Assembly: GCA_965204375.1 (NCBI GenBank)
Contig: OZ241986.1
Span: forward strand, 320,001-384,000
Length of the DNA stretch: 64,000 nt
Source of the DNA: Candidatus Latescibacterota bacterium
GTDB lineage: Bacteria > Latescibacterota > UBA2968
Direction of reading: 5' to 3'
Shown here: positions 1 through 64,000 of the stretch, piece after piece
How positions within the stretch are numbered: position 1 is the stretch's first letter
Layout: each line of letters starts with the position of its first letter
The notes under the pieces: generated by a model
Database searches by the model: none
What the model saw: only the letters and a program-made list of their open reading frames with translations
Told to the model about the DNA's origin: nothing
Translations under genes and position numbers: made by a program

Positions 1-351
1 TCCCTACTAAATTCTTCTCTGGAATTATTTCAGCACGAGCTTGAACTCAAATATACCATGTTGCGGTATCTCGTCTGGCTGATTCCCACAATGGGGTTTA
101 TTGGCACGGTTGTGGGGATCGCCTTTGCGCTGGATTACGCGGCGAGTATTGAAAATCCCCAGGATCCGACACTGCTGGCGGAGATCACTGGACGATTGGG
201 CGTTGCGTTTTATACGACTTTACTCGCTCTGATTCAATCGGCACTGTTGGTCTTTGCACTGCATCTCGCGCAAGGTAGAGAAGAGATGGCCTTGAATCAA
301 TCAGGCCAGTACTGTTTGGATAATTTAATTAACCGACTTTATGAAAAATAG
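1..351 (+). CDS. MotA/TolQ/ExbB proton-channel family protein (5'-truncated by window edge)
   Basis: Frame open from base 1; LIPTMGFIGTVVGI and LGVAFYTTLLAL match the MotA/ExbB TM2-TM3 signature. Confidence 0.8.
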   Translation, partial: SLLNSSLELFQHELELKYTMLRYLVWLIPTMGFIGTVVGIAFALDYAASIENPQDPTLLAEITGRLGVAFYTTLLALIQSALLVFALHLAQGREEMALNQSGQYCLDNLINRLYEK

Positions 352-363
352 GAGGGTAGTGTT

Positions 364-1014
364 ATGCCTGTTTATCGCGGACCCGATGGCAAGATTATTG
401 AAGAGAAAACGAATAAAGGGGAAGATGTGACCCAGCAGACTGATAGGGCACAAAGGCCGATGCCACCGGCACCACCGGGCGGCGGTCAAGGTGCTGGTGA
501 TGGGCGTTTGGATGCACCTACTCAGAAGATGGATGCGAGTGGTTCTTCGTCTCCTGCAATCTCTGAAGAAAAGACCCGGGTTGTAGGAGGCCGTCGCAGG
601 CAGGAAGATCAGCAGCGTCTGGAAGAACGCGTTGAGAAAGCCGATGGTATGGATGATCCGGTTGTGGGATGGTTGGTTATTGTCGAAGGACCTGGAAAAG
701 GGCGGGCCATGCAATTGGGTTATGGTTCTAATTCGATTGGGCGTGGGGAAACTGATCGCATCAATCTCAATTTCGGTGATGATCAAATTTCGCGTGGCGG
801 ACATGCCGTTGTGACCTACGATCCCCGTGGCAGGAAGTTTTACGTGCAGCACGGCGGAGGTACCAACCTGACCTACCTCAATGACCAACCCGTGCTCATT
901 CCGATTGAACTACCCGTGCTGAGTCATATTAGCATCGGCAATACGGTTCTACGATTTGTGCCTTTGTGCGGCGATGCATTTGATTGGCAGGATATAGAAG
1001 AGAGTCAGGAATAG
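364..1014 (+). CDS. FHA domain protein (disordered N-terminus, C-terminal FHA)
   Basis: PVVGWLV..G..G, SIGR, ISRGGHA, GTNLTYLN FHA motifs; AGGAGG RBS. Confidence 0.9.
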   Translation: MPVYRGPDGKIIEEKTNKGEDVTQQTDRAQRPMPPAPPGGGQGAGDGRLDAPTQKMDASGSSSPAISEEKTRVVGGRRRQEDQQRLEERVEKADGMDDPVVGWLVIVEGPGKGRAMQLGYGSNSIGRGETDRINLNFGDDQISRGGHAVVTYDPRGRKFYVQHGGGTNLTYLNDQPVLIPIELPVLSHISIGNTVLRFVPLCGDAFDWQDIEESQE

Positions 1015-1188
1015 CGATTGTCATTGCGGTTCCTGGTACCCGTATAGAGTTACTACGGGATTTGGTTGAGTCGCCACGCATGCTTAAGGCAGGGCATAGA
1101 CATTACGACGTCAATAATCCAGTGGTTTTGGTTATCATTTTTTTTACGGACCAGCCAGTCATAAAAATACATTGTCAGGAGAAATGCT

Positions 1189-2715
1189 ATGAACGAAGCA
1201 CAACATCCCCTCAACGCTCTGCCCCAGGGCCACCGGCTCTATGAATACGAACTGGTACGCGTGCTGGGCTTTGGGGGATTTGGCATGACCTATCTCGGCT
1301 TTGACCACAACCTGGACAAAGCCGTTGCGATCAAGGAATATCTCCCATCCGATATTGCCACTCGTACAGGCGATAATAGCGTTGCTCCGCAAGCCAGCCA
1401 GTTTCGCGATGATTTTGAGTGGGGATTGGATCGTTTCTTGGATGAAGCGCGTGCCTTAGCCCGGTTCGATCATCGCCACATTATTAAGGTGCATCGTTTC
1501 TTTGAAGCACATGGTACGGCGTATATTGTGATGGAATATGCTGAAGGCGAGACTTTATCGGCGTTTTTGGAACGCAAAGGGACGTTGAAAGAATCTGAAC
1601 TCAAAGCCATTCTGTATCCGCTTCTCGATGGTCTGGAGGTGGTGCATCGGGCTGATTTTTTGCATCGGGATATCAAGCCTGGCAATATCATCATTCGGGA
1701 TGAGGATAATTCGCCAGTGTTGTTGGACTTTGGTTCAGCACGTCAGGCGATGGGAGCGAAGAGCCGTTCAGTTACGTCGATCATCACGCCGGGATATGCG
1801 CCAATAGAGCAGTATTCGAGTCGGGGAGATCAAGGTCCCTGGACGGACATTTATGCGTTGGGGGGAGCGTGCTACCGCGCATTGACGGATGAGGTTCCGG
1901 ATGATGCGACAGATCGTATGCGAGATGATCCCTTGATTCCAGTATCTGAGCGGTGCGCGGATCAAGCGAGTGCTGGATTTCTTTCGGCTATAGATTGGGC
2001 GTTGACAGTGGATGAAAGGGATCGTCCGCAAAGTATTGCAGAATGGCGTGCTGAGTTGAAGGAGGATTTAGCGGAAGCACCGGGGACAGAGAACATCCAG
2101 CCGCCAGTTACGGCATCTGCAACCGCACCCATAGAAGGTGGCTCTGACGACGCGCAGGCCCGATACACAGCAGTCCAGAGCAATTCCCAACCAGCACAGA
2201 TAAAGGTCCGCGCTGACGACGTGAGTCGCTTGAACAAGTGGTTTCTATGGTTTTGGATCGGCCTTTTAGCCGGCATTCCGCTCTCGGTAATCATACTCGG
2301 CTTCATAGCCATTATCGTTAGCCTCGTATGCGGTTGCTGTATCTTGCACAAACTGTGGTGCCTCATCCCTGCTCACGAAGCAAAAACAACACCGGGCAAA
2401 GCTATTGGGTTTCTTTTTATCCCATATTTTAACTTATACTGGAACTTCATCGCCATTTATGGTCTCGCCCAGGCCCTCAATAGTCAGATCAGGCAACGCG
2501 GAATAAAGAACAAAGGGGTTGGTGAAGGACTTAGTTTGATCTACTGTATCCTCGCCATAAGTGGCTTCCCCATACTTTTGCTGTCCGGTGCGTCTGAGTT
2601 CGGGATCGGGCTTACCATAATCATTATAATTACTGATTTTGTGTTCGGCATAATCATTCTCAAGCAAATGAAGAACACTGGTATCGCATTGATTGAAAAT
2701 CGTGCGGTAGAATAA
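1189..2715 (+). CDS. Ser/Thr protein kinase K1 with C-terminal multi-TM (DUF4328-like) module
   Basis: LGFGGFG, VAIKE, HRDIKPGN, DFG, TPGYAPIEQY; C-terminal hydrophobic helices with TPGKAIGFLFIPYFNLYW. Confidence 0.92.
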   Translation: MNEAQHPLNALPQGHRLYEYELVRVLGFGGFGMTYLGFDHNLDKAVAIKEYLPSDIATRTGDNSVAPQASQFRDDFEWGLDRFLDEARALARFDHRHIIKVHRFFEAHGTAYIVMEYAEGETLSAFLERKGTLKESELKAILYPLLDGLEVVHRADFLHRDIKPGNIIIRDEDNSPVLLDFGSARQAMGAKSRSVTSIITPGYAPIEQYSSRGDQGPWTDIYALGGACYRALTDEVPDDATDRMRDDPLIPVSERCADQASAGFLSAIDWALTVDERDRPQSIAEWRAELKEDLAEAPGTENIQPPVTASATAPIEGGSDDAQARYTAVQSNSQPAQIKVRADDVSRLNKWFLWFWIGLLAGIPLSVIILGFIAIIVSLVCGCCILHKLWCLIPAHEAKTTPGKAIGFLFIPYFNLYWNFIAIYGLAQALNSQIRQRGIKNKGVGEGLSLIYCILAISGFPILLLSGASEFGIGLTIIIIITDFVFGIIILKQMKNTGIALIENRAVE

Positions 2716-2748
2716 GCTGATTCTTGCGATAATCGCGGGATGCTATGA
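2711..2748 (+). repeat. Conserved inter-kinase leader motif, copy 1 (AATAAGCTGATTCTTGCGATAATCGCGGGATGCTATGA)
   Basis: Similar to copies at 3140-3174 and 7598-7649. Confidence 0.8.
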
Positions 2749-2895
2749 TCGGAGAACAATGATGGCAAGACGATGCGGATGAGACGTTGTTTGAATCGCT
2801 ACATCCGAAAGTTATACTGAGTCTTGATGTAAAAATCCATGACACGACATCCCCCTAAAAAGCTGGCAACATAAATAGAATCAGGAGAGCGCGTT

Positions 2896-3145
2896 ATGAA
2901 GCCAGGTGAAATAATTTTTGAAGGTCGAAGGCGGCTACAACGTCAGGGCTTTAGGCTACGGGATTTTTGCCCAGAGGGAAGATTGGGCCGACTTGAGGGC
3001 AATGGTAAAGGACGCGGCACTTTGACACTTTGATGAGGACGATATACCCAAAGTAATTGTCGCTGAGCATTTTGGACTAACTCCAGATGAAGTTCATCGT
3101 ACTGACAAGCTCAACGTTACGGTGTCCGATTCTAAAAAGAGCTGA
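2896..3145 (+). pseudogene. Decayed HicB-like antitoxin fused by deletion to a HicA-like toxin tail
   Basis: AGGAG RBS + MKPGEIIF; after a frameshift near 2920 reads VEGGYNVRALGYGIFAQREDWADLRAMVKDAAL*HFDEDDIPKVI (TGA 3023-3025), then VAEHFGLTPDEV. Confidence 0.7.
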
Positions 3146-3174
3146 TTTCTGAAATAATCGGAAATGCTATGAAC
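3140..3174 (+). repeat. Conserved inter-kinase leader motif, copy 2 (includes K2 start)
   Basis: AGCTGATTTCTGAAATAATCGGAAATGCTATGAAC. Confidence 0.8.
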
Positions 3175-4488
3175 AACGCACAACAACCTCTTAACGCTCT
3201 GCCCCAAGGCCACCGGCTCCAGGAATACGAACTGGTACGCGTGCTGGGCTTTGGGGGATTTGGCATGACCTATCTCGGCTTTGACCACAACCTGAACAAA
3301 GCCGTTGCGATCAAGGAGTACCTACCATCCGATATTGCCACCCGTACAGGCGATAACAGCGTCGCTCCACAGGCCAGCCAGTTTCAAAGTGATTTTGAGT
3401 GGGGGCTGGATCGTTTTTTAGATGAGGCACGCGCCTTAGCCCGGTTCGATCATCGCCACATTATTAAAGTGTATCGTTTCTTTGAGGCACATGGTACGGC
3501 GTATATCGTGATGGAATATGCTGAGGGTGAGACCTTGTCGGCGTTTCTTGAACGCAAAGGGACATTGAAGGAAGCTGAACTCAAAGTTATTTTGTATCCG
3601 CTTCTCGATGGTCTGGAGGTAGTGCATGGGGCAGATTTTTTGCATCGGGATATAAAGCCGGGCAATATCATCATTCGAGATGAGGACAATTCGCCCGTGT
3701 TGTTGGACTTTGGTTCAGCACGTCAGGCAATCGGTGCAAGGAGCCGTTCAATTACGTCAATCATCACGCCGGGTTATGCGCCAATAGAGCAGTATTCGAG
3801 TCGGGGAGATCAAGGCCCTTGGACGGATATCTATGCGTTGGGAGGCGTATGTTATCGCGCATTGACTGGTCAAGTGCCGGATGATGCGACAGATCGTATG
3901 CGGAATGATCCTTTGATTTCGGTGTCTGAGTGCTGTGCGGGTCAAGCGAGCGATGATTTTCTATCGGCGATAGATTGGGCTTTGGCAGTGGATGAAGAGG
4001 ATCGCCCACAAAGTATTACAGAATGGCGTGCTAAGTTGGGGGATGATTTGACAAAACAGGAGCCTGTGCCAGTATCGCAACAAAGGCGTCACCAGGACGA
4101 AAAGACCGTTGATGAGTTACCAAATCATCCGTCTGTAGAGGATGTACAAAAAATGTTATTGTCAGCAGGGTTAGCTGATGCAGCCAGGCAATTAGGGGTA
4201 TCTGCTAGAGAACTGGATTTTATAAGAAAAAAATATGGCCTTCAGTTGCCCAAACTCGTAGCGCAAAAAAAGACAGAAGGAGGAAATATTATGGCGGGAC
4301 AAGGTTCGGGCGGCAATGTTCTTGCTGCTTTGTGTAGCTTTTTTATTCCGGGTTTGGGCCAGTTGCTTCAGGGGCGTTTGCTCATTGCCCTTTTTCAATT
4401 TTTTTTGGCGGCCATCCTGTGGTTTATCTGGATGGGCTGGTTGATCCACCTGTGGTCTGTTCTGAACGCCGCTCGGTGGAGACCATGA
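3169..4488 (+). CDS. Ser/Thr protein kinase K2 with Fis-like HTH and C-terminal TM2-like membrane module
   Basis: Intact kinase motifs; DAARQLGVSARELDFIRKKYGL; tail SFFIPGLGQLLQGR. Confidence 0.92.
   Translation: MNNAQQPLNALPQGHRLQEYELVRVLGFGGFGMTYLGFDHNLNKAVAIKEYLPSDIATRTGDNSVAPQASQFQSDFEWGLDRFLDEARALARFDHRHIIKVYRFFEAHGTAYIVMEYAEGETLSAFLERKGTLKEAELKVILYPLLDGLEVVHGADFLHRDIKPGNIIIRDEDNSPVLLDFGSARQAIGARSRSITSIITPGYAPIEQYSSRGDQGPWTDIYALGGVCYRALTGQVPDDATDRMRNDPLISVSECCAGQASDDFLSAIDWALAVDEEDRPQSITEWRAKLGDDLTKQEPVPVSQQRRHQDEKTVDELPNHPSVEDVQKMLLSAGLADAARQLGVSARELDFIRKKYGLQLPKLVAQKKTEGGNIMAGQGSGGNVLAALCSFFIPGLGQLLQGRLLIALFQFFLAAILWFIWMGWLIHLWSVLNAARWRP
4291..4488 (+). CDS. Possible in-frame nested small membrane protein (65 aa, TM2-like)
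   Basis: AGGAGGA RBS immediately upstream of in-frame ATG MAGQGSGGNVLAALCSFFIPGLGQ. Confidence 0.5.
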   Translation: MAGQGSGGNVLAALCSFFIPGLGQLLQGRLLIALFQFFLAAILWFIWMGWLIHLWSVLNAARWRP

Positions 4489-4545
4489 TTGCAGGCGTTA
4501 ATACCGACAATCGCGCTCAGATAGAGCACACACAAGAGGAAGTAT

Positions 4546-5736
4546 ATGGATTTGTTAGATGGACGATTTGCCGCGCAGCAAATTCCTGGTGGGCGGGAAT
4601 ATCAGGAGGACGATTACGGCCTGATTGAGCCGGGTGATCCCGATGCTGACGGGAGTGAGGTGTTGTTGATAGCGGATGGGATGGGTGGACATGTCAGCGG
4701 CGATACGGCGAGCAGGACGGTGGTTAAGACCTTTGTGGAGACCTATCACAGCACGGATGGGCCGGTGCCGGATCGTCTGCGTGCCTGTCTCAACGCGGCC
4801 AATGATGCCCTCGCCGAAGCAATAAAAGAAAACCCGGAACTGGAGGGTATGGGATCCACTGTGGTTGCAGCAGTTGTTTCACAACACGGACTCGACTGGA
4901 TCAGTGTAGGCGATTCTCCCTTGTGGTTGTTCCGCGATGGCAAGTTGCGTCGCCTCAATGCCGATCATTCTATGGCGCCTGTGCTTGCGAATCTGGTAGC
5001 AGTTGGGCGCATGACTGAGGAAGAAGCGGCGACGGATCCCAAACGTCATGCCCTGCGCTCGGCGGTTATGGGCGATGAAATTCACCTGATTGATGTCTCA
5101 TCGCAACCTGTTGCGATTCGGAAAAGTGATCGCGTGTTATTGGCGAGTGATGGTTTAATGACACTTGAGGATGAGGAGATTGCAGGTGTTTTACAGAACA
5201 TGAAGGATGCATCCCTATCAGAAGTCGCCGAGGCACTCATCCAGGTGGTGGAAGAGGTCGGGTATCCAAATCAAGATAATACGACCGTGTTGCTCTATAC
5301 TCCGGTGGCGGATTGTGGGATGGAAACTGTTCTGGATGAGACTACACAGAAGCAATTTGACCAGTCTGAGCGACCAAGAAGAAAGAAGGGTTTGTTTTGG
5401 ATATTGTTATGCGGGGCCTTGATCGCTCTTGGACTACTCGCTTATTGGTTCATGTCGCGCACGCCTGACAAAGAGGCAGTGGTTGAAACCACACCGGTAC
5501 AGCAAGCAGAGCCACCTAAACAGGATGTTTCTCCACCCGCTACGAGAACTTCTGATTTGCCAGAGGTGCAACCCGGGAGCAAATTTCCACAGACAGAACG
5601 ACCCGCAAAGGATGCGCCAGCACAACTCGACACAGGCAAAGTGAATGGGGAATCACTAAAGAAAAAAACTGAAGGTGTCTCAGCGAAGCCATCAACACCA
5701 CCCGATACTACATCCCAATCGAAAGGAATGAGGTGA
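4546..5736 (+). CDS. PP2C/PPM-family protein phosphatase with C-terminal TM and Pro-rich tail
   Basis: GGREYQED, ADGMGGH, VGDS, ASDGL, QDNTT; TM LFWILLCGALIALGLLAYWF. Confidence 0.93.
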   Translation: MDLLDGRFAAQQIPGGREYQEDDYGLIEPGDPDADGSEVLLIADGMGGHVSGDTASRTVVKTFVETYHSTDGPVPDRLRACLNAANDALAEAIKENPELEGMGSTVVAAVVSQHGLDWISVGDSPLWLFRDGKLRRLNADHSMAPVLANLVAVGRMTEEEAATDPKRHALRSAVMGDEIHLIDVSSQPVAIRKSDRVLLASDGLMTLEDEEIAGVLQNMKDASLSEVAEALIQVVEEVGYPNQDNTTVLLYTPVADCGMETVLDETTQKQFDQSERPRRKKGLFWILLCGALIALGLLAYWFMSRTPDKEAVVETTPVQQAEPPKQDVSPPATRTSDLPEVQPGSKFPQTERPAKDAPAQLDTGKVNGESLKKKTEGVSAKPSTPPDTTSQSKGMR

Positions 5737-7571
5737 ACGACGCACACCACCGATTGGCACTGCCACAAGGTACTCGCATACAGGACTTTGAATTTCACCG
5801 CGTCTTAGGGCAAGGCGGTTTTGGCATCACCTATCTCGGCTGGAATATGGCACTGGATATTCCTGTGGCGATTAAAGAGTATTTGCCCTCGGACCTTGCG
5901 ACCCGTGAATACGACCTATCGGTGGTGCCGCAGTCATCTCAAGCCGCGTCGGATTTTGAGTGGGGACTGGATCGCTTTATAGATGAAGCGAGAATATTGG
6001 CGCGTTTCCACCATCCAAATATTGTTCGTGTGCATCATTTCTTTCAAGCGCACAGCACGGCGTATATCGTGATGGAATATGCCGAAGGTGAGACCTTGTC
6101 GGCATTTCTCGAACGCAAGGGGACACTGACTGAAACCGAACTCAAAGCCATTCTGTATCCGATTCTCGATGGATTGGAGGTGGTGCATCGGGCTGATTTT
6201 TTGCATCGTGACATCAAGCCGGGGAATATCATCATCCGGGATGGGGACGATTCGCCAGTGTTGTTGGACTTTGGTTCAGCGCGTCAGGCGATCAGTGCAA
6301 GGAGCCGTTCCGTTACGTCGATCATTACGCCGGGTTATGCGCCTATAGAACAGTATTCAAGTCGGGGTGATCAGGGTCCTTGGACGGACATCTATGCGTT
6401 GGGTGGTGTGTGTTATCGTGCATTGACTGGTGAAGTGCCGTATGATGCTACGGATCGTATGCGGAATGATCCACTCATTCCAGTAGTTGAGCGATGTGCA
6501 GACCAAACGAGCGCTGGGTTTCTATCGGCGATAGATTGGGCATTGGCTGTGGATGAGGGTGATCGACCGCAAAGTGTGGGAGCCTGGCGTGTTGCGCTGA
6601 AAAAAGAGACACCGGGCAACATGGATGTAGATACATCAGCTACAACATCTGTAACCGCTCCTCCATCAAAAGTACAGGATCGAAAAAGAGATGATGCCCC
6701 ACCTGTGCATCATCCCACCAAGTCCAAAGGAAAGTTATTTGTTTCGTTTGCCTGCGTGGTTGCTCTGTGGGCTTGTGCTATCTATTATTATCACTATGAA
6801 TATCTCCCCGATCAGCGTCACTGGGAGGAACAGGGAGTAGGCAGGAAATTCAGAGACTGTGCGAAATGTCCGCAGATGGTGGTGGTGTCATCGGAATCAT
6901 TTACGATGGGGTCTCTTAGTGGAGAGGAAGGCAGTAAAAATGATGAGAGTCCCCAGCATGTTGTGCGTATAGATTACAGGTTTGCCGTGGGTATGTATGA
7001 AGTAACCTTTGCTGAGTGGGATGCGTGCGTGTCAGATGGTGGTTGCGGAAGGTATGTTCCTGATGATGAGGGTTGGGGGCGTGGGAATCGTCCGGTAATA
7101 AATGTGAGTTGGGAGGATGCACAGTCTTATGTGCGCTGGTTGTCTGCAAGGACGGGGTATAATTATGGCTTACTGAGTGAGTCAGAATGGGAGTATGTAG
7201 CGCGAGCGGGGACGACGACGGCTTATAGCTGGGGGGATAATATAGGTCGGAGCCGCGCTAATTGTGACGGTTGTGGCAGTCAGTGGGATGGTGAGAAGAC
7301 AGCCTCAACAGGCTCATTTAGTGCCAACACTTGGGGCGTTTACGATATGCACGGGAATGTGTGGGAGTGGGTGGAGGACTGTTGGAACGACAGTTATATA
7401 GACGCACCTTCTGATGGGGCTGCGTGGGAAAGTGGCGATTGTTCTGAGCGCGTGTTGCGTGGCGGTTGCTGGTTCGACAAACCGAGTCTCCTCCGCTCGG
7501 CGGACCGCAGCAGGCTTACCACCGGACGCCGGGGCAGCTTCATCGGTTTTCGAGTTGCCCGGCGTTTTTAA
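5733..7571 (+). CDS. Ser/Thr protein kinase K3 with TM and FGE-sulfatase (C-type lectin fold) domain
   Basis: Kinase motifs; FRDCAKCPQMV, YEVTFAEW, PVINVSW, SEWEYVARAG, YDMHGNVWEW, RVLRGG..W, GFRVAR; GTG start overlaps PP2C stop. Confidence 0.93.
   Translation: MNDAHHRLALPQGTRIQDFEFHRVLGQGGFGITYLGWNMALDIPVAIKEYLPSDLATREYDLSVVPQSSQAASDFEWGLDRFIDEARILARFHHPNIVRVHHFFQAHSTAYIVMEYAEGETLSAFLERKGTLTETELKAILYPILDGLEVVHRADFLHRDIKPGNIIIRDGDDSPVLLDFGSARQAISARSRSVTSIITPGYAPIEQYSSRGDQGPWTDIYALGGVCYRALTGEVPYDATDRMRNDPLIPVVERCADQTSAGFLSAIDWALAVDEGDRPQSVGAWRVALKKETPGNMDVDTSATTSVTAPPSKVQDRKRDDAPPVHHPTKSKGKLFVSFACVVALWACAIYYYHYEYLPDQRHWEEQGVGRKFRDCAKCPQMVVVSSESFTMGSLSGEEGSKNDESPQHVVRIDYRFAVGMYEVTFAEWDACVSDGGCGRYVPDDEGWGRGNRPVINVSWEDAQSYVRWLSARTGYNYGLLSESEWEYVARAGTTTAYSWGDNIGRSRANCDGCGSQWDGEKTASTGSFSANTWGVYDMHGNVWEWVEDCWNDSYIDAPSDGAAWESGDCSERVLRGGCWFDKPSLLRSADRSRLTTGRRGSFIGFRVARRF
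7449..7571 (+). other. Putative DGR variable region at the 3' end of K3
   Basis: NNC codons at positions that are AAC (Asn) in typical CLec template repeats; 16 of 26 codons in 7467-7544 end in C. Confidence 0.55.
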
Positions 7572-7597
7572 CTCTTCCAAATGGTGCCCAATTTTAA

Positions 7598-7649
7598 AAT
7601 AAGCTGATTCTTGAAATAATCGGAAATGCGGAATAATAATGCTATGAAC
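7598..7649 (+). repeat. Conserved inter-kinase leader motif, copy 3 (includes K4 start)
   Basis: AATAAGCTGATTCTTGAAATAATCGGAAATGC..AATGCTATGAAC. Confidence 0.8.
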
Positions 7650-8840
7650 AGTGCCCAACAACCCCTTAATGCTCTACCACAAGGCCACCGGCTCCAGGAA
7701 TATGAACTGGTACGCGTACTCGGATTTGGCGGATTCGGCATGACCTATCTCGGCTTTGACCACAATTTGGACAAAGCCGTGGCCATCAAAGAATACCTGC
7801 CATCTGATATTGCCACCCGTACAGGTGATAACAGCATTGTCCCGCAAGCGAGCCAGTTTCAAGATGATTTTGAGTGGGGATTGGATCGTTTTTTAGATGA
7901 GGCACGCGCCTTAGCCCGGTTCGATCATCGCAACATTATTAAAGTGCATCGTTTCTTTGAGGCACATGGTACGGCGTATATCGTGATGGAATATGCTGAG
8001 GGTGAGACCTTGTCTGCGTATCTTGAACGCAAATGGACATTGAAAGAGGCTGAACTCAAAGTTATTTTGTCTCCAATTCTCGATGGCCTGGAGGTAGTGC
8101 ATGGGGCAGATTTCCTGCATCGAGATATAAAGCCGGGCAATATCATCATTCGAGATGAAGACAATTCGCCAGTGTTGTTGGACTTTGGTTCAGCACGTCA
8201 GGCAATCGGTGCAAGGAGCCGTTCGGTTACGTCGATCATCACGCCGGGTTATGCACCGATAGAACAGTATTCGAGTCGAGGAGATCAAGGACCCTGGACA
8301 GACATCTATGCGTTGGGTGGTGTGTGCTATCGTGCATTGACTGGTGAAGTTCCGGATGATGCGACAGATCGGATGCGTGATGATCCCTTGATTCCGGTGT
8401 CTGAACGATGTGCAGACCAAGCGAGTGTAGGGTTTCTATCGGCGATAGATTGGACATTGGCTGTGGATGAGGCAGACCGTCCGCAGAGTATTGCAGCGTG
8501 GCGTGCAAAGTTGGAAGGTGAGTCGACAGAGCACGAGTTTGTGCCAGTATCGCAGCAAGGGCGTTACCAGAGCGAAAAGACCATTGATGATTTGCCAAAT
8601 CACCCGCCCCTAGAGGATGTGCAAGAAATGCTGTTGTCAGTAGGGTTAATTGATGCAGCCAGGCAATTAGGGGTATCCGTTGGAAAACTAGATTTAATAA
8701 GAAAAAGATATGGCCTTCAGTTGCCCAAACTCAACTATAAAGACGAGAGAAGTCAGAAATCTAAGGCTGTGGAGGTTCTTATGCTGATATTATTAGCGAT
8801 AATAGCGATTATAATTGGATTCGCATTGAGGTTTAAGTAA
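7644..8840 (+). CDS. Ser/Thr protein kinase K4 with Fis-like HTH and single C-terminal TM anchor
   Basis: Kinase motifs; DAARQLGVSVGKLDLIRKRYGL; terminal VLMLILLAIIAIIIGFAL; start set by alignment to K1/K2. Confidence 0.92.
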   Translation: MNSAQQPLNALPQGHRLQEYELVRVLGFGGFGMTYLGFDHNLDKAVAIKEYLPSDIATRTGDNSIVPQASQFQDDFEWGLDRFLDEARALARFDHRNIIKVHRFFEAHGTAYIVMEYAEGETLSAYLERKWTLKEAELKVILSPILDGLEVVHGADFLHRDIKPGNIIIRDEDNSPVLLDFGSARQAIGARSRSVTSIITPGYAPIEQYSSRGDQGPWTDIYALGGVCYRALTGEVPDDATDRMRDDPLIPVSERCADQASVGFLSAIDWTLAVDEADRPQSIAAWRAKLEGESTEHEFVPVSQQGRYQSEKTIDDLPNHPPLEDVQEMLLSVGLIDAARQLGVSVGKLDLIRKRYGLQLPKLNYKDERSQKSKAVEVLMLILLAIIAIIIGFALRFK

Positions 8841-9063
8841 GCGAACTACCCCGGTACTGACCGAGATCAGGTTTGGGGCAGCCACGACGGTTAGAGGCTG
8901 GTAGTTGGATATGATCGCCGCGGTATCATCGGGGTACCTGCCTGATGGGTGGCGTGGAAGAATGCACCTGAAACAGCAGTGTTTTTGCACCATTACGGTG
9001 GGCGGGGGGAGCCGTTTTGGGCAGGAATTGCAAAGTAGGGCAATGCGGTTTGGCTGTGCAGAT

Positions 9064-9101
9064 AAAAAGATGCCGCCACTTACAGAAGCGCGAGTGGCGG
9101 C
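9064..9101 (-). terminator. Probable intrinsic terminator after the HipA-like operon
   Basis: GCCGCCACT/AGTGGCGGC stem followed by a T-run on the minus strand. Confidence 0.6.
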
Positions 9102-9134
9102 TTGTGAAATTCTGCTGATAAAACAGCGTGATTT

Positions 9135-9542
9135 TTATTTTTGAGAAATTGGGGTCAAAATGTATGGATTTGCGATTGTCATTTTGCCGAAACGCTTGAG
9201 GAGTTGGGCTTCGTTATGTTTATCGAGTTTCTCCTCGCGGATCACACGCTGGACAGCCGGTTGCCCCATGCCGGGAATACGAATAGCGAAGAATGGCCAC
9301 AACACTTCGGATTCGTAGCACTTGTCTATATGAGGAAAGTCAATGAGAAGCCGAACATCCTTCTGACGTCGGAAGTCATCAGTGTACTCGAAATGCCACT
9401 TTCCGTCATAGAGAGATAGATACCCTATGTCCAGGTTGCGGTATTGCAAACAAAAGTTGGCTTCCTCGTGTTTCGGAGTTTGAAGTTGCTCCCGGCCATC
9501 TTGTCGGGATAGCATTTTCTTCAAGGCTGAGATAGAAATCAT
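9135..9542 (-). CDS. HipA N-terminal (Couple_hipA / HipS-like) domain protein
   Basis: IGYLS...WHFEY...YESEVLWPFFAIRIP pattern; 9 bp downstream of the HipA-like kinase. Confidence 0.75.
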   Translation of the reverse strand: MISISALKKMLSRQDGREQLQTPKHEEANFCLQYRNLDIGYLSLYDGKWHFEYTDDFRRQKDVRLLIDFPHIDKCYESEVLWPFFAIRIPGMGQPAVQRVIREEKLDKHNEAQLLKRFGKMTIANPYILTPISQK

Positions 9543-9551
9543 AGTGAGTCC

Positions 9552-10583
9552 TTAGGTCAGGGCGTCAGATACCAAATCCAATCGCCATTTCAAGCAGTTC
9601 AGAATCATCTCACGGCGCAAAGGGCTTATGAGTAGGGAGAACTCGTTGTCGAGTGTTTCCTGGACCTGTTGTAAGAGGTTAGGGCGAGAAAAAGAAGCCA
9701 GCACTGAACGGAGGTCGGGATAGGCATGGTGGATTTTCTGAATCAAGGAAAAATGATTGAGGTTGTTTGCGCTATCCCATCCTGTCTTTGGTCGAGAGTT
9801 TTGGACATATCGCTCAAAAAAAGTTTGCAACCTTTTCGGGTCCTGTTTAACAGTTTGAAGGTTGGACTCTGGATAATTCCAGAAAAGTGCCCGTGCGCTG
9901 TCGTAAATCGGAGCAAAGTAAGGCTCGTGGACAGCGTGGGTGTGAACTACGACTCCCCAATTGTAATGGTGTCGATCATTATTACCCACAATGGCGTCAA
10001 AAGCGAGCATCCGAATGTACGCTACCAGAATGGACCTTGCTTGATTGGGAAACTGTGCTTGAATCGCCTCCTTGATGAACTGGAAAGTAAACAGATCCTG
10101 GGTTGCTCCAGCTTGTTCTACCTCCTCTACGAATGCCTTATCTTCCAGGTAACTGGCGAAGATTTCCCCCCCGTGAACGAGGCGTTGCCTGTGCTTGAGA
10201 AAATATCGGCTTAGAAAACGAATCTGACCATGTGCTGATACGAGAGAAGACTCAGCCATTTTCAGGCCGAGTAGCTGACCGATACGTGTAAGCAGGTGCT
10301 CCGTAATAGATTCGTTGGGATACCACTTATGTCCAACCTTAGCAATATATGCAGGCCACTTGCGAGGATTAGTTCGCTTCGCTATTCCGTAAGTATAGGC
10401 ACGTATGAAGTCCTTTGGTGCATCCCCGGCAATGGTTCGGCCCATGACTTTATAATAATACCCCTTGCGAAGAGGAGGCAATACGCCTTGGCGACTGATC
10501 TCAAATCCAGACCAATTGAGCACTTTCTCGCGGGATATCTGCTGCTCCAATAGACCGGAGCGATAGAGGGGACGAATTGGCAC
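9552..10583 (-). CDS. HipA-like (HipA_C / CtkA-type) kinase toxin
   Basis: GDAPK, YIAK, ESITEHL, FDAIVGNNDRHHYNWG, FAPIYDS. Confidence 0.85.
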   Translation of the reverse strand: MPIRPLYRSGLLEQQISREKVLNWSGFEISRQGVLPPLRKGYYYKVMGRTIAGDAPKDFIRAYTYGIAKRTNPRKWPAYIAKVGHKWYPNESITEHLLTRIGQLLGLKMAESSLVSAHGQIRFLSRYFLKHRQRLVHGGEIFASYLEDKAFVEEVEQAGATQDLFTFQFIKEAIQAQFPNQARSILVAYIRMLAFDAIVGNNDRHHYNWGVVVHTHAVHEPYFAPIYDSARALFWNYPESNLQTVKQDPKRLQTFFERYVQNSRPKTGWDSANNLNHFSLIQKIHHAYPDLRSVLASFSRPNLLQQVQETLDNEFSLLISPLRREMILNCLKWRLDLVSDALT

Positions 10584-10756
10584 AGTGGTTAGAAGTTACG
10601 CTTCCATGTTTTTTGCGAAAAAAATAACTTCTCAACTTGTTATTTTTGTTTAAAATCAAACATCTTAGAATCTCAGGCCCAAGTCAAGCTATAAATTTCG
10701 ACGAATGGCTCGGATTGAGGATGTAAATATCAAAGAACGGCCACAATCGTCGCTTG

Positions 10757-11104
10757 CTAAAATAAAAATTCGGGATGTCTTTTTTTGAGACGTAATGTGT
10801 GCTCGGCGACATCGAGATCGTAGTGGGTTTGAAGATTAATCCAGAACTCAGACGTCATGCCAAAGTAGTGACCAAGGCGTAGCGCGATATCGATAGTTAT
10901 TCCATGCCTTCCATGCATGATAGCTTTCAGGTCAGTCTCCGAAACCTTAATCGCTTGGGCAAGGCGGTCCACACTGAGATTTATCGGAATAAGAAATTCA
11001 TCGCGCAGGATTTCACCGGGATGTACAGGCGATAGCCGGTGTCCGGAGACCACATCCGAGAAATCGATCTCTCGTTGATCTAATTTTTCACGTTTGATGG
11101 TCAT
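10757..11104 (-). CDS. higA: HigA-family antitoxin (orphan)
   Basis: PVHPGEILRDEFL, ALRLGHYFGMTSEFWINLQTHYDL; GGAGGT RBS. Confidence 0.88.
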   Translation of the reverse strand: MTIKREKLDQREIDFSDVVSGHRLSPVHPGEILRDEFLIPINLSVDRLAQAIKVSETDLKAIMHGRHGITIDIALRLGHYFGMTSEFWINLQTHYDLDVAEHTLRLKKRHPEFLF

Positions 11105-11116
11105 GCTTTTACCTCC

Positions 11117-11140
11117 TCAATGGCAGTCAACGTCAATAAT
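11117..11140 (-). pseudogene. Possible higB 3'-end scar (IIDVDCH*)
   Basis: Resembles HigB terminal (D)VEIVDYH*, with the stop abutting the higA RBS. Confidence 0.4.
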
Positions 11141-11216
11141 TTAGCTTGTCAATTTGTTTGATGATCGTATTTTTTCAAACATACGGGTATCGCCTTGCTT
11201 TCAAGGAGACACAGCT

Positions 11217-12794
11217 ATGCGTTTTTTTAATACCGCTGGCCCTGTTAAGCCAGAAAGGCACTACTGCATCCCGCCCCTAAAACGCTTGAACTTGAATGAG
11301 GTGCTCGCGCTCGTGCGGGAAGAAAAATACTTCGTCCTGCACGCGCCCCGGCAGACAGGCAAGACCTCTGCCCTGCTGGCACTGCGCGACCTGCTCAACG
11401 CCGAAGGCGACTATCGCTGTGTGTACGTCAACGTCGAAGGCGGGCAGGCCATGCGCGAAGACGTGGAACTGGTGACGCGCACCATTCTGGCGGGATTGGC
11501 GTCCCGGGCGCGCTTGACGCTCGGTGACGAATTTTTGGGCAAGATGTGGCCCGGTCTCCTTGCCGAGGTTGGACCGGGTGTTGCTCTACAGGAGGCATTG
11601 ATCCGCTGGGCACAGGCGGATCCCAAGCCCCTGGTGCTGCTCATTGACGAGATTGATTCCCTGATTGGCGACGCGCTCCTATCTGTGTTGCGTCAATTGC
11701 GAGCGGGCTACGATCTGCGCCCGGAGGGATTTCCGCAAAGTGTGGTGCTATGCGGTGTGCGCGATGTGCGCGACTATCGCATTCATTCCAGTTCGGCCAA
11801 TGCCATCATCGCCGGTGGCAGTGCTTTTAACATCAAAGCGCGGTCATTGCGCCTGGGGGACTTTTCGCGTGACGAGGTGATTGCCCTGCTCGGTCAGCAC
11901 ACCGAAGAGACGGGACAGGTGTTCATTCCCGACGCGCGAGAACTGATCTGGACACAGACTCAAGGACAACCCTGGCTGGTCAACGCACTGGCGTACGAAA
12001 CCTGTTTCTATGGCGAAGCCGCAGAGGATCGGGGTATCTCGATCACTGCCGACGCCATCCGCAATGCACAAGAGCAACTCATCCTGCGCCGAGAGACGCA
12101 CCTCGACCAGTTGACCGACAAGCTCCAGGAGAAGCGCGTGCAGCGCGTGATTGAACCGCTCTTGAGCGGTGGCGACGAGCGCGACTTCTCAACCCGCGAC
12201 CTTGAATACGTCCACGACCTGGGTTTGATCGCCCCAAATGACCCACTCCGCATTGCCAATCCAATCTACGCGGAAATCGTCCCGCGTGAATTAACCTACG
12301 CAGCCCAGGTGGGACTTGATGAGGATACGGCTTGGTACGTCAATGCCGATGGCAGCCTGAATGTGGTCAAACTGATGACCGAGTTCCAGACTTTCTTCCG
12401 CGAGCACTCAGAGCACTGGGTAGCGCGGTTTCAATATCAGGAGGCTGGTCCACAACTACTCTTGCAAGCATTTCTCCAGCGCATCGTGAACAGCGGTGGT
12501 CGCATTGAGCGGGAGTATGGCCTTGGACGTAGGCGCACCGACCTGCTGATCGTGTGGCCGCAGGGTGATCGGACGCGCAAAATTGTAATTGAGTGCAAAA
12601 TTCTCCACAAGAGCCTGGAAAAGACCATCGCCGATGGTCTGGCGCAGACCGCGGAGTACATGGATCGGTGCGATGCAGAGGCGGGTCATCTGGTGATTTT
12701 TGACCGTAGAGAAGGCAGGCGTTGGGCAGACAAAATTTTCCACTGCCGCCGGGCGTCTCAAAGTGATGTCGAGATTGATATCTGGGGCATGTAA
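11217..12794 (+). CDS. AAA-like ATPase with C-terminal PD-(D/E)XK nuclease-like domain
   Basis: MRFFNTAGP, APRQTGKT, LLIDEID; REYGLGRRRTDLL...IECK; AGGAG RBS. Confidence 0.85.
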   Translation: MRFFNTAGPVKPERHYCIPPLKRLNLNEVLALVREEKYFVLHAPRQTGKTSALLALRDLLNAEGDYRCVYVNVEGGQAMREDVELVTRTILAGLASRARLTLGDEFLGKMWPGLLAEVGPGVALQEALIRWAQADPKPLVLLIDEIDSLIGDALLSVLRQLRAGYDLRPEGFPQSVVLCGVRDVRDYRIHSSSANAIIAGGSAFNIKARSLRLGDFSRDEVIALLGQHTEETGQVFIPDARELIWTQTQGQPWLVNALAYETCFYGEAAEDRGISITADAIRNAQEQLILRRETHLDQLTDKLQEKRVQRVIEPLLSGGDERDFSTRDLEYVHDLGLIAPNDPLRIANPIYAEIVPRELTYAAQVGLDEDTAWYVNADGSLNVVKLMTEFQTFFREHSEHWVARFQYQEAGPQLLLQAFLQRIVNSGGRIEREYGLGRRRTDLLIVWPQGDRTRKIVIECKILHKSLEKTIADGLAQTAEYMDRCDAEAGHLVIFDRREGRRWADKIFHCRRASQSDVEIDIWGM

Positions 12795-12833
12795 TGGCTT
12801 CGTAATCATTGATTTATGTAAGAGGAACTCCAA

Positions 12834-13946
12834 GTGAAAATTGATGCCGCAGAGATTCGATATGTCGAGTTGCCGCTGATTTCGCCGTGGCGCACGGCTT
12901 ATGGTGAGGATGCGACGATTCATTCGGTGATGGTTAAACTCTCGAGTGGAGGAACCGCTGCCTGGGGTGAGGCTACGCCGTTTTACGCGCCGACTTATTC
13001 GCCGGAATCGGCTCGATCTGTTTATGAAACGGCGCGGGAATTTTTCTTGCCGCATCTGGTGGGAGAGCAGATAGAGACGGCGGTGGAACTGATGGCGCGG
13101 ATTGCGGTGTTTAAAGGCAATCCCTTTGCCAAAGCGGCTGTGGAGACCGCGTGGTGGGCATTGGATAGCAAGTTGAAGGGCGTACCGCTCTGGCAGTCGC
13201 TGGGTGCGACCGATCCTGTAGTGGCCTGTGGTGCTGATTTTGGTGTGCAGGATACGATTGATGAACTTTTATCGCTGATCCAGGGAGCGGTAGATGTGGG
13301 GTATCCGCGTATCAAATTGAAGGTACGACCCGGATGGGATATTGAGATGCTCAAAGCCGTGCGCTCGGCTTTTCCCGATCCCGTGATTCATGTGGATTGC
13401 AACTCGGGGTATGATTTGAATACGGATTTTGATACGCTCAAGGCATTTGATCAGTTTAATTTAGCGATGATCGAGCAGCCATTGGATCATCTGGATCTGA
13501 TTGAGCACGCGGAGTTGCAAAGCCAAATTGAAACGCCTGTGTGTCTGGATGAGTCGGTTAAACGCCCGCGGGATTTTGAACTCGCTCTGAAAATTGGTGC
13601 TTGTCGCGTGATTAATGTAAAACCCGGTCGCGTGGGAGGCTTATTCAATGCCGTGAAAATTCACGACATGGCGCGCGATGCGGGTATAGATGCGTGGGTG
13701 GGCGGGATGTTAGAGAGCGGTGTTGGTGCCGGGATTTGTGCGGCGTTGGGTACATTGCCTGGATTTAACTATCCGGCAGATGTGTTTCCATCCCGCAAGT
13801 TCTATGTTGAAGATATTACAGGTCGGTGGATTGAGCAGGATGAGAATTGCAATGTGGTACTGGACGAGACGCCCGGCGTTGGGTTTGATCCAGTTTCCGA
13901 AAGGCTGGAGAAGGTGACGGTTATGAAGGCGGTTGTAGAGGCGTAA
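12834..13946 (+). CDS. menC: o-succinylbenzoate synthase / N-acylamino acid racemase (enolase superfamily)
   Basis: KLKV, VDCN, IEQP, LDES, NVKPGRVGG, GGMLE. Confidence 0.8.
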   Translation: MKIDAAEIRYVELPLISPWRTAYGEDATIHSVMVKLSSGGTAAWGEATPFYAPTYSPESARSVYETAREFFLPHLVGEQIETAVELMARIAVFKGNPFAKAAVETAWWALDSKLKGVPLWQSLGATDPVVACGADFGVQDTIDELLSLIQGAVDVGYPRIKLKVRPGWDIEMLKAVRSAFPDPVIHVDCNSGYDLNTDFDTLKAFDQFNLAMIEQPLDHLDLIEHAELQSQIETPVCLDESVKRPRDFELALKIGACRVINVKPGRVGGLFNAVKIHDMARDAGIDAWVGGMLESGVGAGICAALGTLPGFNYPADVFPSRKFYVEDITGRWIEQDENCNVVLDETPGVGFDPVSERLEKVTVMKAVVEA

Positions 13947-14178
13947 AAGCAATTTTTCCCTCTCTAACTTCAGCAATTGACTGACGCAAATGATCTGCAT
14001 TGGCAGGGTTTGAAAGCAGGTACAGTGTTTCCTGCCAGGAATTAAATTCTTCCAGAGATAGGAGGACGGCTTTCTGACTTCCCTCTCCACAAATAATCAT
14101 TGGTTCAGCATCGGCTGTAACGCGCTCAATAACGCGACTCAGGTTATTTTTTGCTTCATTTACAGTGATGGCATTCAT
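13921..14178 (-). CDS. Phd/YefM-family antitoxin (orphan)
   Basis: AKNNLSRVIERV, AVLLSLEEFNSWQETLYLLSNPANADHLRQSI; 3' end overlaps menC. Confidence 0.85.
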   Translation of the reverse strand: MNAITVNEAKNNLSRVIERVTADAEPMIICGEGSQKAVLLSLEEFNSWQETLYLLSNPANADHLRQSIAEVREGKIAFTPLQPPS

Positions 14179-14276
14179 CGATAACCGCCTCAGTCTGAAG
14201 AGTTTGTTTGCGTAAAATATAATGTAATTGCCACACTTGGTCAATCCGGTGAGATTAGTTTTTTGGTTTACTTCAT

Positions 14277-15164
14277 TTAATCAGGCACAAATTTGCTCTC
14301 CATCGGTTCTACAGTGACAGATACGGTGAGCGCGTGTTGACCACCGCCTATGACTACGCCTTTGAGGGGGGTGACATCGGCGAAGTCGCGGCCCCAGGCT
14401 ACGGTGATGTGCCGGTCAGGGGGGATGAGGTTGTTGGTTGGGTCAAAGTCGATCCAGCCTTGATTGGGCAGGTACACAGAGAACCATGCGTGGGAAGCAT
14501 CTGCGCCAATCAGGTGTTCTTTGCCGGGGGTGGGCAGGGTCTCGAGGTAGCCGCTGATATAGCGTGCGGCCAGACCCATTGCGCGGAGGCAACCGATAGC
14601 CAGATGGGCAAAGTCCTGACACACGCCTTTGCGGTGTTTGAACACATCGGATAACGGCGTGCTTATGGTGGTGAATCCAGGTACGTATTCAAAGTCGTTG
14701 TAGATGCGTTGGGTGAGGTCGCCAACCGCTTCTATAAAGGGACGGTCTTTAGAAAATGACGGTTCCGCATATTTTGTCAATTCGGGTTCGGTAGAGACTT
14801 TGGGAGAATCGAGTACAAATTGGCGCACTGAAAGAAGGGCGGGATCGGTTGTGGTTTTGAGGATGTGATACACGGTTTCCCAGGGCATATCGCTCGTCAA
14901 TTGGTTTTGCGATACGATATGCACATCGCTTTCGGCTGTGACTGAAAGGATATTATGGGGTTGTTCGATGGAAAAATAGGCGGCGCGATTGCCAAAAAAA
15001 TCTTTTCGCTCGCGAAAAGATGCTGGCTGTGGATTGATGGTGATGTGGCTATTCAAGCATGTCTGATTGAAAAAACTGCGCGGGCTCAATCGGGCTTGAT
15101 TGTGAGACAGGCTCACAGCCTCTGTATATTCGTAGTGGCTCTGATGTGTGATGCGGTAATTCAT
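14277..15164 (-). CDS. Transglutaminase-like protein
   Basis: YRITHQSHYEY N-domain; GVCQDFAH, ARYISGY, ASHAW, DFDPTN, GRDF.DV.P. Confidence 0.93.
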   Translation of the reverse strand: MNYRITHQSHYEYTEAVSLSHNQARLSPRSFFNQTCLNSHITINPQPASFRERKDFFGNRAAYFSIEQPHNILSVTAESDVHIVSQNQLTSDMPWETVYHILKTTTDPALLSVRQFVLDSPKVSTEPELTKYAEPSFSKDRPFIEAVGDLTQRIYNDFEYVPGFTTISTPLSDVFKHRKGVCQDFAHLAIGCLRAMGLAARYISGYLETLPTPGKEHLIGADASHAWFSVYLPNQGWIDFDPTNNLIPPDRHITVAWGRDFADVTPLKGVVIGGGQHALTVSVTVEPMESKFVPD

Positions 15165-16702
15165 GCGCCAAAGTTCCGGTGTGTGGGTGCCAGTTGTCTT
15201 GTATTGCGCGTGTGGTGATCGTCAATCACCCAGGTGTCCTTGCTGTGTACAAACGTATGCGTAGGGCCGACAAACTCGGACGATCTGCACGTGAGGCCTC
15301 CGGGCATTACCGCGTATGTATTCTGGTGGGAGACGGCAAAAGCGGTGAGGGTGGTGTAGCGAGATTCGAGGTGGCCGTTGATCAGGGTAGGCGCTGTTGC
15401 AAAGCTGATGTGTTCCTGGCCTGCGTAATGGGTGGGATTTGCCCTGATGCGATTGCGCCAGACTTCGCGCTCGGCGCGGCTGAGCAAGGCGCCGAAAACG
15501 CGGGGGATAACGGATTGCTGATCAATTGGACAGAGAACCAGACTGTCGAGATGATCGAGCACATAGTTCATTTCCCGCGCTTGTCCGCACCACCAGGTGG
15601 CTACCGAGGGCAGTATGAGATCTTCGCCCAGCAAGTGTCGTGCAATGCCGGGCAAAAAAGGCATCAAGCCCAGATTTTCGAGCATGCTACTGCCCAGGGG
15701 ATTGGCAATGGCTACATGCCCATTTCGCACGGCATTGAGCAGACCGGCAACGCCGAGTTGCGATTCTTCGTTGAGTTCCAATGGGTCGCAAAAATCGTCA
15801 TTGATGCGGCGCAAAATGATATCGACGGGATGCAGACCATCGATGGATTTGAGCCACACACGCCCATCGCGCACGGTGAGGTCATCGCCTTGCACAAGGG
15901 TATAACCCAGATAGGCCGAGAGATATGCATGTTCAAAATAGGTGGCGTTAAAAGGTCCCGGGGTCAGCACGACGATCCGGGGGATTTCTTTATCGTGAGG
16001 AGCAATTTCGGACAGGCCGGCCTGAAGGGTGCGAAAAAAATCGGTCAGACGTCGTACATTGCAGTCGTTAAACAAGGCGGGCATGATGCGCGACATCGCG
16101 GTTCTGTTTTCGAGCGCGTATCCCAGGCCCGAAGGTGCCTGTGTGTGGTCGTACAAAACCCACATCTGTCCATCGGGTCCTCGTGCGAGATTGGCGGCAT
16201 AGACGCGCAATTGATGTTTGGCAGGCAGAGAGACATCTTTACAGGGCCTCAAAAAACCGGCGTGATTATAGATGAGTTCAAAAGGCAACAGGCCCTCTCG
16301 GATGAGTGTTTGGGGACCGTAGATGTCTTTGAGCACGAGGTTGAGCAATTCGGCGCGTTGAGACACCCCTCGCGCAATATGGGTCCAGTCATTGGCCTGA
16401 AGCAGCAGAGGTATGGGGTCGAGTTCCCTGGGGGGGTGCAAGCCATCGGGGTCGCTGTGTACATTGTACGTAACGCCGTTTTCGCGGAGCAATAATCGCG
16501 CTTCCTGGTGGCGGCGCGCCAGTTCTTTGCTGCCCATGCGTTCTATTGCGCGAAAAAAGGGATGCCAATGGGCGCGCACCCCGTCTTTTTGGTCCCACAT
16601 TTCGTCGTAAGAACCGGGGTCAAGGGCGTACCCTTCGGGCATAATACCCGTTCCGTGATGATGTAACACGGAATCGGCAATTTCAGGTGGGGTTTTGGAC
16701 AA
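15161..16702 (-). CDS. Circularly permuted type 2 ATP-grasp protein (second copy, no fused alpha-E)
   Basis: ENGVTYNV, LDPIP, QAPSGLGYALENR, LTPGPFNATYFEHAYL, PGGL, SKDTWV. Confidence 0.88.
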   Translation of the reverse strand: MSKTPPEIADSVLHHHGTGIMPEGYALDPGSYDEMWDQKDGVRAHWHPFFRAIERMGSKELARRHQEARLLLRENGVTYNVHSDPDGLHPPRELDPIPLLLQANDWTHIARGVSQRAELLNLVLKDIYGPQTLIREGLLPFELIYNHAGFLRPCKDVSLPAKHQLRVYAANLARGPDGQMWVLYDHTQAPSGLGYALENRTAMSRIMPALFNDCNVRRLTDFFRTLQAGLSEIAPHDKEIPRIVVLTPGPFNATYFEHAYLSAYLGYTLVQGDDLTVRDGRVWLKSIDGLHPVDIILRRINDDFCDPLELNEESQLGVAGLLNAVRNGHVAIANPLGSSMLENLGLMPFLPGIARHLLGEDLILPSVATWWCGQAREMNYVLDHLDSLVLCPIDQQSVIPRVFGALLSRAEREVWRNRIRANPTHYAGQEHISFATAPTLINGHLESRYTTLTAFAVSHQNTYAVMPGGLTCRSSEFVGPTHTFVHSKDTWVIDDHHTRNTRQLAPTHRNFGA

Positions 16703-16724
16703 GACAGAATCCTACGGTAAAAAC

Positions 16725-16887
16725 GCGAATCAGCGGAACGGGGTACAACTGCGTTAGCAGTTCATCAACGAATCAACGAATCAACGGAACGGGGTACAAC
16801 TGGCCGTCTCTCAGGCCAGTTCATCAGCGAAGGGAGTTCGCACTGACTTTGGGAGGTTGGGTGGGGTTCGTCTATTCGTCTATTCGT
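16725..16887. repeat. Composite intergenic repeat: CGAATCAA and TCTATTCG octamer arms plus two GGAACGGGGTACAACTG..CAGTTCAT hairpin modules
   Basis: Modules at 16735-16765 and 16786-16824; homologous to 28108-28251. Confidence 0.85.
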
Positions 16888-17845
16888 TGGCGGTCGTGGA
16901 GGAAGGCGAAGTTGTAAAGAAGGTCTCGAAAATAGCGTTGTCAAGCTGGTTGAGCCGGGTTTGAAATGCGTCGAGGTATTCGTGCAGACCCCGCGTGATG
17001 ATTTCATCTATACTGGTGTAATCCAGTTCGGCGAGCAGGCGACCCAGTACTTGTTCGGACGTGTTTTGAAAAGAACCTTCGGGCGTACCCGATATGGTGT
17101 GCAACGATTGATTGGCTCTGGAAAGACAGTATCGAATAGCGCGGGGAAATTCGCGGTTTAAGAGCAAGAAATCGACCACATTATGGGGGTCGATAGGGCC
17201 ATATTGCTTGCGATACATTTCGAGGGCACTGGCAGATTTGAGCAATGCCGACCACTGGATATTGTCATAGGGCGTGCCCACAGCATCAACTTCGGGCAAT
17301 AAAAAAAAGTATTTGACATCGAGGATGCGCGAGGTCTTATCGGCGCATTCTAAGTCCCGGCCCAGTTGAGCAAATTGCCATGCTTCATTGTGAGACATGG
17401 TGTTGCGCTGAATGCCTGTGAACAGGTGACTGGCCATGATGATATCTGTAAAGTAGGTATGAGGCGCATCCTGTGCCTGGGGTTTGTCGATATTTTGCAC
17501 CTGCAAGTAGAATTTGTTAATCTGTTCCCACATCTCCGGTGAAATAATTTCTCGGATAGAACGCGCATTTTCACGGGCGTTTTGCAAGCAGGAGATAATG
17601 GAGTTGGGGTTTATGGGACTAAATGTCAGGAAGTCAATGACGCTGGCTTGATTGTCCGTTGCGTAGTTTTTATAGAACAGGTCCTGATCGCCTGTGGTGA
17701 GCACAAGCGGTTCCCACTGCCCTTTGGCTTCAACGGGTAAGTCGAGCATCAAGTGACAATTGACCTGGATAAAGCGGGCGACATTTTCGGCGCGTTCGAG
17801 ATAACGACTCATCCAGTAAATGGATTCTGCAGCGCGGCTTAACAT
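16880..17845 (-). CDS. Alpha-E domain protein (DUF403)
   Basis: MLSRAAESIYWMSRYLERAEN, ARENARSIRE, FPRAIRYC. Confidence 0.93.
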   Translation of the reverse strand: MLSRAAESIYWMSRYLERAENVARFIQVNCHLMLDLPVEAKGQWEPLVLTTGDQDLFYKNYATDNQASVIDFLTFSPINPNSIISCLQNARENARSIREIISPEMWEQINKFYLQVQNIDKPQAQDAPHTYFTDIIMASHLFTGIQRNTMSHNEAWQFAQLGRDLECADKTSRILDVKYFFLLPEVDAVGTPYDNIQWSALLKSASALEMYRKQYGPIDPHNVVDFLLLNREFPRAIRYCLSRANQSLHTISGTPEGSFQNTSEQVLGRLLAELDYTSIDEIITRGLHEYLDAFQTRLNQLDNAIFETFFTTSPSSTTANE

Positions 17846-17859
17846 AAGATGGCTCGGCG

Positions 17860-19341
17860 TTAGTGCGTTTGTGAAAGGTACCTGGACGGGACAAATGGGT
17901 CGTCACTATCGTATAATACCCAGGTGTCTTTGCTTCCCCCACCTTGTGAAGAATTGACCACCAGAGATCCTTTTTTAAGGGCCACGCGCGTCAGCCCGCC
18001 GGGCAAGACATAAGTATCTTCGCCATTGTAGAGGATATAGGGCCGCAAATCGACGTGCCTACCTTCAAAGTGGTCTTCTACCAGAATAGGGCTTCGCGAG
18101 AGTGAAATGGTGGGCTGTGCAATATAATTGCGTGGGTTTTGGGTGATGCGGTTGGCAAAGTCTTCGCGTTCGGCTCGTGTGGAATTCACGCCAATGAGCA
18201 TGCCGTATCCGCCCGACTCATTGGCGGCTTTGACCACGAGGTTGTCCAGGTTTTCGAGTACATGCTGGCGTTGCTTGTCGTCCCAACAAACATAGGTGGG
18301 CACATTGGGCAGCAGGATGTCTTCGTTGAGATAATATTTGATGATCTGCGGCACATAAGCATATACGACCTTGTCGTCGGCAACACCTGTGCCGGGCGCA
18401 TTTGCGATGGCAACTTGACCGTTTTTATAGACTTCCATGAGGCCGGGGATGCCCAGCATGGAATCGGGTCGAAAAACTTCTGGATCGAGGAATTCGGCAT
18501 CAATGCGACGATAAATAACGTCAATGCGCTGGAATCCACGGGTTGTTCGCATCGATACAGAACCATCGGCAACGACGAGGTCCCGCCCTTCGACCAATTC
18601 GACGCCCATTTGTTGGGCGAGAAAGGCATGTTCGAAATAGGCCGAGTTGTAGATGCCGGGTGTGAGTAAAACGACCGTTGGCGATGTGACATGGGAAGGA
18701 GATAGAGAGCGCAATGTGTTGAGCAATTGAGCGGGATAGTCATCGACGTGTCGCACATGAGAAGCTTCAAATACTTCCGGAAATATGTGTTTGAGAACCT
18801 CGCGATTTTCAAGCACATAAGACACGCCCGAAGGACAGCGCATGTTGTCTTCGAGGATGTAAAACTGGCCGTCTCTATCGCGCACGAGGTCAATGCCAGA
18901 AATGTGACACCACACATCTTTGGGTGGCGAAAGGCCAATGCAGGGTTTTAGAAATTCTTGAGCTGTATCGATGACGTAGCGGGGAATGATACCGTCTTTG
19001 AGGATTTTTTGATCGGCGTAGATGTCGCAGAGAAACAGGTTGAGGGCCTGAATGCGCTGCACGAGGCCATTTTCGATGTAGGCCCAGTCGGTATGGGAAA
19101 CGATGCGCGGAATGATGTCGAAGGGAAAAATTTTTTCAACGCCAGCTTCGTGGCCATACACATTGAACGTGATGCCCATGTTCATCAAGGCCAGTTCGGC
19201 GGCTTGATGGCGTTTTTGGAGTTCGTCTTTGGAGAGTTCGCCGAGTTTTTCGAGGAGCACTTGCGCGCCGGGATGGGGCGTGTTCGGAGATTCGAAGAGT
19301 TCGTCGAAAAATCCGCCGAGTTCATAAGATGAAAAGTCCAT
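17860..19341 (-). CDS. Circularly permuted type 2 ATP-grasp peptide ligase
   Basis: FPFDIIPR, LEDNMRCPSGVSY, YFEHAFLA, ANESGGYG, PGGLTRVAL, VVNSSQGGGSKDTWV. Confidence 0.94.
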   Translation of the reverse strand: MDFSSYELGGFFDELFESPNTPHPGAQVLLEKLGELSKDELQKRHQAAELALMNMGITFNVYGHEAGVEKIFPFDIIPRIVSHTDWAYIENGLVQRIQALNLFLCDIYADQKILKDGIIPRYVIDTAQEFLKPCIGLSPPKDVWCHISGIDLVRDRDGQFYILEDNMRCPSGVSYVLENREVLKHIFPEVFEASHVRHVDDYPAQLLNTLRSLSPSHVTSPTVVLLTPGIYNSAYFEHAFLAQQMGVELVEGRDLVVADGSVSMRTTRGFQRIDVIYRRIDAEFLDPEVFRPDSMLGIPGLMEVYKNGQVAIANAPGTGVADDKVVYAYVPQIIKYYLNEDILLPNVPTYVCWDDKQRQHVLENLDNLVVKAANESGGYGMLIGVNSTRAEREDFANRITQNPRNYIAQPTISLSRSPILVEDHFEGRHVDLRPYILYNGEDTYVLPGGLTRVALKKGSLVVNSSQGGGSKDTWVLYDSDDPFVPSRYLSQTH

Positions 19342-19613
19342 GTGTTCACCATCCAGCAAAAGAATGGCTTACGTGACGTGGCGACAAAAAATAATAAAGC
19401 GGTGGAGAGCACCTGTCAATTGTTTTTTGGGTGAACGATGGGGCGGGATTTTAGGATGAGAGGATGAAAGACGGGGAGGTATCCGCAGGTGGACGCAGAA
19501 CCATCACATTGACCACGTACTGCAATTGTAGTATATTTTTTATTGGATCGTAAAATGCGGTTTTAGTCTATTATTTTTTTTACTTCAGGTCATTATTTTG
19601 AGGGGGTATGGTT

Positions 19614-21461
19614 ATGGCTATCGCTACTCAAAGTTTCCAGGATCGACTGATGGACGGAGATATGACCCTGGATGTTTCTCCGGAGGTAGATCCGGGCAAC
19701 CTGGTGTATCACAAATTGTGCTCTGCTGATGATTTTGAAGAAGGCGAAGGGAAGCCGTTTACGGTGGAGGGCACCCACATCGCCGTTTTCCGCTACGATG
19801 GGGGGTTCAATGCGGTAGATAACCGCTGTCCGCACATGGGATATCCGATGTCCGAGGGCAGCGTTCGGGATGGGGTCCTGATCTGTCATTGGCACCACTG
19901 GGAGTTCGACCTTAAGACGGGCGGCTGTTTCATAACCTCCGGAGCCGGAAACGATCTGAAGAGCTTTCCCGTGGAGGTGCGGGACGACGGGTGTCTGTAC
20001 GTGGGGCTTGCGCCGGGCGAAAAAGAGGCGGCCAGACGCCGGCAGATTGACCGGGGGAAGTATATTCTTGAGCAGGGTCTGAAAGATCGGAGTTCGCTCC
20101 TGATTGCCAAGGCGATTACCGCGCTAAAGGCCGCGGGTGCCACGCCGCAGGAGATGATCCAGCAGGGACTTTTTTACGGGGCATATAAATCGAATGAGGG
20201 TTGGTCATCGGGGGTGGCCATTTTGACGCTGGCTGCAAATATGTTGGAAGATGTAGATGAGAGAGACCACAATCTTTTCCTGGTTCATGGGCTGACACAG
20301 ATTTCCAGACGCACATCAGGAGGTTCGCGACGGCAGGGTTTCCCTTTGCCCAAAACCTCGGACGAACCGGACCTGGCGACCCTCAAACGCTGGTTCCGGC
20401 GGCTGGTGGATCAGCGCAGCAGCAGTGCAGCACAGCGTATTCTGATGACCCTGTACGATCGTGGATATTCACCCGAAGAGATTGCGGATGTCGTTTTTAC
20501 CACGGCGACGGATTTCTATTTTACCGGGGACGGTCACGCGCTCGATTTCGCGAATAAGATGTTCGAGGCCTTAGATTATGTGGATTGGGAAGGGGCGAAT
20601 GAGATTTTGCGACCGATTGTAGTAGATTTAGTGGGCAGAGAACGACACGAGGAGACCGCCAGATGGGAAGACAGCGTGCCGGTCCTGGAAGATATTTTCA
20701 CCCGTCTGGACGAGATATGGGAAGCGAACCAGGAGAACGAGGCACCGCTGGATATTTCTGCTTTTACGCAGACGCTGCTGGGGGAGGAATTCGAGCCGAT
20801 TGTCGCCGAGATCGAAGACAAATTGCGCGAGGGTGTGAAGCCCACGGATATCTGCCGGGCAATGACCTATGCCGGAGCCATCCGCACGGCGCGGTTCCAC
20901 CTCAAGAACGAGGGGGACTGGCACGATGTGGCGAATATTTACTCTTACGCCCATGCCCTCTATCGCGCTTTCCATCTGGCACCGAGTGCAGAGCTTTTGC
21001 GCGGTATTTTCCACGGTGCTGTGTTTATGACCTATTTGCGCTGGCTCAACATGCCAGCGGCCCGCCTGCCCAGGGAAGGACAGCGGCTGGACGAGACGTT
21101 CGCGTCCGAGGACAAGATGTTGGATCGGCTACAGGAGTTTGCGGACTTCCAGAAGGTCTTTGAGGCTGAGGTGCTGGTAAGCCAGTACCTGGAGGAAGGT
21201 TACGATATCGCGAAGCTCAGGCATACTTTGGCACATATTATGCTGCGCGAAGATGCGGAGTTGCACATGTTCCAGGTGCTGGAGGTGGCGTTCCGGCACT
21301 ACGACCTGTCGGACGATCCGAATGAGAAGCGTATGCACCTGCTGGCGGCGACCCGGTATATTACCGCCCAGAAAGTGATGAAGGGAATTCTGTGGTCCAC
21401 GGAGAACGCGGAGCGGCTGCAGCGCGGGGAACTGCTAAGCGAGCGGGATGATGATAATTAG
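19614..21461 (+). CDS. Rieske [2Fe-2S] domain protein with long helical C-terminal region
   Basis: CPHMG...ICHWHHWEF Rieske motif followed by ~480 aa of unknown function. Confidence 0.85.
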   Translation: MAIATQSFQDRLMDGDMTLDVSPEVDPGNLVYHKLCSADDFEEGEGKPFTVEGTHIAVFRYDGGFNAVDNRCPHMGYPMSEGSVRDGVLICHWHHWEFDLKTGGCFITSGAGNDLKSFPVEVRDDGCLYVGLAPGEKEAARRRQIDRGKYILEQGLKDRSSLLIAKAITALKAAGATPQEMIQQGLFYGAYKSNEGWSSGVAILTLAANMLEDVDERDHNLFLVHGLTQISRRTSGGSRRQGFPLPKTSDEPDLATLKRWFRRLVDQRSSSAAQRILMTLYDRGYSPEEIADVVFTTATDFYFTGDGHALDFANKMFEALDYVDWEGANEILRPIVVDLVGRERHEETARWEDSVPVLEDIFTRLDEIWEANQENEAPLDISAFTQTLLGEEFEPIVAEIEDKLREGVKPTDICRAMTYAGAIRTARFHLKNEGDWHDVANIYSYAHALYRAFHLAPSAELLRGIFHGAVFMTYLRWLNMPAARLPREGQRLDETFASEDKMLDRLQEFADFQKVFEAEVLVSQYLEEGYDIAKLRHTLAHIMLREDAELHMFQVLEVAFRHYDLSDDPNEKRMHLLAATRYITAQKVMKGILWSTENAERLQRGELLSERDDDN

Positions 21462-21495
21462 GACAGGGCCCGGTGAAGGCAGAGGGCTGAACAGG

Positions 21496-21528
21496 CAGTA
21501 GCAGGCAACATCCTGCTACTGTTTTTTT
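21496..21528 (+). terminator. Intrinsic terminator
   Basis: CAGTAGCAGG/CCTGCTACTG 10-bp stem followed by T7. Confidence 0.85.
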
Positions 21529-21537
21529 GTGCATTTC

Positions 21538-22533
21538 CTATCTGATCGGCAGAAATTTTCCACCTTTTCTCGCTGATTCTTCGGCTGTAATGCAGGCATT
21601 GGCAACGGCGAGGGTATCGTCTGTTGAGATGAAATTTTCTGCGCCGCGCGAGAGTGCAGTGATCATATTTTCAACAAATGCCTGATTGGTTGAGGGTGGG
21701 AGTTTGGGTTCGTACGTGCCCGATTTGTTGGAGACAATGAGCACATGGTCGTCGGCATAGGCGCGCAAGTGTGCAGAGCCTTCGGTGCCCATAATAATGA
21801 ATCGCGTGTCGCCAAAAGATCGCGAATCTTTGGGGGTGAGCCAATCGGCAGTGGCGGTGGCAAGTGCGCCATTGTCGAGTTGAAACGAAGCCTGGACGTG
21901 ATCGAATGTGAGGCCCGTGTCGATGTGTTTTTTGAGTATGCCGAGCGCGTGAACCCCCGTGTATTCTGCGCCGGTAAGCCAGCGAATCTGATCCACGCCG
22001 TGGCCTGCCAAATCGTGAAATGTACCCACATATTTGTCTGCCTCAAAGTAAAGTGCGGGGGGATTTGCGCCGAGTTTGTGCGGATGTGTGGTGATGAGGC
22101 TCACGAGATCGCCCAAATCGCCATTTTGAATTGCCTGTCTCAATGCGATAAAGGCGCCATAACTGCGAGATGTAAAAAAGGTGGAAAGTTTGATATCGTT
22201 CTTTGCGACGGCAGTTTTGATGCGTTGTAATTCTTCCGTCGTTCGGCAGAGCGGTTTGTCGAGTAGTATGTGGACGCCGGCTGCCGCGCACGTTTCGATG
22301 ACAGGCGTTTTTTCGTGATGCTCGAGACCCTCAATTACCAGGTCGGGTTTTGCTTTTTCGAGCATCTGGTCGAGTGTGGCAAAGCGGGTGATATTGTGGT
22401 CTGCGGTATATTTTTCGCAAAGCGCGTCATCGGATTCTACAATGCCGACGATTTCGCTATTTGGCGCGTTGACTGCCGAGTGAAACATACCACTTATATG
22501 TCCGTAGTGCATGCCCATAATACCGATTTTCAT
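21538..22533 (-). CDS. Gfo/Idh/MocA-family oxidoreductase
   Basis: MKIGIMG Rossmann start, HILLDKP, DLAGHGVD. Confidence 0.88.
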   Translation of the reverse strand: MKIGIMGMHYGHISGMFHSAVNAPNSEIVGIVESDDALCEKYTADHNITRFATLDQMLEKAKPDLVIEGLEHHEKTPVIETCAAAGVHILLDKPLCRTTEELQRIKTAVAKNDIKLSTFFTSRSYGAFIALRQAIQNGDLGDLVSLITTHPHKLGANPPALYFEADKYVGTFHDLAGHGVDQIRWLTGAEYTGVHALGILKKHIDTGLTFDHVQASFQLDNGALATATADWLTPKDSRSFGDTRFIIMGTEGSAHLRAYADDHVLIVSNKSGTYEPKLPPSTNQAFVENMITALSRGAENFISTDDTLAVANACITAEESARKGGKFLPIR

Positions 22534-22546
22534 AATAGCGTCCTTC

Positions 22547-23320
22547 CTACGCTCGCCACCTGTGCGATTCGAGCACCGTATGTGTTAAAAAAAGAAAAAA
22601 AGCCGCAGCACTAATAAAAAATACCACGTCGTGGGTATCGACAACGCCGTGAATCATGTCTCGGGTGTGTTCGATGAGGGAGAGAAATTTCAAAATAACA
22701 AAAAATATGTCGCTGGCAAAACGCGCGGCCCAGTCGATAATCCACAATAGAATTAAAAAGAAAAAAGACAACATAGCCGCGATAATCTGATTTTCGGTCA
22801 AAGACGATGCCAAAATGCCCACGCTGATAAATGTGGCGCCAATCAGCACTACAGCCAGCGCACCGGAAAGAACGGGCCCCCAGTCTAATTGCGCGTGCAT
22901 AGACAACACGCCAATATAGCCGAAGGCCATCACTTCGATTAGCAAATACAATACATAACAAGCGAGAAATTTTCCTATCAAAATTTGTGCTGAAGTAATC
23001 GGCGAGGTCATCAACAACTCATACGTACCCCCGCGTTTTTCCTCGGCGTAGAGACGCATCGTGAGCATTGGGATCACAATCATCCAGATAAAAGTCTGAA
23101 ATTCAAAAAATGGTGTGACAACCTCTGTATTGACGTTGAGTAGAATTTTTTCTTCGCGTTCTGCCAATTTCAGATATACGGTCATATCGTGAAATTCGAG
23201 CAACTGGTTGCGAAAAACAAAGCCACTAAATAGCAAAAACACGCCGGCCATCACGTATGCAATTGGCGAGCCAAAATACGACCGCATCTCTTTGCCAAAA
23301 ATCGCCATTACATTGCCCAT
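22547..23320 (-). CDS. ABC-2 type permease (GldF-like)
   Basis: KEMRSYFGSPIAY, TMRLYAEEKRGGTYELLMTSP, TENQIIAA. Confidence 0.88.
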   Translation of the reverse strand: MGNVMAIFGKEMRSYFGSPIAYVMAGVFLLFSGFVFRNQLLEFHDMTVYLKLAEREEKILLNVNTEVVTPFFEFQTFIWMIVIPMLTMRLYAEEKRGGTYELLMTSPITSAQILIGKFLACYVLYLLIEVMAFGYIGVLSMHAQLDWGPVLSGALAVVLIGATFISVGILASSLTENQIIAAMLSFFFLILLWIIDWAARFASDIFFVILKFLSLIEHTRDMIHGVVDTHDVVFFISAAAFFLFLTHTVLESHRWRA

Positions 23321-24246
23321 CACACCTCCTCTTCGTGCATGGTCAGCGCGTGAAAAATTTCTTCCAGAGACATAGCTTCACGCTTCATTTCCACCAGTCC
23401 CATGCCCAATTCGACAATGCGAGCCGATACTGCGGCACTCAAATCCGCTTCAGCCGGCCAATGGACGTGCAGCCCATTATTTGCTCGCGTCACATCGCTA
23501 ACCCCTTCAATAGTGGCAATGGCTTTGGCTGCAATATCTATATCGCCCGATATCCGAACAAAAAACCGCGTTGTGTCGCGCATATTAGCCGTGAGATTTT
23601 CAGGGGTATCAACAGCGACAATTTTACCTTCGTGAATAATGACCACGCGATTGCAGGTCATTTCAACTTCGGGCAAAATATGCGTGCTTAAAATTACCGT
23701 GCGCTCCTGGGCAAGTTCGCGGATCAACTGTCGCACCTCGATGATCTGATTGGGATCGAGGCCCGAAGTTGGCTCGTCCATGATTATTACTTCGGGGTCG
23801 TGCAATATCGCCTGTGCAAGTCCTACCCGCTGTCGATACCCTTTGGACAAATGACCGATGAGTTGCTCGGTGCGACCCACAAGCCCGCATTGGACAACGA
23901 CTTCATCAATTCGCCGCCTAGATTCTTCTGGCGCAACCCCCTTGATTTTAGCGATAAACTCCAGATATGTACGCACGCGCATATCGCGATACAGGGGTGG
24001 TAATTCGGGCAAATATCCAATGCGTTTTTTGACTTCTAATGGATTGTCAAAAATATCGTAGCCGGCAATGCGCGCCGTGCCTTCTGTGGCGGGCAAAAAA
24101 CAGGTGAGTACGCGCATGGTCGTGGTTTTGCCCGCGCCGTTTGGTCCCAAAAAACCGACAATTTCACCCTTACCCACTTGAAACGAAATGTCGTCAACAG
24201 CCGTAAACGCGCCGTAGCGCTTTGTCAGGCGATCAACTTCTATCAC
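23320..24246 (-). CDS. ABC transporter ATP-binding protein (GldA-like)
   Basis: GPNGAGKTT, LSKGYRQR, MDEPTSGLDP. Confidence 0.93.
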   Translation of the reverse strand: MIEVDRLTKRYGAFTAVDDISFQVGKGEIVGFLGPNGAGKTTTMRVLTCFLPATEGTARIAGYDIFDNPLEVKKRIGYLPELPPLYRDMRVRTYLEFIAKIKGVAPEESRRRIDEVVVQCGLVGRTEQLIGHLSKGYRQRVGLAQAILHDPEVIIMDEPTSGLDPNQIIEVRQLIRELAQERTVILSTHILPEVEMTCNRVVIIHEGKIVAVDTPENLTANMRDTTRFFVRISGDIDIAAKAIATIEGVSDVTRANNGLHVHWPAEADLSAAVSARIVELGMGLVEMKREAMSLEEIFHALTMHEEEV

Positions 24247-24257
24247 ACCTTACTCCT

Positions 24258-25139
24258 TTATCCCTTAATTTTCTTTGCTCGCAACCTGAAAAATTGCATC
24301 AACGGTTCGTGATACGCCCCTTGAGTCGAAATATTTACAGCGTCTAAGCCTATGCGCCGAAACAACGCTTCGCGGTCATCTCGCTCTTTTCTCGTTAGCT
24401 TTTGAAATGCATCGCGCACTGCTGCATCGCCAAAATCGACCATGATGCCTTCGCCCGTCTCGGCATCTTCTAACTCCACTATGCCAATTGCAGGTAGATC
24501 GTACTCCCGAGGATCTTCCAGTGCTATCGCTATCAGATCGTGACGCCGATTGGCAACGCGCAATGCTTTTTCATAGTCGGAAGCAAAAAAATCAGATACC
24601 AGAAACACCACACTGCGCCTGTAGGTCACGCGATTTAAATATTCCAATGCCACATCGATATTTGTACCGCGCCCTGAGGGTTGAAAGTACAACAACTCTC
24701 GAATGACGCGCAACACATGCTTTTTGCCTTTTTTGGGGGGAATAAATAACTCGACATCGTCGGTAAAAATGATCAGTCCCACGCGATCGTTATTCTGAAT
24801 TGCGGAAAAGGCGAGCAACGCGCAAATCTCAGCACCTATCTCGCCTTTCATTTGCGACACCGTTCCAAAGTCACCCGATGCACTCGCATCCACCATCAAT
24901 ATCACGGTGAGTTCGCGCTCTTCGTCGAACACTTTGACAAAAGGGTCATCCATACGCGCTGTTACGTTCCAGTCGATTGTGCGGACATCATCGCCGGGCT
25001 GATATTCTCGCACTTCTGCAAACGCCATACCCCTGCCCTTAAATACCGAATGGTACTCGCCAGCAAAAATTGTGTTCACCAGATTGCGTGTGCGCAACTC
25101 AATGCGCTTTACTTTTTTGAGGATTTCAGTTGGAATCAT
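24258..25139 (-). CDS. DUF58 domain protein
   Basis: FKGRGMAFAEVREYQPGDDVRTIDWNVTAR, VDASAS, VSDF. Confidence 0.93.
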   Translation of the reverse strand: MIPTEILKKVKRIELRTRNLVNTIFAGEYHSVFKGRGMAFAEVREYQPGDDVRTIDWNVTARMDDPFVKVFDEERELTVILMVDASASGDFGTVSQMKGEIGAEICALLAFSAIQNNDRVGLIIFTDDVELFIPPKKGKKHVLRVIRELLYFQPSGRGTNIDVALEYLNRVTYRRSVVFLVSDFFASDYEKALRVANRRHDLIAIALEDPREYDLPAIGIVELEDAETGEGIMVDFGDAAVRDAFQKLTRKERDDREALFRRIGLDAVNISTQGAYHEPLMQFFRLRAKKIKG

Positions 25140-25148
25140 GGTAAAAAG

Positions 25149-25229
25149 TTAGAAGTAAGAAGTGTGAAGTGAGAAGGCCCCGTCCAGCCCCCAAAAGGCT
25201 GGTACTTCATTTCACACTTCACACTTTCT
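25149..25229. repeat. Inverted heptamer tandem repeats (AGAAGTG/GTGAAGT ... CACACTT)
   Basis: ttagaagtaagaagtgtgaagtgagaagg ... cttcatttcacacttcacactttct around a short spacer. Confidence 0.75.
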
Positions 25230-26225
25230 TCATGGTACTTCAATGTGATCGAATATTTGGCGCGCAATTTCTTCGGAGTCAATTTCTTCGGCTTCGGCCT
25301 CGTATGTCACCAGCACACGGTGGCGCAACACATCCAGGCCGATGGCTTTCACATCTTCGGGGGTGACATAGCCGCGATGGCGCAAAAACGCGTGTGCTTT
25401 GGCAGCGCGGGTCAGGGCGATAGACGCGCGCGGCGATCCACCAAATTCGATCAAGGCGCGCAAATCCCCCAGGCCATAAGCCTCCGGATCACGGGTTGCT
25501 AATACGAGATCGACGATATAATCTTTGATTTTATCATCCACGTAAATCTCGTCGGCTACGCTTCGCGCACGAATGAGATCGTCAGTTGTTATGACCGTCT
25601 CAATTTGAGGGGTTGCATCGCGGCTCATGCGATCGACAATAGTGCGTTCTTCCTGTTTATTGGGATATGTTACCCGCACTTTCAGCATAAAGCGATCGAC
25701 CTGTGCCTCGGGCAGTGGATAGGTCCCCTCTTGTTCGATGGGATTTTGCGTGGCCAGCACCAAAAATGGATCGGGCATAGCAAATGTTTCGTTCCCAATA
25801 GTCACTTGACGCTCTTGCATGGCTTCGAGCATGGCGCTTTGTACTTTTGACGGTGCGCGATTGACTTCATCGGCGAGTACGAGTTGGGCAAAAATAGGCC
25901 CCTTTTGAGCTACAAATTGGCCCGTCTCTCTGTGATAGACCATTGTGCCAATCAGGTCGGCGGGCAACAAATCGGGTGTAAACTGAATGCGTTTAAAAGA
26001 CGCCTGAATCGCCTGAGCCAATGAATTGACAGTTAGCGTCTTGGCAAGGCCGGGAACGCCCTCGAGCAGGACATGGCCGTTGCACAACAGGCCGATTAAC
26101 AATCGCTCAATCATGTCCTGTTGCCCAACAATGACCTTGCCCACCTCGGCCAATAACCGATCGACAAACGCGCTTTCGCGCCCAACCCGCTCATTGATTA
26201 CTTGAATATCTTGTCCAACTGTCAT
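25230..26225 (-). CDS. moxR: MoxR-family AAA ATPase
   Basis: LEGVPGLAKT, RIQFTPDLLPAD, DEVNRA, ATQNPIEQEGTYPLPEAQVDRF. Confidence 0.93.
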   Translation of the reverse strand: MTVGQDIQVINERVGRESAFVDRLLAEVGKVIVGQQDMIERLLIGLLCNGHVLLEGVPGLAKTLTVNSLAQAIQASFKRIQFTPDLLPADLIGTMVYHRETGQFVAQKGPIFAQLVLADEVNRAPSKVQSAMLEAMQERQVTIGNETFAMPDPFLVLATQNPIEQEGTYPLPEAQVDRFMLKVRVTYPNKQEERTIVDRMSRDATPQIETVITTDDLIRARSVADEIYVDDKIKDYIVDLVLATRDPEAYGLGDLRALIEFGGSPRASIALTRAAKAHAFLRHRGYVTPEDVKAIGLDVLRHRVLVTYEAEAEEIDSEEIARQIFDHIEVP

Positions 26226-26229
26226 TGCA

Positions 26230-26712
26230 TCACTCTCGACTTATTGGTTTGGTACGCAACCACTGTTCGGGCGCTTTGCCCAAATTTGCAATCGAAAATT
26301 TGGCATCATCTACCAACTCAGAGTTTGGATATGTATCAACCACCTGCTGATAGGCCAGCCGCGCCTGTTTGTAATCGCCGAGTTGATCGTATATGTAGCC
26401 AATCATAAACTGTGCCTGTACACAATATCGGCTCTGCGGAAATCGCGCGATCAGGGTTTCGTATCGCGCAATAGCTTCTTTGTGTTTCTGCTGATTCATC
26501 AACACCCGAGCCAGAGCCTGTAGTGCCACCTCAGCGCGAGGATCGTCGGGAAACTGCGCCAGAAATTCCGCCAATTTGACTTCGGCCATTGGATACGACG
26601 CCATATCGTGCGCGGCCTGTTCGCCCTCTCGAAATAGCAGATCCGCAGACTGCTCTTGCCCCCCACAGGCGACAAATAGTGGCAAAAAGAATAGGAATCG
26701 AAATCTGTGCAT
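26230..26712 (-). CDS. TPR lipoprotein (BamD/YbgF-like)
   Basis: Lipobox FVAC; TPR helices ending FP.S / YP.S. Confidence 0.75.
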   Translation of the reverse strand: MHRFRFLFFLPLFVACGGQEQSADLLFREGEQAAHDMASYPMAEVKLAEFLAQFPDDPRAEVALQALARVLMNQQKHKEAIARYETLIARFPQSRYCVQAQFMIGYIYDQLGDYKQARLAYQQVVDTYPNSELVDDAKFSIANLGKAPEQWLRTKPISRE

Positions 26713-26800
26713 CTTTTTCCATCTCCTTTGCTTATTCAAACTTTTTCAAAAACGCTTTTGTCCAATTCGAGTTCCCGTTTTTTCTTTCTACACTGTGCGA

Positions 26801-28096
26801 TCAGATTTGACGGTGTATATTAAAAAAACGCCCTGTTTTCGTCAAGATTTCCGTGTGCTTAAAAAGCAAATACGGGATGCCCACCAGCGCCAACCCACCG
26901 TATTCTACCCATTGAACCCACACGGCTTCTTCCCATACACCACGGGCCTGATATTGGATCAAAATATGGTAGGATAAGACCACCAGAAGTGAGAAAGTGA
27001 TCCAGGGCGGATGCCGAAAAAAAACGAGAAATGGAATTAACCACACGACATACCACGGATGAAGCGTAGGTGTCAGCAGAACAAAGGCCGCCGCAGTCAG
27101 ATATGCGCAGCGCAACAGGGGAATTCTCTTCCAGATCAGAAACAGAACCACACTTAAAAAGAGCAAGCCAATAATGCCACGCGCTATCTGCCCATTGCCG
27201 CAAAGCAGAATGAGTACATCGAACATCGCGCTGTTAAACGACCAGTGTTGTGCATAAGTGCTCAGGCTACCGAAGACAGATGCGCCGGCCCAGGCATAGG
27301 GCAAATATCCCAGTAGTACGACACCGGGCACCATGAGCAGTGCCGACCAATTGGTTGGCAGCCATCCTTTCCAGCGCACGAAATACGGCAAAAAAACAAG
27401 AGGGAGGAATTTCACCAAAACAGCCCCGCCCAGCGCACTTAGCGCAATGCGATCTCGTCCTGTTAAGAATAAGTACAGTGCGGCTAACAAAGCGACGATG
27501 CCCAGCGATTCGATATGTCCATTTCCTGCGATTTCCACCACGATTAGCGGATGCCAGAAGTAAATTAAAACCCATTGTGGCCGCTGCTCAAAATGCCTGA
27601 GCAAACAGACTATAAGCCATCCCGCAATCAGGTCGGCACACACGAGTAGCACCTTGATGCCCAGTATGCCACCCGAAATCCCATATCCTACCCAGAATGC
27701 CATTTGGGCAATGGGCGGATAAACGGTGGGCAATTCGGGGTGGTTAATTTTGGGGAAAATGAGCGCGTCTCGTACATGCACCAGTTCTTGTGCTGCAGGT
27801 GCAAACCGGTAGGGGTTGACGCCCGCCCACTGTACGCGTCCATCCCACACATAGCGATAAATGTCATCGGATAGCGCGGGAATAGAAAACAAAAGGCTAA
27901 GCCGAAAAACAACGGAAACGATCACAATAGCGGTCAATGGCACATATTTACAATGCCAGATGGCAATGAGATAGGCCACAGATGCAATGCCAAAAAGTAT
28001 AAAAAAAACCGGCACATGCTTGCCCAATGCCGGCATTGCAGCAAAACTGCTCGTCATGACCAACCCCATCAAAAGGGGCACGATCCACCGCTGCAT
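26801..28096 (-). CDS. Membrane glycosyltransferase (GT-C, family 87-like)
   Basis: LSDDIYRYVWDG, NPYRFAP, TVYPP, EIAGNGH, HPWY. Confidence 0.85.
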   Translation of the reverse strand: MQRWIVPLLMGLVMTSSFAAMPALGKHVPVFFILFGIASVAYLIAIWHCKYVPLTAIVIVSVVFRLSLLFSIPALSDDIYRYVWDGRVQWAGVNPYRFAPAAQELVHVRDALIFPKINHPELPTVYPPIAQMAFWVGYGISGGILGIKVLLVCADLIAGWLIVCLLRHFEQRPQWVLIYFWHPLIVVEIAGNGHIESLGIVALLAALYLFLTGRDRIALSALGGAVLVKFLPLVFLPYFVRWKGWLPTNWSALLMVPGVVLLGYLPYAWAGASVFGSLSTYAQHWSFNSAMFDVLILLCGNGQIARGIIGLLFLSVVLFLIWKRIPLLRCAYLTAAAFVLLTPTLHPWYVVWLIPFLVFFRHPPWITFSLLVVLSYHILIQYQARGVWEEAVWVQWVEYGGLALVGIPYLLFKHTEILTKTGRFFNIHRQI

Positions 28097-28107
28097 AAGT
28101 ATCTCTT

Positions 28108-28251
28108 GACGAATAGACGAATAGACGGAGCGGGGTACAACTGGCCGGTGAACGAGCCTGAAAAGCGGCTCGTTGTACACCATCCTCAGGCCAGTTCATA
28201 GACGAACCCCGCTACCCCAAGTCAGTGCAAATCCCGATTCGTTGATTCGTT
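28108..28251. repeat. Second copy of the composite octamer/hairpin repeat (scaffold inverted)
   Basis: GACGAATA repeats, module GGAGCGGGGTACAACTGGCC..GGCCAGTTCAT at 28127-28199, GATTCGTT repeats. Confidence 0.85.
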
Positions 28252-29158
28252 ACCGCTGGTCTTGCTCAATATGTCGCCGATGCGTGTTAATTTGCAAAAC
28301 GATTTTGCCCTGCTTAAATACGCGAACTGTTCCTGTTGACTCAGAAATAGCCAGGGCGATGGCTCGGGTAGTTTTGGTAATCGCCGCCGCCGCCACATGC
28401 CGTGCGCCCAACCCCTTGGGCAAAGTGAGACCGCGCACACTCGCTGAAATATAGCGCCCTCCAGATATAATAACCCCATCTTCCCGAATAATAAATGCGC
28501 CATCCATCAGCGATACTTCTTTGACCCCTTCGTGAACATCGGGATTGCAGATATTTTTTTCTTTATCGGAATATCCGCGAAAAGGATCAAATGTCATGGA
28601 TCGCGAATGGTGCAAAACCCGTTTGGAATCGCCAATGACAAATAAGGTGCCGACCGATTCGCCTTCGCGACCTTCCTTGCCAATATTGATGGCAAGATCG
28701 AGCGTGGTTTTGACAACTTTGAGCGGTAAATTGCCCGCTATGGCTGCAATTTTTGCCGGGTCGTATATATCAAACCCAATACTGGTATCCATCACCGTTA
28801 TCGCATCTACGCCCCGAGAGGCCAGCATGCTACTCAGGCATACCAATCGCGCATCTCGGCGAATATATCCACTCTCCAGGCCCCTGATAATGCATTGTCG
28901 CAATTGTTCGAAGGGAGTGCCATCACTTCTGCGATAATCATAAGTTAAACGCTGTACACCCTTTTCTTCCACACCACTCAAAAAGTGTTTTTTTCCCGTA
29001 ACAATCAGGACCTGACAGGTGGCGTTCAGCCTGTGAACATCATCTTGGCTCACGCCGGAATTAGCCACGAGCAGGATCATATCAGCGCAGGTTTCCCGTG
29101 CCAAACTTTTGGCAGTACTCAGCAAGGGCTGCGTGTGATTTTCGTTTGATTTAGCCAT
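28250..29158 (-). CDS. Diadenylate cyclase (DisA_N domain, DacZ/CdaZ-like with pyruvate-kinase-C-like N-terminus)
   Basis: EGREGESVGTLF, MDGAFII, GLGARHVAAA, ISESTG. Confidence 0.85.
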   Translation of the reverse strand: MAKSNENHTQPLLSTAKSLARETCADMILLVANSGVSQDDVHRLNATCQVLIVTGKKHFLSGVEEKGVQRLTYDYRRSDGTPFEQLRQCIIRGLESGYIRRDARLVCLSSMLASRGVDAITVMDTSIGFDIYDPAKIAAIAGNLPLKVVKTTLDLAINIGKEGREGESVGTLFVIGDSKRVLHHSRSMTFDPFRGYSDKEKNICNPDVHEGVKEVSLMDGAFIIREDGVIISGGRYISASVRGLTLPKGLGARHVAAAAITKTTRAIALAISESTGTVRVFKQGKIVLQINTHRRHIEQDQR

Positions 29159-29211
29159 ATTATGAGAAGGTCATGCTGGCCCTGTAAATACGCCCCAAAA
29201 CTACCGTTTAA

Positions 29212-29831
29212 CTACCGCCGGGAGGAGAAGCGCCGCCGCCGACCATAAGTCACATTTTCTTCTTGAGATACGTTGTGCGACGCTATGACCCCTCCCCGTT
29301 CTAAATCTAAAAATTCCCCGGGAATATGTTTGGTCAATATGGTTGGGCCACAATCGTAGAAATGCACGCCAGCCTGATGGGCGCGTGTCGCTGCAATGCG
29401 TATGACTGCCCCTCGGCGTCCGGGTCTGGCACTTAACCGCGCGGCGACATCGGCGTCAAATGACAAATGTACATAATCGCGATCATCTGGTACCAGACCC
29501 TCAGATAATAATCGCTCAACATCGGCGGAATCCACGCCCTTGTACAAAAATTCGGGTGGTTCTGATGGATCGAGGCCCAGATCGATGGAAAACTGTGCCC
29601 ATAACGCGCGCGAATGCGATTTTCCACAATCTCGAAACGTTGCTTTTCTCCATCATAAACCACTTTTTCAATATCTTCAAGAGTAAATGTCGAATTTCGG
29701 TCTTGAAATGCACGTAAAACCTCGTCGAGGTCGGCAAAACCATAGCGATCGACTTGCAGTCCAAACTCATCGGGCCTGTGTCGCAACATCAATGACAACA
29801 ATTTGGAAATGTGTACAATTCTTGGTGCCAT
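29212..29831 (-). pseudogene. kptA: RNA 2'-phosphotransferase, frameshifted
   Basis: SKLLSLMLRHRP, KQRFE, IRARYGHS in one frame; LYKG..YVHLS in the next; 1-nt shift at ~29587-29592. Confidence 0.85.
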
Positions 29832-29855
29832 GCGCTTTCTCCGTAATAATAATCT

Positions 29856-31223
29856 CTATGAAAACACCACATCTTGCGCGGCATCCACATCCTGAACGCC
29901 AATCAACGATAGGCCATCGGGAATGCGCGCCCCACTCAAATTTGCTTTGGCGGCAATACACCGCGTGAAGCCCAGTTTGCGCGCTTCGGTCATTCTGCGT
30001 TCAATTTGACCAACCGCACGCACTTCTCCGCCCAATCCAACTTCGCCAATTACAACCGTATCGCGGGACATCTGTCTGCTGCGAAAGCTCGACGCCATAG
30101 CCATAGCTACACCCAGATCGACAGCGGGTTCGTCAATGCGCAGGCCTCCTGCGACGTTTAAAAAAATATCCTCAGTACCCAATTGCAGGCCCGATCGTTT
30201 TTCGAGCACGGCAATTAAAATCGCCATCCGCCGCGCATCAAATCCCGTGGCCACGCGCTGCGGGTACCCGAAATTGCTGCGACTGACCAGTGCTTGTACT
30301 TCGACCAAAATGGGACGTGTACCTTCAATTGTGCAAACAATGGCTGTGCCTTCTCGGTCGGCCTCGCGCTCGGGCAAGAATACCTGTGAGGGATTATCCA
30401 CTGCGACCATCCCCCGATCACACATTTCAAAAATGCCAATTTCATTTGTCGAGCCAAACCGGTTCTTGGCAGCCCGCAAAATGCGAAATGCACCGTGTTG
30501 TTCGCCCTCCAGGTAAAGTACGGTATCGACGATGTGTTCGAGCACGCGCGGTCCTGCAACCGTGCCTTCTTTGGTGACATGCCCGATTAAAAAAATCGAT
30601 GTGCCCGTGCGTTTGCCCAGTGCCACCAGTTTTGCAGAAGATTCTCTGACTTGTGCCACACTTCCCGGCGCGCTTTGTAGATCTGGGCTAAAAATGGTCT
30701 GCACCGAATCGACCACAACCGCAATGGGCTGCATTTCTTCGATGTAGCCGCAAATTAGATCGAGATTGGATTCAGAAATCAAGTACAATTCATCGGATAA
30801 CGCGCCGATTCTTTGGGCACGCATCCGCGTTTGGCGAGGGGACTCTTCTGCGGATACGTACAGCGTCTTCATACCCGAAAACGCGAGTTGTGCAACGCCT
30901 TGCAAGAGCAATGTGGATTTGCCAATGCCGGGATCGCCACCGACAAGCGCAGCCATGCCGGGCACTATGCCGCCACCCAATGTGCGGTCAAATTCGCCGA
31001 TAGCTGTCTCAATGCGGTCTTCTCTGCCGCCCACCACTTCCGTAATCGGCTGCGGCGGATTTGCTTTGATCCATTCTTCCGCACGCCTGTTTTGTTTTAC
31101 ATCGGGCGATGCCTGTTCTTCGACACAGGTGTTCCATTCACCACAGGATACACACCGACCAAACCACCGTCTCGAATCAGCACCGCATTGCTGACATACA
31201 TACCGCACGCGCACTTTGCCCAT
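29856..31223 (-). CDS. radA: DNA repair protein RadA/Sms
   Basis: CQQCG..WFGRCVSCGEW, GDPGIGKST, KNRFG, GEVGLGGE. Confidence 0.97.
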   Translation of the reverse strand: MGKVRVRYVCQQCGADSRRWFGRCVSCGEWNTCVEEQASPDVKQNRRAEEWIKANPPQPITEVVGGREDRIETAIGEFDRTLGGGIVPGMAALVGGDPGIGKSTLLLQGVAQLAFSGMKTLYVSAEESPRQTRMRAQRIGALSDELYLISESNLDLICGYIEEMQPIAVVVDSVQTIFSPDLQSAPGSVAQVRESSAKLVALGKRTGTSIFLIGHVTKEGTVAGPRVLEHIVDTVLYLEGEQHGAFRILRAAKNRFGSTNEIGIFEMCDRGMVAVDNPSQVFLPEREADREGTAIVCTIEGTRPILVEVQALVSRSNFGYPQRVATGFDARRMAILIAVLEKRSGLQLGTEDIFLNVAGGLRIDEPAVDLGVAMAMASSFRSRQMSRDTVVIGEVGLGGEVRAVGQIERRMTEARKLGFTRCIAAKANLSGARIPDGLSLIGVQDVDAAQDVVFS

Positions 31224-31235
31224 GGGCTATTTTCC

Positions 31236-32609
31236 TCAGGGAAATTCGCGATAGATTTCGGGGTTTTCAAAGCGAAGAAATTCCGCCTGAAAGGTCAAAA
31301 AAACGCTGCCAATCGGCCCGCTACGCTGTTTGCCCAATATGATCTCAGCCACGTTTTCTTGCGTATTGCCCTCTTCATCTACGATGCCATATACCTCGGG
31401 GCGAAAGAGAAACATCACCACATCCGCGTCCTGTTCCAGCGAGCCACTCTCGCGCAAATCGGCCAATTGTGGCCGTTTATCCGTGCGACTTTCCACAGCT
31501 CGCGACAATTGCGCACAGGCAACGAGCGGAATATCGAGTTCTTTGGCGAGGGCTTTCAGGGACCGCGAGATATAGGCGATTTCCTGTTCGCGGCTGCCAA
31601 AACTTTCAGATGTGGTCATCAGTTGTAGATAATCGACAATGATTATCTCAATATTGTATTCGGATTTGGCGCGGCGCGCTTTGGCACGCAGTTCCATGAC
31701 GGAAATAGCAGGCGTGTCATCGATGTATATGGGGGCTTCAATGAGCTTTCCCGTCCACTCGGATAAGCGCTGCCATTCCTCTTCTGATAGCCTGCCCGTT
31801 CGCAAACGGTGCGAACTCACGCGCGCTTCTGCACACAAGAGTCGCTGTGCGAGTTGCTCTGTTGACATTTCCAGAGAAAAATACAATACGGGTGTACTGC
31901 CCTTCACGGCGGCATTGCGCGCCATGCACAATGTGAGTGCTGTTTTGCCCATCGATGGACGCGATGCGAGGATGATCAGGTCCGAAGACTGCAAGCCCGC
32001 TGTGATTTCATCCAGGTCCGTATAGCCCGTGGTCACGCCAGTCAGCGCGCCTGGTTGTTCGTGCGCGCGCTCAATCGCTACATAAGCCTCTTCAATTGCG
32101 GATGCAAGGGGCATAACGCCTTTGCCCAATTCGCCTTCGGCTATTTGAAAGACCCGTTGTTCGGCACGGTCAATGAGCTCGCGCACATCCTCGGTTTCTT
32201 CATAGCTTTCGGTAAGCGTTTGGGTCGCTGCGGCTATCAATCGCCGCCTCTGCGCCTTTTCCAGTACGATCTGCGCGTGGTATTCGGCATTGGCTGCTGT
32301 CGCCATTTCACTGGCTAACTCAGCAATGAAAACCGCGCCGCCGACATCGTCGAGTTGTCCTCGTCGCACGAGTTCTGCGGTCAGTGTGACTTGATCGACG
32401 GGATCGCCGCGCTCAGATAATTTTTGAATTGCCGCATAGACTTTTCGATGTGGCGTATGGTAAAACGCCGTTTCATCCCCCAATACTTCTACCGCGCGAT
32501 TGATTGCCATATTGTCAATCAACATGGCGCCCAATACAGCGCGTTCGACTTCGAGTGCCTGAGGCTGTGCGCGTTCAGCCGTGTTCAATGTCGGATTTTG
32601 GGCGGCCAT
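31236..32609 (-). CDS. dnaB: Replicative DNA helicase
   Basis: SRPSMGKT, VDYLQL, QLSRAVE, DLRESGSLEQDAD. Confidence 0.97.
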   Translation of the reverse strand: MAAQNPTLNTAERAQPQALEVERAVLGAMLIDNMAINRAVEVLGDETAFYHTPHRKVYAAIQKLSERGDPVDQVTLTAELVRRGQLDDVGGAVFIAELASEMATAANAEYHAQIVLEKAQRRRLIAAATQTLTESYEETEDVRELIDRAEQRVFQIAEGELGKGVMPLASAIEEAYVAIERAHEQPGALTGVTTGYTDLDEITAGLQSSDLIILASRPSMGKTALTLCMARNAAVKGSTPVLYFSLEMSTEQLAQRLLCAEARVSSHRLRTGRLSEEEWQRLSEWTGKLIEAPIYIDDTPAISVMELRAKARRAKSEYNIEIIIVDYLQLMTTSESFGSREQEIAYISRSLKALAKELDIPLVACAQLSRAVESRTDKRPQLADLRESGSLEQDADVVMFLFRPEVYGIVDEEGNTQENVAEIILGKQRSGPIGSVFLTFQAEFLRFENPEIYREFP

Positions 32610-33280
32610 CAGATTTCAGTCCCATCGTAAAGTTTGCGAACCAGTTTCAAGTCTTCCCATGCAGGGCGCTTCCAGTGTGCATTTCTCAACAGGGCAGCAG
32701 GGTGATATGTGGGGACTAATTTCGCGCCCTGATATTCAAAAATTTGTCCTCGCAAACGCCCCATTGACTCGGTGGTCTGCAACAGGGTTTGCGCGGCAAA
32801 ACGTCCCAAAGTACAGATTACAACCGGCGCAATCAAATCAATTTGTTGTAGCAGATAAGGCTGACATTCAGCAATTTCATCGGGTTTGGGATCCCGGTTA
32901 TTGGGAGGCCTGCATTTGATAATGTTGGTGATATAGACGTCTTCGCGCGTCAAACCCATGGCTTCGATCATTCGCGTCAACAATTGTCCCGCAGCCCCTA
33001 CAAAAGGCAACCCCTGCCGGTCTTCTTCCGCACCGGGTGCTTCACCGACAAACATGAGGTCTGCATTAGTGCGTCCGCTTCCAAACACGACTGAGATGCG
33101 CGTTTGCGCCAATCCACATTTTTGACAGTTGCAAGCCTCTTGATCCAAAATAGTCAGGGGATCAGCGCCTGATTCCCGATTATCCATCCGCGCAACCGAG
33201 GCGGGCGCATAAGCGATTTCTCGCGATAGAAAATCGCGTGCAAGCGCGAGGGTTTCCAAGAGGTCGGGGGATTCATCCAT
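32609..33280 (-). CDS. Uracil-DNA glycosylase family 4
   Basis: [24 protein letters not shown]. Confidence 0.93.
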
Positions 33281-34478
33281 GCGCGTTCTCCCAACGCGAC
33301 ACCAGCCAATCCAAAATGCGGTCTGCCACATCGCGTTTGGACATCAGAGGCAATGCGACAGGTTCTCGATGGGATTCTATAAAAGTCACGACATTGGTAT
33401 CGACGCCAAATCCCGCACCTTCCACATTCAATTCGTTCAGCACAATCAGGTCAAGGTTTTTCTCGTGGAGTTTTTTGCGGGCATTTTCCAGCGCGTGATC
33501 GGTTTCCATCGCAAACCCGATTACGACTCGCTCACCCTTGTTTTGTCCCAGGGAAATTAAAAAATCTTCGTTGGGTAGAAGGTGAAGCGAAAGACCGCCA
33601 TCGCGTTTTTTGATTTTTGATTTGGACACATGTTCGGGGCGAAAATCGAGTACTGCTGCGGTCATAATTAGCGCGTCGGCATGCTGATATGCGCGGACGG
33701 TTGCTACTTTTAAGTCGGCAACTGTGCGGATAGATTCGACCTGTACACCGGCGGGGGCGGTGAGTTCTGTTGGCCCGCTGATCAACGCGACATCAGCCCC
33801 TCGGCGGCACGCTTGTTCGGCAATGGCATAGCCCATTTTACCCGTTGAGCGATTGGTGATAAAACGCACGGGATCAATGGGTTGCTCGGTTCTGCCCGCT
33901 GTCACTACAATGCGTTTCCCGGCAAGTGATTGCGTCGCGCCTATCATACTACTGGCTTCATCCACAATCTCATGGGGTTCGGCCATGCGCCCCATTCCCT
34001 CGGCACCCGAGGCGAGTAATCCCGCCCCCGGCCCAACCATCCGATAGCCATCTTTTTTTAAGAGCTCGACATTTTGCCGCACAGCACCGCGTTCCCACAT
34101 TTGAGTTTCCATTGCCGGGGCGAGTAAAACAGGTGCTTCTGCAGCCAACAACGCACAGGTCAAAAGGTCGTCGGCTAATCCATGGGCCAATTTTCCCATG
34201 CAATTTGCAGTTGCTGGCGCAACAATGATTAGATCGGCCCACTTGCCCAAATGTACGTGGATAACATCGGGGTCGCCGTCTGACGGAAACAAATCCGTAT
34301 AGACGCGATGGTGTGAGAGTGCTTCAAAAGTGAGGGGCTGCACAAACTTCTGTGCAGAAGGTGTCATGACCACCCGAACCTCTGCGCCTGCATTCTGAAG
34401 GAGGCGCAATAAGAATACGCTTTTATAGGCGGCAATTCCACCGCTAACGCCCAGCAGAATCCTCTTTCCCGTCAGCAT
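33273..34478 (-). CDS. coaBC: Phosphopantothenoylcysteine decarboxylase/ligase
   Basis: [35 protein letters not shown]. Confidence 0.96.
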
Positions 34479-34671
34479 AGGTCACCTGAATTTTCTTTTC
34501 TACAATTCGGTCCAGTGCAATGGTTGTTATTTTTTCTTCACCTTCGGGCACACCCGCAACCAGCCGGGCTTTATTCAACCTTCGCGCTTCTTTTGATGCC
34601 AGCAATACGGCTTTATAGGTATTCATATCCCCTTCAACTGTTAATTCCTCAGTGAAAAATACATTCGACAT
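34444..34671 (-). CDS. rpoZ: RNA polymerase omega subunit (probable)
   Basis: NTYKAVLLASKEARRL..EKITTIAL; gmk-rpoZ-coaBC synteny. Confidence 0.7.
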   Translation of the reverse strand: MSNVFFTEELTVEGDMNTYKAVLLASKEARRLNKARLVAGVPEGEEKITTIALDRIVEKKIQVTYADGKEDSAGR

Positions 34672-34748
34672 AACGCACTCCTTGTTAGAAATGGGCTTTC
34701 GCACTGCAATAACGGACCAGAGACAGGCCGGGAGCATAGCACGAGTTT

Positions 34749-35402
34749 TTAGAGACTCAAACGACGCAAACACATCCGCCGTGTGCGCCGTCGCTCTGCG
34801 CGAATAATAGCGAACAAATCGGCGATGGCCTGTTCCAATTTGTCATTTACGACAACGTAATCGCTGTTTTTTGCCTGGACGAGTTCAGAAACGGCATTTT
34901 CCATACGCAAGCGAAAGGCCGAAGCACTTTCAGACTGCCGCGCATTGAGGCGCTCTGCAAGCACATCGAGAGAAGGCGGCACGACAAATACGGTCACGCA
35001 GCGATCTCCCAAGACTTTTTTCCACGCGGCCACACCTTGCACATCGACGTCCATTAACATCACATGTCCACCGCACAGAGCTTCTGCAACCGCGTCGAAT
35101 GTCGCGCCGTAAAGATGTCCATGTACTTCGGCAGACTCGATAAAATCGCCTCGCGTTTGCATGGATTCAAATTGTGCAACTGTCACAAAATGACGGGCAA
35201 CACCCTGTATTTCGTCATCGCGAGGTGGTCGCGTCGTTGTCGTCACACAGCGCCGTATGCTTGAATCTGCACGCAAAACCCCCTGGCACATCGACGTTTT
35301 TCCAACTCCCGATGGCCCGGCGACGACCACGGCAAATGCGGCGGGATTATCACTCAGCTTTTGCCGAATCCATTCAACATCAGTTTCTTCTGATTTAATC
35401 AT
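34749..35402 (-). CDS. gmk: Guanylate kinase
   Basis: GPSGVGKT, TTRPPR, VHGHLYG, DVDVQG. Confidence 0.95.
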   Translation of the reverse strand: MIKSEETDVEWIRQKLSDNPAAFAVVVAGPSGVGKTSMCQGVLRADSSIRRCVTTTTRPPRDDEIQGVARHFVTVAQFESMQTRGDFIESAEVHGHLYGATFDAVAEALCGGHVMLMDVDVQGVAAWKKVLGDRCVTVFVVPPSLDVLAERLNARQSESASAFRLRMENAVSELVQAKNSDYVVVNDKLEQAIADLFAIIRAERRRTRRMCLRRLSL

Positions 35403-35411
35403 CCGCGATTT

Positions 35412-36284
35412 TTACTCGATGTTTTGAACCTGTTCTTTGAGTTTTTCAATTTCTTCTTTGATATCCACGACCACATGGGCTATCGTCGCATCACCCGCTT
35501 TGGATCCCATGGTATTGGCTTCCCTGAGCATTTCTTGCAGCAAAAAATTGAGACGACGGCCAACTGCTTCTTTGCGTTCGAGCATCTCGAGAAACTGCGC
35601 GTTGTGACTGTGAAAACGCACACATTCTTCTGTTATGTCGCTGCGGTCAGCCAAGAGGGCAATTTCCATCAACAACCTGCTCTCATCAATTTGTTCAGGT
35701 GTTAATAATTGCGCCAATTTTTCCTCTAACCGCGTTCGAACAGTTTCTACACGCTCGGGTGCGAGGGCTTCGACGCGTTGGAGAAAATCGTTGAGTACTG
35801 AAATGCGCGTGCAGAGATCACGGGCGAGTTTTTCACCTTCTGTTAGGCACATGGCCCGACAGGCGTCAATGGCTTGACAGAGTGCAACAGATACCACTTG
35901 CCAGAGGGCTTCAGAATCGAGTTCGGGAACTTCAAATGCGAATATTTGAGGCAATTGGGCCATTTGCATCAAATCGATATCGCCCGATATATCCGCGCGA
36001 ATTTTCTCGATCCCTTTGAGATATGCGGCCAGCACTTCGGGCTTGAGTACGGGAAGGCCCTGCTCTGATGCAGCATCCTGCAAAGTGATACTTACATCGA
36101 GTCGTCCTCTTGTAAAGACCGATAAAACGCGTTCTTTGATGCGAGGTTCAAGCTCAGACAAAGAACGGGGCATGCGTACCATCACATCGCCATAGCGTCC
36201 ATTGACCGACCGAATTTCAACAATAACGCGGCCTAATTCCCCTTCTGCAACACCCTTTCCAAAACCGGTCATGCTGGCGACCAT
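35412..36284 (-). CDS. yicC: YicC/YloC family endoribonuclease
   Basis: SMTGFG, EIRSVN, GRRLNFLLQEMLREANT, EQVQNIE. Confidence 0.93.
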   Translation of the reverse strand: MVASMTGFGKGVAEGELGRVIVEIRSVNGRYGDVMVRMPRSLSELEPRIKERVLSVFTRGRLDVSITLQDAASEQGLPVLKPEVLAAYLKGIEKIRADISGDIDLMQMAQLPQIFAFEVPELDSEALWQVVSVALCQAIDACRAMCLTEGEKLARDLCTRISVLNDFLQRVEALAPERVETVRTRLEEKLAQLLTPEQIDESRLLMEIALLADRSDITEECVRFHSHNAQFLEMLERKEAVGRRLNFLLQEMLREANTMGSKAGDATIAHVVVDIKEEIEKLKEQVQNIE

Positions 36285-36585
36285 ACCCGCTCCCACCTGC
36301 TGGCAAATGCAGTAAAAATGTCTGAAATAATAGCCAAAAAAGATAGTCAATTTACATATTATTGTCAATCAAACTGGATAGAACTACGGATTTGAGGTTG
36401 TCAATCGCATTTTCTCACGTCTCGCAATTGGGGGTATCAGGTGGTGCTTTTCTACAATCAGGTCTTAGATTGACTTGAACAGGGCAAGGCGGTATATTCT
36501 CATGCTTTATAGCTTTCATTGCGCTACTGAGACAGTCAGACGCGCTTTCATACACGAATTTCCGAACTTGTTACAACACAAAAAC

Positions 36586-38385
36586 ATGAATCTCCAGAAT
36601 ATTCGAAATTTTTCCATTATCGCGCATATTGATCACGGTAAATCGACTCTGGCCGACCGGTTGCTCGAACAGACGCAAACTCTGAGCAAATTTCAAATGC
36701 AAGATCAGGTGCTCGATAGCATGGACCTCGAACGCGAGCGGGGTATTACCATCAAGTCGCACGCCATTCGCATGGATTATACAGCGCCAGATGGTCAGAT
36801 TTATGAACTCAATCTCATCGATACGCCGGGTCATGTCGATTTCTCTTATGAGGTCTCGCGCAGTCTCACCGCGTGTGAGGGGGCGTTGCTCCTCGTTGAC
36901 GCGGCGCAGGGAGTTGAAGCCCAAACCGTTAGCAATGTCCTCCTCGCCATGGAGCACGACCTGTTCATCATTCCCGTGATTAATAAAATTGACCTGCCCG
37001 GTGCCGAGGTTGATCGCGTAGTGATGCAACTTCACGATTTGCTCGGTGTCGAAGAAGAAGAAATTGTCAAAATCAGTGCTAAAGAGGGCATTGGGATCGA
37101 TAAACTTCTGACTGCCATCATCGATGAGATACCACCCCCTGAAGGGAATCCGGACGCACCGCTTAAGGCTCTCATTTTCGATTCCATTTTCGATCAATAT
37201 CGCGGTGTCGTGGCTTATGTGCGCGTGTTTGATGGTGTTTTGGAAAAAAATATGCCTATCCGCCTCTTTTCGACCCACCAAAATTACGACGCCGAAGAGA
37301 TCGGTACTCTCAAACTCAAACGCATCAAACAACAAAGCCTCAGCACGGGCGAAGTTGGGTATCTCATCGCGGGTATCAAAGATCTTGAAGACGCCCGGGT
37401 AGGCGATACCGTTACCGGCTCTGCGAATCCCGCCTCTCATCCCTTGCCCGGCTACCAGGAAGTCAAACCCATGGTCTTTGCCGGACTTTATCCCGTATCA
37501 TCAGATGACTTTGAAAACCTTCGCTCTGCGCTCGAAAAACTGCACCTTAACGATGCGTCATTGTCCTACGAACCCGAAACTTCGACAGCACTCGGTTTCG
37601 GGTTTCGATGTGGCTTTCTGGGCCTGCTTCACATGGAAATTGTCCAGGAGCGACTGGACCGCGAATTTGACATAGACATCATCACTACTGTGCCCAATGT
37701 CGAATATCGCGTGCGTCTGACCAGTGGCGAGCAAATCGATGTGCAAAATCCCGCTGAGATGCCACCTGCGGGAAATATAGAAGATATTGCCGAACCCATA
37801 CTCGATGCCCAAATTCTGGTGCCCTCTGAATATGTGGGCAATATTATGCGTATTGCACAAGATCGTCGAGGCCATTATCGGACGACCGAATACATCGATC
37901 CCACCCGTGCCCTCTTGCGCTATGATCTGCCGTTATCCGAAATTGTAATCGATTTCTACGACCGCCTCAAATCGGTCTCGCGCGGTTATGCATCGTTTGA
38001 CTACGAATACAAAAAACACCAGGCAGCGGATCTGGTCAAACTCGACCTGCTCATCAATGGCGAACCCTTAGACGCACTCTCTGCAATTGTTCACCGCGAT
38101 AAAGCCTATGAATGGGGGCGCGCGTTGAGCCAAAAACTCAAAGCACTGATCCCGCGCCAGCTCTTTGAAGTCGTTATTCAAGCGGCAATCGGTGCCAAAG
38201 TGATCTCGCGCGAAACCGTGCGTCCCTTCCGCAAGAATGTTACTGCCAAATGTTATGGCGGCGATATTACCCGCAAGCGCAAACTCCTCGAGCGTCAAAA
38301 AGAGGGCAAAAAGCGCATGAAACAAGTCGGCGCAGTAGAAATTCCTCAAGAGGCGTTTCTCGCTGTTTTGCAGATGGAAGTGTGA
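36586..38385 (+). CDS. lepA: Elongation factor 4
   Basis: [39 protein letters not shown]. Confidence 0.98.
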
Positions 38386-38390
38386 GGAAA

Positions 38391-39080
38391 ATGCCCCCCC
38401 AAAAATCCGTGACTATCGAATATATCAAAGCCATCTTACTCGCGTTTGCACTCGCGCTTTTTATTCGCATATTTATCGTGCAGGCATTTCGCATTCCTTC
38501 GGGATCGATGGAAAACACTTTGCTGGTCGGGGATTTTTTGCTGGCGAACAAATTTATTTATGGCGCTCGCATTCCCCTTATCGATATTCGCCTGCCAGCG
38601 TGGCGCTCGCCAGATCTCGGCGATATTGTCATTTTTCAGTATCCCAGAGATCCGTCCCGAGATTTTATCAAACGCATTGTTGCAGGTCCCGGGCAGAAAG
38701 TTGAAATCAAAGATAAAATCCTTTATGTTGACGACAAGCGCGCGATTGATCCGTCCAGAGCCAAATATATCGATTCTGTTATTCTCCAACGGAGGTCGGC
38801 GGCCAATACGCGGGATAACTACGGACCTAAGATCGTGCCCGAAGACTGTTATTTCGTGATGGGCGATAACCGCGACAGCAGCGAAGACAGTCGATACTGG
38901 GGCTTTCTCAAGCGCGATCTCATTCGGGGGAAAGCATTTATGCTTTACTGGTCCTGGGCACCTGATGATCGCGTTCCCGCATATAGCAATATAACTTCTC
39001 TGCTCAGTATTGCGTTCTATAATCTGTTCCATTTCCCAGAGCGCGTGCGCTGGCAGCGCATTGGTATGCTCGTGGAGTGA
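38391..39080 (+). CDS. lepB: Signal peptidase I
   Basis: IPSGSMENTL, FIKRIV, MGDNRDSSEDSRYWG. Confidence 0.95.
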   Translation: MPPQKSVTIEYIKAILLAFALALFIRIFIVQAFRIPSGSMENTLLVGDFLLANKFIYGARIPLIDIRLPAWRSPDLGDIVIFQYPRDPSRDFIKRIVAGPGQKVEIKDKILYVDDKRAIDPSRAKYIDSVILQRRSAANTRDNYGPKIVPEDCYFVMGDNRDSSEDSRYWGFLKRDLIRGKAFMLYWSWAPDDRVPAYSNITSLLSIAFYNLFHFPERVRWQRIGMLVE

Positions 39081-39086
39081 AACGCT

Positions 39087-40196
39087 ATGCACCTCGGCCT
39101 TTACATTCATATCCCATTTTGTCACTCTCGCTGTCCGTATTGTGATTTTGCATTTGTCGTGGGCAAAAATTATATGGCGACGCGCTATACGGATGCGGTG
39201 ATTGTCGAAATGCAAAATCGCATACAATCTCTCGGAACGCTCCCGGTGTTCAACACGCTTTACTTTGGAGGAGGCACGCCCTCAGCAATACCACCTGGGC
39301 AATTGAATCGGATCACGGCAAGTGCGAAAAACGCGATCGCTCCCGATGCAGAGATTACGGCAGAGGCCAATCCAAATGATTGCGAACACTTTGAAAAATT
39401 ATATGAATACGGCATCAACCGCTTGAGTCTGGGCGTGCAGGCATTTACAGATCGCGCACTCAAAGCACTCGGTCGATTTCACACGGCATCAGATGCGATA
39501 GTTGCGTTTCAAGCCGCCCGTGATGTGGGGTTTAAGAACATAAGTATCGACCTTATGTACGGCGCGCCGGGGCAGACGCCTGAAGAATGGGCAACGAGTA
39601 TTCAGAGGGCCATTGAGTTATGGCCCGAACATATTTCAGTGTATGGACTCACGATTGAACCCCAGACTAATTTTGCGCGCCGCTTTCAAAAGGGGAAATT
39701 GGATGTGCCGCCTGAGACCGACCAGGCCGAGATGTATATGTATGCTATTGACCAACTCGAGGGTGCTGGATACACACATTACGAAATTTCCAATTTTGCC
39801 CGACCGGGATTTGCGTCGCGTCACAATCTCAACTACTGGCATGATCGTCCCTATCTGGGCGTTGGTTTATCTGCACATTCATATTTCGACAATCGCCGGT
39901 CCTGGAATGTGTGCGATCTCACAACTTATATGCAGCGTGTTGAGGCAACCGGATATGCAGTGGAAAGAGAAGAACAGCTTACACCGACACAACATCTGCT
40001 GGAGCGCATTATGCTGGGGTTGCGCCAGCGCCGGGGGCTTCGTGCAGAGTTTTTGAGTCATCCGAAAATCCAAAAACAGTATATCGCGATGGCAAACCAG
40101 CACTTGCTGGAACGAACTGATAACCGCGTTCGCCTGACACGGCGAGGTCTCTTGCTCGCCGACCTGGTATGCACCGAACTCGTTAGAGAACTATAG
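39087..40196 (+). CDS. hemW: Radical SAM heme chaperone HemW
   Basis: LYIHIPFCHSRCPYCDF, GGGTPS, YEISNFA, HNLNYW. Confidence 0.9.
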   Translation: MHLGLYIHIPFCHSRCPYCDFAFVVGKNYMATRYTDAVIVEMQNRIQSLGTLPVFNTLYFGGGTPSAIPPGQLNRITASAKNAIAPDAEITAEANPNDCEHFEKLYEYGINRLSLGVQAFTDRALKALGRFHTASDAIVAFQAARDVGFKNISIDLMYGAPGQTPEEWATSIQRAIELWPEHISVYGLTIEPQTNFARRFQKGKLDVPPETDQAEMYMYAIDQLEGAGYTHYEISNFARPGFASRHNLNYWHDRPYLGVGLSAHSYFDNRRSWNVCDLTTYMQRVEATGYAVEREEQLTPTQHLLERIMLGLRQRRGLRAEFLSHPKIQKQYIAMANQHLLERTDNRVRLTRRGLLLADLVCTELVREL

Positions 40197-41096
40197 ATGG
40201 AATTTCACATCCGGCTACCCGGTTCTACCGCCAATCTCGGTCCTGGTTATGATGCACTGGGCATGGCGCTGTCCATTTACAATCATGTTGTGGTAAAAAC
40301 CCGTTCCCGACCGGGTGTGTCGTTTAGCATAGAGGGTGAAGGCGAAGGTATTTTGCCCTTCGATGAGGAGAATCTCTTCTATCGCGCCGCGCAATTCACC
40401 GCCCAACACGCGGGGAAAATACTGCCCGGGATTGATATCCACATGCACAACATTGTGCCCCTCGCCCGGGGATTGGGCAGCAGTTCAACGGCCATTGTTG
40501 GCGGTGTTGTTGCAGCCAATCACCTCTTATGCGAACCCTTTTCGCAGATGGAGATGCTCGATATTGCCACCGCTATTGAAGGCCATCCCGACAATGTCTC
40601 GCCCTGCTTGCTCGGCGGCCTCACTGCTTCTACTATGGATGGCAACCGCGTTGCATGCGTGCGCGCCCTGCCGCCGAAAGAATTGCGCGCCGTGGTCGCC
40701 ATTCCCGGATTTGAACTCAAAACCGAAGACGCTCGCGATGTTTTGCCCAAGATCATTTCCCACCGTGACGCTGTTTTCAGTACAAGCCGAGCATGCATTG
40801 TTACGGCAGCGCTGATTACGGGAGATTTTGAGCATCTCGCTGTTGGCATGAAAGACCGATTGCATCACCCCTATCGGGCAAAACTCATTCCGGGTTTTGA
40901 TCAGGTACTCGCAGCAGCGGTCAAAGCTGGGGCATGGGGTGCCGCGCTTTCGGGCGCGGGGCCGACCCTCATCGCGCTTACAACCCAAAATGCCGATGCT
41001 ATCGGGCAGGCTATGATCGATATTTGGGCAAAAAAAGATATACAAGCGCGTTATCGCATCCTCGAAATTGATCCATCGGGAGCCACCGTCACATGA
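40197..41096 (+). CDS. thrB: Homoserine kinase
   Basis: TANLGPGYD, PLARGLGSSS, EGHPDN, LSGAGPT. Confidence 0.95.
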   Translation: MEFHIRLPGSTANLGPGYDALGMALSIYNHVVVKTRSRPGVSFSIEGEGEGILPFDEENLFYRAAQFTAQHAGKILPGIDIHMHNIVPLARGLGSSSTAIVGGVVAANHLLCEPFSQMEMLDIATAIEGHPDNVSPCLLGGLTASTMDGNRVACVRALPPKELRAVVAIPGFELKTEDARDVLPKIISHRDAVFSTSRACIVTAALITGDFEHLAVGMKDRLHHPYRAKLIPGFDQVLAAAVKAGAWGAALSGAGPTLIALTTQNADAIGQAMIDIWAKKDIQARYRILEIDPSGATVT

Positions 41097-42811
41097 TTAT
41101 TTCTATGGCATATCCGGGACGCTATATGCGTCTTTTTTATATCGTGCTCGTGGGTTTGCTCATTTTTGACTTTGCGTTTTACCCTTTCGCTGCACACGCG
41201 CAATCTCGCCGCACTGCATCTGAAGAAAAGCCCGAACGGAAATCCCCCAGGCCCTTTACCACGCCTGTTCCCCAAAAAACAGAAGAAGAAGTCGCACCAC
41301 CGGTTGAAATCAAAAGCATTGGCAAAGCAGCCTACGATGCGGTTATTCGGTCGGGGTGCTATATTGTCGGACCGGGGGATGTTTTTGCCGTAGTTGTAAA
41401 TAGTGATGAAGGAATTGAAACCACTGAAGTGCCCGTCGGCGCGAGCGGCAGTTTGCCTTTTCCGTATATTGGACCTGTTTCCGTTGCGTTTTTATCGCTT
41501 GCAGAAGCCAATCTGGCTATCCAGAACGCTATAAAAAAACGCTTTCATCAACTCGATATCTCCATCAGCCTCGCGCGCCTTCGCACATTTCCCATCAACG
41601 TAGTTGGCGAAGTACACATGCCAGGAGCCGTTGATGTTGAAGGTGTCGAACAGGCATCGCAACTTATCACCAAAGCCGGGGGCCTCATTGATGATTTTAA
41701 CCGCAAAGGCTCCAGCCGCAATATCCAGATTATGCGTCTCGATGAAAATGGACAATGGCACAATACGGGACGCCGGATCGATCTCGAGCTATGGAACCGC
41801 ACGGGGAAAGCGCAGTACAATCCCTTTATGCTCGACGGAGAACAAATTGTAGTGCCGGTTGCTCACCGCGATTCCATCTATGTCACAGGTGCAGTACTAT
41901 ACTCGGGTAGCTATGAATTTGCGTCTGGAGATCGCGTGTCCGATCTCATTGTTCTTGGGAATGGTTTGCGTGCCCATTCCCCGCCAAAGCGCGCCCGTCT
42001 TTTGCGCCTGTCGGATGATGGTGAGTGGAGACCCATAGATATCGATCTTTCCCGTGTGCTTGCAGGTGATCCCCAGGCGAATCTCACTTTGCAGGCGGGT
42101 GATAAACTCTATGTTATTGGCGAAACAAAACGGGTTTATGTCGAAGGCGAGGTAAAATTCCCCGGTTCTTTTCCTTTTAAAGAGGGGCTTCGTCTCAAAG
42201 AATTATTACAACGGGCCGAACTTACCCCCGAAGCATCCGTGGTTCAGGCTTCTCTTATTCGAAAAGTCAATTTCGAAGAACAGACCATCGAAGATGATCC
42301 CGCGCTCAATCGATTGCTCGGCATCCCTCGCTCACAGCGCACCGATGCTGAAGAAGCCCTCATTACCCTCAAAACCCAGCAGCTTTCCGGGCGTTTGCCC
42401 ATTGATTTTGTAGCGCTCATGGCTGGTGACGAGCGGCACAATATCCTCCTGCAAGATGGCGATGTCGTCCGCATTCCGCGATTTGTGCCTTCTGTGCGCG
42501 TGACAGGTGCAGTCGTTGCGCCTGCGAATATTCCTTATGATGCGGCGCTTACGGTTGGCGATTATATTGATCTCGCTGGCGGTTTTAACACGCGCGCAAA
42601 ACGAAAAGACATCATCATAGTTGAGGGCAATACGGGCAATGCCATAGATGCCACCGCAGAATCGCTCGTGCGTCCCGGCGATGCGATTTTTGTTCCCCCA
42701 CGAGAGCCCGGGCAGGGCTACCGCATTGCGAGAGAAACTATTGCGATGCTCGGTTCTGTTGCATCGCTTGTTCTGACTATATTTTTCATCGGCAGGGAAG
42801 CGACTAACTGA
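41093..42811 (+). CDS. Polysaccharide export protein with multiple SLBB domains (start may be 41126)
   Basis: YIVGPGD Poly_export motif; repeated V.V.GEV..PG SLBB units. Confidence 0.85.
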   Translation: MIISMAYPGRYMRLFYIVLVGLLIFDFAFYPFAAHAQSRRTASEEKPERKSPRPFTTPVPQKTEEEVAPPVEIKSIGKAAYDAVIRSGCYIVGPGDVFAVVVNSDEGIETTEVPVGASGSLPFPYIGPVSVAFLSLAEANLAIQNAIKKRFHQLDISISLARLRTFPINVVGEVHMPGAVDVEGVEQASQLITKAGGLIDDFNRKGSSRNIQIMRLDENGQWHNTGRRIDLELWNRTGKAQYNPFMLDGEQIVVPVAHRDSIYVTGAVLYSGSYEFASGDRVSDLIVLGNGLRAHSPPKRARLLRLSDDGEWRPIDIDLSRVLAGDPQANLTLQAGDKLYVIGETKRVYVEGEVKFPGSFPFKEGLRLKELLQRAELTPEASVVQASLIRKVNFEEQTIEDDPALNRLLGIPRSQRTDAEEALITLKTQQLSGRLPIDFVALMAGDERHNILLQDGDVVRIPRFVPSVRVTGAVVAPANIPYDAALTVGDYIDLAGGFNTRAKRKDIIIVEGNTGNAIDATAESLVRPGDAIFVPPREPGQGYRIARETIAMLGSVASLVLTIFFIGREATN

Positions 42812-42813
42812 AT

Positions 42814-43995
42814 ATGGAATCTGAACGCAATATTCTCGACCACATTTACGTTCTCGTGCGCTGGCGGCGCATGATTCTCATGTGCTTTTTTGCCGTCACG
42901 CTGGTGACAGCGGGCATTTCTCTGATCTTGCCCAAAGCCTACCGCGCGTATGCCAGAGTTTATCCCCCACAAGATACCGGCGGTAGTCTCGGAGGACTAT
43001 CTACCCTTTTGCAAGAACTGCCTCTCAATTTGATGGGACTGGGTGGTGAGGTCATATCTGCCACAGAATTTGTTCCGGTCGTTGAAAGCGAAAGTGTACG
43101 TCTTTCTGTTGCCAGGCGGTTTGATCTCGCCACGCGGTATGGTGCCAGCCATCAAAGTGAATTGCTCGATATGATATCCAATCGCCTGCAAGTCGATCTT
43201 TCTCGCGAGCAATTTCTCACGATTTCCTACGAAGCCGATACCCCAGAACTGGCGGCAGAATTGACCAATGCTTTCGTTGAAGAACTCAATAACGCGCTTG
43301 AACGACGCAACCAAGATAAAACGCGTGCCTATCTGGTCTATCTCACAGAGCGACTCAAAGAAGCCGAACAGGACATGCTCAAAGCCGAGCGGCGCTATCG
43401 AGATTTTCAGAACGAGTACATGGTATTAGACGTTGAAACCCAGGCCAAAACACAGCTGGAAATATCTTCTACGCTCATCGGCTCGCTGGCAGAACTGATT
43501 GTCAAGCGCGATGTCCAATCAAAGCTGATGACCGCAGATAATCCCGAACTGAAAAAACTCGATATGGAAATCCAGACCACGCGCCAGGTGCTCGACGATT
43601 TGCTTATGGGCCAATTTCCCGATAGCCTGCGCAGCAGCGATTCGGATGGACAATTGCCAGAGGTTTTCAAACCCTTCCGACAATTGCCCGAATTGGGTCT
43701 GGCCGCGGTGGCACTCATCCGCGATGTTGAAATACAAAACGCCATCTATCAGTTTATCAAGCAGGAATACGAAAAAACGCGCTTTGAAGATGAAAAGGGC
43801 ACACACACTGTCACGGTCCTGGATTATGCGCGACCTCCCGATACGCGCAGCTATCCACGCCGCAGCCTCATGGTCGCCATTGCGGGAGGGCTTAGTCTGA
43901 TATTGAGTTGCTTGTTTGCCTTTGTATTTGAAGCTCTGAGAAATCTGACTCCGGAGAATCGGGCCAAACTCGATGCCATATCAGAGGAATTGTGA
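42814..43995 (+). CDS. Wzz/GumC-like polysaccharide co-polymerase
   Basis: N- and C-terminal TMs, coiled coil, VLDYARPPDTRSYPRR. Confidence 0.85.
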   Translation: MESERNILDHIYVLVRWRRMILMCFFAVTLVTAGISLILPKAYRAYARVYPPQDTGGSLGGLSTLLQELPLNLMGLGGEVISATEFVPVVESESVRLSVARRFDLATRYGASHQSELLDMISNRLQVDLSREQFLTISYEADTPELAAELTNAFVEELNNALERRNQDKTRAYLVYLTERLKEAEQDMLKAERRYRDFQNEYMVLDVETQAKTQLEISSTLIGSLAELIVKRDVQSKLMTADNPELKKLDMEIQTTRQVLDDLLMGQFPDSLRSSDSDGQLPEVFKPFRQLPELGLAAVALIRDVEIQNAIYQFIKQEYEKTRFEDEKGTHTVTVLDYARPPDTRSYPRRSLMVAIAGGLSLILSCLFAFVFEALRNLTPENRAKLDAISEEL

Positions 43996-44012
43996 GTAAG
44001 CGAGGTATTTCC

Positions 44013-45041
44013 ATGCAAAAATTGTCCCGTGATTCTACAATTCTCACCACCACAGTTGGGTCTTATCCGCTGCCCGACTGGCTCGTGGCAGCACCGAGTG
44101 AAACCGCTGTTGTGGATGCCACGCGCGTTATCTTCGATACGCAGCGTCAGGCTGGAATTGATCTGCCTACCGATGGCGAACTCTACCGATTTGACATCAA
44201 CCATCCCGAGACCAATGGCATGATCGAATATTTTGTGCGCCCTATGGGCGGTACGCGCGTCGATTTTGGGCGTACTGAGGTCGAGACATTTCGTCAACGA
44301 CAATCCATGGACTTTCGCGCCAAACCCGCTGCTGTTGTCGATGACGCGCTCTCAGAGGGGGCACTCGACCTGTTATCCGACTGTTTGCGTGCAGCAACCG
44401 TCGCAGGTGGTTCCTTCAAATTTACGCTTACCAGCCCCTATATGCTTGCCCGCACCTTGCTCGACAACTACTACGGAGATTTTGAAGCCCTGCTCATGGG
44501 GGTGGCCGATGTGTTGGCCGATCAGGTGCGCGGCCTGCCATGCGCCTGTGTACAGGTCGATGAAGCCAATATTCCGGGTAATCCCGAGGACGGGCCTATC
44601 GCAGCGAAGGCGATTAATAGAGTACTCGACGCGGTCGATCCCGATACTGAGAAAGCTGTTCACTTTTGTTTTGGAAATTACGGTGGGCAAACCATCCAAC
44701 GCGGCACCTGGCGCGCGCTTATTGATTTCCTCAACAATCTGCACACCGATCACCTCGTTCTCGAACTCGCCCATCGCCCTGATGATGATCTGGTTGCTCT
44801 GAAAGAAATTGATCCGCGCATCAAACTCGGCATTGGCGTGGTCGATATCAAAATTAATCACGTTGAAACTGCCGAACAGATTGCCCGACGCCTCGATTAC
44901 GCCGAAAAAGAACTCGGCCCGGGGCGCATCGCATTTATTCATCCCGATTGCGGGTTCTGGATGCTCAAACGCTCGGTGGCAGACCAAAAAATCGTAGCCC
45001 TCGCGCAAGGCAGAGATCTTTATTTGGGAAGGGTGAAGTGA
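44013..45041 (+). CDS. Single-domain (core) cobalamin-independent methionine synthase-like protein
   Basis: TTTVGSYPLP, TDGE, QVDE, HFCFGN, HPDCGF; no N-terminal MetE barrel. Confidence 0.85.
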   Translation: MQKLSRDSTILTTTVGSYPLPDWLVAAPSETAVVDATRVIFDTQRQAGIDLPTDGELYRFDINHPETNGMIEYFVRPMGGTRVDFGRTEVETFRQRQSMDFRAKPAAVVDDALSEGALDLLSDCLRAATVAGGSFKFTLTSPYMLARTLLDNYYGDFEALLMGVADVLADQVRGLPCACVQVDEANIPGNPEDGPIAAKAINRVLDAVDPDTEKAVHFCFGNYGGQTIQRGTWRALIDFLNNLHTDHLVLELAHRPDDDLVALKEIDPRIKLGIGVVDIKINHVETAEQIARRLDYAEKELGPGRIAFIHPDCGFWMLKRSVADQKIVALAQGRDLYLGRVK

Positions 45042-45130
45042 GAAGGGTGAAGTGAGAGGGTGGTCAACTACAGCATAGGCAGTCATGCTCGAATGACTCG
45101 CCTTCATATCCCATTCCGTACATTCTATAC

Positions 45131-48100
45131 ATGCGATATATTTATATATTCTTTTGTATTTTTCTGATCTCGGAAGCAGGTGTTTTCGCCCAGACACGCG
45201 GTGCGATTGTCACTATTGCCGGTGGTGGTCTGGAAGATGGCGATAATGTGCTGGCAACAGATGTTGTGCTCAATCGTCCGCTCGGAATTGCGCTCGATAC
45301 ACGGGGAAATCTCTATATTGCGGATACGGATAATCACCGCATTCGACGGGTGGATGCGATAACGGGTATCATCACTACAGTAGCGGGTACTGGGGAGCCG
45401 GGATTCTCGGGCGATGGCGGGCCTGCGACAATGGCATTGCTCAATACTCCCAATGCCATTGCGGTCGATAGCGCGGGCAATATTTATATCAGTAGCGGTG
45501 GCGCGAGTGAAAGTGATGTTCACAATCGACGCATTCGGCGCATTGATGCTTTTGGTATCATCACTACGGTCGCGGGTACGGGCGAAGGTGGTTTCAATGA
45601 TCTGGTACCCGCGCTGCAAGCCACGTTCCACGAAATTGTCGCACTGACGATGTTGGGCGATATAGCTCTTTTAATCTCCGATAGTCTCGATGAGAATGGA
45701 CAGGGCAACAATCGCGTGCGGCAATTTAACCTTGCGAATAATACCATAGGTACAATCGCGGGCAACGGCAGTGCTCAGACGTCGAGTATTCAGGATGGTG
45801 GGCTGGCAACTCGGGCGGGGTTGACTCCTGGACAATTGGCTGTGACGGGTAATGGCGATCTCTTGATTGCGGATTTTAATAATGGACGCATTCGCCGCAT
45901 TAGCAGGGCAACGCGAGATACGACGGTTGTTGTCGTGATCAATACTGTGGCCGGGCGGGGAGCGACCTCTGCGGAAAATCTATCAGAAGATCTCTACAAG
46001 GGCGATGGTGGGCCAGCGACAGGTGCTTTATTTTTTTCTCCTTCGGGCGTTGCTATTGATGGAGCTGGCAATATCTATATCGGCGATACGGGCAATAATC
46101 GCATTCGCGTGGTTGAAACGGAAACGGGCAATGTATTGACTATCGCGGGAACGGGTGTTGCAGGCGAGGGATCTGAAGGTACACTCGGTCTTCTGTCTGA
46201 TCTGGGGCAGCCCACACATTTGCTGATTGATGGTAATGGGGACCTCATCTTTATCGATGCTTTCAACAATCGCATCCGCAAACTGCGCGATCCCGCGTTC
46301 CGAATGCCTCTTTTCAACGCTATATCCACGGATATCATCTTTGGTAGAGTTAGCGTTGGCGATCCGGCTGTGCGCCATTTGCGCGTTGAAAATCGAGGTA
46401 ATTTGTCCGTTCGTATTGAAGCAGCTATTTCCGATAACCCCGGGTTTCGCGTTTTGTCGGAATTGCCCTTCGAAGTCGGCATCGCACAAATCGCTGAACT
46501 TGAGATTGTATTTGATCCTGTACAAACAGGTGTGGCAAGAGGTGTTATCACTATTACCACCAATGACTCGCGCATACCTTCTGCCACGGTCAATGTGCAG
46601 GGATGGGGAGATGCTGCCAATATCGGACTTTTTCCATCCGATGTTTTAATTTTTGATCGCACCTCTATTGGGCAATCTCAAACCTTGTCGGTACGCATTT
46701 CCAACCTCGGTGCTGGCGTTCTGGTGGTTCCCAATGCCACTACGACCGACTCGCAATTTGTTGTCGAACAAACCGATGTCCTCCGCATTGAATCCGGACA
46801 AAGCCAGCGACTTCCCATTATTTTCCGCCCGCAGTCCGAGGATCTCCAACAAGCCGTGTTGACCATTTTTAGCAATGCGCCAGGAACCCCTGCTGTTAGA
46901 CTTCAATTGCGGGGCATTGGGCAAAGTGCCCAGCCCGGCGGATTTGTCGATGTGGCACCCAACATGGGTTTGGGGGATACAGGTGCGGGATTTGGTGCGG
47001 CTTGGGCAGATTTTGACAACGATAATGATCCCGATTTCTATCTCGTACGCAGCAGAGAACCCAATCGGTTATATCGCAACGACGGTACGGGGTTCACAGA
47101 TATCGCGCCAGCACTGGGTATCGACGATTCCGGCGATGGCAGTGCGGGGATATGGGGGGATGTGGATGGCGATGGCGATCTCGATCTTTACGTCACCAAC
47201 TTTGGCGAATCCAATCGGTTATATCGCAATGACGGTGTGAGATTCACAGATATTGCCACCACTTTTGGGGTTGACGGCTCTGGAGATGGGTATGGCGCAG
47301 CTTGGGCAGATTATGACCGCGATGGGGATCTCGACCTCTATGTCGCTAATTTTGGCGCGAATCGCTTCTATCGGAACGATGGCAATGGTTTTTCCGAGCG
47401 TGCCGATAGTCTGGGCATAGGCGATATAGAGAGCGGGATTCAACCCGCATGGGGCGATTTCGACAATGATGGGGACCCGGATTTGTTTTTGGCGAATAGC
47501 GGACCCAACCGCCTTTTTCGAAACGATGGCGAGCAATTCACATCCGTAGAAAATATTTTTAGCCCGGTTGATACCGGGCCGAGTTTTGGCGCGACGTGGG
47601 GCGATTTCGACAACGATGGTGACCTCGACCTGTTTATCCCCTATTTTGGTGCGGATAATAGATTCTATATAAACGAAGACAATGGCGTGTTCAGAGATCG
47701 CGCACCTGAGATGATGCTCAATCACGATGGACGAGGCAGAGGTGCGGTATGGGGAGATTTTGACAGCGATGGTTTTCTCGATCTCTATGTGACAAATAGC
47801 GGTCAGCCCAATTTGTACTACCAAAATGAGGATGGGCTTTTTGTAGAGATGTCCGATTCTTTGGGCGTTGCCCTGAATGCCGATAGCCGCGGTGTTGCCC
47901 TTGCCGATTACGACAACGATGGGAAACTCGATTTGTATGTCGCAGTGCAGGATGGTCCCGATGCTCTTTTTCGCAATCGCGAAGCTGATGGCAATTGGAT
48001 CGCAATTCGGCTTCGCGGGACAGATAGCAGCACCGATGCGATTGGTACGCGCCTCAAAATTGAGTTCAAAGATGGGGATGGCAATAATCGCCAGGCCATT

Positions 48101-49828
48101 CGAGAAATTACAGGAGGTGCTTCCTTTTTATCGCAGGATGTGCTCTTGCCCACATTTGGTGTGGGCAAAGCCGAAAAAATCGAAGTGCTCTCCCTGCGCT
48201 GGCCCAGTGGTATTGTACAGCAATTTCGCAGTGATAGAGACGATTTATCGGTCAATCGCGTTATAGATATTACCGAAAAACCCTCCCTGCCCCCTGCTCG
48301 CGTTCTTTTGTTTGCAGACGCGGCCAATTTGCTGGCCAATGGTATCTCCGAAATTGAACTCACCGCACAGATCGTCACAATAGACAACAGACCTTTGCCC
48401 ACCAGCGATCAGGCGGTTAAATTCCGCATAGAGAGCGGTAGTGGTCTCATCATTTCTTCTCAGAGGTCCGAAGCCGCCGGAGATTCCGTCGCGGTGCGCG
48501 ATGGCGTGGCGTATGCGCGTTTTCGAGCAGGTCGAGACCATGGGCGCGTTGTCATGGTTGCCGAAAGTGCGGGTCTGGAATCCGGGCGCGTTGAGATAGA
48601 ACTCCTCAAACCTTTTGGAGAAGATGCCCTGACCATTCGCACTATCGCCGGTTCGGGCGATGAGGTCGGTGGGTTTCAAGGCGATGGCGGCGCAGCTATT
48701 GAGGCACTTCTTCAGCGACCACAAGGCGTATTGGTCGATCCGTTGGGCAATATTTATATTGCGGATACAGAGAATCACCGCATTCGCTTTGTGAGTGTGG
48801 AAACAGGTATTATCCAGACTATTGCAGGGACAGGATATGCGGAAGATATTAATATGCCTCGAGGTATGGTTCTTCAGGGCGATTTGCTCATCAGTCAGAT
48901 GGGCAATCACGTTGTGAGCACGGTGCAGGATGAGGTGTTGTTCGCCTTTGCAGGAATTGGAATTGGTCAGTTTGGAGGCGATGGGGGGCGTGCTTTGGAC
49001 GCCAATTTGAGAAGTCCTGCAGGGCTTGCCATTGACTCGCGAGGGAATGTCTATATCGCCGATACGGATAATCACCGCATTCGCAAAGTCGATGCCAATG
49101 GTATTATTACAACTATTGTAGGCAGCGGCGATCCGGATCAGGGCGCATTTTTGGGCGATGGTGGTGCGGCCACACAGGCGCGCTTAAATCGCCCCAGTGC
49201 GGTTGCTATTGACGCGCATGACAATATTTATATTGCGGATACGGATAATCACCGCATTCGCAAAGTCGATTCCAATGGTATTATTACGACCATTGTGGGA
49301 ATGGGAATTGGAGGATTTTCTGGCGATGGTGGTGCGGCCACACAGGCGCAACTTAATTCTCCAAAGGGTATTGCCGTTGATACACAAGGATATCTTTTTA
49401 TTGCCGATACGAATAATCATCGCATTCGCTTGCTCGATTTGAATAGCGGCTTGATCCAGACTGTGGCGGGCACGGGGTCGGGACAACTCGATTTCGAAGA
49501 AGGCAGTGCCCTCGCCGGAAGTCTCAATGCCCCACATGGTTTGGCTCTTAGTCCAACTGGCACCCTGTTAATTGCGGATGCAGCAAATCACAGAATACGA
49601 GAACTGTCTGTTCTCTTTGATTTGGCTTTTGCATTGCCTGCTGTTCCACAGGCAAAAGCCTTCGATTTCAATGCCGATGGTCGGTTCGATTTCGACGATT
49701 TTCGGATCTTTGTCAACGCTTTTGACTCCGCCGATATGCGCTTTGATCTCAATGCCGATGGTCGGGTTGGGTTCGACGATTTTTTACAATTTGCCAGGGT
49801 TTATGAAGTGAGAAGTGAGATGCCATGA
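45131..49828 (+). CDS. Large secreted protein: NHL repeats, Ig-like (ASH) domains, FG-GAP repeats, ASPIC/UnbV, second NHL block, dockerin/EF-hand-like end
   Basis: Signal peptide; GNLYIADTDNHRIR units; WGDFDNDGDLDL units; SFLSQ..FGVG..RWPSG; D(F/L)NADGR..FDDF twice. Confidence 0.88.
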   Translation: MRYIYIFFCIFLISEAGVFAQTRGAIVTIAGGGLEDGDNVLATDVVLNRPLGIALDTRGNLYIADTDNHRIRRVDAITGIITTVAGTGEPGFSGDGGPATMALLNTPNAIAVDSAGNIYISSGGASESDVHNRRIRRIDAFGIITTVAGTGEGGFNDLVPALQATFHEIVALTMLGDIALLISDSLDENGQGNNRVRQFNLANNTIGTIAGNGSAQTSSIQDGGLATRAGLTPGQLAVTGNGDLLIADFNNGRIRRISRATRDTTVVVVINTVAGRGATSAENLSEDLYKGDGGPATGALFFSPSGVAIDGAGNIYIGDTGNNRIRVVETETGNVLTIAGTGVAGEGSEGTLGLLSDLGQPTHLLIDGNGDLIFIDAFNNRIRKLRDPAFRMPLFNAISTDIIFGRVSVGDPAVRHLRVENRGNLSVRIEAAISDNPGFRVLSELPFEVGIAQIAELEIVFDPVQTGVARGVITITTNDSRIPSATVNVQGWGDAANIGLFPSDVLIFDRTSIGQSQTLSVRISNLGAGVLVVPNATTTDSQFVVEQTDVLRIESGQSQRLPIIFRPQSEDLQQAVLTIFSNAPGTPAVRLQLRGIGQSAQPGGFVDVAPNMGLGDTGAGFGAAWADFDNDNDPDFYLVRSREPNRLYRNDGTGFTDIAPALGIDDSGDGSAGIWGDVDGDGDLDLYVTNFGESNRLYRNDGVRFTDIATTFGVDGSGDGYGAAWADYDRDGDLDLYVANFGANRFYRNDGNGFSERADSLGIGDIESGIQPAWGDFDNDGDPDLFLANSGPNRLFRNDGEQFTSVENIFSPVDTGPSFGATWGDFDNDGDLDLFIPYFGADNRFYINEDNGVFRDRAPEMMLNHDGRGRGAVWGDFDSDGFLDLYVTNSGQPNLYYQNEDGLFVEMSDSLGVALNADSRGVALADYDNDGKLDLYVAVQDGPDALFRNREADGNWIAIRLRGTDSSTDAIGTRLKIEFKDGDGNNRQAIREITGGASFLSQDVLLPTFGVGKAEKIEVLSLRWPSGIVQQFRSDRDDLSVNRVIDITEKPSLPPARVLLFADAANLLANGISEIELTAQIVTIDNRPLPTSDQAVKFRIESGSGLIISSQRSEAAGDSVAVRDGVAYARFRAGRDHGRVVMVAESAGLESGRVEIELLKPFGEDALTIRTIAGSGDEVGGFQGDGGAAIEALLQRPQGVLVDPLGNIYIADTENHRIRFVSVETGIIQTIAGTGYAEDINMPRGMVLQGDLLISQMGNHVVSTVQDEVLFAFAGIGIGQFGGDGGRALDANLRSPAGLAIDSRGNVYIADTDNHRIRKVDANGIITTIVGSGDPDQGAFLGDGGAATQARLNRPSAVAIDAHDNIYIADTDNHRIRKVDSNGIITTIVGMGIGGFSGDGGAATQAQLNSPKGIAVDTQGYLFIADTNNHRIRLLDLNSGLIQTVAGTGSGQLDFEEGSALAGSLNAPHGLALSPTGTLLIADAANHRIRELSVLFDLAFALPAVPQAKAFDFNADGRFDFDDFRIFVNAFDSADMRFDLNADGRVGFDDFLQFARVYEVRSEMP

Positions 49829-50448
49829 TCGCACTGCCAACACCTCAAAATATCAATCAGGCTGCCGATATTATTAAAAACGGCGGCCTGATTGCCTATC
49901 CGACCGAGACTGTGTATGGCCTGGGGGCAGCCCCCCATAACGATGAGGCTGTTCAGAAAATTTTCACTGCCAAAGGGCGTGCAGAGGACAAGGGGTTTAT
50001 TCTTCTGATTCGCGGTGTAGATGATCTTTCAAGGCTCGTCTGCGCTGTATCTCCGACAGCTCAAATACTTATTGAGGCATTTTGGCCGGGACCGCTCACC
50101 CTTGTTTTTCGCGCCAATCGCGATCTTTCTCCTGCCTTGCTCGGCGGACGCGATACGGTAGCTCTCCGCCATTCGAGTTCGCCCATTGCCTTCCAATTGC
50201 TCACTGCACTCGGCGGTCCCCTCACGAGTACGAGTGCCAATCGCTCTACAGAGCCTCCGGCGCGTTCGGCATCCGAAGTGCAAAACGCGCTGGGCGAGCA
50301 TCTCGATCTCATTCTCGACGGTGGGCCTTCCGACAGTACGCCCCCTTCTACACTTGTCGATGTTTCTACCGACCACGCAATTCTCCTGCGCGAAGGTGCT
50401 GTTTCTGCTCAAAAACTCAGATCGCATATTCACCTTTATAAAAAATAA
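49825..50448 (+). CDS. tsaC: Threonylcarbamoyl-AMP synthase (Sua5/YrdC)
   Basis: YPTETVYGL, KGR, FWPGPLT, STSAN. Confidence 0.93.
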   Translation: MIALPTPQNINQAADIIKNGGLIAYPTETVYGLGAAPHNDEAVQKIFTAKGRAEDKGFILLIRGVDDLSRLVCAVSPTAQILIEAFWPGPLTLVFRANRDLSPALLGGRDTVALRHSSSPIAFQLLTALGGPLTSTSANRSTEPPARSASEVQNALGEHLDLILDGGPSDSTPPSTLVDVSTDHAILLREGAVSAQKLRSHIHLYKK

Positions 50449-50476
50449 AAGGCGAGAAGAAAAATCTCCTCGCCTT
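50449..50476. terminator. Hairpin between convergent genes
   Basis: AAGGCGAGAAGA/TCTCCTCGCCTT stem, A-rich on the left side. Confidence 0.55.
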
Positions 50477-50503
50477 ATCGCGAATACGGGAAGCCATATT
50501 TGC

Positions 50504-51703
50504 TTAAAATGAAACATTGCTCATCACATAAGCCCAGTGCATGTTCTCGTTCAATCGGCCCAATGCCTTGATGGCATCTCGCGCCAGGGCAATTGTATAA
50601 CCGGTGACAAAGGTTACATTTTCGCTGTATTGATATGATAGTGTTAAATCGAGTTCATCTGCCAGATGACCCGATTCCAAATTGCCTTTTTGGGCGAGGA
50701 AGAACACATGTCCATCCGCTGCCAAACGCAACCGCTCTTCCTCATCCAGCGGTAAGGATACTTTTATCGCAAAGTCCTGAAGGCCCAGATTTTGAGTGTG
50801 GACGGGTATGTTGAGAAATAAATCGGCAAATCCGTAGTATTTGTGATTGGTTGCAAAGAGGGTGTCAAATGATTTCCATTTGCTGTCTTTCTCATTGCCA
50901 TCGCCAGACAAATAATCATACCACAGGGTCAGGCTACCACTGCCCAGTGTTGTGCCCAGTCTTCCGCCAAACATAAATGCCGAGCCGTTTGGTCCGCGTC
51001 GTTCGCCCGTTTGGAACGAGCCTTCTGCGCGGTAGATCCAGTTCGATTTTTCGCCGTAAATGCGCGCGCCGAGTGTCCATAGCCGCGTATTATCACTTCT
51101 GTTGAAGCCACTGGGGGATACGTGATGGTAGATGCTGTAAAAATCTGCGGATGTACTCGTTCCCGATGCAGTAGCATACAAAGCAGCCAGATAGGCATTG
51201 CCGCTTATACCTTCGGCTGTGGTATCGGATAGACGAACACCAACGCCTTGAACTGTACCCCATTGGGGTTTGGCGGTTACGATAACGCCATCGAATGCAC
51301 GCCCTTGTTGTGCCCATTCAACTGCGCCGATTATCCGCTGCCCGCCCAATCCTATCGCCTGTCGTCCAATGCGAAGGGATAGGGCTGTGTCGCCCATATC
51401 TTTGATATCCATATACGCCTGATGAAAGTCGAAATTGTCGGCATTATAATCGGTGAAGGTATTGGTTTCTTCACCCCACAGCCGCACATCCTGCAATTGA
51501 ATAAAGACATTTACATCCTGATCTAAAGTTGCTGTAATATTCAGCCGGGTACGCATGGATGTGAATACGTCGTGCCCATTGCCAACGGGATCTCGAAATT
51601 CCGTGCGAGGTCGAATTTGCCCTCCAAACTCGATATCTGTGGCTTCAACACCACTTGCTATAACGACAATTATCGCTATACCAACCAACCATCTCGACAG
51701 CAT
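50504..51703 (-). CDS. Alginate-export-family outer-membrane beta-barrel
   Basis: Signal peptide, FIQLQDVRLWG, LRIGRQ, WAQQGRAFDG, TNHKYYGFAD, terminal F. Confidence 0.8.
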   Translation of the reverse strand: MLSRWLVGIAIIVVIASGVEATDIEFGGQIRPRTEFRDPVGNGHDVFTSMRTRLNITATLDQDVNVFIQLQDVRLWGEETNTFTDYNADNFDFHQAYMDIKDMGDTALSLRIGRQAIGLGGQRIIGAVEWAQQGRAFDGVIVTAKPQWGTVQGVGVRLSDTTAEGISGNAYLAALYATASGTSTSADFYSIYHHVSPSGFNRSDNTRLWTLGARIYGEKSNWIYRAEGSFQTGERRGPNGSAFMFGGRLGTTLGSGSLTLWYDYLSGDGNEKDSKWKSFDTLFATNHKYYGFADLFLNIPVHTQNLGLQDFAIKVSLPLDEEERLRLAADGHVFFLAQKGNLESGHLADELDLTLSYQYSENVTFVTGYTIALARDAIKALGRLNENMHWAYVMSNVSF

Positions 51704-51803
51704 ATTAGCCTCCTGAATACAAATCTTTCAAATAGAGGTCACACCAAGTATAATATACTACAAAAGTTTAGACAATATAAGCTATCAAAAAACAATCTGC
51801 TTA

Positions 51804-53978
51804 TTACAACAAATTTCCCTGGACGGGTTCTTCGACAATTCCAACTCGAATGCGCTGGGCCAGGTTTGTGTGTCGTTCTGCAACCCGATTGTTGCGAACA
51901 GCCATCCCCAAGGCTTGTTTTGTGCCTACCAGCACGACCAGTTCTCGCGCCCGCGTAATGGCTGTGTACAACAAGTTGCGCTGTAACATCATATAGTGTT
52001 GCGTGGTCAAAGGCATTACCACGGCACGAAATTCTGCACCCTGGCTCTTGTGGACACTCATGGCATATGCCAGTACCAACTCGTCTAATTCCGAAAACTC
52101 GTATTCTATGACGCGGTCCTGAAACCGCACGCGCAATATATCATCCTCTATGCCCTGAACGCGCCCAATATCCCCATTAAAAACATCGCGGTCATAGTTA
52201 TTTCGCACCTGCATCACTTTGTCGCCTATCCGAAATCGGATACCGCCTCGCGTCATTTCCTGTCCTTTGGGATTTAACTCGTCTTGCAGGACATGGTTGA
52301 GATTGTTTGCGCCGGTCTCTCCGCGATACATCGGCACGAGTACTTGAATATCTTCAATACTGTCCAACCGATATGTGCGCGGCAAACGTGCAGCACACAA
52401 TCCACAAACCATCTCGACGACGTGATCGGGTTCCGAAACTTCGAGAAAAAAGAAATCCGCATCGCGATCATTCCGCACGTATGGCATTTCGCCGCGGTTG
52501 ATCGCGTGAGCATTGGTAACAATATGGCTCGTTTGTGCCTGTCGAAAGATTTCGTTGAGTTCCACGACTTCTACAATGCCAGACGCAATTACATCCTTCA
52601 ATACATTCCCCGCGCCAACCGATGGCAACTGATCGACATCGCCCACCAGGACTACCGAAGCGCTGATTGGAACAGCGCGCAATAGGCTGTTCATCAGAAC
52701 CGTATCGACCATGGATATTTCATCGACAATCAGAGCTTCGATCTCCAGGGGGTTCTCAAAATTTTTCTCAAACGCCATTTCAGACGGGCTAAATTTCAGC
52801 AATCTGTGGATAGTTTTTGCCTCATATCCTGTCGCCTCAGACATTCGCTTGGCTGCGCGTCCCGTTGGTGCTGCCAAGGCGATTTTTTTGTTTCGCGCCT
52901 CTAAAAGTGCGATCAGCCCTTTAATGGTTGTTGTTTTACCCGTTCCCGGGCCACCGGTCAATACCAGCAAATTGTGCGATAATGCTTTTTTCAATGCCAA
53001 TTTTTGACGGGGCGCGAATGTGACCCCGTCGCGCTGTTCTATGGCTCTGATCTCCGCTGGGATATTGCCCAGTTCAATGCGTTGCACTTGAGATAATTGA
53101 TAGCACCGCGTTGCCGCGCCCTGTTCGGCATAGTACAAATGCGGCAAATACACCCGCTCGTCATCGACGACTATCGATTCTTCGGAGAGCAATTGCGCCA
53201 CGCACGGTGGGATTGCATCGACGGGGACATCAAGTGCTTCGGCACACGATTCAATGAGCGCGTCTGCGGGCAAGAAAACATGCCCTTCTTTGTCTGCGGC
53301 TTCATTGAGTACATGCAAAAGACCGGCCTGAATGCGCCGGTTTGAATGTGCGGGTATGCCCATTTTTTGCGCGATGCGGTCTGCCGTCAAAAATCCAATC
53401 CCCCAAACATCTACCGATAGGCGATAGGGATTTTCTTGAATCAATTCAACGGCTTCATGCCCGTACCGCTTCCATATTTTTACGGCGTATCCCGTGCCCA
53501 CTTCGTGCGATTGCAAGAATAGCATTACATTGTGAATCTCGCGCTGGTCTTCCCAGGCTTTGATAATCCACTTTGCGCGTTTGGTCCCCAGTCCCTCGAC
53601 TTCGACCAGTCGTTTGGGATCTCTTTCAATGACATCGAGCGCTTCTTTGCCAAAGTGATTCACAATCCGCTTTGCCGTGACGGGTCCGATGCCTTTGATC
53701 AATCCCGAACCCAAATACCGCCGCATTCCCTCTACTGTAGATGGATGCACGGTCTGGTAGGATTCAATTTTGAACTGTGCGCCATATTGCTTATGGGTTG
53801 TCCATTCGCCTTCCAAAATCACGGTCTCGCCCGGGTTGATCGACAGCATTTCGCCCACAATGGTCGCCAGACGGTTGTTGTGTGCGGTGGATCCCTCTAC
53901 CTGCAAACGGGCAACCGTGTATCCATTCTCTTCGTTTTGAAATGTAATGCGATCTACAATTCCGCGAAGCTGAGCCAT
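51804..53978 (-). CDS. recD2: RecD-like helicase RecD2
   Basis: IKGIGPVTA, GGPGTGKTT, APTGRAAKR, HKSQGAEF, LYTAITRA. Confidence 0.95.
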   Translation of the reverse strand: MAQLRGIVDRITFQNEENGYTVARLQVEGSTAHNNRLATIVGEMLSINPGETVILEGEWTTHKQYGAQFKIESYQTVHPSTVEGMRRYLGSGLIKGIGPVTAKRIVNHFGKEALDVIERDPKRLVEVEGLGTKRAKWIIKAWEDQREIHNVMLFLQSHEVGTGYAVKIWKRYGHEAVELIQENPYRLSVDVWGIGFLTADRIAQKMGIPAHSNRRIQAGLLHVLNEAADKEGHVFLPADALIESCAEALDVPVDAIPPCVAQLLSEESIVVDDERVYLPHLYYAEQGAATRCYQLSQVQRIELGNIPAEIRAIEQRDGVTFAPRQKLALKKALSHNLLVLTGGPGTGKTTTIKGLIALLEARNKKIALAAPTGRAAKRMSEATGYEAKTIHRLLKFSPSEMAFEKNFENPLEIEALIVDEISMVDTVLMNSLLRAVPISASVVLVGDVDQLPSVGAGNVLKDVIASGIVEVVELNEIFRQAQTSHIVTNAHAINRGEMPYVRNDRDADFFFLEVSEPDHVVEMVCGLCAARLPRTYRLDSIEDIQVLVPMYRGETGANNLNHVLQDELNPKGQEMTRGGIRFRIGDKVMQVRNNYDRDVFNGDIGRVQGIEDDILRVRFQDRVIEYEFSELDELVLAYAMSVHKSQGAEFRAVVMPLTTQHYMMLQRNLLYTAITRARELVVLVGTKQALGMAVRNNRVAERHTNLAQRIRVGIVEEPVQGNLL

Positions 53979-54139
53979 ATAAAACCTCGGCGAACATGTT
54001 CTCCCATCACACAATCGGAGTGGTAGAGGAATTATACGACACTTGTCGCGGTTTTACAAGTTGTATCAAATTTGCAGTACACAAAATGTATAAAATCCGT
54101 ATATTATTGAAACACAACGTTTAACGGCTACGTCACAAC

Positions 54140-54280
54140 GGAAAAGAGGTTGGCCCAAAAGCATTGACACACCGCATGTACCTGTCGGTGTGATCTGGGG
54201 TCCTCGCGCCGTCCCGCCAAGAACTCGCGCGAGGGCCTTTCTTTTTTGGTACACGAGATGGTTGCCCTCGGGCCAACCAT
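54140..54280 (+). promoter_or_regulatory. Structured leader with terminator and alternative pairings
   Basis: Stems 54168-54192, 54199-54237 (+T-tract) and 54258-54280; GGTTGGCCC (54148-54156) complementary to GGGCCAACC (54270-54278). Confidence 0.45.
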
Positions 54281-54510
54281 GTCACAAATTGAAATTTTCC
54301 TGAAAAACAAAAAGCACCTACCCGTCCCTCCACCAAATCGCCAAATTCGACGTAAGGAACAAGCAGGTGCCTCGTGGACTGGTATGGCAACGCTGCTGAA
54401 ACGCTGTGCGTTCCGAAAATATTGTTTTTTTCACAGGCCAGTCGGCGGAAAATATAGCCAATCTCATATTCGAGGTCAAGGTCAAAGACGAAAAAAAAGG
54501 GAGAGATGAA

Positions 54511-55128
54511 ATGAAGCGGTTTACTACCGTTATTTTGCTCGGCTTGATATGGACGGCTCATGCGGAAGAAGATCGCAAGACGATTTTGTTTTTGGGGGAT
54601 AGCCTGACCGCGGGTTATGGCCTGGATAAAACGCAGGCTTTTCCCACGTTGATTCAGGCAAAGATCGATTCGCTCGGGTGGACGTTTGATGTGGTTAATG
54701 GCGGACTGAGTGGCGAAACATCGGCAGGAGGGTTACGGCGGGTCAACTGGTTGCTGCGGCGAAAAATCGATGTGCTGTTGCTGGCATTGGGGGGCAACGA
54801 TGGCTTGCGGGGGATTCCCACGGCTGAAATGCAGCAAAATTTGCAGGGGATTATAGATCTCGCAAAAGAGAAATATCCAGATATTCAGATCATACTTATG
54901 GGTATTGAAGCACCACCGAATTTGGGAGATGCATATACGACGGCTTTCCGCGCAGTGTTCCCGGCTCTATCTGAAAAGAATCGCGTGCCTTTGATACCCT
55001 TTTTGTTAGAAGGGGTTGGCGGGATTCCCGAACTGAATCTGCCAGACCGCATTCATCCCAATGCTGCGGGACATCGGATTATCGCAGAAACCGTGTGGCG
55101 CATACTTAAACCGGCATTAAAAAAGTAA
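54511..55128 (+). CDS. tesA: Arylesterase / acyl-CoA thioesterase (GDSL)
   Basis: FLGDSLTAGYG, GETSAGG, LGGNDG, DRIHP. Confidence 0.88.
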   Translation: MKRFTTVILLGLIWTAHAEEDRKTILFLGDSLTAGYGLDKTQAFPTLIQAKIDSLGWTFDVVNGGLSGETSAGGLRRVNWLLRRKIDVLLLALGGNDGLRGIPTAEMQQNLQGIIDLAKEKYPDIQIILMGIEAPPNLGDAYTTAFRAVFPALSEKNRVPLIPFLLEGVGGIPELNLPDRIHPNAAGHRIIAETVWRILKPALKK

Positions 55129-55162
55129 GAAGTGAGAAAAAAGAGAAAGGAAGAATGTGAAA

Positions 55163-55249
55163 ATGGATTTGCCAGAACGACCATTTGAGAATGAATACAT
55201 CGCCATACTGACCAGCATCATCAAAAAAATGCAAAGCAAACAACTCTAA
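55163..55249 (+). pseudogene. Internally deleted four-helix-bundle (23S rRNA IVP / TIGR02436) gene between inverted heptamer repeats
   Basis: MDLPERPFE joined in frame to NEYIAILTSIIKKMQSKQL*; flanked by aagtaagaagtgagaa and cttcacacttcctcc. Confidence 0.6.
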
Positions 55250-55265
55250 CTTCACACTTCCTCCT

Positions 55266-57827
55266 TTACACTTCGCCTCGCAATATTTCGAGTGGTGGTC
55301 GGTCGGCGATGCCGCGACTGTTGAGCATGCCGACTAAGATGGTGAGCGCGGTGACGAGGGCAAAGACGCCGACAATGGCCGCAGTGGGCAGGGCAAAGTG
55401 GATGTCGAAAATAAAGACGGTGACAGCCCAGGCACCGCCAATAGAGAGTATGAGTCCCGTCAGGGTAGCGAGTGCGCCCAGAAAGGTGTATTCCAGCAAG
55501 AGTATGCGGCGAATCTGTTTTTGAGATGCGCCCAAAGTACGCAGCAAAACGGCTTCTTGAATGCGCTGATAGCGGCTGGTGGTGACTGCGGCAGTTAGTA
55601 CAATGAGTCCGGTAATCACACTAAAGAGTGCCATGAAGCGCACGACAAAGGCGATTTGTGAGAGTACATCGTCAACGGTTTTGAGAATGAGACCGAGGTC
55701 AACAGCCGATACATTGGGGTATTGTTGTACCAGTGTGCGTTGCAATACAGCGGATTGTCCGGTTGTGTTTATGCGCGTGGTCAAGACGTGAAACTGCGGA
55801 GCGGTTTCGAGTACGCCTTTGGGAAAGACGATAAAAAAGTTTGGCTGGATGCGCTGCCAGTCAACTTCTCGCAGGCTTTGTACTGTGGTCTGAATGGGCA
55901 CGCCCTGGACGTCGAAGGTCAGGGTATCGCCGAGCGAGACGCGAAGCGAGCGGGCAATGTCGCGCTCAAAAGAAATGGGGATGGGTTCTTCGGTCCGTTC
56001 TGTATCGATCCAGGTGCCGCCTACGAGGCGTTCTGAATCGAAGAGGTGATTGCGATAGGTCGAGCGGTATTCGCGTTGTATTGCCCAGCGCCGCACGTCG
56101 TGTATTCTGCCGTAGGAACGCGCCTCTTGACCTTTGATGCTCTTCAGACGCATGGTGACGATGGAGGCATGGTGAATGACGGGCAGATTCTGTTTGCGGA
56201 GTAACGCGCTTACGCCTTCAATCTGATCGGTTTGCACATCGACGAGCACAAAGTTGGGGCGGTTGTCGCTCCCCGCGATGGCAATTTGAGCGAGCAAGGC
56301 GTGTTGCACAATATAGAGCGTGGTGATGAGAAAGGTGCCGAGGCCCAATGCGAGCATGAGAATTACGGTCTGATTGTGTGGACGGTAGAGGTTGGCCAGG
56401 CCCTGTCGCCACACGTATTGCCAGGTTGTGGGAAAGAAGCGGCGAACGGTTTTGATGATGAGCCACGATGCGCCTATGAGGAGTCCAAAGGCAATGCCAA
56501 ACCCGATGGCAATGCCAATTCCAATGAGGATACTACTGGTTTGCACAATGCCCAATCCCGCGACAATGAGACAGATCCCGCCGATGGTCATCAGTTGTAG
56601 GGGGTCTATTTGGGATCGCGCGTTTTCAAAAGATGCCCGCAAGGTGTGTAGGGGTGATGTGCGGCGAATAGGCAACAGGGGGAGCAATGCAAAGAGTAGC
56701 GACAGACTCAGGCCAATGCCGGTACCTTGAATGATCGCCCAATAGGAAAACTGAATATCGAGTTCAATAGGCAGAATTTGTGCGAGAACACCGGGCAGGA
56801 GATACTGAATGCCCATACCGAGGAGAGAACCGCAGCCCGTGCCAATAAGACCCAGCGCGATAGCCTGGATGGCGTAAATGCAGAGGATCTGATTCGATTG
56901 CGCACCCATGCAGCGCAGGATGGCGACGGTTGTTATTTTTTGGCGCGTATAAACGTGAATGGCACTGGCAACGCCGATACATCCGAGTAAGAGGGCGGCA
57001 AAGGCGACAAGACTGAGGAAGATATAGAGATTATCCAATATGCGATTGAGGCGTCTTTGACGGCTGGCAACGGTTTCGGTACGCAAATTTTGATCCCCGC
57101 GGTAGGGGCGAAGCTCGCGCTGGATGGATCCGATTCTCGTGCTGCTATCAAACTTAAAATAGGCCGCATAAGACGCCAGACTGCCAAATTTGATGAGGCC
57201 CGTTTTATCGAGATGCGATAAGGGGATGTACACACGCGGTGCAACTGTGGCAAAGGCCATAGCCTCGCCCGATATTTTTGTGATGCGTCCGCCTATGACA
57301 AAGGTGTGGTTGCCAATTCGCACAGAATCGCCGACCTGAACCCCAAATTGGATGAGCAAGCCATCGTCGAGTAGCGCGTGATGGGTATGCTGAAAGGTCT
57401 TCGACGCTTGTAGTGGATTGGTTTCAAATGTGCCGTAATAGGGAAAGTCGCCTTGTAGTGCACGCACCTGTACCAGGCGGGTGCCGCCGTTTTTGGGAAA
57501 GAAGACCATCGAGGCAAAGCGCACTTCTCTGGATTGCTCCCCACCCCATGAGTTGAATAGGGAGTCAACCGCAGGGGCAAAAGCACGCTGGCTGCTGACG
57601 CGCAAATCAGCACCTAAAAGTGTGCGCGCTTCGTTTTCGACAACGCGTTGCAGGTTATCGCCCAGAGCGCGAACGGCCACGAGGCCACCCACGCCGAGCA
57701 ATATACAGGAAATAAAGAGTAGCAATCGGTGGCGATACGTGCGACTATCGCGCCAGGCCATGCGCCAGGTCCATGCGTTGAAGAGTGGGCTGGAGGTCTG
57801 ATTTTTAATGCTGGTGATTCGATCCAT
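55266..57827 (-). CDS. ybbP: ABC permease, FtsX/YbbP-like
   Basis: MAWRDSR, LLGADL, AILRCMGA, PNFVLVDVQ, LLRTLGAS. Confidence 0.85.
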   Translation of the reverse strand: MDRITSIKNQTSSPLFNAWTWRMAWRDSRTYRHRLLLFISCILLGVGGLVAVRALGDNLQRVVENEARTLLGADLRVSSQRAFAPAVDSLFNSWGGEQSREVRFASMVFFPKNGGTRLVQVRALQGDFPYYGTFETNPLQASKTFQHTHHALLDDGLLIQFGVQVGDSVRIGNHTFVIGGRITKISGEAMAFATVAPRVYIPLSHLDKTGLIKFGSLASYAAYFKFDSSTRIGSIQRELRPYRGDQNLRTETVASRQRRLNRILDNLYIFLSLVAFAALLLGCIGVASAIHVYTRQKITTVAILRCMGAQSNQILCIYAIQAIALGLIGTGCGSLLGMGIQYLLPGVLAQILPIELDIQFSYWAIIQGTGIGLSLSLLFALLPLLPIRRTSPLHTLRASFENARSQIDPLQLMTIGGICLIVAGLGIVQTSSILIGIGIAIGFGIAFGLLIGASWLIIKTVRRFFPTTWQYVWRQGLANLYRPHNQTVILMLALGLGTFLITTLYIVQHALLAQIAIAGSDNRPNFVLVDVQTDQIEGVSALLRKQNLPVIHHASIVTMRLKSIKGQEARSYGRIHDVRRWAIQREYRSTYRNHLFDSERLVGGTWIDTERTEEPIPISFERDIARSLRVSLGDTLTFDVQGVPIQTTVQSLREVDWQRIQPNFFIVFPKGVLETAPQFHVLTTRINTTGQSAVLQRTLVQQYPNVSAVDLGLILKTVDDVLSQIAFVVRFMALFSVITGLIVLTAAVTTSRYQRIQEAVLLRTLGASQKQIRRILLLEYTFLGALATLTGLILSIGGAWAVTVFIFDIHFALPTAAIVGVFALVTALTILVGMLNSRGIADRPPLEILRGEV

Positions 57828-57909
57828 GAGGCAAATTAAAAATTAGGAATGGGGGCTGTTTGGGTGGACTGACCACTGATTTTGGGTGGCGGGGTATCCT
57901 GTTCATCCT

Positions 57910-58599
57910 TTAATCCTGCACATCCTGATCCACTTTGCCACCTTGCAGGTGGATGATGCGCTGCGTGCGTGCGGCGATATCGTGATCGTGCGTGACGAGG
58001 ATGAGGGTTGTGCCCGCTTCGCGGTTGAGGTCAAAGAGCAGATTGGCGATGGTATGACTGCTGTCGGCGTCGAGGTTGCCCGTAGGCTCGTCGGCAAATA
58101 AGATGCGCGGTTGGTTGATAAAGGCGCGTGCAATGCCCACGCGCTGTTGTTCGCCACCCGAAAGCTGAGCGGGATAATGCGTCAAGCGGTCGCCCAATCC
58201 CACGCGGTCGAGCAATTCTCTCGCTTCGCCAAACACACCGTTTTTACCGCGTAGTTCGAGGGGAACCGCGACATTTTCAATGGCGGTGAGGGTGGGGATG
58301 AGTTGAAAGCTCTGAAAGACAAAGCCCACGTATTCATTTCGCACGGCTGCGCGTTGGTCTTCGTCGAGGCTGTCGAAGGCCATGCTGTGAAGGGTGACAG
58401 TGCCCGATGTTGGGCGATCAAGGCCGGCACATAATCCGAGTAGCGTGGTTTTTCCACTGCCCGAGGGTCCTACTATCGCACAGGTTTGGCCTTTGGGTAT
58501 GGTGAACGTGACGTTGTCTAAAACGGTGAGCGAATGTCCCCCGCTCGTGTAGGTGCGGGTGAGGTTTTGAACTGCGAGTGCTGTGTTTGAATGGCTCAA
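57910..58599 (-). CDS. ybbA: ABC ATP-binding protein YbbA-like
   Basis: [26 protein letters not shown]. Confidence 0.85.
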
Positions 58600-58698
58600 C
58601 TGATTACCCCTTGCGTCTCTGGTTGTAATTCTTACCTTTGTGAGACTTCAAAACATAACATAGAGTTCCATTATGTGCAAAAAATGAGTGGAGGAGAC

Positions 58699-59883
58699 AT
58701 GCAAGCTGAGATTGTGATGATTGGAACGGAACTGTTGCTGGGTGAAATTGTAGATACCAATGCCACGATGTTTGCCAAAGCACTGCGCGATATTGGAATG
58801 GATTTGTTGTATAAAACGACTGTGGGGGACAACGAAAGTCGGATTGCCGACGTTTTGGATATCGCACTGGATCGATCAGATGTGATTCTGACATCGGGCG
58901 GTATTGGTCCTACGGTGGATGATATGACGCGGCAATGTGTGGCGCGTGCAACGGGGCGCAAGCTCGTTTACAGTAAGGTATTGGAAGATCAGATTGCGTC
59001 GCGGTTTCGCAATTTTGGTCGTGAGATGGCAGATAATAACAAACGACAGGCGTATATTCCCGAAGGCGCGATACCATTGGAAAATCCCATGGGCACAGCG
59101 CCCTGTTTTTTGAGTGAAGATGCCAAGGGGCGCGGCTGTGTGATTTCGCTTCCGGGTGTGCCGAGAGAATTGGATTATATGTTGCACAAGGTCGTGATCC
59201 CGATTTTGATCGACCGCATGGGCGGGAGCAAAATTACAAAGGTACGCGTGTTGCGGACTTGTGCGGTGGGCGAGAGCAATATTGATCGCACAATTGGGGA
59301 TTTGATGACTGAGAGCAATCCAACGGTGGGATTGGCGGCGCATGCCGGGCAGACGGATGTGCGCGTGGCGGCGAAAGCGGATACGGAGGAAGAAGCCGAT
59401 GCGTTGATTGCACCGATGGAAGCGGAGCTCAGGAAGCGGCTGGGGGTTGCGATTTACGGTACGGGAAAAGAGACTGTGGCTGAGGTTGTGGGCGGTTTGT
59501 TGAGGGAAAACGGGCTGACAATCGGAGTGGTGGATACATTGACAGACGGTCAGATCGTGCGGGAGTTCGAGGAGAATGGCGCGGGTGATGTGGTGGTCGC
59601 GCAAAGGGATGCTAATATGGATGGAAAGGATGATCCTCGTGCTTTGACTGAATCGATGGCCCGGGCGGTTGCGCCCGAAGATGGCGTGGGGCTGGCAATG
59701 GTTGGCCCTTATAATGATGGCGCGACGTTTATGGCTGTCTATGGATCTGATCCACGGTCACGAACATGTATTGAGAGTCGCCGCTTTCAGGATTCAGATC
59801 ACATCCGCCGATGGTTGGTGATTCAGGGTTTGGATCTGGTCCGCCGGGCGGTGTTGGGCAAGTTGGCCTCGCCAGCAGATTGA
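58699..59883 (+). CDS. cinA: CinA-like protein (MoCF-binding/ADP-ribose pyrophosphatase domain, degenerate C-domain)
   Basis: IGTELLLGEIVDTNA, SGGIGPTVDDMT, LPGVPREL; GGAGGAG RBS. Confidence 0.85.
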   Translation: MQAEIVMIGTELLLGEIVDTNATMFAKALRDIGMDLLYKTTVGDNESRIADVLDIALDRSDVILTSGGIGPTVDDMTRQCVARATGRKLVYSKVLEDQIASRFRNFGREMADNNKRQAYIPEGAIPLENPMGTAPCFLSEDAKGRGCVISLPGVPRELDYMLHKVVIPILIDRMGGSKITKVRVLRTCAVGESNIDRTIGDLMTESNPTVGLAAHAGQTDVRVAAKADTEEEADALIAPMEAELRKRLGVAIYGTGKETVAEVVGGLLRENGLTIGVVDTLTDGQIVREFEENGAGDVVVAQRDANMDGKDDPRALTESMARAVAPEDGVGLAMVGPYNDGATFMAVYGSDPRSRTCIESRRFQDSDHIRRWLVIQGLDLVRRAVLGKLASPAD

Positions 59884-59884
59884 A

Positions 59885-60775
59885 TTAAATGAAAGAGCCT
59901 CGTTTAAGAGCAGCCTGTGGATCATACCACACTGCTTTTACAAAATTCTGTATTTCTCGCACGAATTTCCAAACTATTTTGGCATCTATTGGAAATTGTT
60001 CATGCTGGCGTTTTACTTCGTAATAATTTCCTCTTTTTCCATAAGGAAGTCTCTTTGTTTTTCGCAGCAAAAAAACATTATCAATCTCGGTTAGTCTGCA
60101 ATCTTCAGGCTCCATATCTAAGTATTCCACCAAAGCGTAATATTTCGCAATAGGGCACCCTTGTTTCAATCGGGCGGCTGTACCTGCACATTCTTGAAAC
60201 ATGGTTTTATCATAATTCACTTTGATTTCTGCCGCAAGCACGGCCAAACAAAAACTGCCAGAAGTCGTGTTTTCTACCTCAAAACTTGCACTTGGCGAAA
60301 ATCTATAATGAATTGTTTTGCCAAGTGCGAAATCTTGATCTTTATGCTTTATAACCACTTGGGGCTTTCCCCCCAAATCATTTATACTTGGTGGAACAAA
60401 AGATAGAGATAGAAATGCTGTATGCGGTCCCACTTCTAAATCATACAAAGGCAATCCGTGTAGAATTGAAGGATCTATGACATGGATGAAAAATTCTTCC
60501 AGCACTGAATTATCGAGTTTTAGTTGTCCTTTTTGTCTCTTTATAAATTCAGATCCATGTCCAGTAATCAATTCGACTTCAAGATAATTTTTGTAGTCGT
60601 TTAAAAGGCTAACCATTTCCTCAATTTTCTGTTTACCAGTTGAATTTAAGGTTCCCATACTTGAAATCCAATGCTCGTAAGCTCCATAAGCCTCTTTCAA
60701 TATTGATTTGTCATCAATACATTTTGGATTTCTCAATGCCGCCAACAATTTTTCTCTATGGGGTGTTTTTGCCAT
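59885..60775 (-). CDS. Bpu10I-family type II restriction endonuclease
   Basis: TPHREKL, RQKGQLKLDNSVLEEF, KDQDF, EIKVNYDKTMFQE. Confidence 0.85.
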   Translation of the reverse strand: MAKTPHREKLLAALRNPKCIDDKSILKEAYGAYEHWISSMGTLNSTGKQKIEEMVSLLNDYKNYLEVELITGHGSEFIKRQKGQLKLDNSVLEEFFIHVIDPSILHGLPLYDLEVGPHTAFLSLSFVPPSINDLGGKPQVVIKHKDQDFALGKTIHYRFSPSASFEVENTTSGSFCLAVLAAEIKVNYDKTMFQECAGTAARLKQGCPIAKYYALVEYLDMEPEDCRLTEIDNVFLLRKTKRLPYGKRGNYYEVKRQHEQFPIDAKIVWKFVREIQNFVKAVWYDPQAALKRGSFI

Positions 60776-61988
60776 TTTGAAAAACTTCCTTTGGAAAAAA
60801 TAAAGGAGATGGAAGAACACTGTAAATGTCAGAAATGACATCTTGAATTTCGGGTTTTATTCCGTCTTCAGCTTGTGAAATAGACGCTTTTAGATGCTTA
60901 CGTGCTATCTCTCTCGCTTCAATTTCTTCGGGCGGATTTCGATCTTTTTTGGCAACAATAATATCCTCTTTAATTTTAGCACCAAATCTATTGATAAAAT
61001 GTCTTTCGTAAGTTGCAATATCACAGAAGCCACCTGCTTTCAACATAAGGTCCTTTATGATTAAACCATTGTAAAATGGCACACGTCGTACACGAGATTC
61101 GCGTCCTACGACTAATACGATTATTCCATTTTTTTCTAATGTGTGCCAAAAACTCTGAAGGCTTCGATTCATTTCTAGGCAATATTGTACGACGGTTCTA
61201 AATCGATTGCTTCGATTCTTCCTATTGGAACCAATTTCACTGTGTGCAACTTTTAAGAGATCCCAACCGAGGGTTTCCATCACAGCCCTGTGATTCTGGT
61301 GATAGTTAAATACGTTGATATAAGGCGGGCTGGTTAAAATCAAATTGGCTTTAGATAGTGAATTTTTAGATAAGTATCTTGCATCCCCTAAAAATGCCCG
61401 TATAGGTGCGTCTGTAAATGGTAGACTCAGTGTCGCCTGCTTAATAAAGTTAAAAGACGACATAATGGCCGAATTTAAGTCCTTGTGTTTTCTATTTTCA
61501 GCAGAAAAAATGACATTTAAGGCAATTACCATTTCATCCTTATTTGAGGTCGAAGAGATCAACTCTTTTGAAAAGTCAATCAAATTAGCAAAGCGGATTC
61601 TATATTCGCGACTACAATTTTTGAAAAGTGGCAGACCTCCAAAAGTGTGAAGTAGATCGTGAATTTTCTTCTGTAAGTCACTGATTATCACTTCGCGGTC
61701 TTTGATACATTTATTTGACAAAGAGAAAAATTTTGACATTGCATAAGCTGCTGGATTGATTTCATAGCCATATCCGCTTAGGCCCTTGCGTGCGCAGGCT
61801 TGAAGTACCGTTCCACTACCCGAAAAAGGATCAATTACGGTGAATCCCTTTCTTGAGAATCTATCTATAATATAATCAACAAATTGAGGCGTAAATTGTC
61901 CACGCCAAGTAAATAAATTCGCCCGTTGTTTTTCTTTTACATTCAGTTTATCTTGTTCTAAAATAATTTTACTTTTTGTATTTCCCAT
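60756..61988 (-). CDS. DNA methyltransferase (amino-MTase, probably N4-cytosine)
   Basis: WRGQF, DPFSGSGT, then TSPPY; overlaps the REase start; AT-rich. Confidence 0.88.
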   Translation of the reverse strand: MGNTKSKIILEQDKLNVKEKQRANLFTWRGQFTPQFVDYIIDRFSRKGFTVIDPFSGSGTVLQACARKGLSGYGYEINPAAYAMSKFFSLSNKCIKDREVIISDLQKKIHDLLHTFGGLPLFKNCSREYRIRFANLIDFSKELISSTSNKDEMVIALNVIFSAENRKHKDLNSAIMSSFNFIKQATLSLPFTDAPIRAFLGDARYLSKNSLSKANLILTSPPYINVFNYHQNHRAVMETLGWDLLKVAHSEIGSNRKNRSNRFRTVVQYCLEMNRSLQSFWHTLEKNGIIVLVVGRESRVRRVPFYNGLIIKDLMLKAGGFCDIATYERHFINRFGAKIKEDIIVAKKDRNPPEEIEAREIARKHLKASISQAEDGIKPEIQDVISDIYSVLPSPLFFPKEVFQNGKNTP

Positions 61989-62099
61989 CTTCTTCTCCTA
62001 TGCTTTGCGTAGTATATGGAAATCACGAACAAATATAGTATCCATTTGTTTACCGAGCAAGGGAGAATTTGTTCCTAAATATATTTCTTGGTGCGCCTT

Positions 62100-62696
62100 A
62101 TGGTGAATGATATTAGAGACCTTGCGATAAAGTTCTTTTCTGAGCAATTCCAAGATGCTCAGACTGTGGAAAACGAACGAGGTCTGCAACTTGAATTAGG
62201 CCTGATGTTCCGCTCACGCGGCTTTGATGTTCGTTTTGAAGTGTCCTGCGCCTTACCAAGCCACGTTCAACAGACAAAACGACAAAAACGAAACATTGAC
62301 CTTCTTGTAACGGATGGGACTATGCATCTGGCCATTGAGCTAAAGGTTCCGCTCTCGGGTCGAGTTCCAGAGACAATGTACGATTTCTTCGCGGATGTAG
62401 CCTTTGTCGAGGCGGTAGTTGATTCTGGTATGGCGGACGAAGGTCTCTGCATCTTGCTCACTAGTGATCAGCATTTTTGGTCGGGCAGAGAGACTGACGG
62501 TATCTATAGTCCATTGCGCGTGCCAGGATGTCCGCTCCAGGGAGAATATGAGAAGCCGACTGGCGAACTCAAAACAACCGTCTTTGTCTCCCGGGAATAC
62601 TACCTTTCATGGTTTAACTTAGGCAATCGCCACTTGCTTTCCGACACCGGGAAGTTTGTCGTGGTGGAGGTCGAGAACGATATATCTAATATCTGA
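62100..62696 (+). CDS. Hypothetical PD-(D/E)XK-fold protein
   Basis: NERGLQLELG, VRFE, IDLLV...AIELK. Confidence 0.65.
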   Translation: MVNDIRDLAIKFFSEQFQDAQTVENERGLQLELGLMFRSRGFDVRFEVSCALPSHVQQTKRQKRNIDLLVTDGTMHLAIELKVPLSGRVPETMYDFFADVAFVEAVVDSGMADEGLCILLTSDQHFWSGRETDGIYSPLRVPGCPLQGEYEKPTGELKTTVFVSREYYLSWFNLGNRHLLSDTGKFVVVEVENDISNI

Positions 62697-62780
62697 CAAA
62701 GAGAGCAAAATAGCGGCTCTTAGTAGGACCTTGTTTAATCAATTGAGTAAGAAAAAACGATAATATGTAGGAGGGCTGTA

Positions 62781-63824
62781 GTGCAAAACGATGTGTCTTT
62801 ATCTTATTCGAAAAGTGGCGTCAATATTGATGAAACTGATGCTGTTAAACGAGATATGGCTTCAAATATTGGGCGCGGCGATTCGAGAGTGCTCAATAAA
62901 TTGGGGGCTTTTGGAAGTCTGGTCGATGGTCGTTTTGAGGGGTATGAGCATCCCATTCTCGTGCTAAAAACCGAGGAGCCTGGTTCAAAGCAAAAGTTGG
63001 CATTTGAACACGGAAGCGTCACGTCTATTGCCTATGATCTGGTCAATCATTTGATCAATGATATTATCGTTATGGGCGCTGATCCTTTTTATGTGCAAGA
63101 TTGTATCGTTTGCGGGAAACTCGATCCTCCTGTTGTCAAAGCACTTGTCGGTGGGATTGCCGATGCTTGCGAGGCACAGGGATGTACACTGACTGGTGGA
63201 GAAACTTCTGTTCAGCCAGGGGTTGTCGAAGATGGGGTGTATATTTTAAGTGCTTCGGCTATTGGGGTTGTCGATAGGAACAATATTATTGATGGCTCTG
63301 AGATAGAGGCGGGGGACGCGATTCTCGCGCTTGCATCTAATGGACTGCATACCAATGGCTATACGCTTGTCAGGGCATTGTTGAAGAATAAGCCTGAGTT
63401 GAAAGATCGGGATATTCAGGGGGTGTCCTTTCTCGATGTGATTTTGCGTCCACACCAGTGTTATTATCGACCTCTGAAGGATCTGTTTGAGGACGAGGGA
63501 TTGAAAGGGATGGCGCATATTACCGGTGGCGGTATTCAGGATAATTTATCCCGCATTCTTCCCGAGGGATGTCAGGCTGTGATTGATCTTTCATCACTTC
63601 AAGTTCTCCCTATCTTCGAAACGATTCGCGCAGAGGGTCTGGTTCCAGAAGACGATATGCTGAGAACTTTTAATATGGGTGTGGGGATGACGCTTGTGTG
63701 CGCCCAAAATTCTGCGGCGAGGATCAACGCACATCTGCAAAGTGCGGGATGCCAGGCGTATCCAATTGGGCGTATTGCCAAAGGGGAGAAAGGCGTTGCG
63801 TTCACTGGAAAAATCAGGTGGTGA
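62781..63824 (+). CDS. purM: Phosphoribosylformylglycinamidine cyclo-ligase
   Basis: SYSKSGVNI, GGET, SNGLHTNGY, AHITGGG, RTFNMGVG. Confidence 0.95.
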   Translation: MQNDVSLSYSKSGVNIDETDAVKRDMASNIGRGDSRVLNKLGAFGSLVDGRFEGYEHPILVLKTEEPGSKQKLAFEHGSVTSIAYDLVNHLINDIIVMGADPFYVQDCIVCGKLDPPVVKALVGGIADACEAQGCTLTGGETSVQPGVVEDGVYILSASAIGVVDRNNIIDGSEIEAGDAILALASNGLHTNGYTLVRALLKNKPELKDRDIQGVSFLDVILRPHQCYYRPLKDLFEDEGLKGMAHITGGGIQDNLSRILPEGCQAVIDLSSLQVLPIFETIRAEGLVPEDDMLRTFNMGVGMTLVCAQNSAARINAHLQSAGCQAYPIGRIAKGEKGVAFTGKIRW

Positions 63825-63864
63825 GAGGATGAGATAGTGGAATAATTGAGAAAGGATATAAATC

Positions 63865-64000
63865 ATGGACACACCATATCGCACCATCGACGTGAAACCT
63901 CTATCTGGAGCACTCGGCGCTGAAATTGAAGGCGTTGACATTGCGTCGGAGACCGGTGAGGAACAATTCGCTGAAATCTATCGGGCCTTTGCAGATTACA
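63865..64000 (+). CDS. TauD/TfdA-family dioxygenase (3'-truncated by window edge)
   Basis: IDVKPLSGALGAEIEGVD N-terminal signature; AAAGGA RBS. Confidence 0.75.
   Translation, partial: MDTPYRTIDVKPLSGALGAEIEGVDIASETGEEQFAEIYRAFADY

Follow-up and report, generated by a model that had tools for sequence, protein, structure and literature searches.

Tandem receptor-type kinases with variable tails at the edge of a conserved envelope operon in a Latescibacterota bacterium

What use could a bacterium have for four Ser/Thr kinases that lie one behind the other, resemble each other in their catalytic domains and end in different tails? The locus that raises this question opens the window analysed here (64,000 nucleotides from a Candidatus Latescibacterota bacterium, contig OZ241986.1, positions 320,001 to 384,000), and its genes all lie on the forward strand. 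The window starts within a MotA/TolQ/ExbB-like channel gene, whose 3' end (1..351) scores 38.5 bits against PF01618 (MotA_ExbB); the whole gene, of 261 aa, begins 434 bases before the window (L007:17566-18351), scores 40.3 bits and is 73-98% identical in related loci. It is followed by FHA3 (364..1014; PF00498, 30.6 bits), a soluble FHA protein whose N-terminal half is rich in Ser, Thr and Pro and in which hydropathy shows no hydrophobic segment. Then come K1 (1189..2715; Pkinase PF00069, 128.1 bits), a Hanks kinase with a multi-TM helical tail; K2 (3169..4488; Pkinase, 132.9 bits), in which a cytoplasmic module of two helices precedes two TM helices at the C-terminus; a membrane-anchored PP2C (4546..5736; PP2C_2, 46 bits); K3 (5733..7571; Pkinase, 137.7 bits; FGE-sulfatase PF03781, 171.9 bits), a mosaic kinase with one TM segment and a PvdO-like FGE-fold ectodomain; and K4 (7626/7644..8840; Pkinase, 129.6 bits), with a K2-type two-helix module and a single TM segment, for which alignment prefers the ATG at 7644 as the start. 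All four kinases pass the curated Pkinase cut-off of 31.7 bits. The PP2C combines a catalytic domain, one TM segment (residues 282-300 by hydropathy) and a Pro/Lys/Thr-rich C-terminal tail, and matches the Stp1/IreP-type NCBIfam model with an E value of 2.4e-43, below that model's cut-off. The FHA, PP2C and MotA/TolQ-like neighbours that the original prediction had read from the letters are thus all real by profile matches, the channel gene being present in the window as a 3' fragment. Toxin-antitoxin genes adjoin the array. Promoter- and terminator-like sites at the locus are not enriched over shuffled sequence (11 vs 11.9 and 4 vs 7.8, respectively), and contigs from RNA libraries cover 1269-2211, which we do not count as proof of transcription.

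The Gly-rich loop, the VAIK lysine, HRDxKPxN and DFG are the catalytic motifs of Hanks kinases, and our alignment finds every one of them kept in K1-K4. The kinase domains are strongly constrained (omega 0.06-0.16), and the four genes run in the same direction, as predicted. That the domains are near-identical is right for K1 and K4, which share 90% and 92% of residues with the 294-aa domain of K2, and wrong for K3 (79%). The first ~300 nt of K3, encoding the N-lobe, are only ~60% identical in DNA to those of the other three genes, against 82-92% in the remainder (the C-lobe), and the two lobes fall in different clades; in the kinase tree the K1 domain clusters with K2 and K4, not with K3. Elsewhere in the 6.34-Mb genome the next-best match to the K2 kinase domain is 34% identical.

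The tails are a different matter. That of K1 contains four hydrophobic segments by hydropathy and is modelled by AF2 as a helical bundle (pLDDT 69) for which Foldseek found no PDB fold match (best E 0.49). It had been likened to DUF4328, a label that the profile scores leave below threshold: K1 reaches 15.5 bits against a gathering score of 27.2 (PF14219, E 0.013), and in its tail family of 11 members, K1 included, the best five of the ten others reach 20.9-25.5 bits, sub-threshold too. Likewise, the HTH (K2, K4) and TM2 (K2) labels find no Pfam support, since at E<=5 the K4 tail has no match and the K2 tail matches solely DUF6677 (E 0.72); the low-confidence AF2 model of the K2 tail (pLDDT 60) shows two short helices and two TM helices only. 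K2 and K4 do share a post-kinase module, with 80-85% DNA identity to about nt 1100 and divergence beyond, which bears out the linker proposed for this pair. The linker proposed for K1 and K3 dissolves into 8 identities in 19 residues of low-complexity sequence, with an E value of 0.02 in a single pairwise BLASTP. The TM segment and FGE domain of the K3 tail are as foreseen. Its best solved relative is PvdO (5hha, E 5e-51), with PorK/GldK also among the best, and the matches to true FGEs are weaker (E about 1e-17 to 1e-13). Catalytic formylglycine-generating enzymes have a catalytic cysteine pair near the C-terminus; K3 has one Cys in the stretch after RGG. This ectodomain evolves faster than the kinase domain (omega 0.30 vs 0.09). 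A search of the genome for a DGR-type template repeat for the K3 3' end found none, the other matches being paralogous sequences at 71-73% plus two of 50-52 bases at 79-80%.

Comparison with relatives points to tails that move. The closest relative is 88% identical to the window from the MotA-like gene through the K1 kinase domain, and homology ends at nt 2066, which is the end of that domain; at this position the relative has an ankyrin tail and the window a multi-TM tail. The gene order in the relative is kinase(ankyrin)-K2-PP2C-K3, and K4 is a single-gene difference, because it is absent there between conserved flanks (95.5% identical). A duplicated two-kinase unit, with one pair on either side of the PP2C, had been suggested for the array, and it fits neither a relative that lacks K4 alone nor the placement of the K1 kinase domain away from K3. 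Among 93 tails scanned elsewhere we found more than 12 classes, chiefly FGE-like (25) and ankyrin (24), followed by DUF4328-like (5), PEGA and beta-helix (4 each), Sel1 (2), PG-binding (2, one with LRR), and LDL-receptor-B, TerB+DnaJ and Pyr_redox+Fer4 (one each), with 2 weak matches and 22 tails without a match. A majority of FGE tails (16 of 26) and of ankyrin tails (14 of 24) have a TM segment 18-69 aa past the kinase domain; the other 10 FGE tails have none at the threshold used, hydropathy being a crude guide to topology. When tail labels are placed on a kinase tree of 75 proteins, 33 changes are needed, against a possible minimum of 13 and a mean of 43.5 after shuffling; the labels are more clustered than random, and much of the inheritance is therefore vertical. 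Nevertheless, 24 proteins for which both an FGE and a kinase tree were built gave conflicting trees (AU p 8e-15, 3.6e-4 and 2e-9, for clades named after the trees had been seen). Our results support the conclusion that tails are gained, lost and exchanged while the adjoining membrane machine stays constant. In this the original prediction of swappable tails was sound, as close relatives carry different tails at one and the same place and the tail trees are incongruent with those of the kinases. Alternative C-termini on one kinase family, TM-only and FGE-sulfatase among them, have been described for "Proteo1" in an atlas of bacterial STKs (bioRxiv 10.1101/2025.01.12.632604), to which our kinases are likened here by architecture and not by family assignment. 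That atlas, in its available part, is a family-level catalogue; neither kinases in tandem nor ankyrin tails feature in it, nor does a motor operon or any exchange of tails among close relatives.

Besides the split placement of the K3 lobes, dS values point to a reshuffling of kinase-domain DNA. When the window is compared with its two nearest relatives, core genes have a dS of 0.09-0.28 in 13 of 14 comparisons, the exception being the vWA gene against G012 (0.59), and the K2 tail, 92% identical in G012, has a dS of 0.16. Kinase domains at the same positions give 0.37-0.66, or 2-6 times the values of flanking genes, an elevation for which recombination need not be the whole cause, as local mutation or codon effects could account for part of it. 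Identical tracts shared by window paralogues are, at their longest, only modestly longer than in column shuffles (reached by 13-261 of 2000), and we dropped them as evidence of recent conversion for that reason. The paralogues themselves are not recent, and turnover takes place between species and is not a fast switch, because dS among the kinase paralogues of the window is 0.44-0.74 and the K1-K2 junction is kept in a strain from another study.

A conserved operon of 11 genes begins ~6.7 kb before the window, and the kinases form its variable edge; the proposed link to a proton channel proved to be one of synteny conserved across phyla. Pfam, NCBIfam and hydropathy analysis of all 11 genes gives a core of two membrane-spanning proteins (T1 and T2), both of which have a trypsin-like domain in the periplasm and an FHA domain in the cytoplasm, a TolQ/MotA-like channel, an Asp-helix vWA protein, two soluble FHA proteins and one membrane PP2C. 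Where a single FHA relay had originally been envisaged there are four FHA proteins, and in two of these the FHA domain is fused to a periplasmic protease domain. T2, with its Ser motif GNSGGPL present in 32 of 44 homologues, keeps the catalytic triad, and T1, in which N replaces the triad Asp and the Ser motif is absent, has lost it and is by sequence catalytically dead. The vWA protein passes its profile narrowly (VWA 25.7 bits, cut-off 23.8), and has an N-terminal helix Asp (xLDLx) conserved in 78 of 79 homologues and a D-x-S/T-x-S MIDAS-type motif in 69 of 79. Its coiled coil and vWA domain are predicted to lie in the periplasm, and with the channel it would form a proton motor of the 5:2 type. 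No match to the ExbD/TolR/MotB family was found among the 11 operon proteins. The Agl-Glt gliding machinery of Myxococcus also joins an FHA protein, GltG, to a TolQR-like motor, and the combination of a TolQ/MotA-family motor with inner-membrane proteins carrying cytoplasmic FHA domains is common to both systems; unlike Agl-Glt, however, our operon matches the NCBIfam GltG/GltJ models weakly (E 4e-3 to 1e-8, far under the cut-offs) and is without Glt outer-membrane or adhesin genes. The operon also resembles the "transpore-helix vWA" (TPH-vWA) proteins, predicted 5:2 motors described as of unknown function (Mol Biol Evol 2025, PMC12204202). As far as the accessible text of that paper goes, both have an orphan TolQ/MotA-like gene with no TolR/ExbD adjacent and a membrane-tethered vWA protein with a conserved helix Asp. 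That text places TPH-vWA genes mostly in heterologous pairs, whereas 41 of the 51 core loci examined here have one copy, and it does not contain the strings 'kinase', 'phosph' or 'protease', which is where the phospho-signalling genes, FHA-proteases and kinase array of our operon stand apart from it. Neither the operon nor such kinase arrays turned up in a literature search, and the supplements of PMC12204202 and of the STK atlas might list the genes.

We lean, if only slightly, towards reading the tandem single- and multi-pass receptor Ser/Thr kinases as the part of a conserved envelope operon that supplies variable input to a shared output. In this reading, C-terminal modules are exchanged where the kinase domain ends (~aa 293) and where the short helical module ends (~aa 363), whole kinase genes are gained or lost and kinase-domain DNA is reshuffled among paralogues. 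Each tail may respond to its own cue from the periplasm or the membrane; once active, the kinase would lay phosphothreonine marks that the four FHA domains could read, different inputs would converge on one output, the motor-vWA complex with its tethered proteases, and the PP2C would reset the system. The variation of kinase number and tails around a constant core supports such a logic of variable input and shared output, in which phosphorylation of any FHA partner, FHA binding, motor activity and protease activity are inferred.

The counts from related genomes bear on this proposal and on its strongest rival, that the genes are independent paralogues, duplicated sensor kinases with separate substrates elsewhere whose adjacency to FHA and motor genes reflects duplication in place. 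Family kinases number 0-9 per genome in 41 related genomes. The core locus, defined as MotA-like gene plus FHA3 plus PP2C, was found at 51 of 81 loci, and these carry 0 (one locus), 1 (22 loci), 2 (14), 3 (7), 4 (4), 5 (2) or 6 (one) kinases; copy number, which the original prediction took to vary, does so both per genome and per core locus. The MotA-like gene is single-copy in all 51 core loci and FHA3 in 50 of them, which supports the view that the kinases are a variable set on a constant set of partners. Family kinases are nevertheless not obligately tied to the motor machine, because they occur away from the core (G011 has matches at four separate places and G019 has LDL-B and Pyr_redox fusions) and because 8 of 19 kinase-bearing genomes lack an intact MotA-like match at E<=1e-40. 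Such kinases speak for independent paralogues, as does the dS among the window copies, which implies long independent maintenance. Separate substrates do not, however, explain why a family kinase is present in every one of the 11 genomes with the MotA-like gene, why one or more kinases lie within 10 kb in 50 of the 51 core loci, why the association spans many phyla, or why the K3 start overlaps the PP2C stop (5733 vs 5736) and 14 of 16 kinases directly after PP2C have one N-lobe type in common. On balance we regard independent paralogues as rather unlikely.

Plant and fungal receptor-kinase or NLR clusters combine a conserved signalling domain with various ligand-binding domains that evolve faster (LRR, lectin-like, ankyrin), the genes being arranged in tandem and variable in copy number. 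A bolder form of our reading, and a doubtful one, would make the array a counterpart of such eukaryotic repertoires: a recombining kinase library whose periplasmic ectodomains bind host, phage or competitor molecules and all trigger one proton-driven vWA motor, with tethered proteases, to capture and cut the target. In communities associated with animals, gene conversion and the exchange of tails would adjust the repertoire. The ectodomains of such a library would comprise ankyrin, lectin-like FGE, LRR, Sel1, PEGA and propeller types. The likeness is one of analogy only, as here the genes form a bacterial operon, homology is limited to the Pkinase fold and the immune role is hypothetical. Also unlikely is a system of conflict or defence, an anti-phage or anti-competitor envelope device analogous to Zorya with kinase ectodomains as non-self sensors and proteases as effectors. 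Its distribution would suit this, being patchy (9 of 20 genomes of the same genus), as would the 75-81% identity of the MotA-like protein across phyla, which suggests transfer, the neighbouring toxin-antitoxin genes, the raised omega of the FGE ectodomain, a weak ZorA match and a protease domain resembling defence-linked proteases. Yet PADLOC detects no system, with ZorA at 18.1 bits (E 2.7e-4), no other Zor match, and kinase and protease matches that are to generic domains; the operon is without a nuclease, NTPase or pore effector, the FGE end is without a DGR-type template, and the paralogues are old.

A threonine-phosphorylation switch of the type VI secretion system (PpkA/PppA/Fha1/TagR of P. 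aeruginosa) or a remnant of one, to which the original prediction had traced these parts, is highly improbable. Its list of domains agrees with ours (kinase, PP2C, FHA, FGE fold, vWA), and the available part of PMC13713981 reports TagR residues 127-359 as FGE-sulfatase superfamily and a logic for the H1-T6SS in which a periplasmic cue leads to pThr and FHA-dependent assembly. Both systems thus have a membrane Hanks kinase, PP2C, an FHA reader and periplasmic FGE-fold and vWA domains. However, PF05943 (VipB/TssC) had no match in our 6.34-Mb single-contig genome, with control genomes positive, and the TagH/Fha1-type FHA model (TIGR03354) reached 36.1 and 22.6 bits where its cut-off is 120. Here, moreover, FGE is fused to the kinase and is not a separate TagR, the vWA domain belongs to the Asp-helix motor partner instead of the kinase, the FHA proteins number four (two protease-linked), and the kinases form an array. 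That the array itself is a collapsed or chimeric repeat is equally improbable, since, even if short-read contigs break within every kinase domain, and solely there, two samples of one study yield contigs that span all unique junctions without a single difference (1806/1864-3252, 3786-6204 and 4442-6279, 6251/6468-7911, 8195-9000), a contig of a different study spans the K1 tail to the K2 start (1764-3404), the window paralogues differ by 8-25% in DNA, enough to resolve them, similar arrays recur in several independently assembled genomes, and the source genome is a single contig, 96% complete. Fixed copy number and tails, congruent trees and misassembly, the outcomes that the original prediction had named against itself, were all looked for and none was found.

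Bacterial Hanks kinases are usually viewed as fixed one-gene sensors; here one catalytic domain is re-used with many sensor ends, and the exchange of tails can be traced between sister genomes to the breakpoint. The kinases sit on a conserved and unstudied machine, a predicted proton motor with a vWA head and FHA-tethered proteases, and the new element is the dynamics of the array. DNA of the carrier genomes occurs in sequencing runs labelled as sponge and coral metagenomes and, because ankyrin, LRR, Sel1 and LDL-receptor-type tails are predicted to be periplasmic, the system may have a part in host-microbe recognition. Runs that contain only small shares of the locus (X7-X23) do not count towards this habitat, and we read no meaning into the parts of the locus that lack cover in X4 and X6. 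The core is also present in two bacteria in culture, Halioxenophilus sp. WMMB6 and Nioella ostreopsis Z7-4, and tests are therefore feasible. With inputs that vary and an output that is fixed, the locus offers a natural experiment that may help to find the role of this widespread motor and the cues of the kinases.

The first 8840 nt of the window are occupied by seven ORFs, all co-directional on the + strand: the last 116 codons of a TolQ/MotA/ExbB-family channel gene (MotA-like, 1-351; Pfam MotA_ExbB, 38.5 bits), a soluble FHA protein, FHA3 (364-1014; FHA, 30.6 bits), the kinases K1 (1189-2715) and K2 (3169-4488), a PP2C with one transmembrane (TM) segment (4546-5736; PP2C_2, 46 bits) whose stop is overlapped by the start of kinase K3 (5733-7571), and kinase K4 (from 7626 or 7644 to 8840). 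All four kinases match Pkinase with 128-138 bits (cut-off 31.7), and K3 also matches FGE-sulfatase with 172 bits. Pfam thus upholds the kinase, FHA, PP2C, MotA-like and K3 FGE assignments of the original prediction; its labels DUF4328 (for K1), HTH and TM2 find no support at family thresholds. By alignment the catalytic motifs are intact in the four kinases, whose domains are 92% (K4), 90% (K1) and 79% (K3) identical to that of K2 and are the only copies of the family in their genome, where the next kinase is 34% identical. The tails differ: four hydrophobic segments in K1, a short helical module followed by two TM helices in K2, one TM segment and an FGE-fold domain in K3, and a K2-type helical module followed by one TM segment in K4. 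The likeness noted earlier between the K1 and K3 linkers is marginal (8/19 identities, E 0.02). K1 and K2 are separated by 453 bases (2716-3168) with a broken reading frame, marked by a frameshift and in-frame stops, which may resemble a HicB-family antitoxin; in a contig from another study, 103 bases of this gap are swapped for 71 others.

The window opens inside the operon, and annotation of the DNA upstream (locus L007), as the original prediction had proposed, carries the MotA-like gene (261 aa when whole) into a tightly spaced series of genes on the same strand, encoding two Trypsin_2 + FHA proteins (565 and 440 aa), a 286-aa vWA protein with an N-terminal hydrophobic helix and a coiled coil (L007:16326-17186) and a small FHA protein of 121 aa. 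Because a signal-like N-terminus and one TM segment between both domains are present in the proteases, hydropathy places their trypsin domains outside the membrane and their FHA domains inside. The second protease retains the His, the Asp and the GNSGGPL serine motif, common to 32/44 of its homologues; the first is probably inactive, since Asn replaces the Asp and the serine motif is missing. In the vWA protein, an Asp within the helix (motif xLDLx) is present in 78/79 homologues and the D-x-S/T-x-S metal-site motif in 69/79. This protein fits the ‘transpore-helix vWA’ partner predicted for orphan TolQ-like channels (Mol Biol Evol 2025, PMC12204202); the text of that paper mentions no kinases, phosphorylation or proteases.

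A search of genome contigs with the MotA-like alignment gave 222 related places, and the 80 best of them were retained. Among these 80, the closest matches are in records titled Candidatus Latescibacterota MAGs, followed at 75-81% identity by records titled Gammaproteobacteria and Gemmatimonadota, and at 49-65% by Binatia, Vicinamibacteria, Longimicrobiales, Rhodothermales, Alphaproteobacteria and Parabeggiatoa/Thiomargarita, as well as two isolates, Halioxenophilus sp. WMMB6 and Nioella ostreopsis Z7-4. The cross-phylum loci at 75-81% (L053, L058, L062, L063, L065, L066, L068 and L077), one of them a 3.8-Mb chromosome, suggest either that the operon has been transferred between phyla or that the short contigs come from mislabelled bins. 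By tblastn with the window proteins, the MotA-like gene, FHA3 and the PP2C occur together in 51 of 81 loci, our own included. In these core loci the MotA-like gene is single in all 51 and FHA3 in 50, and the small FHA gene and the vWA gene are found once in 45 and 41, respectively. Kinases number zero in 1 core locus, one in 22, two in 14, three in 7, four in 4, five in 2 and six in 1. Across 41 genomes (own included), at least one family kinase is present in 19; the genus has 20 other genomes, and 11 of these carry one; all 11 genomes with the MotA-like gene bear kinases, and eight have kinases and no intact MotA-like match. Copy number across relatives, whose comparison the original prediction had proposed, is therefore not fixed (0-6 per core locus, 0-9 matches per genome): as judged from sequence, the operon is conserved and its kinases are not. 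In Longimicrobiales loci the form is reduced: a gene for a PG-binding/LRR protein accompanies the MotA-like gene, and the vWA gene is transcribed divergently. One relative (G017, L031-L032) has nine family kinases, seven clustered about a decayed core with a MotA-like match limited to residues 179-261 and no vWA gene found by tblastn; no TM segment was detectable in several of its FGE tails.

The exchange of tails is most directly visible in the closest relative, G012 (L043). The two are 88% identical in DNA over the stretch that starts in the MotA-like gene and includes the K1 kinase domain; homology ends at nt 2066, the end of that domain, beyond which the window encodes the multi-TM tail and G012 an ankyrin tail, and restarts at 3169 to cover K2, the PP2C and the K3 kinase at 88.9%. 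K4 (about 7577-9044) has no counterpart in G012, and the following kilobase is 95.5% identical. K4 and K2 match up to the end of the helical module (about aa 363) and differ beyond it. The absence of K4 alone between matching flanks argues against the duplicated two-kinase unit (A-B-PP2C-A-B) proposed earlier. In a kinase tree with 75 family members (at least 60% identity), tail labels require 33 changes, against a minimum of 13 and a shuffled mean of 43.5: tails are in part inherited, and in many cases they have been replaced. Members of a single array group together despite unlike tails, for instance those with ankyrin, FGE and PDZ+FGE in G010. For the 24 FGE-bearing kinases, the FGE and kinase trees conflict: with clades picked after the trees were seen, the FGE data lose 214 and 58 log-likelihood units when constrained to kinase-tree clades (AU p 8e-15 and 3.6e-4), and the kinase data lose 109 when constrained to an FGE clade (AU p 2e-9). 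Kinase and tail trees are thus incongruent, as a swappable-tail array predicts. Misassembly is made unlikely by contigs of two samples, which cover all unique array junctions with zero differences and break within kinase repeats only, and by independently assembled genomes that also carry arrays, with 2 to 7 clustered kinases.

The loci analysed gave 124 kinase hits (101 full length, 98 unique) and, outside the window, 93 tails of at least 25 aa. By Pfam, 25 carry FGE-sulfatase (one also PDZ, two with PEGA), 24 ankyrin repeats, 5 sub-threshold DUF4328, 4 PEGA alone, 4 beta-helix/NosD (two with PG_binding_1), 2 Sel1, 2 PG_binding_1 (one with LRR), and one each LDL-receptor class B, TerB+DnaJ and Pyr_redox+Fer4; 2 have weak hits and 22 no match. 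A hydrophobic segment lies 18-69 residues past the kinase domain and before the module in 16/26 FGE and 14/24 ankyrin tails, so most modules are predicted to be periplasmic; in the remaining ankyrin tails it is C-terminal in four and none was found at the threshold used in six. The K3 FGE domain is nearest to PvdO (5hha, E 5e-51) and PorK/GldK, with true formylglycine-generating enzymes far behind (about 1e-17 to 1e-13), and probably serves for binding rather than catalysis. Kaur et al. 2020 treat domains of the FGE type as binding modules that vary, and they also discuss an actinobacterial triad of kinase, PP2C and vWA. At one locus of G019 (L034), apart from its core, two almost identical kinase domains are joined to an LDL-receptor class B propeller and to an 824-aa tail with Pyr_redox and 4Fe-4S domains, the latter possibly a read-through of two genes. 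The two-TM part of the K2 tail recurs directly upstream of the PP2C in L027, L044, L045 and L120, as a kinase end or a short separate match, and may be a former small membrane-protein gene later fused to K2.

The kinase domain is itself a mosaic. The first ~300 nt of K3 are about 60% identical to K1, K2 and K4 and the remaining 550 nt 82-92%; its N-lobe has a dN of 0.33 with saturated dS, whereas the dS of its C-lobe (0.62-0.72) resembles that of the others among themselves (0.44-0.74). The K3 N-lobe belongs to a 28-member clade (SH-aLRT 95), which a post hoc AU test on the C-lobe rejects (p 0.014). K3-type N-lobes are found in 14/16 kinases directly after a PP2C and in 12/43 elsewhere, and thus mark the after-PP2C position. 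Core genes have a dS of 0.10-0.24 against G012 and 0.09-0.28 against a second relative, G013, and the K2 tail 0.16 against G012. Same-position kinase domains exceed these core values (0.37-0.66 and 0.44-0.62, respectively), so that kinases sharing a position are, in their kinase DNA, not orthologues. The exception in the core is the coiled-coil/vWA gene (0.59 against G012, 0.21 against G013), which may also have been exchanged between lineages. The kinase domain is under strong purifying selection (omega 0.06-0.16), which is weaker on the K3 linker (0.38) and FGE domain (0.30).

The term ‘polymorphic’ applies within limits, since the array turns over from species to species and not as a fast switch: the paralogues K1-K4 are old (dS 0.44 or more), the K1-tail/K2 junction is kept, with 2-4% differences, in a related strain from another study's metagenome, and a search for a DGR-type template for the K3 FGE end found none. 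Directly after K4 lies a split HipA-like pair on the - strand (Couple_hipA, 9135-9542; HipA_C, 9552-10583), followed by a weak HTH gene (10757-11104, -). In one close relative (L044) the flanks of 9135-11104 are conserved and most of the stretch has no match, so that the array end looks like an insertion hotspot. Genes for a DNA methylase and for a restriction endonuclease of the Bpu10I type (216 bits) lie in a low-GC island at 59885-61988 (GC 0.37 in 60001-62000).

The domain list of the operon is that of the P. aeruginosa T6SS switch (PpkA/PppA/Fha1/TagR), in which TagR is reported to have an FGE fold and is proposed to bind PpkA (PMC13713981). However, the domains are wired differently here and no TssC was found in the genome, so the affiliation suggested at first does not stand, and the resemblance is one of logic rather than membership. 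Defence-system libraries gave only generic matches for the operon, and full-text literature searches, which covered main texts, found no description of it or of such kinase arrays. A preprint atlas of bacterial STKs includes one family whose architectures vary between TM, FGE-sulfatase and DUF4384.

The array itself holds up, and it is informative. Its central trait, a single catalytic domain combined with sensor ends that can be exchanged, is upheld by copy number, tails, trees and assembly, and the reading is grounded in domain content, predicted topology, conserved catalytic and binding motifs, synteny and the variability of the kinases versus the constancy of their partners. For the FHA/phosphatase system proposed to be shared and tied to a proton-driven complex, gene linkage is conserved, whereas the coupling itself is what we infer. 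The tails would let the kinases sense differing periplasmic or membrane cues and set phosphothreonine marks on themselves, on the Ser/Thr-rich half of FHA3 or on the motor. Through the four FHA domains these marks could act on the TolQ-like/vWA motor and the protease pair, and the PP2C would erase them.
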